Below, one piece after another: positions 1 to 34,458 of a DNA stretch of 34,458 bases. The DNA is from a virus (lineage: Duplodnaviria; Caudoviricetes), in IMG/VR virus record IMGVR_UViG_3300017707_000280, positions 1-34,458 of that record; one strand, 5' to 3'. Position numbers and translations under genes: made by a program. A model generated the notes under the pieces. That model searched no databases. It was not told where the DNA came from and saw only the letters and a list, made by a program, of their open reading frames with translations. How positions within the stretch are numbered: the first letter of the stretch is position 1; every line of letters begins with the position of its first letter.

Positions 1-123
1 GGTATGACTATCGCTTCATTCATGGGCGGTGTGATTACCTTTGTTGCTGATCGACTCTGGAAATAAGGGGAATATTATGTACGGAAAAATGATGGGTGGT
101 AAGGCCAAAGAAACTGCAAGCAA
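1..123. repeat. Terminal direct repeat (identical to 34336-34458); circular assembly overlap
   Basis: Base-for-base identity of the first and last 123 nt; the ORF at 34198 and the ORF at 77 run continuously across the junction. Confidence 0.95.
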
Positions 124-247
124 AGGCAAGAAAAAGGGCGTTCCTGTGACCATTATGGTTGCGGTTGGTAAGCCAAAGATGCCGATGCCTATGCGTGGTG
201 GTAGAACTGCTACCAACATGATGAAGAAATCCTCAAGAGGTAAATAA
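77..247 (+). CDS. Small Lys/Met-rich basic protein (56 aa)
   Basis: ATG at 77 after AAGGGG; stop overlaps next ATG (TAATG). Confidence 0.75.
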   Translation: MYGKMMGGKAKETASKGKKKGVPVTIMVAVGKPKMPMPMRGGRTATNMMKKSSRGK

Positions 248-531
248 TGGCATCTTTAACTACTCCTGTCACTTTATTGAGCGCCGTTGTCGCCACAGGT
301 GCTTCTAAAGCTGTTCAAGCAGATGCTGGTCAACCCGCATTCTTGCAAGTTAGTGGTATCACTACTGCAACTGTTGCATTCCAAGGTAGCTTGGATGGAA
401 CAACCTTTGCCACAATTGGCACTGCTTTGACCGCTGATGGCATTGTCACCATAGCCAATGCTCCCAAGTATTTGCGAGCAAACTGCACAGCTTACACCTC
501 TGGAACTATCACTGCAAAAGTGTTGTATTAA
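247..531 (+). CDS. Small beta-rich protein, probably virion-associated
   Basis: Ala/Thr/Gly-rich 94 aa ORF, translationally coupled, in the late structural arm. Confidence 0.6.
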   Translation: MASLTTPVTLLSAVVATGASKAVQADAGQPAFLQVSGITTATVAFQGSLDGTTFATIGTALTADGIVTIANAPKYLRANCTAYTSGTITAKVLY

Positions 532-532
532 C

Positions 533-682
533 ATGAAAAAGACTAAAGCACAAGCCAAGATTAGCAAGGTAATGACTGAGTTTGGCAAGGGTAAGTTGAC
601 ATCCAATAAAAAGGTTGTCAAAGACCCAAAGCAAGCAATGGCAATTGCCTTATCTGAGGCTGGTAAGGCTAAGAAGAAATGA
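533..682 (+). CDS. Small basic protein (DUF6496-like: KVMxEF..GKL.S...V..PKQAxAIALSEA)
   Basis: Recognisable motif; ATG at 533; ATGA coupling to next gene. Confidence 0.7.
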   Translation: MKKTKAQAKISKVMTEFGKGKLTSNKKVVKDPKQAMAIALSEAGKAKKK

Positions 683-858
683 AAACCAAATCTAAGGTCA
701 ATCAAGCGGGGGTTTACACCAAACCCACCATGCGAAAAGCCTTGTTTGAGAAGATCAAAGCAGGGTCATCAGGGGGTGATTCTGGTGAGTGGTCAGCAAG
801 AAAAGCACAACTTTTAGCTAAGGAATACAAGGCTAAAGGTGGTGGGTACAAAACTTAA
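679..858 (+). CDS. Small basic protein (59 aa) with WSARKAQLLAKEYKAKGGGY motif (DUF5872-like N-terminal half)
   Basis: Read manually, below the ORF-track cutoff: MKTKSKVNQAGVYTKPTMRKALFEKIKAGSSGGDSGEWSARKAQLLAKEYKAKGGGYKT. Confidence 0.8.
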   Translation: MKTKSKVNQAGVYTKPTMRKALFEKIKAGSSGGDSGEWSARKAQLLAKEYKAKGGGYKT

Positions 859-871
859 TAAGGAGCAAATT

Positions 872-979
872 ATGCGAGTCATTGAAATCAAATCAGCCAA
901 ATCATTTAAACCTTGTGCTGGATGCCCAACTCCAAGCAAGTGCAAGGCAATGGGGAAATGTGCTAAGAAGATGAAATGA
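872..979 (+). CDS. 35-aa Cys/Lys-rich peptide (C-x2-C-x5-C-x5-C)
   Basis: Strong RBS TAAGGAG at 859-865; MRVIEIKSAKSFKPCAGCPTPSKCKAMGKCAKKMK; ATGA overlap with next ORF. Confidence 0.7.
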   Translation: MRVIEIKSAKSFKPCAGCPTPSKCKAMGKCAKKMK

Positions 980-1209
980 AAGACCCCCAGCAGTCTCTCA
1001 AAGATTGGGGTAAGCAGAAGTGGCGTACCAAGTCAGGTAAACCATCGTCTGAGACAGGCGAGAGGTATTTGCCAGAGGCGGCAATCAAGTCTTTGAGTTC
1101 TGCTGAGTATGCGGCAACCACCAAGGCCAAGCGCAAGGGTACGGCGGCTGGTAAACAGTTTGTAAAGCAACCAAAAAAGATTGCAAAGAAAACGGCTAGT
1201 TACAGATGA
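976..1209 (+). CDS. Small basic protein (QQSLKDWGKQKWRTKSG...RYLP...GKQFVKQP; DUF5872-like C-terminal half)
   Basis: Motif recall; coupled ORF. Confidence 0.75.
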   Translation: MKDPQQSLKDWGKQKWRTKSGKPSSETGERYLPEAAIKSLSSAEYAATTKAKRKGTAAGKQFVKQPKKIAKKTASYR

Positions 1210-1217
1210 GGTAAAAG

Positions 1218-1523
1218 ATGAAATCACCTACTTGGCAAACAAAAGCTGGTCAAAATCCCAAAGGGGGGTTGAATGCCAAGGGCAGAGCATCTTATAATGC
1301 AGAAACTGGTGGTAATTTGAAAGCACCAGTAAAGTCGGGGGACAATCCTCGCAGAGCAAGTTTCTTGGCTCGTATGGCTGGCAACGATGGTGCTGAATAC
1401 GACAAGAAAGGTGAACCAACAAGACTGCTTCTTTCGCTCAAGGCATGGGGTGCATCCTCAAAGACTGACGCAAAGGCAAAAGCTAAAGCTATATCCGCAA
1501 GGAACAAGGCAAAAGCGAAATGA
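1218..1523 (+). CDS. Small basic phage protein (DUF6321-like: GGLNAKGRAS...RRASFLARM)
   Basis: GAGG RBS; motif recall. Confidence 0.7.
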   Translation: MKSPTWQTKAGQNPKGGLNAKGRASYNAETGGNLKAPVKSGDNPRRASFLARMAGNDGAEYDKKGEPTRLLLSLKAWGASSKTDAKAKAKAISARNKAKAK

Positions 1524-1855
1524 GAGCATTATCAGTTGGTGTTAGTCCTACAGCGGCAGTAGACACAACAGTCTATACCTGTCCTACTGGCTATTACTCT
1601 AAATTTACTGTAATGTACATACACAATACAGGTGGCTCTACAAAGCATATAACTGTTCAATGGTTTGACGCAAGTGCCAACTCTACGCTTGATATATTGA
1701 CGCAATATAACTTCACATCAAAGAACTATTTACAGTTTGATGGTAGTGCTTATATTGTTTTAGAAGAAGGCGACAAAATCAAAATAACTACTGAATCTGG
1801 AAGTTCATTCAGTTTTATAGCCACATTTGAAGAAGAAGGGTTGAGTAGAGCATGA
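1520..1855 (+). CDS. Small beta-sandwich virion protein (hypothetical)
   Basis: Coupled ORF directly before the adaptor gene. Confidence 0.6.
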   Translation: MRALSVGVSPTAAVDTTVYTCPTGYYSKFTVMYIHNTGGSTKHITVQWFDASANSTLDILTQYNFTSKNYLQFDGSAYIVLEEGDKIKITTESGSSFSFIATFEEEGLSRA

Positions 1856-2499
1856 CCTACCTTGAACTAATCAATGATGTACTTATCAGATTGCGTGAGA
1901 CAACAATTTCATCAATCAATGAAACCACTTATTCAACTCTGATTGGCAAATTTGTCAATGACGCAAAGCGTCAAGTTGAAGATGCCTTTTCATGGAATGT
2001 CTTGGGTCAAACCGTTACTGTTTCTACAGTAGCCTCGACTTCATCCTATTCTTTGACAGGCGCAGGACAGAAGTTTCAAGTCATGGATGTCATCAATACC
2101 ACAAGCAATGTTGGCTTGATAAACATCAGTTTTGTGGACATGAACCGCAAGCTAAACTTTACGCCACTTGTGAACTCTCTCCCCACAGAATTTGCTTTTG
2201 ATGGCGTTGATGGTAATTACGACACCAAGGTAAATCTTTACCCAATACCTGATGGCGTATACACAATCAAGTTTTCTTTGACAGTGCCACAAGCTACTTT
2301 GGCATCAGGTTCGACAGTTGTGCTTGTCCCTGATGTTTTGGTGGCTCAGAATGCTTATGCTCGTGCATTGGTAGAACGTGGCGAAGATGGCGGTCTGTCT
2401 TCATCTGAAGCGTATCTGTTATACAAATCTATGCTCTCTGACCACATTGCTTTAGAAGGCACTCGTTACCCTGAGAATCAGGAGTTTGTAGCAATATGA
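1852..2499 (+). CDS. Head-tail adaptor (podovirus tail tubular A / P22 gp4-like position)
   Basis: MTYLELINDVLIRLRE N-terminus, LYPIPDGVY motif, size and position before nozzle gene. Confidence 0.7.
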   Translation: MTYLELINDVLIRLRETTISSINETTYSTLIGKFVNDAKRQVEDAFSWNVLGQTVTVSTVASTSSYSLTGAGQKFQVMDVINTTSNVGLINISFVDMNRKLNFTPLVNSLPTEFAFDGVDGNYDTKVNLYPIPDGVYTIKFSLTVPQATLASGSTVVLVPDVLVAQNAYARALVERGEDGGLSSSEAYLLYKSMLSDHIALEGTRYPENQEFVAI

Positions 2500-4055
2500 G
2501 CAAGCAACTAGAAATTGCAAGCATTTCAGCCCCCGGCTTTTATGGGTTGAATACTCAAGACTCGCCTCTTGATTTGAATGCTGGCTTTGCTTTGGTTGCG
2601 ACTAATTGCGTGATTGACCAGTATGGTCGTATTGGTTCACGAAAAGGTTTTTCTAGGCTTAACTCATCTACTGGTAACTTGGGTGCAAACGATGTTACTG
2701 TGATGAATGAGTTGGTTCAGGCAGATGGCACTTTGACTGTATTGTTTGCTGGCAACAACAAGCTGTTTAAACTTGATGGGTCTAATGCTATCGTGGAGTT
2801 GACCTATGGGGGTGGTGGTACTGCACCAACCATCACCGCAAGCAACTGGCAAACAGCGTCTTTAAACAACATCACATACTTCTTTCAGTCAGGTTTTAAC
2901 CCGCTGATCTATGACCCTGCTGTAAGCACCACAACATATCGTAGAGTGTCAGAGAAGACAGGTTATGTAGGAACTGTGCCTGATGCCAACATTGTGATCT
3001 CTGCGTTTGGTAGATTGTGGGCGGCAAACACTACAACCAATAACGCAACAGTCTTTTTCTCTGACTTGATTGCTGGTCATGTTTGGTCAACAGGTACATC
3101 AGGTTCTTTAAATGTAGATCGTGTTTGGGTCAATGGTGCTGATGAGATCACAGGTCTTGCGGCACACAATGGTTTCTTGTTTATCTTTGGTAAGCGTCAG
3201 ATTCTGATTTATCAAAATGCCACAACACCAGCATCAATGTCATTGCATGACACTGTTGAGGGTATTGGTTGTATTGCTAGAGACAGTATTCAGACAACTA
3301 GCACTGATGTGCTTTTCTTGTCTAACTCTGGTGTCCGATCATTGATGAGAACGATTCAAGAAAAGTCATCTCCTGAGAGAGACTTGTCTAAGAACATTCG
3401 TAATGACTTAATGGAGACTGTGGCTGGTGAAACATTGGCAAACATCAAGTCTGTCTATTCAGAGCGTGAAGCGTTTTACTTGTTGACTACACCCAGTACA
3501 AAGTCAGTGTTTTGTTTCGACACAAAAGCGTATTTGCAGGATGGTGCGGCAAGGGCTACAACTTGGGACTCTATAGAACCAACATCATTGTTGTCTCGCA
3601 GAAACGGTGATTTGTTGGTTGGTAAGAATGGTTATGTGGGCAAGTACGGTACTTTCCAAGACCATGATGCTGAGTACAGGATATTGTACTACACAAACCA
3701 TGCTGACCTTGGCAATCAGAATGTGACTTCTATTTTGAAGAAGTTATCTACTGTTGTGATTGGTGGAAGCAATCAGGTAGTTACATTCAAATGGGGCTTT
3801 GACTTCAAGACAAACTACTTGTCTGACAGTGCAACTATTCCAACACAAGGCGAAAGTCTGTATGGTGTTGCAGAGTATGGTGCAAACGCTACTGTCATTG
3901 CAGAGTATGTTGATGGTATTGCTTTGCAAACATTAACAGTTTCAGCATCAGGGTCTGGCAAGGTTGTGCAGTCGGGTTATGAGTCAAACATTGATGGGAC
4001 ACCATTGTCATTTCAGAAGATTGAGATTCAATCCAAACAAGGTAGATTAAGTTAA
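2496..4055 (+). CDS. Tail nozzle / packaged-DNA stabilisation protein (P22 gp10 / T7 gp12-like beta-propeller)
   Basis: 519 aa, GLNTQDSP start, GIGCIARDSI motif, beta-strand rich, follows adaptor. Confidence 0.7.
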   Translation: MSKQLEIASISAPGFYGLNTQDSPLDLNAGFALVATNCVIDQYGRIGSRKGFSRLNSSTGNLGANDVTVMNELVQADGTLTVLFAGNNKLFKLDGSNAIVELTYGGGGTAPTITASNWQTASLNNITYFFQSGFNPLIYDPAVSTTTYRRVSEKTGYVGTVPDANIVISAFGRLWAANTTTNNATVFFSDLIAGHVWSTGTSGSLNVDRVWVNGADEITGLAAHNGFLFIFGKRQILIYQNATTPASMSLHDTVEGIGCIARDSIQTTSTDVLFLSNSGVRSLMRTIQEKSSPERDLSKNIRNDLMETVAGETLANIKSVYSEREAFYLLTTPSTKSVFCFDTKAYLQDGAARATTWDSIEPTSLLSRRNGDLLVGKNGYVGKYGTFQDHDAEYRILYYTNHADLGNQNVTSILKKLSTVVIGGSNQVVTFKWGFDFKTNYLSDSATIPTQGESLYGVAEYGANATVIAEYVDGIALQTLTVSASGSGKVVQSGYESNIDGTPLSFQKIEIQSKQGRLS

Positions 4056-4063
4056 GGACAGAT

Positions 4064-4759
4064 ATGACAAATTACACAAAGGCCACTAATTTTGCAACCA
4101 AAGATGCTTTATCTTCTGGTAACCCTTTGAAGATTGTCAAAGGTACTGAGATTGATACTGAGTTCAACAACATTGCTACTGCCATTGCAACCAAGGCAGA
4201 TTTGGCAAGTCCTACCTTTACTGGTACACCTACATTGCCGACAGGAACTATTGCAACTACTCAGTCTACTGGTAACAATACAACTGCTTTGGCAACCACT
4301 GCTTTTGTTCAAGCGGCATTAGCGGCAATGTATCCAGTTGGTTCTATCTACACAAATGCAAGCGTCAGCACTAACCCTGCAACATTGCTTGGTTTTGGTA
4401 CATGGACTGCATTTGGTGCTGGTCGTGTCATGGTTGGTTTTGATTCAGGCAATGCGCTCTTTGACACTGCTGAAGAAACTGGTGGTAGTGCAAATGCAAT
4501 CACTGTTAGCCACACTCACACTGCAACTTCCACTGTTACAGACCCCGGGCACAGTCACACAATTCGTACTGCTGATGATTCAAATAATCAAACTGGTATT
4601 TATATGGCTAATTTAAATATTTATACATCAGATAATTCAACTCAAACTAATACCACAGGCATAACAGTTGCAACAACAAACGCTTCAGCAGGTTCAAGTG
4701 GAACTGATGCTAACTATCAGCCGTACATTACTGTTTATATGTGGAAAAGAACGGTATGA
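4064..4759 (+). CDS. Short tail fibre / collar protein
   Basis: ATTAFVQAA, YPVGSIY, GTWTAFGAGRV, His-repeat (SHTHT, GHSHT) and QPYITVYMWKRT C-terminus typical of phage tail fibres. Confidence 0.75.
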   Translation: MTNYTKATNFATKDALSSGNPLKIVKGTEIDTEFNNIATAIATKADLASPTFTGTPTLPTGTIATTQSTGNNTTALATTAFVQAALAAMYPVGSIYTNASVSTNPATLLGFGTWTAFGAGRVMVGFDSGNALFDTAEETGGSANAITVSHTHTATSTVTDPGHSHTIRTADDSNNQTGIYMANLNIYTSDNSTQTNTTGITVATTNASAGSSGTDANYQPYITVYMWKRTV

Positions 4760-5064
4760 AAAACCCTGAGATGTTGCATCACTTTTCTGATGGGTTGTAT
4801 GCCAAGCAGTCAAACTTTCCTGCTGGCATGGCTATCTTGAAGCATACGCATGACTTCAGCCATTTGTCTATATTGTCACAAGGCAAGGTTGCTGTGTTGC
4901 GTGGTACTGAGATTGACATTGTTGAAGCACCAGCGTGTATTGAGATTAAAGCAGGGTTGACTCATGGAGTCAAAGCGATAACAGATTGTGTTTGGTTTTG
5001 TATTCATGCCACAGACGAGAAAGACCCGTCTAAAGTGGATGAAATTTTGATTAAAGGAGATTGA
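4756..5064 (+). CDS. Cupin-fold protein
   Basis: HxHxxxH (KHTHDFSH) and G..HGVKAITD..WFCIH cupin motifs; ATG 4756 overlaps upstream stop. Confidence 0.7.
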   Translation: MKNPEMLHHFSDGLYAKQSNFPAGMAILKHTHDFSHLSILSQGKVAVLRGTEIDIVEAPACIEIKAGLTHGVKAITDCVWFCIHATDEKDPSKVDEILIKGD

Positions 5065-5065
5065 T

Positions 5066-6148
5066 ATGCCTATAGCCGCCGCCGCAATAATGGGAGGTGC
5101 ATCACTGCTTGGTGGTTCGATGCAAAGTAAATCAGCTAATCGTGCGGCTCAAGAGTCAGCAAAAGCACAATTAGAGGCGGCACGAATTGCCGCTGAAGCC
5201 GCTAAGTTTCGCCCTGTAGGTGTAACTACTCGCTATGGCAGTTCCAACTTCCAGTTTGACCCTAGCGGTTATCTAACTGGTGCTGGTTACACAGTCTCTC
5301 CTGAACTCAAAGCCTATCAAGACCGATTGATGGGATTGACTGAAAGAGGATTAACTGAAGCTGAAATGGCACAGCAACAGTATGCACCACTTCAACAAGG
5401 TGCTCAAGGACTGTTTGGATTGGGTCAGCAGTATCTACAGCAGTCTCCTGAACAAGTTGCGGCTCAATATATGCAACAGCAACAGGATTTGCTTGCGCCT
5501 AGTCGTGAGCGTCAATATGCTCAGTTGCAAAACCAGTTGTTCCAACAAGGTCGTGGTGGTTTGTCTGTAGGTGCTACAGGATTGCGTCCAAGTGGTGCTG
5601 GTGGTTTGGGTGCTACTACTCCTGAGATGGAAGCGTACTACAACGCATTGGCTCAACAAGACTTGGCACTTGCTTCTCAGGCTCAACAAGCTGGTCAGCA
5701 GAATGTGGCTTTTGGTGCAGGGTTGTTAGGTTCTGGTGCTGGCTTAATGGGTCAATATCAAGCTGGTCAAGTCGGTGCTTTGAGTCCATTTACAAGCTAT
5801 TTGGGTGCTGGTTCTACCATTGAGTCTCTTGGTCAACAGCCTTTAGAGATGGGAAGACTTTTAGGTGGTCAATCTGCTAGTGCTGGTGGCAATGTTGGTC
5901 AAGCATTGTTAACTGGTGGATTGGGTGCGGCTAGGACTCTCCAAAGTACGGCTGGTAGTGGACTTGGTTCTGCGTTGATTGGGTTAGGTAATAACCCTTA
6001 TGTTGGTTATGGTTTAAATCAATATTTTAATCCTCCGCAAACACCTGTTTTCTCTGATGCCTACCAAGCATCAATACAACCAAACAATTTTTCCTCTGGA
6101 TATTTCAATCCACAAATGTCTGTTGGTGCAAGAGCTTTTGAAAATTAA
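5066..6148 (+). CDS. Internal virion / DNA ejection protein (P22 gp7/gp20-like position)
   Basis: Gly/Ala/Gln-rich, hydrophobic Ala/Gly N-terminus, AAGGAG RBS, position after tail genes. Confidence 0.6.
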   Translation: MPIAAAAIMGGASLLGGSMQSKSANRAAQESAKAQLEAARIAAEAAKFRPVGVTTRYGSSNFQFDPSGYLTGAGYTVSPELKAYQDRLMGLTERGLTEAEMAQQQYAPLQQGAQGLFGLGQQYLQQSPEQVAAQYMQQQQDLLAPSRERQYAQLQNQLFQQGRGGLSVGATGLRPSGAGGLGATTPEMEAYYNALAQQDLALASQAQQAGQQNVAFGAGLLGSGAGLMGQYQAGQVGALSPFTSYLGAGSTIESLGQQPLEMGRLLGGQSASAGGNVGQALLTGGLGAARTLQSTAGSGLGSALIGLGNNPYVGYGLNQYFNPPQTPVFSDAYQASIQPNNFSSGYFNPQMSVGARAFEN

Positions 6149-6158
6149 GGAATAAATC

Positions 6159-7829
6159 ATGGTAACCCCCACCTACACAATTCCAAATACACTTTTTTCA
6201 AACCAAACAAATTACGGCAATATGGATTTGGAATCTCAAAGAATTAAAGAAGAAGAACAACGCAGGGCTGAAATGGCACGAGAAAATTTGTTAGGTATTG
6301 CAAATACTCCTATGGGTCAATCTAGTCTTGATAGTCTTGAACCAGCAATTACTGAGAATATTCAATTCACTCCAAATGCTGAACCATACTCAACGCTAAC
6401 AGCAAGACAACCACAATCTTCTATTGTTGGTGGAATGTTTAGCCCTGAAATCTCTCGTGCGGCAGAGATGGAATATATGCTAAAGCGTCAAGCGGCTATG
6501 CAAAATGAAGCATTGACTTATGCACAATTAACACCCATGCAACAAGCACAGTTTGGTTTCTATCGTGGTGGTCAACAGTTGGGTGATGTTCTTGGTGGTG
6601 CTTTAGGTGGTAAAGACCCTCAGTTACAAATGATTGGTTTGCAACAGCAAATCTTGAGTGAACTTGACCCAAGTGACCCTGAACAACAATTGAGAGTTGC
6701 TCAGAAATATGCCGGAAGAGTTCCTGAGTTGGCTTCAAAAATTGCCGACAATGCTCGTAAGGCGCAGTTTCAAATGGCATCTACTGCACAAAAACTTCGT
6801 GAAAGACAAGGAGTTGACCCATTTGAACAATTGCTTCGTTCAGGTAAATACACTCCTGCAAGCATGGCAACTTATAAGATAAGTCAAAATGTTGCTGATC
6901 TAAGAGAAGTTGAAAGTCCAGACAAAGTACCACCAGACATCCAAAAAGCTCGTTTAGTTGCTCAAAGCAAAGGCTTTAAAGAAGGAACTAAAGAATATAA
7001 CGATGAACTTGTCAAACAACTTGAAAAGACAGATAAACGACCAACTGAAGAAATTTTTGACTTGATGGCAGAGTTGGATGTACTTGACCCTGTTAAAGAT
7101 AAAAAGAAATACGATATTGTTCAGTTGAGAATTAAGAAACTTACAGAAGGCAAATCTTTAGATGAAGCTCTTGGTGAAGGCTTGGGAATGCTTGGCAAAG
7201 CTCTTATGGCTGGACAAAAGAAAGAAGCTGAAGAAACTGGAAAATATACTGCTGAGAACTTTAAGAATCTTGGTTCTGCTGTTGCGGCAGGAACTGCATC
7301 AAAGCGGAATATTGCTACGCTTGAAACTTCTTTGGAAAACGCATTTACAGGAAAGTTTGCAGAAGCAAAAGAAGCTGTTGTTGGTGCTTTGATTTCTCTT
7401 GGCATCCCTGTTGGAAGCGACCTAAAGAATGCCACATCTAATACTCAGCTTATTCAAGCAATGGGTACTAGATACATCTTCCCATTGGTCAAGAATTATC
7501 CCGGCTCGTTGGCGGCAAAAGAATTGGCAAGTTTGGAAAAGACTGCGCCTAATGCTTTGCAACAACCAGAAACAATCAAGAGATTGGTTAGTTTGCTAAA
7601 AGTTGATCTTGCAGAAAATGAGTACACCTACAACAGAGCAAAAGACTATAAGAAAGCAAACAAAGATTCCTTGATGGGATTCAATGAAGCTGACCAAAGA
7701 ATTGAGTTCCAAAATAAACTTGGTCGATTGCAAGAGTTGGTTACAAATGTCAAACGGAAAAAATTCAAGACAGCAGAAGAAGATGCTGAAATCAATCAAC
7801 TGAAAAAAGAACTGTATATTGGAGGCTGA
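6159..7829 (+). CDS. Internal virion / DNA ejection protein
   Basis: 556 aa helical/coiled-coil composition, TAAGGA RBS, position. Confidence 0.55.
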   Translation: MVTPTYTIPNTLFSNQTNYGNMDLESQRIKEEEQRRAEMARENLLGIANTPMGQSSLDSLEPAITENIQFTPNAEPYSTLTARQPQSSIVGGMFSPEISRAAEMEYMLKRQAAMQNEALTYAQLTPMQQAQFGFYRGGQQLGDVLGGALGGKDPQLQMIGLQQQILSELDPSDPEQQLRVAQKYAGRVPELASKIADNARKAQFQMASTAQKLRERQGVDPFEQLLRSGKYTPASMATYKISQNVADLREVESPDKVPPDIQKARLVAQSKGFKEGTKEYNDELVKQLEKTDKRPTEEIFDLMAELDVLDPVKDKKKYDIVQLRIKKLTEGKSLDEALGEGLGMLGKALMAGQKKEAEETGKYTAENFKNLGSAVAAGTASKRNIATLETSLENAFTGKFAEAKEAVVGALISLGIPVGSDLKNATSNTQLIQAMGTRYIFPLVKNYPGSLAAKELASLEKTAPNALQQPETIKRLVSLLKVDLAENEYTYNRAKDYKKANKDSLMGFNEADQRIEFQNKLGRLQELVTNVKRKKFKTAEEDAEINQLKKELYIGG

Positions 7830-7830
7830 A

Positions 7831-9642
7831 ATGGCTGACGAATTTGATGTAAGCAATATTCCTCTGGCTGAGGATAAGACAGCCCCCTCAAATATAGATA
7901 TGAGTAAATCTATTATGAGTCCTGAATATCGTCAGCGAGATGCTTTCGGTGGTCAAGAGTTAGGTGGATTAATCGTTGGAGCACCACTTCCATTTCCTCT
8001 TAGTACAGTAGGTTCTGGTATTGGTGGCTTTGGAGGTGAACTTTATGAACAAGTTTCTAAAGGCGAAACTCCATCCTTATCATTGGCAACACAAGCTGGA
8101 ATTGAAGAAGCCGCATGGGATGCTGGTGGAAATCTTGTTCTCAAAGGATTTGGAAAAGTTTTACGCTTTGGTGCTGACAAACTTGGCTTCACTTCTAGTA
8201 ATGCACCTGATGCAAACAAAGCCGCAGAAGAATTTTTACAAAGATACAACTCATCATTGCCAGCAAGTCAGAGAACAGGTGCAAACTTATTTTCTGCTTT
8301 AGAGGGTTTAACCCTTACGCCAGTAACATACGATATTTTTAAAAGAAAAGACAAAGAAATTCAAGATGCCTTGATGACAGGTTCACAAGATATATTGAAG
8401 TCTCTTGTAAAGAGTCCTGAACTTGACATGGCTTTGAGGACAAACACATCTTCACAATTTTCATCTGGTCAAATACTGCAAAATTTTATAAAGCAAGGTG
8501 AAAAATCATTAAGTGATTCAGTTGATTTAATTTATAAAGATATTTTTGCTGACACAACATCTAAAGTCACAACTTTTGGCATTAAATCATTTGCTGACAA
8601 ATTGTTGGCAAACCCTTCTGCCTTAACAAGCGGTCAAAAATCTATTCTTAATGAAATGAAGGTTTTACCAAATGAATTGAATGTTCCCACGCTTCATCAG
8701 ATAAGAAGTCGTTGGCTTGCAGAAAATAGAGACAAATACAATTCTCGTGTTTCTAGCGAGAAGGATAGCCGTGCTTCACAAACAATAAGTGAATTAATTT
8801 CTCAGTTTGATAAGGCTATGGATTATTCTGCTAACACAACTTTAAAAGGTGATACTCTAAAACAATATAGAAATGTAACCAAAACATATAGGCAAGGAAT
8901 TCAAGGTCTTCAAACTGATGCAATACAAGAAGCGTTAACAAAGAATCCAGAAGAAGTCGGTGCATATTTGTTTACGGCTGGGAAAGAAACACCCACTCTT
9001 GATTTGTTTAAGTCTGTGATTGCGGCATCTAATTTGTCAAAAAAACCATCAAATGAAATTATTGATGCTTTGCGATATGGTTATCTTGAAGCGATGGTAA
9101 ACACTCCTGAAAATATGTTGAAATTTGCAAAGAACTTAGAGCAAGACAAGGCTTTTGCAAACACATATAACAGATTGTTTGGCAATACACCACAAGATGC
9201 CGCCATCAAGCAAATGAATGAAGGTGCTAAGTTGGGTCTGGTTGAAGCTAAAGCAATGCCCGGACTCAATTACAGAACAGTTACTTCTGGATTAAATGTA
9301 TTAGCTCCAACAGCCGCAATTGGCACTGGATATTTCTTTTTGCTAAGTCCTGAGCAACAACAAAAAGTAACTGAAAATTTGGGTTCAGCCGCTGTTGTTG
9401 GTGGTTCACTTGTTTTGTCTCAAAGAACATTGGCAAAAGCATTGCTTGACCCTAAAGGCGCAAAAGCAATCAAGTATTTGTCAACAGCAAGAGAAAAATT
9501 AACTTCTGCAACTGCGTTCACCAAACTTGTTGTTGAGCCTTTAACCAACATTATTACTGCTGAAGAAAAAGAACAGTATCCATTTGGTGCGCCATCTGCT
9601 AAAGATGAGTTTGATGTATCAAATGTTCCTTTAAAAAAGTAA
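7831..9642 (+). CDS. Large internal virion / DNA ejection protein
   Basis: GGAGG RBS before ATG 7831; Gly-rich hydrophobic segments near both ends; position. Confidence 0.55.
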   Translation: MADEFDVSNIPLAEDKTAPSNIDMSKSIMSPEYRQRDAFGGQELGGLIVGAPLPFPLSTVGSGIGGFGGELYEQVSKGETPSLSLATQAGIEEAAWDAGGNLVLKGFGKVLRFGADKLGFTSSNAPDANKAAEEFLQRYNSSLPASQRTGANLFSALEGLTLTPVTYDIFKRKDKEIQDALMTGSQDILKSLVKSPELDMALRTNTSSQFSSGQILQNFIKQGEKSLSDSVDLIYKDIFADTTSKVTTFGIKSFADKLLANPSALTSGQKSILNEMKVLPNELNVPTLHQIRSRWLAENRDKYNSRVSSEKDSRASQTISELISQFDKAMDYSANTTLKGDTLKQYRNVTKTYRQGIQGLQTDAIQEALTKNPEEVGAYLFTAGKETPTLDLFKSVIAASNLSKKPSNEIIDALRYGYLEAMVNTPENMLKFAKNLEQDKAFANTYNRLFGNTPQDAAIKQMNEGAKLGLVEAKAMPGLNYRTVTSGLNVLAPTAAIGTGYFFLLSPEQQQKVTENLGSAAVVGGSLVLSQRTLAKALLDPKGAKAIKYLSTAREKLTSATAFTKLVVEPLTNIITAEEKEQYPFGAPSAKDEFDVSNVPLKK

Positions 9643-9651
9643 GGAAACAAA

Positions 9652-10350
9652 ATTGACCCAATCAGCATTTGCCTCCTTGCGGCAGGACTTGTCAAACAGA
9701 TTCAAGCTGGCTGTGAACTTTATAAACAAGCAAAAGAATCTTTTGTTGAAATTAAAGCCACTGCTGATGAAGTTATTGCCATTGGTAAAGAAGTCCATGG
9801 ATTTTGGGGTCAGCTTCTTGCGTTCTTTGGTAGCAAGCCAAAGCCTCAAGTTGCAAATCCTGTGGCTAAGTCTAAGAAATCTGTTTACAAGTCTGTTGAC
9901 GAAACTCAAGTCAAAATTGACATTGTTTCTAACCTGACATCGTTTTTCAAACTTCAAGAACAACTTGCGGCACACATAAGGGAAGAAGAAGAAAAGAGTC
10001 TGACAGTCTATGACCCTGACCAGAACCACATGGAAGCGGCTTTAAAGAGGGTGATGGCACAGCAAGAGATGGATGCGTTAGTAGTGCAGATTCGTGAGTG
10101 TATGGTGTATCAAAGCCCTCCTGAGATGGGCGCACTGTACTCAGAGGTCTTCAGCATGAAGGACAAGATTGAAGAGGAGCAAACTCAGGCAAGGTTAAGG
10201 CAAGAAGCTATCAAAAGGCAAGAGGTATGGCTACGCAAAGAGGAGGAAAGAAACCTACAAGCAAAGCTAGGAGCAGTAATAGCGACTTCTATATTCCTCC
10301 TGTACCTGTGGCTGTGGCTGTTGTTCGTAAGTCATTGGGGGAAGAAATGA
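9652..10350 (+). CDS. Membrane-anchored coiled-coil protein, probably initiated at ATT (about 232 aa)
   Basis: The frame of the tracked 9862-10350 ORF stays open back to 9643; AAGGA RBS 6 nt before ATT-GAC-CCA-ATC (IDPISICLLAAG...); C-terminal TM helix. Confidence 0.65.
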   Translation: MDPISICLLAAGLVKQIQAGCELYKQAKESFVEIKATADEVIAIGKEVHGFWGQLLAFFGSKPKPQVANPVAKSKKSVYKSVDETQVKIDIVSNLTSFFKLQEQLAAHIREEEEKSLTVYDPDQNHMEAALKRVMAQQEMDALVVQIRECMVYQSPPEMGALYSEVFSMKDKIEEEQTQARLRQEAIKRQEVWLRKEEERNLQAKLGAVIATSIFLLYLWLWLLFVSHWGKK

Positions 10351-10514
10351 TTGGATGGATTGCCGCTTGCGTACTGATAGCCTTGCTTTTGCCTTTGATG
10401 GCATTTCTTTATCTTGACATACTTGAAGTTAAAAATGAGGCAAGGTCTCAGATCGAAAAAGTTGAGAAATTGAGAAGACAGGTTGAACAAAAGGAAAGGA
10501 AGAAAGATGACTAA
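10347..10514 (+). CDS. Small single-pass membrane protein (lysis cassette)
   Basis: ATGA overlap; N-terminal TM (IGWIAACVLIALLLPLMAFLYL) then charged coiled coil. Confidence 0.7.
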   Translation: MIGWIAACVLIALLLPLMAFLYLDILEVKNEARSQIEKVEKLRRQVEQKERKKDD

Positions 10515-10833
10515 GCAATTGGAAAAAGATTCTGTTTACAACCAATTTGACACTGACCGTGATGGTGTAGTGACTGATGCTGAGTTGGCAAGGTCTGAGC
10601 GCATGATTCAGATTGAAAATCTTGACAAGATGGCTGACCAACAAAGGGTTATGGCATGGGCGGCACTTGGCGCACCTCCTGTTTTGATTGCTTTCTTGGC
10701 CTCTGCTTGGGTGACGCTTGAAAAAGTTAATGCTTTGGCAGGGCTGACTACAACTTACTGTGCGGCAATGGGAACGATTGTGGTTGCGTTTATGGCGGCA
10801 CAAGCCTATGTTCGTGGGAAGACAAGCGAATGA
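10507..10833 (+). CDS. Putative holin with N-terminal EF-hand loop
   Basis: DTDRDGVVTDAE canonical EF-hand loop; two hydrophobic helices; directly upstream of spanins and endolysin. Confidence 0.6.
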   Translation: MTKQLEKDSVYNQFDTDRDGVVTDAELARSERMIQIENLDKMADQQRVMAWAALGAPPVLIAFLASAWVTLEKVNALAGLTTTYCAAMGTIVVAFMAAQAYVRGKTSE

Positions 10834-11318
10834 GTATCTTTAACCCTTGGGTGATTCTTGCCTTCATTTTGGCAATGATTACATCATTTAGTGGTGGCTA
10901 CTTGAAGGGTGGGCAAGATGAGTTTGCCAAACAACAAATGGAGATAGCTCGTTTAAACAATGAGGCTAGGCAAACGGAACAGGCACTGGTGACAGCGGTG
11001 CAGAAACAAGCAACTGAACTGGTAAAGGCAAACAACAATGCAAAACTTGTTATTCAAAAGCGTAATTCTGACATTGATTCTGGTGCTCTCAGGTTGCGGA
11101 TTCCTGTCAAAACGCCCTCCTGCCCAACCTTATCAACCACCTCAGATGCCCCCGTTGCCGAGCGACCTGACCCCCCAACAGCCGAACTTCAGCCAGAGAC
11201 TGCTAGAGATATTCTCGCCATCGCAGACGAAGCCGACCTCACAGCCAGAAAGCTCAACGCCTGTATCGCAACCTATAACCAAGTCAGAGAAATGATTAAC
11301 CAGAAGGAAACCAAATGA
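10830..11318 (+). CDS. rz: i-spanin (Rz-like)
   Basis: N-terminal TM, coiled coil, LRLRIPV and LNACIATY motifs typical of Rz. Confidence 0.85.
   Translation: MSIFNPWVILAFILAMITSFSGGYLKGGQDEFAKQQMEIARLNNEARQTEQALVTAVQKQATELVKANNNAKLVIQKRNSDIDSGALRLRIPVKTPSCPTLSTTSDAPVAERPDPPTAELQPETARDILAIADEADLTARKLNACIATYNQVREMINQKETK
11038..11295 (+). CDS. rz1: o-spanin lipoprotein (Rz1-like), embedded in +1 frame of Rz
   Basis: Signal peptide with lipobox LSGC, Pro-rich mature part, fully nested in Rz as in lambda. Confidence 0.85.
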   Translation: MQNLLFKSVILTLILVLSGCGFLSKRPPAQPYQPPQMPPLPSDLTPQQPNFSQRLLEIFSPSQTKPTSQPESSTPVSQPITKSEK

Positions 11319-11779
11319 ACTTATCAGCCAACTTCACCCTGAAAGAACTCACCAAGTCAGACACTGCCACTCGTTTGGGTTTAGACAATACACCTGATGA
11401 ACAGGCACTTGAGAACTTGAAGACTCTTTGCGAAAAGGTATTGCAACCTGTTCGTGAACACTTTGGTAAGTCGGTGACCGTGAACTCTGGTTACCGTAGC
11501 CCTGAGTCCAATGCGGCTGTAGGTGGTTCTAAGACCAGTGACCATTGCAAAGGTCAGGCGGCTGACATTGAGATTACTGGTGTTGCCAATGCTGATCTGG
11601 CTCAGTGGATTATGGACAACTTGGACTACACACAATTGATCTTAGAGTTCTACACCCAAGGTGTACCTGATTCTGGTTGGGTTCATGTGTCTTATGACCC
11701 AAACAACCTGAAGAAACAAGAACTGACTGCCACTAAGATAGCTGGTAAGACCACCTACCTCAATGGCTTAGTTGCTTAA
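11315..11779 (+). CDS. Endolysin, peptidase M15A family Zn-peptidase
   Basis: NFTLKEL, SGYRS, SDHCKGQAAD, WVHVSY motifs. Confidence 0.9.
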   Translation: MNLSANFTLKELTKSDTATRLGLDNTPDEQALENLKTLCEKVLQPVREHFGKSVTVNSGYRSPESNAAVGGSKTSDHCKGQAADIEITGVANADLAQWIMDNLDYTQLILEFYTQGVPDSGWVHVSYDPNNLKKQELTATKIAGKTTYLNGLVA

Positions 11780-11874
11780 TCGTCAAAGAAGTGGAGGAAG
11801 ACCCATATACCGATTATGAGTGCTCCTCCACCAATTGCCAAAACTGTGATTAGGCCAAGTACATTTTCAATCAT
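11776..11874 (-). CDS. 32-aa single-pass membrane peptide
   Basis: Read manually: MIENVLGLITVLAIGGGALIIGIWVFLHFFDD; start overlaps upstream stop, stop overlaps endolysin stop. Confidence 0.6.
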   Translation of the reverse strand: MIENVLGLITVLAIGGGALIIGIWVFLHFFDD

Positions 11875-12211
11875 GTGTAACTCTCCATTCACGCTCGTTG
11901 CGTCCTGATTTAGACTTGACTGTGCGTCCTGTCAACTCAATCAAGTTCATGTTGGACAACTCGTTTAAACGCCTTGCAACCTGATTAGACTCTAACCCAC
12001 TATGTTGGGCAATTCCATCTTTACCAAGCGAGCCATGAGCCTTTAAAGCGTCCACAATCATGCAAAAATGTTTAGAAGCCAAGTCCTTTGCAGAATCAGC
12101 GGCTTCATAACTGGTTGTTGGGTCAGATGTTCTCACCCGATTAAAGATAGGCAAGTCAAAGAACTTCTTTACTTCACCGCCAAAATGTATATCGTCAAGT
12201 TTGCTCATCAT
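11867..12211 (-). CDS. Winged-helix DNA-binding protein
   Basis: RTSDPTTSYEAA motif followed by wHTH (QVARRLNEL...LIELTG...SGRNEREW); AGGAG RBS. Confidence 0.7.
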   Translation of the reverse strand: MMSKLDDIHFGGEVKKFFDLPIFNRVRTSDPTTSYEAADSAKDLASKHFCMIVDALKAHGSLGKDGIAQHSGLESNQVARRLNELSNMNLIELTGRTVKSKSGRNEREWRVTHD

Positions 12212-12264
12212 TCACTCCTGTTAAGTTAGTGGGTACTCACTTACGCTTTCCCCATTGAGTCACA

Positions 12265-12519
12265 TCAAAAAGGTATGTCCGAATCCATGTCCTCAATCTT
12301 AGCTTTAGGCTTGCTTTGAGGCTGTTCTGCTTGTTCTTCTTTGGGTTTTTTGGGGTTGACTGCTAATCCCATGAACTTACCGTTCTTACCCTCTTTAATC
12401 CATGCTGACAGCCAAAAGTCCTGTCCATCAACACGAATGTTGCCTTTATAGTCAGGATCATTAAATTTTTCTTTCTTGTCGTTCTTAAACAATACACCTG
12501 AGTTATCACGCTGTTCCAT
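12265..12519 (-). CDS. Single-stranded DNA-binding protein-like
   Basis: [18 protein letters not shown] core and acidic SSB-type tail DMDSDIPF; next to exonuclease and annealase. Confidence 0.7.
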
Positions 12520-12521
12520 AT

Positions 12522-13142
12522 TTACACCTTAATTTCATTGAGTTTTTTCACTTTGTCATCCACTTCTACAAGAAACTGGACAACCTCTTTTTCGAGTTCT
12601 GCAATATACAAGTCATTGCGCTCGATTCTTTTGACAAGCAGTTGTAGGTGCGCTGGCATTCGTGGGTCGAAACTCACAAAGTCGCACCAACTTCTGTTTG
12701 CACACGCCATTTGCCACTGCATCTGGTCGTAATACTTCTTTGCAGGTTCATCGCCAAGAATAGTGTCGATATGGGTTGAAGTGTTAGGACACTTGATCTC
12801 TAAGCATCCATCGTCACCAATCAGACCGTCAGGAGAGGCGGCAGACATAGCAATTCTTGGATGGTCAATAGCACCTACCTGATCGACTGTATTGCCTGTT
12901 TTAACCTCGTATGCGGCTCTGGCAAAGGGTTCGTTCTCGACACCCCACTCCATTGCGGCATTTGAGTATGACTCACCTACTTGGTTAGTCATGCGCTCGA
13001 CTACCAACTGCGCCATGTAGTTTGCTCTACTGGTGCTGTAGCCTGTCTTTGTCTTGGCAACAATGTCAGAGATACGAGAAGCAGTGGCTTTTCCACAACG
13101 CTGTGCAAACCATTCAGGAGAACCTTGTTCAATATCACTCAT
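12522..13142 (-). CDS. Lambda-exonuclease / YqaJ family recombination nuclease
   Basis: [36 protein letters not shown] motifs. Confidence 0.92.
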
Positions 13143-13366
13143 GCTTCCCTCGCTATCAACATATCGTCTGCCATTTCATATGCAAGAGGCGCAATATATT
13201 TATCACCACACTTAACACACCCACCATCGTGAGCGTCAGCGGCAATTAAACCTTGCATAGCCTTTGCCGCAAAGTAGTCCCGCAATGTCATGCCACTGTG
13301 ACCACTGCTTACCCAATCGTTAAGCGTTACTTCGTTACCACTTGGAAATGCTGGTGGGTTGTTCAT
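13139..13366 (-). CDS. Conserved phage protein (PAFP...GMTLRDYFAAKAMQG)
   Basis: Widespread small phage-family motif; AAGGAG RBS. Confidence 0.8.
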   Translation of the reverse strand: MNNPPAFPSGNEVTLNDWVSSGHSGMTLRDYFAAKAMQGLIAADAHDGGCVKCGDKYIAPLAYEMADDMLIAREA

Positions 13367-13635
13367 TTCAATGCTCCTTTACGCTTCACTGTGCCAACCA
13401 AATTTCCACCATTAATTTCAGATAAAAGATGCTTGGCAACATTTAAAACTTGGCGAGCATTGTTTGAGTCGCCTTCAGCTATTAAATCTTGAGCATTGGT
13501 TATTAAATCAATAACAACACTGTTCCCGCCTTTGACTTTGTATGTAATGGTTTGCGTAATACCCAAAGCATATTTTTCAATATGGTCAACGCCATATCTG
13601 CGTCTATTGCGGCTTACTTCTGGATATGAAGTCAT
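13363..13635 (-). CDS. Hypothetical protein
   Basis: Coupled ORF (ATGA overlaps on both sides). Confidence 0.65.
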   Translation of the reverse strand: MTSYPEVSRNRRRYGVDHIEKYALGITQTITYKVKGGNSVVIDLITNAQDLIAEGDSNNARQVLNVAKHLLSEINGGNLVGTVKRKGALK

Positions 13636-14192
13636 TTCAACGCCCCTTTACGCTTTTCTTTAGCATCAATTACTTTTTTCTGCCAATTCTTATCAGAACC
13701 GCAAGCACTGTAAGCAGTGGAGTAAACATCTTTCAACTCCTCAATGGTGGATGCCGCTTCAATAGCCGCTAAATGGTCAATCATCATTCCTACATCTATG
13801 TCTGAACCCTCACCTTCAGGCAAGTCTTCTCCAGCATAGATATACAGACCCAAACCATGCAGAGACAAAGCCTTAGTCATGCAACGCATGATGGCGGTGT
13901 TGACTGCAAACGCATCAGGATTAGGGATTGCTTTGTTTTTGTAGTCCATCACTGGTAATTGGCAAGTCATTGGTTTGCCAAACATAGTGACTGTGACGAA
14001 CACCATTGCAGTGCCGTTTATGTCCATGAAACACTTGTCACCAAACATTTCGATCTTGTAACTTGCATCGGGGTCTGCTTTGAGTGCTTCTGCCCATGCC
14101 CACGCCCATGAAAGATATGTCAAATTTCCTTTCTTCTCAGTATGTTCATTGACATTCTTACCGAGAAGACTTAACACCTGTTCTTGATTCAT
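13632..14192 (-). CDS. Sak-type single-strand annealing protein (DUF1071-like, Rad52 superfamily)
   Basis: LTYLSWAWAW, LPVMD, IMRCMTKALSLHGLGLYIYAGEDLP motifs. Confidence 0.85.
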   Translation of the reverse strand: MNQEQVLSLLGKNVNEHTEKKGNLTYLSWAWAWAEALKADPDASYKIEMFGDKCFMDINGTAMVFVTVTMFGKPMTCQLPVMDYKNKAIPNPDAFAVNTAIMRCMTKALSLHGLGLYIYAGEDLPEGEGSDIDVGMMIDHLAAIEAASTIEELKDVYSTAYSACGSDKNWQKKVIDAKEKRKGALK

Positions 14193-14386
14193 TCCTCAAC
14201 TCCCATCACATCGTTAAAAATATCTATCGCTTCTTTGTTTACTGCCCACATTGCCAACAGTGTTAGATCACTGTGGATTAGGGCAATATCTTTATTGAAC
14301 CCTACGAATCTTTTGTGTAGGCACTTCTCCTCCAGACTCTTTGTTGTTCTTTCTATCCGCATTAGGATTGTTGAATAATCCAGCAT
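14189..14386 (-). CDS. Hypothetical protein
   Basis: AGGAG RBS within the repeated TTAACAGGAGTGAA leader; coupled to annealase. Confidence 0.65.
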   Translation of the reverse strand: MLDYSTILMRIERTTKSLEEKCLHKRFVGFNKDIALIHSDLTLLAMWAVNKEAIDIFNDVMGVEE

Positions 14387-14609
14387 TTTTCACTCCTGTT
14401 AAATGCTTCTTCCATGTATCCTGAACATTTGTCAGGGCTGAGTTCACATACCCGAATGTTGGGTCGGTGATTAGTTTGGATGGCATAACCACCCTTTGTG
14501 TCTTTGGTTGCTCTTTTAATCGTTTAGCCGCCTTTTGTCGCAATTTCGTGCGCTCTTTCAAACTGAGTGTGGGTGTCCAAATCTGAAAATAAGATAAAAA
14601 ACGAGTCAT
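14292..14609 (-). CDS. Hypothetical protein (FGYVNSALTNVQDTWKK motif); start uncertain (14609 or 14486)
   Basis: Open frame overlapping both neighbours; motif resembles a recurrent small phage family. Confidence 0.45.
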   Translation of the reverse strand: MTRFLSYFQIWTPTLSLKERTKLRQKAAKRLKEQPKTQRVVMPSKLITDPTFGYVNSALTNVQDTWKKHLTGVKNAGLFNNPNADRKNNKESGGEVPTQKIRRVQ

Positions 14610-14712
14610 CGCAACATTTATCTGTTGGGTTACGAGGTTTAATGCAGAACGAACAGTAATACTCATTGGAATGCTCCTCAATGATTCTTTCAAGATTCAG
14701 CTTAGTTTTCAT
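14524..14712 (-). CDS. Small Cys-containing protein (CxxC...CC, possible Zn binding)
   Basis: ATG 14712 with GAGG RBS, overlapping upstream stop. Confidence 0.55.
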   Translation of the reverse strand: MKTKLNLERIIEEHSNEYYCSFCIKPRNPTDKCCDDSFFILFSDLDTHTQFERAHEIATKGG

Positions 14713-15043
14713 TGCTGGCCTCGCTGTGGTAAGGGTTGATTTTAGGCAACTTAGGCTTGTTCTGTTCAATAGCCTCACGCTGTAATTCCATGCGGTAAAA
14801 ACGCCACAACTGGAGTTCTTCATCGCTGTCAACCCAAGGGGTCAGCGGTATTTCTAATGCTGTTTGTGCAAGTCGTTCTGCTTTGAGTTCGACTCTTGAT
14901 CGAACCATGTCTGCAACATCAGCCCATGCGTTTGACTGTATTGCTTCTACGATAGCTTGGCTATCGCATATCGCATCTGCAACATCTTCTGAGTTGATGT
15001 CTTGCAGTGCCATCCACTTTTCTCTCTCTAAATCAATCATCAT
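14702..15043 (-). CDS. Hypothetical acidic protein
   Basis: AGGAG RBS in repeated leader. Confidence 0.7.
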   Translation of the reverse strand: MMIDLEREKWMALQDINSEDVADAICDSQAIVEAIQSNAWADVADMVRSRVELKAERLAQTALEIPLTPWVDSDEELQLWRFYRMELQREAIEQNKPKLPKINPYHSEASNEN

Positions 15044-15081
15044 TCACTCCTGTTAAAAAACCTATCAATGCGTGTATTCTG

Positions 15082-15267
15082 TCAGACACTATCATAATTA
15101 CTATAGGTAGTTTCCCTAATACACTTATGAAGGTCTGCAAGAGACTTGTTAGTGAACACTTTGCCGCAACCCAAGCAAATCCAAGCAATTCCCATCTTTA
15201 CTTCAGTTCTACGCTTGCCACTCTCTCCTCTTTGTTTACCAAAGAATGTTCTTATTTGCTGAATCAT
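15082..15267 (-). CDS. Small zinc-finger protein (C-x2-C-x3-F-x8-H-x-C)
   Basis: CLGCGKVFTNKSLADLHKC; ATGA coupling. Confidence 0.6.
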   Translation of the reverse strand: MIQQIRTFFGKQRGESGKRRTEVKMGIAWICLGCGKVFTNKSLADLHKCIRETTYSNYDSV

Positions 15268-15434
15268 TTTTTGTTAGACGAGGATTTTGAGTAAATCAGC
15301 ACTTGATTCTTGTCGTTGATTTCACCCTTTTCCTGTCGTTTCTTTGCAGAATTATCGCCCTGTATATAGCGTTTCATCTTTTGGTCTGTCAACCAGATTG
15401 ATGGTTGACCTTTGTAATCAAATGCGTTGTTCAT
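15264..15434 (-). CDS. Hypothetical protein (56 aa)
   Basis: Read manually: MNNAFDYKGQPSIWLTDQKMKRYIQGD...; AAGGAG RBS; ATGA overlaps both sides. Confidence 0.65.
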   Translation of the reverse strand: MNNAFDYKGQPSIWLTDQKMKRYIQGDNSAKKRQEKGEINDKNQVLIYSKSSSNKK

Positions 15435-15838
15435 GTGTTCTTCTCCTTGAGTTTGGCTTCAATAGCGTTGTAAAAACTAAGCTGTGTTGTTGTGGACTCC
15501 ATGCAACAAGCCGCTATTTCTTCAACCGTCAGCCCTACCCATGTGCGCTGTGGTGGGTGGGTTGCTTCACCTCTGGCTCTGATGGCAGAGGCGCAAGTCA
15601 CGAATGCGCCGCCTATCATGCTCAGGCCGTCTAAGTGTTCCTCACACGCCTTTGCACAGGCTTCACGCTCAATCAAAACCGCTTCATTAAAGGCGGCTAC
15701 GCCTTTTTCATAGCCACTCTGAAACGCTTTGGCGGCTACCAGTTTGACAAAAGCTTCAAGACGCAACAAAGCAGATTTATGCCAATTACATTCGCCATAC
15801 ACCTGTGTAGCCATCGCAATGATTTCATCTTGTGTCAT
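15431..15838 (-). CDS. Mosaic phage protein (EREACAK...AIRARG plus PQRTWVGLT...IEAKLKEKNT modules)
   Basis: Recurrent small-phage-protein modules; coupled. Confidence 0.75.
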   Translation of the reverse strand: MTQDEIIAMATQVYGECNWHKSALLRLEAFVKLVAAKAFQSGYEKGVAAFNEAVLIEREACAKACEEHLDGLSMIGGAFVTCASAIRARGEATHPPQRTWVGLTVEEIAACCMESTTTQLSFYNAIEAKLKEKNT

Positions 15839-15987
15839 TCCTGTACCCTCTTTTTATAGCTCTCTGTTAGCAATTGCTTGAGCCACTTTGATGCGCCAAT
15901 TCGTTTCCATTCCTCATACTGCCATGTCGTAAGTTTTGCTCCAATACGCTTTTGTGATGTGGTTAACTCTGATTTTGGTCTAGGCAT
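15835..15987 (-). CDS. Small ribbon-helix-helix-like DNA-binding protein (50 aa)
   Basis: Read manually: MPRPKSELTTSQKRIGAKLTTWQYEEWKRIGASKWLKQLL...; similar to the 16672 ORF. Confidence 0.6.
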   Translation of the reverse strand: MPRPKSELTTSQKRIGAKLTTWQYEEWKRIGASKWLKQLLTESYKKRVQE

Positions 15988-16130
15988 TTCATGTTCCTGA
16001 TGTAAATTGCAAAACTGCTAATGGTATCTTTACCAAAACCTGTCATCTTCTCAATATCAAGTGCTACTTGTTCAAGAATGTCGTTCCTGAGTTCGTCATA
16101 GACTTGTTGTTGTGTCTTCCATTCAGACAT
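15963..16130 (-). CDS. Hypothetical protein
   Basis: ATG 16130 with GAGGA RBS. Confidence 0.65.
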   Translation of the reverse strand: MSEWKTQQQVYDELRNDILEQVALDIEKMTGFGKDTISSFAIYIRNMKCLDQNQS

Positions 16131-16329
16131 AGATTCCTCGCTTTTCGCAAACGGTGGCATAGTTTTTTGCTTTCTTTTTGTGAAGCCTGATACAAGCCTT
16201 TAAAAGACTTTTCTTCTTGCTGGCTACTTGGATACTCTGTGGCGTGACAGGCCGTGTCAAGACATGGTTTACACCCATCAGCAAAGCAACAATGAGTGCC
16301 ACACGCCCAAACAATTCAGAGAATGTCAT
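16123..16329 (-). CDS. Small membrane-anchored basic protein
   Basis: AAGGAG RBS, N-terminal hydrophobic helix. Confidence 0.6.
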   Translation of the reverse strand: MTFSELFGRVALIVALLMGVNHVLTRPVTPQSIQVASKKKSLLKACIRLHKKKAKNYATVCEKRGIYV

Positions 16330-16564
16330 CGTGGTCGTTCTCCTTAATGAATTTAAGTATTTTGGCAAAGTCTCTGTCGGTCAGGTCATCAGTGATGTCT
16401 ACCCAACTACCATTACTTTTTTTCTGTAGTTCAAAACAGTATTTGCTGTAGAGTCCCTCTTTGGGACTGTAGTCAGGGTCATACGACCATTTAACCCTGA
16501 GTTCATAGTCTTCATCTCGATAGTCAATATCTTGCAGTTCATCAGGAAAAATATCAAATTTCAT
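16316..16564 (-). CDS. Acidic protein (82 aa), first gene of leftward operon
   Basis: GAGG RBS before ATG 16564; 22 Asp/Glu. Confidence 0.7.
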   Translation of the reverse strand: MKFDIFPDELQDIDYRDEDYELRVKWSYDPDYSPKEGLYSKYCFELQKKSNGSWVDITDDLTDRDFAKILKFIKENDHDDIL

Positions 16565-16671
16565 ATACGCCTCTCTGTTGTTGAATGGATAATGTACGAC
16601 ACTATATATTCTGTTGTACACTAGGATATACCCTTATTGTCAAACACTAACCTCACTGATACTTTAGGCAC
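16565..16671. promoter_or_regulatory. Divergent promoter region; rightward sigma70-like TTGTCA-17 bp-TACTTT (with extended TG)
   Basis: Intergenic switch between strands; TTGTCA 16637-16642, TACTTT 16660-16665. Confidence 0.5.
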
Positions 16672-16839
16672 ATGGCACGAAACAAATCAGAAATCACAGG
16701 CAGTCCACACAAAATCGCAACTAGGGTAACTTTTGACCAATGGTCAGAGTTTCGTAGGTTAGGCGGTTCTGTCTGGTTACGAAATTATCTCAAGAATTTA
16801 ATCGAACTTCAAAAGAGTCCACAACAGGGGAAACCATGA
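16672..16839 (+). CDS. Small ribbon-helix-helix-like DNA-binding protein (55 aa)
   Basis: Read manually: MARNKSEITGSPHKIATRVTFDQWSEFRRLGGSVWLRNYL... Confidence 0.65.
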   Translation: MARNKSEITGSPHKIATRVTFDQWSEFRRLGGSVWLRNYLKNLIELQKSPQQGKP

Positions 16840-16985
16840 AAAAAGTCATCATTGGCGCATATTTAGCACTTTCCAGCTTCACATTGTGGGCGGCTTGTTC
16901 AACGCACACCTACTATGCAAACGGCAAATATGTGACTTGCACCACTTGTTGTTATGGGAACAATTGCAATACAAACTGCTATTGA
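16836..16985 (+). CDS. Exported Cys-rich mini-protein (49 aa, signal peptide, 6 Cys)
   Basis: Read manually: MKKVIIGAYLALSSFTLWAACSTHTYYANGKYVTCTTCCYGNNCNTNCY; AGGGG RBS, ATGA overlap. Confidence 0.75.
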   Translation: MKKVIIGAYLALSSFTLWAACSTHTYYANGKYVTCTTCCYGNNCNTNCY

Positions 16986-16998
16986 TGTATGATTGTTT

Positions 16999-17065
16999 GA
17001 AACACGGCTAAATGGGGAGTAGCTACCCCATTGAAAAGAGAACCCACCCCTCCTGCCGCAGTTTC
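16999..17065 (+). other. Candidate structured RNA leader upstream of the replication initiator
   Basis: GAAAC..CGGC / GCCG..GTTTC outer stem enclosing AATGGGG/CCCCATT hairpin; follows TTGCAA-18-TATGAT promoter-like site. Confidence 0.35.
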
Positions 17066-17095
17066 TTTTCAGGGTGGATTTTAGGGCGTGGGAAA

Positions 17096-17902
17096 ATGCA
17101 CTATTACCAACATCACATTGGTGACTTTATCAAAGACACTTCTTTCTTAACAAATGAGGAAGTGGGGATTTATCTCAAACTTCTTTGGCTTTATTACGAT
17201 ACTGAACATCCATTGCCGAACTCAATTTTCGAGTTATCAATAAAAGTCAATGCTCGTGACCAACAAGATGCTCTAAACGGAATCTTGGGGATGTTTTTCA
17301 CATTACGAAATGACGAATGGCATCACAATAGATGCGATAAAGAAATTTCCTTTTATAAACAACAACTTGAAACAGCATCAAAAGCTGGCAAAGCATCAGC
17401 CGCAAAAAGAGCACTCAACAGAAACTCAACGGTCGTTGAACGGTCGTTGGATTCATGTTCAACGGTCGTGCAACCAACCAATAACCAAGAACCAATAACC
17501 AATAACCATAGTATTGATGAACCACCAACAAAACAAAGAACAAAAGGCTCACGCCTTTCAACAGATTTTGAGTTACCTGATTCTTGGACAGAATTCTGCC
17601 AAACAGAACGACCTGACTTAAACCCGCAAAAGGTGTTTGATTCGTTCAAAGACTATTGGGTGGCAAAAGCAGGTGCGGCAGGTGTGAAGTTGGATTGGCA
17701 AGCCACATGGCGCAATTGGGTAAGAAACCAGAACATTGTCAAACCATTGTTCAACAAGGCAGATATTGTCCACCAGACCGTACCCTCAAGCTCACAGCGT
17801 GACCCTGCGCTTGTCAAACTTGATGAAGACAGGCTAAAGACTGCACCACCAAACCCTGAAGTTCTGGCAAGAATGAGAGCACTTTTAGGAAGACAGGCAT
17901 GA
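17096..17902 (+). CDS. Replication initiator (YdaU/DUF1376-like N-terminus)
   Basis: MHYYQHHIGDF...GIYLKLL..YY..E, RCDKEI, AGKASA; C-terminal FKDYW...KLDWQATWRNW; internal iterons. Confidence 0.85.
   Translation: MHYYQHHIGDFIKDTSFLTNEEVGIYLKLLWLYYDTEHPLPNSIFELSIKVNARDQQDALNGILGMFFTLRNDEWHHNRCDKEISFYKQQLETASKAGKASAAKRALNRNSTVVERSLDSCSTVVQPTNNQEPITNNHSIDEPPTKQRTKGSRLSTDFELPDSWTEFCQTERPDLNPQKVFDSFKDYWVAKAGAAGVKLDWQATWRNWVRNQNIVKPLFNKADIVHQTVPSSSQRDPALVKLDEDRLKTAPPNPEVLARMRALLGRQA
17426..17510. repeat. Putative replication origin: AACGGTCGT x3 followed by AACCAAT-type repeats
   Basis: Iterons at 17428, 17439, 17461; A-rich strand-biased repeats 17472-17510; inside the initiator gene as in lambdoid O genes. 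Confidence 0.7.
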
Positions 17903-18168
17903 CAAAAAATGAAGCAAACAGACTCCTTGATGAAGTCAGAGATGGAAACCGACTCCACCCCGTTGTCAGAATCACCGAAGCACTATGGGCGACAGGGGAT
18001 TGCGTTAGAAACTTACCTGTTCACACTCAACCATTTAGTGAAGATAGCATCAACGAATGGCTGGAAAGCTCAGGCATGGCACAGGGCGAAAGAATTGGAA
18101 AATCACCCATTGGGGATATTCAAGGGCATCAGTCAGGAATTGACCAAAATAATGAAAGCACAAAATGA
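17899..18168 (+). CDS. Hypothetical protein (ANRLLDEVRDG...ITEALWATGD)
   Basis: ATGA coupling at both ends. Confidence 0.55.
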   Translation: MTKNEANRLLDEVRDGNRLHPVVRITEALWATGDCVRNLPVHTQPFSEDSINEWLESSGMAQGERIGKSPIGDIQGHQSGIDQNNESTK

Positions 18169-19016
18169 ACCCATTTCTGATAAATGAACCTACTTGCATC
18201 AGTTTTTCAGGTGGTAGGACTTCTGCTTATATGCTTTACAGGGTGCTAGAAGCTCACCAAATGAGCCTACCAAATGATGCAGTAGTCTGTTTTGCCAACA
18301 CAGGAAAGGAAGAAGAAGCCACCTTAGAGTTTGTCAATGAATGTTCTATGCGTTGGAATGTTCCAATTTCTTGGTTGGAATATGTGGAAGTTGATGGTAA
18401 ACATTCTTTTAAGGTTGTTGATTATCAAACTGCTAGTAGAAATGGCGAGCCTTTTGAGGAAATTATTAAACACTTTGACAATGCTTTGCCAAACGGCAGG
18501 GCTAGATACTGTTCAGCAAATCTAAAAACTAGGACTTTTTATAGATATTTAAAGTCTATTGGCTGGGAAGAATGGGAGTCTTTCCTTGGGATTCGTGCTG
18601 ATGAGCCTAAAAGAGTTGTTAAATTTAGGGCAAATCCTAATCCAGAAGGTAAACATGAGACTGTGCATTTGCCTTTAGCGCAAGCTAATGTTTCGGCTAA
18701 AGATGTAAGTAACTTTTGGAAACAGCAAGATTTTGACTTAGGTCTACCAAACATTAATGGAAAAACAATGCATGGAAACTGTGATTTGTGTATGTTAAAG
18801 CCTAAAGCGCAGATTCTTAGCCTTATTCAAGAAAAGCCAGAGAGGGCATTATGGTGGATTAAACAAGAAGAAGAAGCTGCAAAAAGATGCGTTGGCGATG
18901 GAAAGTTTTTTGCTATCGATAGGCCTACTTATGCACAAATGTATAAATATGCTGCCGAACAAACCGATATGTTTGATAAAGATGAAGAAGCTATTTCTTG
19001 TTTCTGTGGAGACTAA
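18165..19016 (+). CDS. PAPS-reductase (CysH)-family protein
   Basis: PP-loop SFSGGRTS, FANTGKE, RYCSANLK, GIRADE, NCDLC and C-terminal CFCGD. Confidence 0.85.
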   Translation: MNPFLINEPTCISFSGGRTSAYMLYRVLEAHQMSLPNDAVVCFANTGKEEEATLEFVNECSMRWNVPISWLEYVEVDGKHSFKVVDYQTASRNGEPFEEIIKHFDNALPNGRARYCSANLKTRTFYRYLKSIGWEEWESFLGIRADEPKRVVKFRANPNPEGKHETVHLPLAQANVSAKDVSNFWKQQDFDLGLPNINGKTMHGNCDLCMLKPKAQILSLIQEKPERALWWIKQEEEAAKRCVGDGKFFAIDRPTYAQMYKYAAEQTDMFDKDEEAISCFCGD

Positions 19017-19020
19017 CTAC

Positions 19021-19503
19021 ATGATTTATATAGGAATCGATCCGGGCGCAGTCTCAGGCGCATTAGGCGCAATTGACCATGATGGTAATTACCTAGAATC
19101 ATTTGACATTGAGCACAAAGACAAGCACATATTGGCATTGGTCTTTAAAAGTCGAATTCTGAGCATTGTTGACCCTAAAGAGGGCGCAGAGATATGCATG
19201 GAACAAGTCCATTCAATGCCAAACCAAGGGATTTCAAGCACTTTTACATTCGGTCGTGCAGTAGGGGTGATTAGTGCGGTTTGTGATTTGACCCGATACC
19301 CCGTGCATTTGGTAACACCCCAAAAGTGGAAAAAGCATTTTCACTTGACAGCAGATAAGAATGAATCGTTGGACATGGCTCGCTATTTATGGCCTGAAGC
19401 CAAATTAACGCTCAAAAAACACACAAACAAAGCAGAGGCACTCTTAATCGCTGAATACTTGAGGCACACATTGCATGGCATCGAAAAGCAGAAAACCGCC
19501 TAA
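19021..19503 (+). CDS. RuvC-like Holliday junction resolvase
   Basis: IGIDPG, EQV, FTFG, VTPQKWK, AEALLIA motifs; GGAG RBS. Confidence 0.85.
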   Translation: MIYIGIDPGAVSGALGAIDHDGNYLESFDIEHKDKHILALVFKSRILSIVDPKEGAEICMEQVHSMPNQGISSTFTFGRAVGVISAVCDLTRYPVHLVTPQKWKKHFHLTADKNESLDMARYLWPEAKLTLKKHTNKAEALLIAEYLRHTLHGIEKQKTA

Positions 19504-19705
19504 TGCTAAGGGTCAGGTGATTTTTTACACTGACAAGGAAAAACAAGCCTTAGAGCACATTGGCGGTGGTTCAGTGGCTGAAGGTGCTCGTATTAGCATT
19601 CGATGGGCGGCGCATTTTTGGCGTGTAGGTTTGCGCCCTGACTTTGATTTGAACCATGTCGGCATCTGTTTATTTGTTGACGACCCACACGCAGACGATT
19701 TATAG
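19475..19705 (+). CDS. Small hypothetical, possibly DNA-binding protein
   Basis: TDKEKQALEHIGGGSVAEGAR resembles an RHH-like helix pair; GAGG RBS. Confidence 0.55.
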   Translation: MASKSRKPPNAKGQVIFYTDKEKQALEHIGGGSVAEGARISIRWAAHFWRVGLRPDFDLNHVGICLFVDDPHADDL

Positions 19706-19756
19706 GCGGTTTTAAGCGGTTTTTTTGCCTTGGGAATGGTAAGGTATAGGCAGACA

Positions 19757-19778
19757 AGAAAAAAGCCCCGAAGGGCTT
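19757..19778 (-). terminator. Intrinsic terminator of the leftward early operon
   Basis: Minus strand AAGCCC-TTCG-GGGCTT followed by TTTT. Confidence 0.75.
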
Positions 19779-19801
19779 AAAATTGAAAAGTGCTCACTAA
19801 C

Positions 19802-19852
19802 TTATTTTCTGAGAATAATTTTCAACAATAGGGCAATAGTTGCATAAATCAT
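19802..19852 (-). CDS. 16-aa hydrophobic peptide MIYATIALLLKIILRK
   Basis: ATGA coupling to the upstream ORF, immediately before the terminator. Confidence 0.4.
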   Translation of the reverse strand: MIYATIALLLKIILRK

Positions 19853-20019
19853 GGATTTCGCACCTTGTGCAGTGCATCATTTTTGCATTGGTCAATATCT
19901 GACGCACTCAAACCAGTAGATAATTCAATTGCCAATTGCACGGCTCGCTTACTTTGTTCATCACTGGGTGCAACTATTGCAAGAACCAGTGCCTCTGTGA
20001 ATGCTTGAATTTGTGTCAT
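19849..20019 (-). CDS. Hypothetical protein (56 aa)
   Basis: Read manually: MTQIQAFTEALVLAIVAPSDEQSKRAVQLAIELSTGL...; GAGG RBS; ATGA overlaps. Confidence 0.65.
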   Translation of the reverse strand: MTQIQAFTEALVLAIVAPSDEQSKRAVQLAIELSTGLSASDIDQCKNDALHKVRNP

Positions 20020-20312
20020 TCTGTTACCTCATTTTCTGAGTATTCAGTAATCAGGTTTTTAGCTATTTCAAACCAGTTGACATTTTCTAGAAAAGCCCTT
20101 GCATAATCTTGCATAAGGTTTGAATGTCTTTCATCATGCCCACACTCAAAAATAACTTCCTCTGCGTATTGTTTAAGGCTTTGCCCTAATTCATAGGCAT
20201 CTGTTAAATCACAGGCAGAATAGTATTCTGTAGGGTCAAACCCATCAAATACTTCAAGGTTTACCCTCCATGTTTCGTAATTTGTCCAACCATTATAAGT
20301 TTTATCAGTCAT
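20016..20312 (-). CDS. Conserved acidic phage protein (YNGWTNYETW motif)
   Basis: Recognisable N-terminal motif; ATAGGTG RBS. Confidence 0.75.
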   Translation of the reverse strand: MTDKTYNGWTNYETWRVNLEVFDGFDPTEYYSACDLTDAYELGQSLKQYAEEVIFECGHDERHSNLMQDYARAFLENVNWFEIAKNLITEYSENEVTE

Positions 20313-20381
20313 TTTTAACACCTATTAAGACCCTGCAAAAGCACAGGCAAAAGGGCACATTGTGCCCAATTGTTTGTACTC

Positions 20382-21032
20382 TTATTCTGTCACTGTTACA
20401 GGTGTTTCAGCCTCTACAGGCTTAACCGTAGGCAAATAACACCATTCAGGCACACGGGCATAGTCTCCGTCTCTCATAGGCATGATGATGCCTACAAAAT
20501 GTAAATCAGCCCCTATTGACACAATGCCGCTATCCGTACCCCTTTGCTTGATAGATACATTGCAGTTATTAGATTTTGACCCTCTTAAATCGCTATCGGC
20601 ATCATAAAATGCCATTAAATAAGAGATATTGTATGAACTAGGCTTTATTTCATCGTCTTTTACCATCAAAGGGATAATTCTATCGGTATTAGGAAAACAA
20701 CCCTCTACAGCACTGAATACACGGGTAGAATTATCTGGCTCGATAACTGTAATTTTTTCACCCTCTACTGTAAAGTGTAGAGTTTCATTACCTTTTTTAC
20801 CTGTAGCAGATAATGCTTTAACAGCATCTAAGGGAATAATTACCTTTGATTGATTTTCTACATAGTCACTATCAATCAACAAACGGCCTAACATATGCCC
20901 ATTTGTAGACTCTAAGTATGTACCTCTGTTATTTTGCACCACATGGATACCCTGCAAATAATATCGAATGTCTTTTATTGCACTGAATCTAGATAATGCT
21001 TTTAACTGTTTCCGTTGAATTGTGAATTTCAT
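20382..21032 (-). CDS. Truncated DNA polymerase III beta-clamp-like protein (216 aa)
   Basis: DIRYYLQGIHV, ESTNGHML, VIIP, EGCFPNTDRIIP, IIMPMR correspond to DnaN motifs. Confidence 0.75.
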   Translation of the reverse strand: MKFTIQRKQLKALSRFSAIKDIRYYLQGIHVVQNNRGTYLESTNGHMLGRLLIDSDYVENQSKVIIPLDAVKALSATGKKGNETLHFTVEGEKITVIEPDNSTRVFSAVEGCFPNTDRIIPLMVKDDEIKPSSYNISYLMAFYDADSDLRGSKSNNCNVSIKQRGTDSGIVSIGADLHFVGIIMPMRDGDYARVPEWCYLPTVKPVEAETPVTVTE

Positions 21033-21107
21033 TTTTAACACCTATTGAAAGCCTAGGAAAATGCCTAGGTGATAGGATACTGTTACCAATACCCTATACC
21101 CTAGTTT

Positions 21108-21191
21108 TTAGCCCCATACCCCTATGATTAGCATAAGACAAATAAACCCTGTAAAGCTTACCCATATCACAATTTTGTCGATTGATTCCAT
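21108..21191 (-). CDS. 27-aa membrane peptide
   Basis: MESIDKIVIWVSFTGFICLMLIIGVWG; TAATG coupling. Confidence 0.5.
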   Translation of the reverse strand: MESIDKIVIWVSFTGFICLMLIIGVWG

Positions 21192-21391
21192 TATTGTGCC
21201 TTTGTAATATTGCAATATTCTACCCATTCATCATGCGTCATTGCATAATTAACTGAATAGAAAACATCATTTAGGGTTAAATCTTGCTCATATTTAATAA
21301 ATGCTTCAGTTGCCCCATTGGGTAAACCATTTGATAAATATGGCCTATGAGACACAATACGACCAGTTGACAATTTAATATCTTTTTTCAT
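21191..21391 (-). CDS. Hypothetical protein
   Basis: ATAGGTG RBS before ATG 21391. Confidence 0.65.
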   Translation of the reverse strand: MKKDIKLSTGRIVSHRPYLSNGLPNGATEAFIKYEQDLTLNDVFYSVNYAMTHDEWVEYCNITKAQ

Positions 21392-21473
21392 TTTAACACC
21401 TATCAAAAAAGTTAATGAAATAGCACATTGTGACAATGTACAGGTAAGCCCCGAAGGGCTTAACTCTAAACTG

Positions 21474-21671
21474 TCAGTTAGAAATTTCCTCTATTGATTG
21501 TATGTCGGTGCAGATACACACAATGCGTTTAAATTTAGGCGAACCCGCTAAGGTATGCACAATAACATTTCTGCCAGTGTGTGTGTAAGACTCTACACGC
21601 ATGGGTTGACCATGCACTTTAATTATTTGGCCAATTGTGTATTGACCTTTAGGGATAAATGCAAATTTCAT
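21474..21671 (-). CDS. Hypothetical protein, first gene of leftward early operon
   Basis: AAGG RBS before ATG 21671. Confidence 0.6.
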   Translation of the reverse strand: MKFAFIPKGQYTIGQIIKVHGQPMRVESYTHTGRNVIVHTLAGSPKFKRIVCICTDIQSIEEISN

Positions 21672-21717
21672 ATCAACGCCTTTTAAGTTTACTGTCCAAC
21701 ATCGGACATTAAATACT

Positions 21718-21735
21718 ATGCAGTTATCGTGCCAG
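21718..21735 (-). promoter_or_regulatory. Sigma54 (RpoN) -24/-12 promoter-like site
   Basis: Minus strand CTGGCACGATAACTGCAT matches TGGCACG-N4-TTGCW with GG-N10-GC spacing, about 47 bp before ATG 21671. Confidence 0.65.
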
Positions 21736-21788
21736 TTTTGCAGTTTCAGCAAGTACGGTACATAGAATGAGAGTGCTCACTAACAATG

Positions 21789-21845
21789 CGCACCAAGATA
21801 GTGCAACTCATTTCACATTATAAAATCATGCACCTAATTGGTGAT
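21789..21845. promoter_or_regulatory. Two NtrC-type enhancer sites
   Basis: CGCACCAAGATAGTGCA (21789-21805) and TGCACCTAATTGGTGAT (21829-21845) versus consensus TGCACCA-N3-TGGTGCA. Confidence 0.55.
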
Positions 21846-21901
21846 GTTAGTAACCACTCTGCACCAACTTATCCCATATAAATAACCTATCAATAACCTG
21901 T

Positions 21902-21914
21902 TATCAATAGTTTG
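21902..21914 (+). promoter_or_regulatory. IHF consensus site
   Basis: TATCAATAGTTTG fits WATCAANNNNTTR exactly, with AT-rich sequence upstream. Confidence 0.45.
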
Positions 21915-21933
21915 CATTTAATTGTGCTTGTGC

Positions 21934-22024
21934 ATATGCGAATGATTCTCATTTAGGGTGCATCGAGCCTATATGCGAATCGTTCTCATTACCATCTGCT
22001 TACTGATACCGCATTATCATTATC
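21934..22024. promoter_or_regulatory. Fur-box-like sites (two 20-bp near-identical copies plus a third partial)
   Basis: ATATGCGAATGATTCTCATT (21934-21953), ATATGCGAATCGTTCTCATT (21971-21990), ATTATCATTATC (22013-22024). Confidence 0.55.
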
Positions 22025-22038
22025 AATAGTGCAATGTT

Positions 22039-22115
22039 AGTAAGTACTTACTGGGTAGGTTAGTTAGTGCTCACTTCTATGTGTGTGAGTGCTTACTTGT
22101 AAGTGAGTGCTCACT
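22039..22115. promoter_or_regulatory. Cluster of four SlmA-binding-site-like palindromes
   Basis: GTAAGTACTTAC, GTTAGTGCTCAC, GTGAGTGCTTAC, GTGAGTGCTCAC versus SlmA consensus GTGAGTACTCAC. Confidence 0.6.
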
Positions 22116-22508
22116 TTGATAGGGGGGAGGGGGTATGCGTGGTGTTGTAAATATTTGTGAACCCTCCTCCGCACACGAAAAGCTAAATCAGACTGTACGA
22201 CACAAAAGGGTAATATGGATTAGGGGAGAAGACGGAATAGGAAAGTCACCCGTGAGTGGGTGAATCCTTTTTAAAGGAGAGCCTCTCGTTTATACTAAGT
22301 TAGAGAAGGTTGTCAGTCCTTACTCTCCACGCTACTAGCCCCGTTCAAGTCTGTGCTTTACTGAAGAACTACATGGTTCACTACGTTTATCCTACTTGGT
22401 CGGCTCAACCGCATAGAGGGGTGGGTGATGCCCCCGTTTGTCTCCACTATACAAGATTCTGATTCTCGTGTAAAGTGTGCGCTAACTTCCCATACTGTTG
22501 GACAAAAG

Positions 22509-22898
22509 ATGAATGTAGTAGATGCACTCCCTAATAACCTAAAAAAGAAGGGTCGCCCAAAAGGTTCTGGGAAGATGACCCTCAGCAAGTATGCAGACAA
22601 TCCCACTGCTCTCATACTGCCTAAGACTGAACAACAGAAAATCAAAGAACTTAAAGACCTCCTGATAAACAGTGCAGGTTCTAATGTCGTCTACAAAGCA
22701 GTCGAGATTGCAATGAATGATGAACACCCTGCACAGATGGCGGCACTCAAACTCTGTATGGACAGAATGCTTCCCGTTTCACTATTTGAAAAAGAAGGAA
22801 AACAGCGTTCCGCTGTCAACATCACCATCTCAGGCATAGGTGGTGTAGTCATTGGTGAAAACACTATAGATGCAGAAGATGTAGAGGCAAAAGAATGA
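22509..22898 (+). CDS. terS: Terminase small subunit
   Basis: KKKGRPKGS N-terminus, helical core (QMAALKLCMDR), position upstream of TerL. Confidence 0.7.
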   Translation: MNVVDALPNNLKKKGRPKGSGKMTLSKYADNPTALILPKTEQQKIKELKDLLINSAGSNVVYKAVEIAMNDEHPAQMAALKLCMDRMLPVSLFEKEGKQRSAVNITISGIGGVVIGENTIDAEDVEAKE

Positions 22899-23389
22899 GT
22901 GATTGGTTAAATGAGTATGAAAAATTCTCTGCGACTCCTTGGAGTCCTACCACTTTAAAACCAGCGGAAGAACAGCAGTTTCGCAGTTGGTTACAAGGAA
23001 CTCAACTGTTTAACTCTATTAAGTCAGACATTGCGGCTGAACAAAAGATGCCTGTCGATAAGTTAGACAACCAGAGAGTTACAGAGATGATTCTTGAATC
23101 TCCTGACTATGATTACAGGGGAGCATGGAAAGCTGGGATAAAAGAAACTATTAGTCCTTATGACAATAGACCGCACTTCCCATCGTCTACCAAGACAGGA
23201 CAAATGCTAAAAGACCCAACCCATCCAACAGCATGGAAAGAATTTTTTATGCGTCAGTATGGGACTGACCCTGATGCAATGGGACTTGACACTGTAGAAA
23301 AAGCAAAAAACTGGAGTCTTTCAAAACAAAAGGTAGACACCCCGTTTTACAAAGACCCATTCTCAATCCCAGACTACACAATCGAATAA
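22895..23389 (+). CDS. Hypothetical protein between terS and terL
   Basis: Coupled at both ends; DYDYRGAWK and HPTAWKE motifs. Confidence 0.75.
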   Translation: MSDWLNEYEKFSATPWSPTTLKPAEEQQFRSWLQGTQLFNSIKSDIAAEQKMPVDKLDNQRVTEMILESPDYDYRGAWKAGIKETISPYDNRPHFPSSTKTGQMLKDPTHPTAWKEFFMRQYGTDPDAMGLDTVEKAKNWSLSKQKVDTPFYKDPFSIPDYTIE

Positions 23390-24648
23390 TGTCAGACCTA
23401 AACTTCAGTCTCCTCCCTTGGCAACAAGAAGTCTTTGCTGATAAAACAAGGTTTAAAGTCATTGCCGCTGGCAGACGTTGCGGTAAGTCTAGACTCTCAG
23501 CAATTACCCTGTTAATTGAGGGATTGCAATGTACTGCTGGCTCGGCTGTGCTGTATGTTGCGCCTACCAATGGTCAGGCAAGACAGATTATTTGGGATGT
23601 ATTGATGGAGTTGGGGCGTGAAGTCATTCAGGCAAGTCACATCAATAATATGGATATAACCCTGATAAACGGAGCAAAAATCTATGTTAGAGGTGCAGAT
23701 CGCCCAGATACTCTGCGAGGAGTGTCACTCACCTACGCTGTGCTTGACGAGGTTGCCGACATCAAACCAGAAGCATGGGAGCAAGTTATTCGAGCTTCGT
23801 TGTCAGACAAAAAAGGTCGGGCAATGTTTATCGGCACTCCCAAGGGTCGTAACTTTTTCTATGACATTTTTAGACTCGGAATGTCAGAAGAAGACTCAGA
23901 TTGGAAATCTTGGCATTTCACCACCAAAGATAACCCTCTGATCGACCCTACTGAAATCGAGAGCGCAAAGAAAACCCTATCTAGCTTTGCTTTCAAGCAA
24001 GAGTATATGGCTTCTTTCGACAATGCTGGTAGTGACGTTTTTAAAGAGGAGTGGCTGAAATATGGAGAAGAACCTGATTATGGCTCGTACTACATTGCTG
24101 TCGATTTGGCAGGGTTTGAAGAAGTGGCTAAACAAGCGGCTAATTCTAAGAAAAGACTAGACCAGACCGCAATTGCTGTGGTCAAGGTGACAGATGAAGG
24201 TAAGTGGTTTGTCAAAGAGATTGTCTATGGGCGTTGGGACATTCGGGAAACTGCGGCTACTATCTTGCTAAAGATGCGTGAATACCGTCCTTTGAGCATT
24301 GGAATTGAGAGGGGAGCGTTAAAAAACGCAGTTTTACCGTATTTGAGTGACTTAATGCGGAAAAATAATGTATATTCACACATAGTTGACTTGACGCATG
24401 GCAACAGGAAAAAGACTGACAGAATTATCTGGAGTCTCCAAGGAAGGTTTGAGCATGGGCGTATTGTGCTGAACTCTGAGGAAGATTGGGATGAATTCAA
24501 AGATCAACTCTTGATGTTCCCAGCCCAAGGTGTTCACGATGACCTACCCGATGCCCTATCTTATATTGACCAACTGGCTGTTACATCTTACTTTGAAGAT
24601 GCAGATGAAGATGAGTGGCAACCAATAGACATAATTTCGGGAGTGTAA
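23389..24648 (+). CDS. terL: Terminase large subunit
   Basis: Walker A GRRCGKS, Walker B VLDE, GTP coupling motif, RNase H-like VDLA and HDDLPD. Confidence 0.95.
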   Translation: MSDLNFSLLPWQQEVFADKTRFKVIAAGRRCGKSRLSAITLLIEGLQCTAGSAVLYVAPTNGQARQIIWDVLMELGREVIQASHINNMDITLINGAKIYVRGADRPDTLRGVSLTYAVLDEVADIKPEAWEQVIRASLSDKKGRAMFIGTPKGRNFFYDIFRLGMSEEDSDWKSWHFTTKDNPLIDPTEIESAKKTLSSFAFKQEYMASFDNAGSDVFKEEWLKYGEEPDYGSYYIAVDLAGFEEVAKQAANSKKRLDQTAIAVVKVTDEGKWFVKEIVYGRWDIRETAATILLKMREYRPLSIGIERGALKNAVLPYLSDLMRKNNVYSHIVDLTHGNRKKTDRIIWSLQGRFEHGRIVLNSEEDWDEFKDQLLMFPAQGVHDDLPDALSYIDQLAVTSYFEDADEDEWQPIDIISGV

Positions 24649-26724
24649 ATGGCAACAGATAAAGAAGTCAAACTAGAACAGAATGAATTTTATGAGCCTA
24701 CTGAGGCTGATAAAGAACTGACCGATTTCATCACTAGCCACTGCGACAAGTGGCGAGATTGGCGTGATGCTAACTACCTCCCCGCCTACCTAGAGTATGA
24801 GCGTATCTTCCGTGGTCAATGGGCATCTGAAGACAAGACAAGGGAATCAGAGCGTAGCCGTATCGTTACCCCTGCCACTCAACAAGCAGTTGAGACTCGT
24901 CACGCTGAGATCATGGAAGCTATCTTTGGTCAAGGTGACTTCTTTGACATTGAAGACAATATCCAAGATGTAAACGGTGTGGCTATTGATGTTGAGTTGA
25001 TTAAGGCTCAACTGACTGAAGACTTCAAGAAAGACAAAATCAGAAAAGCTATCGACCAGATCGAATTGATGGCTGAAATCTATGGCACAGGCATAGGTGA
25101 GATTATTGTCAAAACTGAAACAGAGTATGTTCCCTCAACTCGCCCTATCCCTAATCAGATGGGGCAAGCGGCAATTGGTGTGATGGAGAGAGACAGAATC
25201 TCTGTCAAGATCAATCCTATCAATCCTAAGAACTTTTTGTTCGACCCCAACGGTACTACGGTCGATGACTGTATGGGTGTGGCTATTGAGAAATATGTCT
25301 CAATACACAAGATTGTGCAAGGCATTGAGAAGGGTATCTACCGCAAGGTGGACATTGGAACTGCCAGTGAAGACACTGATCTTGAGCCTACCCAAGAGGT
25401 ATCACAGTACCAAGATGAGAAGGTATTGCTGTTGACCTATTACGGTCTTGTGCCTCGTGAGTACCTGAACAACTTAGAAGAAAACAAGGACATTGTTGAC
25501 TTGTTTCCTGAGAACTCAGCGGCTGAAGACTACACTGACATGGTAGAAGCCATTGTCGTGATTGCTAATGATGGAATGCTGTTAAAGGCTGAAGAAAATC
25601 CATACATGATGAAGGATAGGCCAGTTCTGTCTTATCAAGACGATACTGTTCCTAATCGTTTATTGGGTCGTGGCACAGTGGAAAAAGCATTCAATATGCA
25701 AAAAGCCATTGATGCACAGACTCGCAGTCACTTGGATTCACTGGCATTAAGCACTTCCCCCATGATTGCGATGGATGCAACTCGTTTGCCAAGGGGTATG
25801 AAGTTTGAGGTAAAGCCCGGAAAAGCTATTCTCACCAATGGCGCACCAAGCGAGATTCTTTATCCATTCAAGTTTGGTCAAACTGACCCAAACAACCTTG
25901 CAACTGCTAAAGACTTTGAGAGAATGTTGCTACAAGCGACAGGAACTCTAGACTCAAACGGTATGGTTAGCCAAGCTAGTCGTGATGGTGGCGGTATGTC
26001 GATGGCGGTTGCCTCTATCATCAAGAAATACAAGCGTACATTGGTGAATTTCCAAGAAGACTTTCTGATTCCATTCATCAAGAAGGCGGCGTTCAGGTTC
26101 ATGCAGTTTGACCCAGAGCGTTATCCCTCTGTAGACATGAATTTCATCCCAACTGCCACCTTGGGCATCATTGCTCGTGAGTATGAGCAACAGCAATTCA
26201 TTGGTTTGTTGCAGACTTTGGGTGCTGAGACTCCTGTTTTGCCTATTTTGCTCAAAGGAATCATTGGAAACAGCAGTTTGTCTAACCGAATGGAGTTGAT
26301 TGCTAAGTTGGATGAGATGATGCAACCAAATCCTGAAGCACAGCAGATGCAACAGATGCAACAGCAGTTGGCTATGCAAGCGGCACAGGCAAATATTGCA
26401 GTTCAGACTACCCAAGCTGAACAAAACAGGGCTGAAGCACAGAAATTGTCTGTTGAGGCGCAGTTAATGCCTCAAGAAGTACAAGCTAAGATGAGTGCAA
26501 GCCTGACTAAGAATCTTCCTAATCAAGATGATTTGGCTTCTAAGGAATTTGACAAGAGAGTTAAGATTGCTGAGTTGATGTTGAAAGAAGCTGACATCAA
26601 GAACAAGTCTAAGATTGTTGAACTGCAAATGGCAGAGAAAAACAACAAGATTTCAGGCATGGAATCTGACTTCCTTGACCAATTGACTAGAGAACTGAAT
26701 GCTGGACAGACAGGAATTCAATAA
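24649..26724 (+). CDS. Portal protein (P22-like, with C-terminal Gln-rich barrel)
   Basis: 691 aa directly after TerL; YGTGIG, NPKNFLFDP motifs; long helical Gln-rich tail. Confidence 0.85.
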   Translation: MATDKEVKLEQNEFYEPTEADKELTDFITSHCDKWRDWRDANYLPAYLEYERIFRGQWASEDKTRESERSRIVTPATQQAVETRHAEIMEAIFGQGDFFDIEDNIQDVNGVAIDVELIKAQLTEDFKKDKIRKAIDQIELMAEIYGTGIGEIIVKTETEYVPSTRPIPNQMGQAAIGVMERDRISVKINPINPKNFLFDPNGTTVDDCMGVAIEKYVSIHKIVQGIEKGIYRKVDIGTASEDTDLEPTQEVSQYQDEKVLLLTYYGLVPREYLNNLEENKDIVDLFPENSAAEDYTDMVEAIVVIANDGMLLKAEENPYMMKDRPVLSYQDDTVPNRLLGRGTVEKAFNMQKAIDAQTRSHLDSLALSTSPMIAMDATRLPRGMKFEVKPGKAILTNGAPSEILYPFKFGQTDPNNLATAKDFERMLLQATGTLDSNGMVSQASRDGGGMSMAVASIIKKYKRTLVNFQEDFLIPFIKKAAFRFMQFDPERYPSVDMNFIPTATLGIIAREYEQQQFIGLLQTLGAETPVLPILLKGIIGNSSLSNRMELIAKLDEMMQPNPEAQQMQQMQQQLAMQAAQANIAVQTTQAEQNRAEAQKLSVEAQLMPQEVQAKMSASLTKNLPNQDDLASKEFDKRVKIAELMLKEADIKNKSKIVELQMAEKNNKISGMESDFLDQLTRELNAGQTGIQ

Positions 26725-28406
26725 TGGATATTGAAAATCTAGCCAAAGAGTTAATTCTCAAGAATATGACTCCTGAACAGCAGATGGCTGTACTGGAATC
26801 AGTGCGTCAGTCTGTTGCCAATGCCAAAGAAGTGCAAAAGAAGAAGATTGGCGAGAATGTTGACTTAGTTGTTCAGGCACTCAAGAAGATTGAAGCAGAT
26901 ATTCGTGATCGATTTGATGCAGTTGGCAATACCATTGAAAAGCGTGTTCTTTCTATCAAAGATGGTCGTGATGGTGCTAATGGTACAGATGGTCGTGATG
27001 GTAAAGATGGAAAAGCAGGTCGAGATGGCGCAAAGGGTGATAAAGGTGCTGATGGTCAAGCTGGTCGTGATGGTGAAAACGGTGTTGATGGCGTATCAGT
27101 AACCAATGCACACATCGATTTTGATGGTTCTTTAGTTATTAGCCTGTCTGATGGCAGAGAGTTGAATGTTGGTGAGGTTGTATCTCAAGACATTGCTGAA
27201 AAGATCAAAGTCATCAGCACAATGTCCACCAATGCGGCAATTGCTGTAAAGGAAGAAGGAACTACGCTTACCAATGGTGTTAAGAGCATTAATTTTGTTG
27301 GTACAGGCATTACAGCAACTACTTCAGGGGATGATGTAACAGTCACAGTGGCAAGTGGTTCTGGCACAGTCACAAGTGTGGCGGCTACGGCTGGTACTGG
27401 CATTAGCGTCACTGGTAGCCCAATTACTACCTCTGGAACTTTGACTATTACCAACACTGCACCAGATCAAACTGTTGCTTTAACCTCCGGTACTGGAATC
27501 AGTACATCAGGTACTTACCCTAATTTCACAATCACTAATACTGCGCCTGACCAAACAGTTGCCTTGACTGCGGGTACAGGTATTAGCACCAGTGGTACAT
27601 ACCCTAACTTCACAATTACCAATTCTGCGCCAGATCAGACTGTTGCTTTGACCCAAGGTGGCACTACAACAATCACTGGTACATACCCTAACTTCACCAT
27701 TTCCTCTGCTGACCAGTTTCAAGGAACGGTTACTTCTGTTACAGGTACTTCTCCTGTTGCATCAAGTGGCGGTGCTACTCCTGCTATTTCTCTTTCTGCT
27801 GGTTATGGAGATACGCTAAACCCTTATGCGTCTAAGACTGCAAACTATTTCCTAGCCGCACCTGATGGTACTGCTGGAGTTCCGACATTCAGGGCAGTTG
27901 TTGCCGCTGATATTCCTACACTGAACCAGAATACCACTGGTACTGCATCAAATGTTACTGGTACTGTAGCGATTGCCAATGGTGGCACAGGACAGACTAC
28001 TGCTAACACTGCATTCAATGCACTTGCGCCTAGTCAAACAAGCAATTCTGGTAAGTATTTGACAACCAATGGTACAAATACATCATGGGATACAGTGGTT
28101 TCGGGTGCAAGTATCAGCAACGATACAAGCACAGCAACCAATCTCTACCCACTGTTTGCAAATGCAACATCAGGTGTACCAACTACAATTTACACTGGTA
28201 ATGCCAAGTTGCTTTATAAGCCTAGCACTGGTGAGTTGCAGTCAACTGTTTTGGTAGCATCCAATGGCATTGTTGTGAACTCACAGACAATTTCTTCTGA
28301 CTACACAATTGCGGCTGGCAACAATGGAATGAGTGCAGGAACTGTATCTGTTAATTCTGGCATTACTGTCACAGTTTCAACTGGTTCAGTTTGGACTGTA
28401 ATTTAA
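26724..28406 (+). CDS. Tail fibre protein with collagen-like segment and Thr/Gly repeats
   Basis: 15 G-X-Y triplets, GTVTSV repeats, ANGGTG motif, three 28-aa repeats. Confidence 0.8.
   Translation: MDIENLAKELILKNMTPEQQMAVLESVRQSVANAKEVQKKKIGENVDLVVQALKKIEADIRDRFDAVGNTIEKRVLSIKDGRDGANGTDGRDGKDGKAGRDGAKGDKGADGQAGRDGENGVDGVSVTNAHIDFDGSLVISLSDGRELNVGEVVSQDIAEKIKVISTMSTNAAIAVKEEGTTLTNGVKSINFVGTGITATTSGDDVTVTVASGSGTVTSVAATAGTGISVTGSPITTSGTLTITNTAPDQTVALTSGTGISTSGTYPNFTITNTAPDQTVALTAGTGISTSGTYPNFTITNSAPDQTVALTQGGTTTITGTYPNFTISSADQFQGTVTSVTGTSPVASSGGATPAISLSAGYGDTLNPYASKTANYFLAAPDGTAGVPTFRAVVAADIPTLNQNTTGTASNVTGTVAIANGGTGQTTANTAFNALAPSQTSNSGKYLTTNGTNTSWDTVVSGASISNDTSTATNLYPLFANATSGVPTTIYTGNAKLLYKPSTGELQSTVLVASNGIVVNSQTISSDYTIAAGNNGMSAGTVSVNSGITVTVSTGSVWTVI
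26964..27098 (+). repeat. Collagen-like (Gly-X-Y)15 coding repeat
   Basis: GRD GAN GTD GRD GKD GKA GRD GAK GDK GAD GQA GRD GEN GVD GVS. Confidence 0.9.
27444..27695 (+). repeat. Three tandem 84-bp (28-aa) repeats TITNxAPDQTVALTxGxxxxxxGTYPNF
   Basis: Copies start at 27444, 27528, 27612. Confidence 0.9.
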
Positions 28407-28415
28407 AGGAAAGAA

Positions 28416-29051
28416 ATGTCTCTAGTAGCAATCTCAGGAAATGCAAGCGGTACTGGTACGCTGACCATTGCCGCACCTAATACAAACAGCAACTTCACGC
28501 TGACTCTGCCAGAGGCGACAACAACCATAGTTGGTACAAACGCAACTCAGACCCTGACAAATAAGACAATTCAAGGTGGTGCTATTACCTCTGGCACTGC
28601 TGTTGCCTCTACATCAGGTACAAGCATTGACTTTACTTCTATCCCATCATGGGTGAAGCGAATTACGGTGATGTTTGCTGGGGTAAGTACAAATGGAACT
28701 TCTAATTTTATGGTTCAACTAGGAACATCAGGAGGAATTCAAGCTACTGGTTATTCTTGTGGTGCATGGGGTGCTAATACAACTAATATAAATAACACAA
28801 CAGGATTTTTAGCGATTGCTTATACAGTAGCGGCTGGAACTTTGGATGGTAATTTAACACTAACTTGTTTAGATACTTCAACAGGACTTTGGACTTATAC
28901 AACGGCTATGTCAAGTTCTTTAAGTGGATATAACACTTTTGGCGCAGGCTCAAAAACACTTTCAGGCATATTAAATCAAATTAGGATTACCACCGTTACA
29001 GGAACAAACACATTCGATGCTGGAAACGTAAATATCATGTATGAAGGATAA
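28416..29051 (+). CDS. Tail fibre / receptor-binding module A
   Basis: TQTLTNKT motif, STSGTSIDFTSIPSWVKRIT domain; paralogue of 30515-31111. Confidence 0.7.
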   Translation: MSLVAISGNASGTGTLTIAAPNTNSNFTLTLPEATTTIVGTNATQTLTNKTIQGGAITSGTAVASTSGTSIDFTSIPSWVKRITVMFAGVSTNGTSNFMVQLGTSGGIQATGYSCGAWGANTTNINNTTGFLAIAYTVAAGTLDGNLTLTCLDTSTGLWTYTTAMSSSLSGYNTFGAGSKTLSGILNQIRITTVTGTNTFDAGNVNIMYEG

Positions 29052-29054
29052 AAA

Positions 29055-29252
29055 ATGACACACAGAATCGTAGTTAACGTAGAAACAGGCGTAACCACAC
29101 AAGTGGAGTACACCGCTGAAGAACAAGCAATCCATGATGCGGCAGTAGCGGCACAGCAAGCAGAGATAGAAGCTAAGGCACTTGCTGAAGCACAAGCATT
29201 GGCTGATGCACAGGCAACACAACCTACGCCAGAACAAAGCACAACACCATGA
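29055..29252 (+). CDS. Small fibre-associated protein/chaperone, copy 1
   Basis: Near-identical to 31115-31312; follows fibre gene. Confidence 0.7.
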   Translation: MTHRIVVNVETGVTTQVEYTAEEQAIHDAAVAAQQAEIEAKALAEAQALADAQATQPTPEQSTTP

Positions 29253-30367
29253 CCATAGCCATATCAGGAACAAATGGAATCACCCTTGATGGGCAGTTTA
29301 ATTCTGCGTCATCAATGGGCTTCAAGAACCGCATCATAAATTCCGCAATGGTGATTGACCAGAGGAATGCGGGGGCGAGTGTTACTCCTACAACTGATAA
29401 TACATATACACTTGATAGATATATAACAGCACTTTCTCAATCATCAAAATTTAGTGTTCAACAAAATGCTGGTTCTGTTACACCGCCAGCAGGATTTAAT
29501 AATTATCTTGGTGTTACATCTTTGTCTGCATATTCTGTTTTGGCTGGTGATTATTTTGCAATACAGCAACGCATAGAGGGTTTTAACACATTAGATTTCG
29601 GATGGGGTGCGGCTGGCGCATCAACTGTTACTTTGTCATTTTGGGTTCGTTCATCTTTGACAGGTACTTTTGGCGGTTGTCTTGCTAATAGTGCTTTTAA
29701 TAGAAGTTATCCATTCTCATACACAATTTCTTCCGCAAATACATGGGAACAAAAAACAATAACTGTTGCAGGTGACACATCAGGAACTTGGTTAAAAACA
29801 AACGGAATTGGAATTCGTGTTAATTTTGCTTTGGGGTATGGTGCAACATATGGAAATGGAACTGCTGGAGCGTGGGTTGGTAGCGACTTAGAATCAGTAA
29901 CAGGCGCAACATCAGTAGTCGGCACAAATGGCGCAACTTGGTATGTCACAGGCGTACAGCTAGAAAAAGGCAGTACCGCAACATCGTTTGATTACAGGCC
30001 GTATGGGACTGAGTTGGCTCTTTGTCAGCGGTACTTTGAAAAGTCATTTGATATAGGTACAGCGGTAGCGCAAAACTCAGGTACTTATAACGGAACGGCA
30101 GTGGCTTCATCTCCAGGCGCATTAAGTGGTATGACTTTTGGGGATACAAGATACAAAGTTAATAAAAGAAATGCGGCAACAGTCACTTTTTATAATCCAG
30201 TGGCGGCAAATGCTTTTGCAAGAGACCAAAATGGTGGAGTGAACTGTACAGCTACATCAGCATGGATGGCTGGTGAAAGTGCTTTTGGAATATCGGCATC
30301 TACCCCCGCTGGTTCTGGGGCAACAAACAGAATTGCTGTTCATTGGTCTGCTGATTCGGAGTTATGA
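29249..30367 (+). CDS. Tail fibre / carbohydrate-binding module B
   Basis: FKNRIIN..M.IDQRN, TLSFWV, GVQLEKGSTATSFDYRPYGTELALCQRYF motifs. Confidence 0.75.
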   Translation: MTIAISGTNGITLDGQFNSASSMGFKNRIINSAMVIDQRNAGASVTPTTDNTYTLDRYITALSQSSKFSVQQNAGSVTPPAGFNNYLGVTSLSAYSVLAGDYFAIQQRIEGFNTLDFGWGAAGASTVTLSFWVRSSLTGTFGGCLANSAFNRSYPFSYTISSANTWEQKTITVAGDTSGTWLKTNGIGIRVNFALGYGATYGNGTAGAWVGSDLESVTGATSVVGTNGATWYVTGVQLEKGSTATSFDYRPYGTELALCQRYFEKSFDIGTAVAQNSGTYNGTAVASSPGALSGMTFGDTRYKVNKRNAATVTFYNPVAANAFARDQNGGVNCTATSAWMAGESAFGISASTPAGSGATNRIAVHWSADSEL

Positions 30368-30368
30368 A

Positions 30369-30518
30369 ATGTACAAACTAACTGATTCTTCAAACATTGT
30401 TCAGCGTTTATCTGATAACGCATTTATCCCATTTGACACAAGCAATCGTGATTACCAAGCCTACCTAAAGTGGGTAGCAGAGGGCAATACACCATTGCCA
30501 GCAGAGGAACAACAATGA
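30369..30518 (+). CDS. Tail fibre assembly chaperone-like protein (49 aa)
   Basis: IPFDTSNRDYQAYLKWVAEGNTP motif; GGAG RBS. Confidence 0.7.
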   Translation: MYKLTDSSNIVQRLSDNAFIPFDTSNRDYQAYLKWVAEGNTPLPAEEQQ

Positions 30519-31111
30519 CAACTGTAATCAGTGGTACATCTGGGGTTACATTTCCAGCAGGGGGTGTAGGTAATCCCGCTGGCGATGTTGTTGGAACTTC
30601 TGACTCACAGACGCTAACCAATAAGATAATTCAAGGTGGTGCTATTACCAGAGGCACTGCTGTTGCATCAACCAGTGGAACATCTATTAGTTTTACTGCT
30701 TTACCTTCGTGGGTTAAGAGAATAACAATAATGTTTAGAAGCGTTAGCACTAGCGGAACGGGAAATCCTTTGTTTCAATTAGGAACTGGCTCTACAACTT
30801 ACACAACTTCAGGATATTTGGGTGCAGGTTCAACTCTTGATACTTCTACTGTAAGCACAGCAACTTTTACCGCAGGATTCGGATTAAATATTTCAAGCGC
30901 CGCAAATGTAATACATGGTTCAATTGTGATAACAAATATTGACTCAAATATTTGGGTTGCAAGTGGTGTATTTGCAAGATCAGATGCAAATACAACAACA
31001 ACTGGTGGCTCTATTAGTCTAGGTGCGGCTTTAACTGCTGTACGAGTAACCACATCAAATGGAACGGATACTTTCGATGCCGGTTCTGTAAATATCATAT
31101 ATGAGGGCTAA
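30515..31111 (+). CDS. Tail fibre / receptor-binding module A'
   Basis: GAGGA RBS; paralogue of 28416-29051. Confidence 0.7.
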   Translation: MTTVISGTSGVTFPAGGVGNPAGDVVGTSDSQTLTNKIIQGGAITRGTAVASTSGTSISFTALPSWVKRITIMFRSVSTSGTGNPLFQLGTGSTTYTTSGYLGAGSTLDTSTVSTATFTAGFGLNISSAANVIHGSIVITNIDSNIWVASGVFARSDANTTTTGGSISLGAALTAVRVTTSNGTDTFDAGSVNIIYEG

Positions 31112-31114
31112 ACT

Positions 31115-31312
31115 ATGACACACAGAATCGTAGTTAATGTAGAGACAGGCGTAACTACACAAGTTGAATACACGCCTGAAGAACAAGCAATCCATGATGC
31201 GGCAGTAGCGGCACAGCAAGCAGAGGCGGAAGCTAAGGCACTTGCTGATGCACAGGCATTGGCTGAAGCACAAGCGGCACAGCAAACAACAACTCAAAGC
31301 ACAACCCCATGA
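31115..31312 (+). CDS. Small fibre-associated protein/chaperone, copy 2
   Basis: Near-identical to 29055-29252. Confidence 0.7.
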   Translation: MTHRIVVNVETGVTTQVEYTPEEQAIHDAAVAAQQAEAEAKALADAQALAEAQAAQQTTTQSTTP

Positions 31313-31548
31313 CTCCAGAACTACAAAAGTATTACGAATCCCGCTTTGAGATGATGGGGATGGAAGGTTGGAAAGATTTAACTATAGATATTGACAATAT
31401 GATAGAGTCGCTCAATAATCTGAGCGTTATTCCTGATGAAAAGACCTTGATGTTCAAAAGAGGTGAACTTTCCATCTTGACTTGGCTGAAAACCTTGAAA
31501 GAGGTCAGCGAACGAGCCTACGAGGAATTAAATGAAAAGAATGTTTGA
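31309..31548 (+). CDS. Conserved small head-morphogenesis-region protein
   Basis: EGWKDL...FKRGEL motif typical of genes between portal and scaffold. Confidence 0.7.
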   Translation: MTPELQKYYESRFEMMGMEGWKDLTIDIDNMIESLNNLSVIPDEKTLMFKRGELSILTWLKTLKEVSERAYEELNEKNV

Positions 31549-31759
31549 TTTTGCCTGTGAAAATGGGCATAAAACTGAAAGACTTGTTGATTATGAGTTA
31601 ACAAGTTTTCGATGTGAGTGCGGAGAAACAGCCAACCGTACTCTATCTGCGCCTAACTTCAAGTTAGAAGGGTGGTCTGGTTCTTTTCCATCAGAGCATG
31701 GAAGGTTCGAGAAAAAACACCTAGATCAACTGAAGTGGGAGCAAAAGCACAACTCATAA
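31532..31759 (+). CDS. FmdB-like zinc-ribbon protein
   Basis: FDFACENGH...CECGETANRTLSAP; GAGGA RBS. Confidence 0.7.
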   Translation: MKRMFDFACENGHKTERLVDYELTSFRCECGETANRTLSAPNFKLEGWSGSFPSEHGRFEKKHLDQLKWEQKHNS

Positions 31760-31814
31760 GCAGAAATGCCGAGTTGAATGTCCTAGAACCGATAACGGCA
31801 GGAAAAGGAAGAAT

Positions 31815-32570
31815 ATGTTGATTGACAATGAAGATGAGTCGCTAAGTGAGTTAGATGCAGTTGAGCAAAAGAAGCAACTACCTGAAGTAGCACCCTTATC
31901 CGAGATGCCTGAGAAATACAGGCAGAAATCTTTGGAAGAAGTGGTCAAAATGCACCAAGAAGCTGAGAAGCTGATTGGAAAGCAAGCGCAGGAAGTTGGG
32001 GAAGTGCGAAAGCTGGCAGATGAACTTATAAAGCAAAACCTCTCCTCTAAACAACAACCTATTGAGCAAGAGCCAGAAGTAGATTTTTTTGAGAATCCAC
32101 AGGCGGCAGTTCGTAAGACTGTTGATAACCATCCCGATGTACTTGCGGCTAGACAAGCTGGTCAAGAGTTCAAAAAGATGCAGATTCAGCAAAAGCTGGC
32201 GCAAGAGCACCCTGATTTCGGTCAGATTGCTCAAGATGCAGACTTTGTGAATTGGGTGAAATCTTCACCTATTCGCCTTGGTTTGTATGCAAAAGCCGAT
32301 GGTGAGTTTGATTACGACAGTGCAAATGAATTGTTAAGCACCTATAAGCAGTTGCGAGGAATTAAGGCAAAACAGACTAATGAAGCAGGGGAAACTCAGC
32401 GCAAGTCAAACCTTAAAGCCGCAAGTGTTGATGTAGGTGGAAGTGGAGAATCTGGAAAAAGAGTCTATCGCAGGGCTGATCTAATTCGGCTGAAGATGAC
32501 TGACCCAGACCGTTATGAAGCGTTGAGCGGAGAAATCATGCAAGCGTATCAAGACGGACGGGTCAGATAA
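31815..32570 (+). CDS. Capsid scaffolding protein
   Basis: PEKYRQKS, acidic/coiled coil, C-terminal AYQDGRVR, directly upstream of capsid gene. Confidence 0.8.
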   Translation: MLIDNEDESLSELDAVEQKKQLPEVAPLSEMPEKYRQKSLEEVVKMHQEAEKLIGKQAQEVGEVRKLADELIKQNLSSKQQPIEQEPEVDFFENPQAAVRKTVDNHPDVLAARQAGQEFKKMQIQQKLAQEHPDFGQIAQDADFVNWVKSSPIRLGLYAKADGEFDYDSANELLSTYKQLRGIKAKQTNEAGETQRKSNLKAASVDVGGSGESGKRVYRRADLIRLKMTDPDRYEALSGEIMQAYQDGRVR

Positions 32571-32599
32571 TTTAACTTATCGTTTTTTGGAGATTTAAC

Positions 32600-33553
32600 A
32601 TGGCAACATCATTTTCCCCCAGTAATTCAGTTACTGTTACCACAGGCGCAACATTCATCCCAGAAATTTGGTCAGATGAAATCGTTGCGGCTTACAAGAA
32701 AAACCTCGTTTTAGCTAACTTGGTTATGAAGATGAACTTTAAAGGTAAGAAGGGTGATGTAGTTCACATCCCTGCACCTACCCGTGGTTCTGCTTCTGCT
32801 AAAGCCGCTGAAACAGCAGTCACTTTGATTGCCGCTACAGAGTCTGAAGTTCAAGTGTCTATCAATAAGCATTACGAATACAGCCGTTTGATTGAGGATA
32901 TTGTCGAAGCCCAAGCCTTGAACAGCTTGCGTAACTTCTATACCTCTGACGCTGGTTATGCCTTGGCTAAACAAGTCGATACTGACTTGGTTCAGTTGGG
33001 TCGTTCAACCAATGGCGGTGCTGGTACAAATGCTTATGCAACTGGTGCATTTATTGGTGGTGATGGTACATCTGCTTATGTTGCCGCAAGCAACAATGAG
33101 TCAGCATTGACCGATGCCGCTATTCGCCGCACTATTCAGCGTCTTGATGACACTGATACCCCAATGGATCAGCGTTTCTTCTTGATTCCTCCCTCAAGCC
33201 GCAACACATTGATGGGTTTGGCTCGTTACACTGAACAAGCCTTTGTTGGTGGTACAAACAGTACCATTCGCACAGGTGAGATCGGTAACTTGTATGGTAT
33301 CCCTGTGTTTGTCTCAAGCAATTGCGACACAGCATCAGGCTCTAACAATGCACGAGTTTGCTTGATGGGTCATAAAGACTCACTGGTTTTGGTTGAACAA
33401 GTGGCTATTCGCTCACAAGTTCAGTACCAACAGCCGTACCTTGCAACTTTGTACACAGCAGACACGCTGTATGGAGTGCAAATTCTGCGTTCAGCGGCAA
33501 GCACTGGTGCGGCTAAGTCTGCATCAATGTTCGCTTTGATCGTTCCAGCCTAA
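32600..33553 (+). CDS. Major capsid protein (HK97 fold)
   Basis: FIPEIWS, GDVVHIP, GYALAKQVD, GEIGNLYGIPVFVSSN, DTLYGV motifs; GGAG RBS. Confidence 0.9.
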   Translation: MATSFSPSNSVTVTTGATFIPEIWSDEIVAAYKKNLVLANLVMKMNFKGKKGDVVHIPAPTRGSASAKAAETAVTLIAATESEVQVSINKHYEYSRLIEDIVEAQALNSLRNFYTSDAGYALAKQVDTDLVQLGRSTNGGAGTNAYATGAFIGGDGTSAYVAASNNESALTDAAIRRTIQRLDDTDTPMDQRFFLIPPSSRNTLMGLARYTEQAFVGGTNSTIRTGEIGNLYGIPVFVSSNCDTASGSNNARVCLMGHKDSLVLVEQVAIRSQVQYQQPYLATLYTADTLYGVQILRSAASTGAAKSASMFALIVPA

Positions 33554-33561
33554 TTGCAGTT

Positions 33562-33602
33562 GTCCCTCCTATCTCTAGAAATAGGGGTAGGGGGACTTTT
33601 TT
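33562..33602 (+). terminator. Intrinsic terminator after capsid gene
   Basis: GTCCC...CCTAT/ATAGG...GGGAC stem followed by TTTTTT. Confidence 0.65.
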
Positions 33603-33624
33603 AACCTAATTAGGAGAAATCAAA

Positions 33625-33948
33625 ATGGCAACAGCAAGTGCAGTTGTAACACGCAGAGGCAATGACAGTTTTCGGGGTTTGTTCTCCGATACTTGGTCAG
33701 TTGTTTGTACTTTAAATGCTGGCTCATTAGTCGATGGTGCTGGCGAAACAGATGATGTAACAGTAGCTGGTGTCGCTTTGGGTGACATGGTTCTTTGTAC
33801 ATCTTTGGCTGTGGATTTGGTTGGTTTGACTGTTACTGGCTATGTCAGTGCCGCCAATACCGTCAAGTTTCGCATTCAAAACGAGTCAGGTTCAACCGTG
33901 GACTTAGCATCAGCCACTATGGATATAGTTATTGTTCGTATGGTGTAA
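33625..33948 (+). CDS. Capsid decoration-type protein
   Basis: VTVAGVALGD..., GYVSAANTV beta-rich motif; AGGAG RBS; follows capsid gene. Confidence 0.65.
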   Translation: MATASAVVTRRGNDSFRGLFSDTWSVVCTLNAGSLVDGAGETDDVTVAGVALGDMVLCTSLAVDLVGLTVTGYVSAANTVKFRIQNESGSTVDLASATMDIVIVRMV

Positions 33949-33953
33949 AGATA

Positions 33954-33980
33954 GGGGGGCTAGTCCCCCCTTTCTCATTT
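33954..33980 (+). terminator. Hairpin / probable terminator
   Basis: GGGGGG-CTAGT-CCCCCC then TTTCTCATTT. Confidence 0.55.
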
Positions 33981-33989
33981 AAGGGTTTT

Positions 33990-34205
33990 ATGGCTACTTT
34001 TCGTTGTCTTCAATCGGGTAACACTGTGACTTTCACATATCAGCATGATATTGACTCTATGAAGGGTCATCAAGGGTATGTAAGGATAGATGAACCAGAA
34101 GTAACCATAGAATCAGTTGATTCTGAGCGTACAGATACCGCTTTTGCGCCTGTCATTCCAACAATCAAGCGTATGGGTAGACCTCGAAAGGTTGAAAATG
34201 TCTGA
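33990..34205 (+). CDS. Hypothetical protein with C-terminal AT-hook-like GRPRK
   Basis: AAGGG RBS before ATG 33990. Confidence 0.65.
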   Translation: MATFRCLQSGNTVTFTYQHDIDSMKGHQGYVRIDEPEVTIESVDSERTDTAFAPVIPTIKRMGRPRKVENV

Positions 34206-34401
34206 AATTGACGCAAGAGATTTTGGTAGGTTAGAGGCTCAAGTAGAGGCTCTACATAGTCAGGTATCTCAATTGAGTACCGATGTCAAATCATTACTTG
34301 AACTTGCCAACAAAGGCAAAGGTGGATTTTGGGTAGGTATGACTATCGCTTCATTCATGGGCGGTGTGATTACCTTTGTTGCTGATCGACTCTGGAAATA
34401 A
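34198..34401 (+). CDS. Coiled-coil plus C-terminal TM protein (holin/XhlA-like architecture)
   Basis: FGRLEAQVEAL coiled coil, KGGFWVGM TM helix; AAGG RBS. Confidence 0.7.
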   Translation: MSEIDARDFGRLEAQVEALHSQVSQLSTDVKSLLELANKGKGGFWVGMTIASFMGGVITFVADRLWK

Positions 34402-34458
34402 GGGGAATATTATGTACGGAAAAATGATGGGTGGTAAGGCCAAAGAAACTGCAAGCAA
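34336..34458. repeat. Terminal direct repeat (copy of 1-123)
   Basis: Identical to window start. Confidence 0.95.

Follow-up and report, generated by a model that had tools for sequence, protein, structure and literature searches.

Why should a phage carry, within some 420 noncoding bases, what appear to be binding sites for several unrelated host proteins? A sequence-only reading of this DNA had proposed that the block might be a landing pad for host proteins that (a) ratchets the genome into the cell, (b) titrates global regulators once the genome has been amplified, or (c) integrates nitrogen, iron and cell-cycle status into early expression. We examined the block in related phages and in the window, by which we mean the whole stretch of DNA analysed, a virus record that is complete, circular and 34,458 bases long.

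The block and its predicted sites

Pfam and PHROG scans showed that the genome encodes a large terminase subunit (TerL), an SU10-type portal and adaptor, capsid, lysis, Sak/RecE/SSB and replication genes, and no integrase was recognised by these scans. Freshwater metagenomes made up the majority of the sequencing runs containing this phage, about 1300 stored stretches matched the terL patterns of the window, and the phage group is widespread in freshwater. A blastn search with 21000-23400 returned no cultured close relative, and the best cultured-phage matches to TerL and capsid were below 60%.

The block is flanked by a leftward operon, which starts at 21671, and by a rightward packaging operon (Table 1). 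As the sequence-only reading had stated, it holds no credible open reading frame (ORF), since none of at least 50 aa was found between 21753 and 22309. The leftward operon runs to about 19849 (about 1.9 kb), where it meets a converging operon. Genes downstream of the leftward promoter were hypervariable among relatives, with 239 ORFs falling into 123 clusters, and a family scan of 49 proteins, 48 of them cluster representatives, identified the representative of one 12-member cluster as an ArdC anti-restriction protein, as expected for early DNA. This supports the description of these genes as early-type. A beta-clamp-like gene (20382-21032) lies in the same operon, and only some relatives have one. 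A long hairpin at 21431-21476, between the first two leftward genes, is a possible processing or stability element.

On the other side, the family encoded at 22509-22898 was conserved upstream of terL in relatives. The earlier assignment of this gene as terS stands as far as position and conservation go, but the name itself found no profile or fold match (model pTM 0.28). A 164-aa ORF without family lies between it and terL (22895-23389) and is present in only some relatives. The reading had also recognised no cognate regulators in the genome, and our scans agree: proteins of the TetR, Fur, NtrC, sigma and IclR families were absent among 62 ORFs scanned with Pfam and PHROG and among 12 scanned with NCBIfam, barring weak or minor regulator matches in two small ORFs (11867-12211 and 13139-13366).

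Table 1. Coordinates of predicted features in and around the block
Feature	Position	Strand	Basis or remark
First gene of leftward early-type operon	21474..21671	-	65 aa, no family
Hairpin at predicted sigma54 transcription start	21693..21708	-	two-sided change in 4/5 consensus pairs, 13 sequences
Sigma54-type -24/-12 element, leftward	21720..21734	-	7/1000 shuffles
SlmA-type site 1	21769..21780	.	pattern scan and shuffles
NtrC-type site 1	21789..21805	.	pattern scan and shuffles
IclR-type palindrome, weak copy	21811..21825	.	15-base palindrome scan
NtrC-type site 2	21829..21845	.	pattern scan and shuffles
Degenerate SlmA-type site between NtrC sites 2 and 3	21846..21857	.	3 mismatches
NtrC-type site 3	21860..21876	.	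4 mismatches; 31 bases from site 2
IHF consensus match	21902..21914	+	weak alone; outside promoter-enhancer loop; consensus per PMC2709558
Fur-type box 1	21937..21951	.	pattern scan and shuffles
Conserved boundary element	21957..21969	+	90-258 bases left of G-run in relatives
Fur-type box 2	21974..21988	.	pattern scan and shuffles
Weak Fur-like hexamer repeats (third box)	22006..22030	.	6/19 mismatches
Four SlmA-type sites (22040, 22063, 22085, 22103)	22040..22114	.	pattern scan and shuffles
G-run	22122..22133	+	almost unchanged across relatives whose TerL is 48-100% identical
Conserved AT core, C-rich tract and A-run right of G-run	22150..22183	+	sequence logo; part of G-run signal; conservation extends down to 48% TerL identity
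Probable terminase small subunit (terS)	22509..22898	+	position and conservation only
Terminase large subunit	23389..24648	+	family profile scans

Motif counts in the 450 bases left of the G-run (21672-22121) were compared with those in 1000 dinucleotide shuffles, and the other 34 kb of the genome served as a second control. Five SlmA-type sites were found at up to two mismatches (shuffle mean 0.02, 0/1000 shuffles; one site elsewhere), together with two NtrC-type sites at up to three mismatches (0/1000; none elsewhere), two Fur-type 15-mers at up to two mismatches (0/1000; one elsewhere) and one sigma54 -24/-12 element (one elsewhere). The motifs therefore lay where the sequence-only reading had placed them, and those named above scored better than shuffled sequence (0-7/1000). 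This did not extend to the IHF match, which is weak alone (31/1000 shuffles; four elsewhere in the genome), or to the weak third Fur box; nor did the classical Fur 19-mer match any site in the block at up to five mismatches. Patterns for CRP, FNR, LexA, Pho, matS, parS, XerD and DnaA gave no matches in the block. Four elements were added to those first described: the IclR-type palindrome, which reached its count in 44/1000 shuffles, a sixth SlmA-like site, the boundary element and the hairpin. We use the label IclR-type for this 15-base palindrome on the strength of a match upstream of aceA in one Polynucleobacter genome.

The consensus patterns and mismatch limits were our own choice, for which the shuffle counts are uncorrected; recurrence in relatives is therefore the stronger test. 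Three patterns were checked against sources, namely SlmA (PMC9974302), IHF (PMC2709558) and NtrC (the E. coli glnA record), and the 20 bases around the last SlmA-type site match a published E. coli SlmA site at 17/20 positions (PMC9974302).

Relatives were collected via terL (80 loci) or via the SlmA-plus-G-run pattern (119 loci). Of 170 anchored loci, 117 had 450 bases upstream, and removal of blocks sharing half their 12-mers left 95. Enrichment was assessed in 44 non-redundant loci, window included, which are unbiased for motifs because they were selected by terL alone. SlmA-type sites numbered 49 against 0.5 in shuffles (25 loci), IclR-type palindromes 44 against 1.0 (26 loci), Fur 27 against 0.9 (15 loci), NtrC 22 against 0.9 (15 loci), DnaA 21 against 0.7 (nine loci), IHF 19 against 1.4 (18 loci), XerD arms 16 against 3.1 (16 loci) and sigma54 elements nine against 0.3 (nine loci). 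The window's own site types thus recurred 14- to 98-fold over shuffles with their order changing, and site rates were low in the DNA up- and downstream of the block. FNR was mildly enriched (8 versus 2.0), LexA was enriched only in the pattern-selected set (8 versus 0.2), and CRP, matS and Pho showed no enrichment. At up to three mismatches SlmA was the commonest host module, present in 34/44 loci and absent from ten. One locus (L074) carried none of the mapped site types. In a locus with TerL identical to that of the window (L001), 2% of 12-mers were shared in the left, promoter half of the block and 25% in the right half. Motifs thus persisted across relatives while order, content and spacers varied. 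The sites are supported as predicted, host-type binding sites for several unrelated proteins; the array itself is real, conserved in kind and modular.

Some relatives departed further from the window. In six loci (L054, L062, L071, L072, L076 and L080) DnaA boxes and a dif-like site replaced SlmA, Fur and NtrC left of the G-run; such layouts could point to an origin or to Xer-based episome handling. Several XerD arms sit in arrangements that we label dif-like. Further recurring palindromes were seen in L109, L121, L014, L030, L034 and L145, comprising a LexA-type element, a 12-14-base AT palindrome and two others; we take the first to be LexA-type and the AT palindrome to be SdhR-type. L074 and L082 share the G-run signal, but upstream of it their DNA is GC-rich and has at most one of the mapped sites, perhaps reflecting a different host.

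A predicted promoter half and a cassette zone

The left half has the predicted geometry of a working NtrC/sigma54 promoter. The -24 GG and -12 GC are present at the correct spacing in the window, and NtrC-type sites lie 64, 104 and 135 bases from the -24. Among the 44 terL-selected loci the sigma54 element was always on the minus strand, and it was seen in nine loci by the strict pattern and in 29 by the -24 half only. NtrC sites accompanied an intact -12 in 21/22 cases and were found in 3/35 cases without one, the rows of this comparison being related to one another. In 14 of the 22 promoters whose -12 is intact, 64 bases separated the -24 from the centre of the first NtrC site. The commonest NtrC site spacings were 31 (11 times) and 62 (six times), and an SlmA-type site occupied the slot between NtrC sites in relatives too. 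Model (c), the integration of host status into early expression, fits this predicted promoter half. The hairpin at the predicted transcription start may act as a 5' protector.

Other arrangements also occurred. A second promoter group (L111, L142 and L143) had a different spacing, and two of its three members belong to a deeper terL clade. Another promoter type consisted of the -24 half only; the AT-rich tract after it may be a sigma70 extended -10. The number of sigma70-type matches in the region was at chance level (5 versus 5.0). Promoter types were scattered on a quick terL tree, from which 16 of the 95 loci were left out as they had no full terL, and required 14 and 17 changes, with 76 and 395 of 500 shuffles as low. 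This scatter suggests that the promoter module moves between phages by recombination.

The right half is a 165-base cassette zone that extends from the boundary element to the G-run. The boundary element was found in 34/44 terL-selected loci, and in 62/95 loci at a loose limit with doubtful matches included; it is a candidate left end of a short terminal repeat. In the space between it and the G-run, modules of the Fur, SlmA, palindrome and XerD types are exchanged for each other, and an SlmA site starts 15-20 bases left of the G-run in 23/44 loci. The G-run is a candidate packaging or terminus signal. The earlier picture of one uniform landing pad therefore needs dividing: host-type sites do occur throughout, but they fall into two distinct halves, a predicted promoter on the left and a cassette zone on the right. 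We dropped a resemblance of the boundary element to an inverted copy of the G-run, as the likeness was too short. Right of the signal, noncoding DNA at 22180-22500 contains terminator-like hairpins and in many relatives has changed less than the array, with up to 82% of 12-mers shared; it gave no Rfam match and no folding excess over shuffles (z +1.0).

A genome end is likely to lie at or in the block, as the sequence-only reading had supposed. In run X1, which is possibly the source sample, an exact 566-base unitig (21728-22293) had a depth of 1505, about 3.3-fold that of the long exact unitigs, seven of eight of which had depths of 436-501 (the eight being those listed of 280 pieces); its left neighbour had a depth of 591. 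Summed depth bins elsewhere in X1 were equally high (1388 and 2529), and the peak could fit either a short repeat with end pile-up or another strain in the sample with the same block. In runs X2, X4 and X9 other strains confounded the depth, and 6-7% of words were present in RNA runs. In the bin 25-150 bases left of the G-run, contigs started at a rate of 63.8 per 100 kb, compared with 5.8-18.5 in the other 11 bins, an excess of 3.4- to 11-fold that comes from a small sample of nine ends, some of them near-duplicates. Of 14 distinct contigs with a start within 300 bases, three (L005, L066 and L181, the last judged by eye) began at most three bases from the boundary element and the other 11 did not. 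Repeats or strain mixing could also break assemblies at the block.

Host background and candidate functions

The motif set points to a host among the Betaproteobacteria. A related terL was found on only two short binned contigs, L082 and one in G349 (one of 151 genomes), and one of these two showed the same layout with an ArdC-like first gene. No related terL was found in 150 family-level genomes, and no portal match in 401 order-level genomes. In Polynucleobacter, the best NtrC-type matches include positions upstream of glnA and of a P-II operon, Fur-type matches include one upstream of feoAB, and one of the palindrome's four matches precedes aceA; other motif matches were at unrelated genes. 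Each of five candidate host genomes held two to seven Fur-type and five to nine NtrC-type matches.

The distribution of sigma54 was uneven. We found rpoN in 57/151 Polynucleobacter genomes, and ntrC scored above the cut-off in 4/5 genomes tested. All four chromosome-length genomes tested had ntrC and no rpoN match, so NtrC sites there, which were examined in two of them, would act without sigma54, and the phage sigma54 promoter would need an rpoN-bearing host. The two phage promoter types mirror this patchiness, a parallel that is no more than suggestive.

Both Polynucleobacter genomes tested contained slmA, and a betaproteobacterial SlmA retains the helix-turn-helix of the solved SlmA. Chromosome-length coordinates were available for 16 of 41 genomes; over these 16 chromosomes 1/39 SlmA-type matches fell in the terminus half, the matches being partly orthologous and the records assumed to start at the origin. 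In E. coli 0/18 matches lay between 0.94 and 2.05 Mb. A dif pattern matched 1/5 genomes, and chromosome termini were therefore not located directly. SlmA-type patterns showed no enrichment in G001 and its 25 relatives, where the 12 matches examined were mostly in coding DNA, and inspection revealed none in most of 201 order-level genomes. Such counting is insensitive, because even E. coli gave only 7 versus 5 (and 18 versus 12).

Our leading interpretation, held tentatively and at slightly under an even chance, is that the block is a two-part array of host sites at a likely genome end, in which an NtrC/sigma54 promoter is joined to a swappable cassette zone coated by host proteins. What we observed are the sites and the boundary elements, the way in which the sites recur and are reshuffled among relatives, and the link between the -12 and NtrC sites; the remaining steps, we infer, would run as follows. 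The boundary element and the G-run region would delimit a short terminal repeat, and packaging would run rightwards, so that the array end would be packed last and enter first. Phosphorylated NtrC, bound to sites 31-40 bases apart, would activate sigma54 polymerase, and the leftward, probably first-entering genes would then follow host nitrogen status. In the cassette zone, occupancy would outweigh identity: abundant host proteins, SlmA above all, would coat the zone and cap the free DNA end against end-loading nucleases. That end-sensing nucleases such as Shedu exist has been described (PMC13434031). After replication, the five to six SlmA sites per genome may also delocalise SlmA and stall division, which by analogy we regard as a probable side effect. 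The emphasis on occupancy over signalling follows from the exchange of unrelated proteins (Fur, IclR-type, XerD, DnaA and SlmA) in one slot.

That same exchange, which includes XerD, a recombinase, weighs against reading all of the sites as operators of one complex promoter through which nitrogen, iron, carbon and cell-cycle state would time the lytic programme. The left half does show promoter geometry, and NtrC, Fur, IHF, IclR-type proteins, DnaA and LexA all regulate transcription. SlmA can repress a promoter (PMC3573117), and there are precedents for CtrA, LexA and Spo0A, lytic deferment having been proposed for CtrA sites (PMC9437464). The cassette sites, however, lie 200-390 bases from the -24, beyond the enhancer, and the sigma70-type count given above is at chance level. 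We consider such an integrator unlikely, though the most serious of the alternatives. The proposal that the copies made by replication act as a decoy, titrating Fur, NtrC and IclR-type proteins and delocalising SlmA so that uptake genes are released, division is blocked and the burst is larger, is about as unlikely as the main function of the block, if slightly more so. It would explain why SlmA is the commonest host module, and the few matches in the candidate host genomes suit it; in E. coli two plasmid-borne sites in multicopy are enough (PMC3573117, PMC4117426), although the SlmA in those experiments was supplied from a plasmid or cassette. A decoy needs no fixed place, yet the SlmA site keeps its distance from the G-run, which argues against a pure decoy, and the NtrC sites are phased to the promoter. 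By analogy with the plasmid experiments, model (b) is plausible for SlmA.

We think it improbable that host proteins on the entering end pull or hold the DNA during ejection, as in the pause proposed for phage T5. The block lies at a probable leading end with an inward promoter, the T5 injection-stop region has Fur-, LexA- and DnaA-type sites, and anchoring by DnaA has been proposed for T5 (10.1101/866236). About a dozen sites in 0.4 kb could hardly draw in 34 kb, however, the inward operon stops after about 1.9 kb against a converging one, and no A1/A2-like gene was recognised in the Pfam and PHROG scans; model (a), a ratchet for the whole genome, is unlikely. Slightly more improbable still is that the repeats serve phage proteins in packaging or at an origin, or form a structured RNA, with the likeness to host sites incidental. 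We know of no host motif that matches the G-run, which may be a terminase site, and the DnaA boxes and dif-like sites of some relatives recall an origin or episome. The block also folded better than shuffles on both strands (z -3.9 and -3.6), but similar folding on the two strands is what palindromes would be expected to give, and the changing order of the modules makes a common fold unlikely. A search of 20900-23500 against Rfam gave no matches with E up to 1, and we rejected a structured RNA for the block. No cognate phage regulator was found in the family scans, eight distinct host-type motifs recur, and promoters of the expected host regulons carry the same motifs.

Relation to known systems

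Phage control of hosts has mostly been studied through proteins, and the block would be a DNA-only control layer, invisible to gene annotation. If the favoured two-part interpretation is true, an NtrC-gated phage promoter would make early expression of the phage respond to nitrogen limitation in lakes, and the SlmA sites would be a natural counterpart of a division block known from laboratory plasmids. In the literature searched, which covered few subscription papers, no array of SlmA sites in a phage, no phage promoter gated by NtrC and no end array for multiple regulators came to light; the sequence-only reading likewise knew of no description of such an array in this phage type.

Individual elements have parallels. 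Single host regulators at phage promoters are known, with CtrA and, as cited there, LexA and Spo0A (PMC9437464), and Pseudomonas phage YuA has a sigma54 promoter (10.1101/2023.10.13.562163). In these cases, as predicted here, a phage promoter relies on a regulator or the sigma54 of its host; they involve one regulator at promoters, whereas the window has an NtrC enhancer set with other sites in a cassette zone beyond it. E. coli glnAp2-like promoters likewise combine a -24/-12 with paired NtrC sites, 32 bases apart in glnA and 31 here (sites 2-3). The window differs in that its first site is 64 bases from the -24, SlmA- and IclR-type sites lie among the NtrC sites, and the promoter would drive phage early-type genes. 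In E. coli, division is blocked when a multicopy plasmid carries tandem SlmA sites (PMC3573117, PMC4117426). The window resembles chromosomal SlmA sites and those plasmids (PMC9974302, PMC3573117, PMC4117426) in the site itself, its tandem arrangement and a multicopy replicon; its array is natural, on a phage, has four copies in 75 bases and keeps a fixed distance from the G-run.

The closest known system is T5, whose region is likewise noncoding and repeat-rich, has sites for several host proteins and lies in a terminal repeat, as the block of the window is proposed to do. A DnaA box has been published for its injection stop signal, or Repeat Region 3 (NC_005859.1, 9140-10149; 10.1101/866236). 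In the annotated injection stop we found one LexA-type, one DnaA and three Fur-type matches, of two, three and seven, respectively, in the first 40 kb. The main text of that preprint, which treats DnaA, contains no occurrence of Fur, iron or SOS as whole words, and none of LexA (10.1101/866236). The T5 block lies 9-10 kb inside a 10-kb repeat and its order is conserved, whereas that of the window, in a podovirus-type genome of 34 kb, abuts a probable end and is reshuffled between strains. SlmA, NtrC/sigma54 and IclR-type sites are additions of the window, with dif-like sites in relatives, and the T5 region gave no SlmA, NtrC or sigma54 match. Beyond Fur-type repeats the two had no alignable homology, A1/A2 family genes had no match in the 34-kb genome, and the ordered DnaA-box series of T5 has no counterpart in the window block, with no DnaA box there and boxes in 9/44 terL-selected loci. 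By the features tested, the block is similar in kind to T5-type host-factor regions but does not belong among them. When compared with cultured phages, the Fur cassette of the window matched mostly T5-like terminal-repeat regions with weak E-values, and the SlmA and NtrC cassettes gave chance-level matches only, mostly in coding DNA.

A broader proposal, possible but rather unlikely in our estimation, is that phages in general use protein-free arrays of host-factor sites at their genome ends: a cassette locus shaped by recombination that would collect operators for abundant host proteins, cap the entering end, read nitrogen through NtrC/sigma54 and make an SlmA division blocker, with the T5 injection-stop region as a member. 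An old question becomes testable in E. coli K-12, namely whether the T5 injection pause depends on Fur and LexA besides DnaA. The motif set could also help to predict the hosts of uncultured phages, for example hosts with or without sigma54.

A LexA-type box and several Fur-type boxes were observed beside the published DnaA boxes in T5-type injection-stop regions (L224, which is T5, 9411-9707; L221, 204-454; L222, 8926-9390), the phages scanned including polluks and phiR2-01 as well as T5. Three Fur-type boxes were also seen in noncoding DNA after terL, at the end of the record, in the T7-like Roseobacter phage CRP-143 (L223, 1505-1640).
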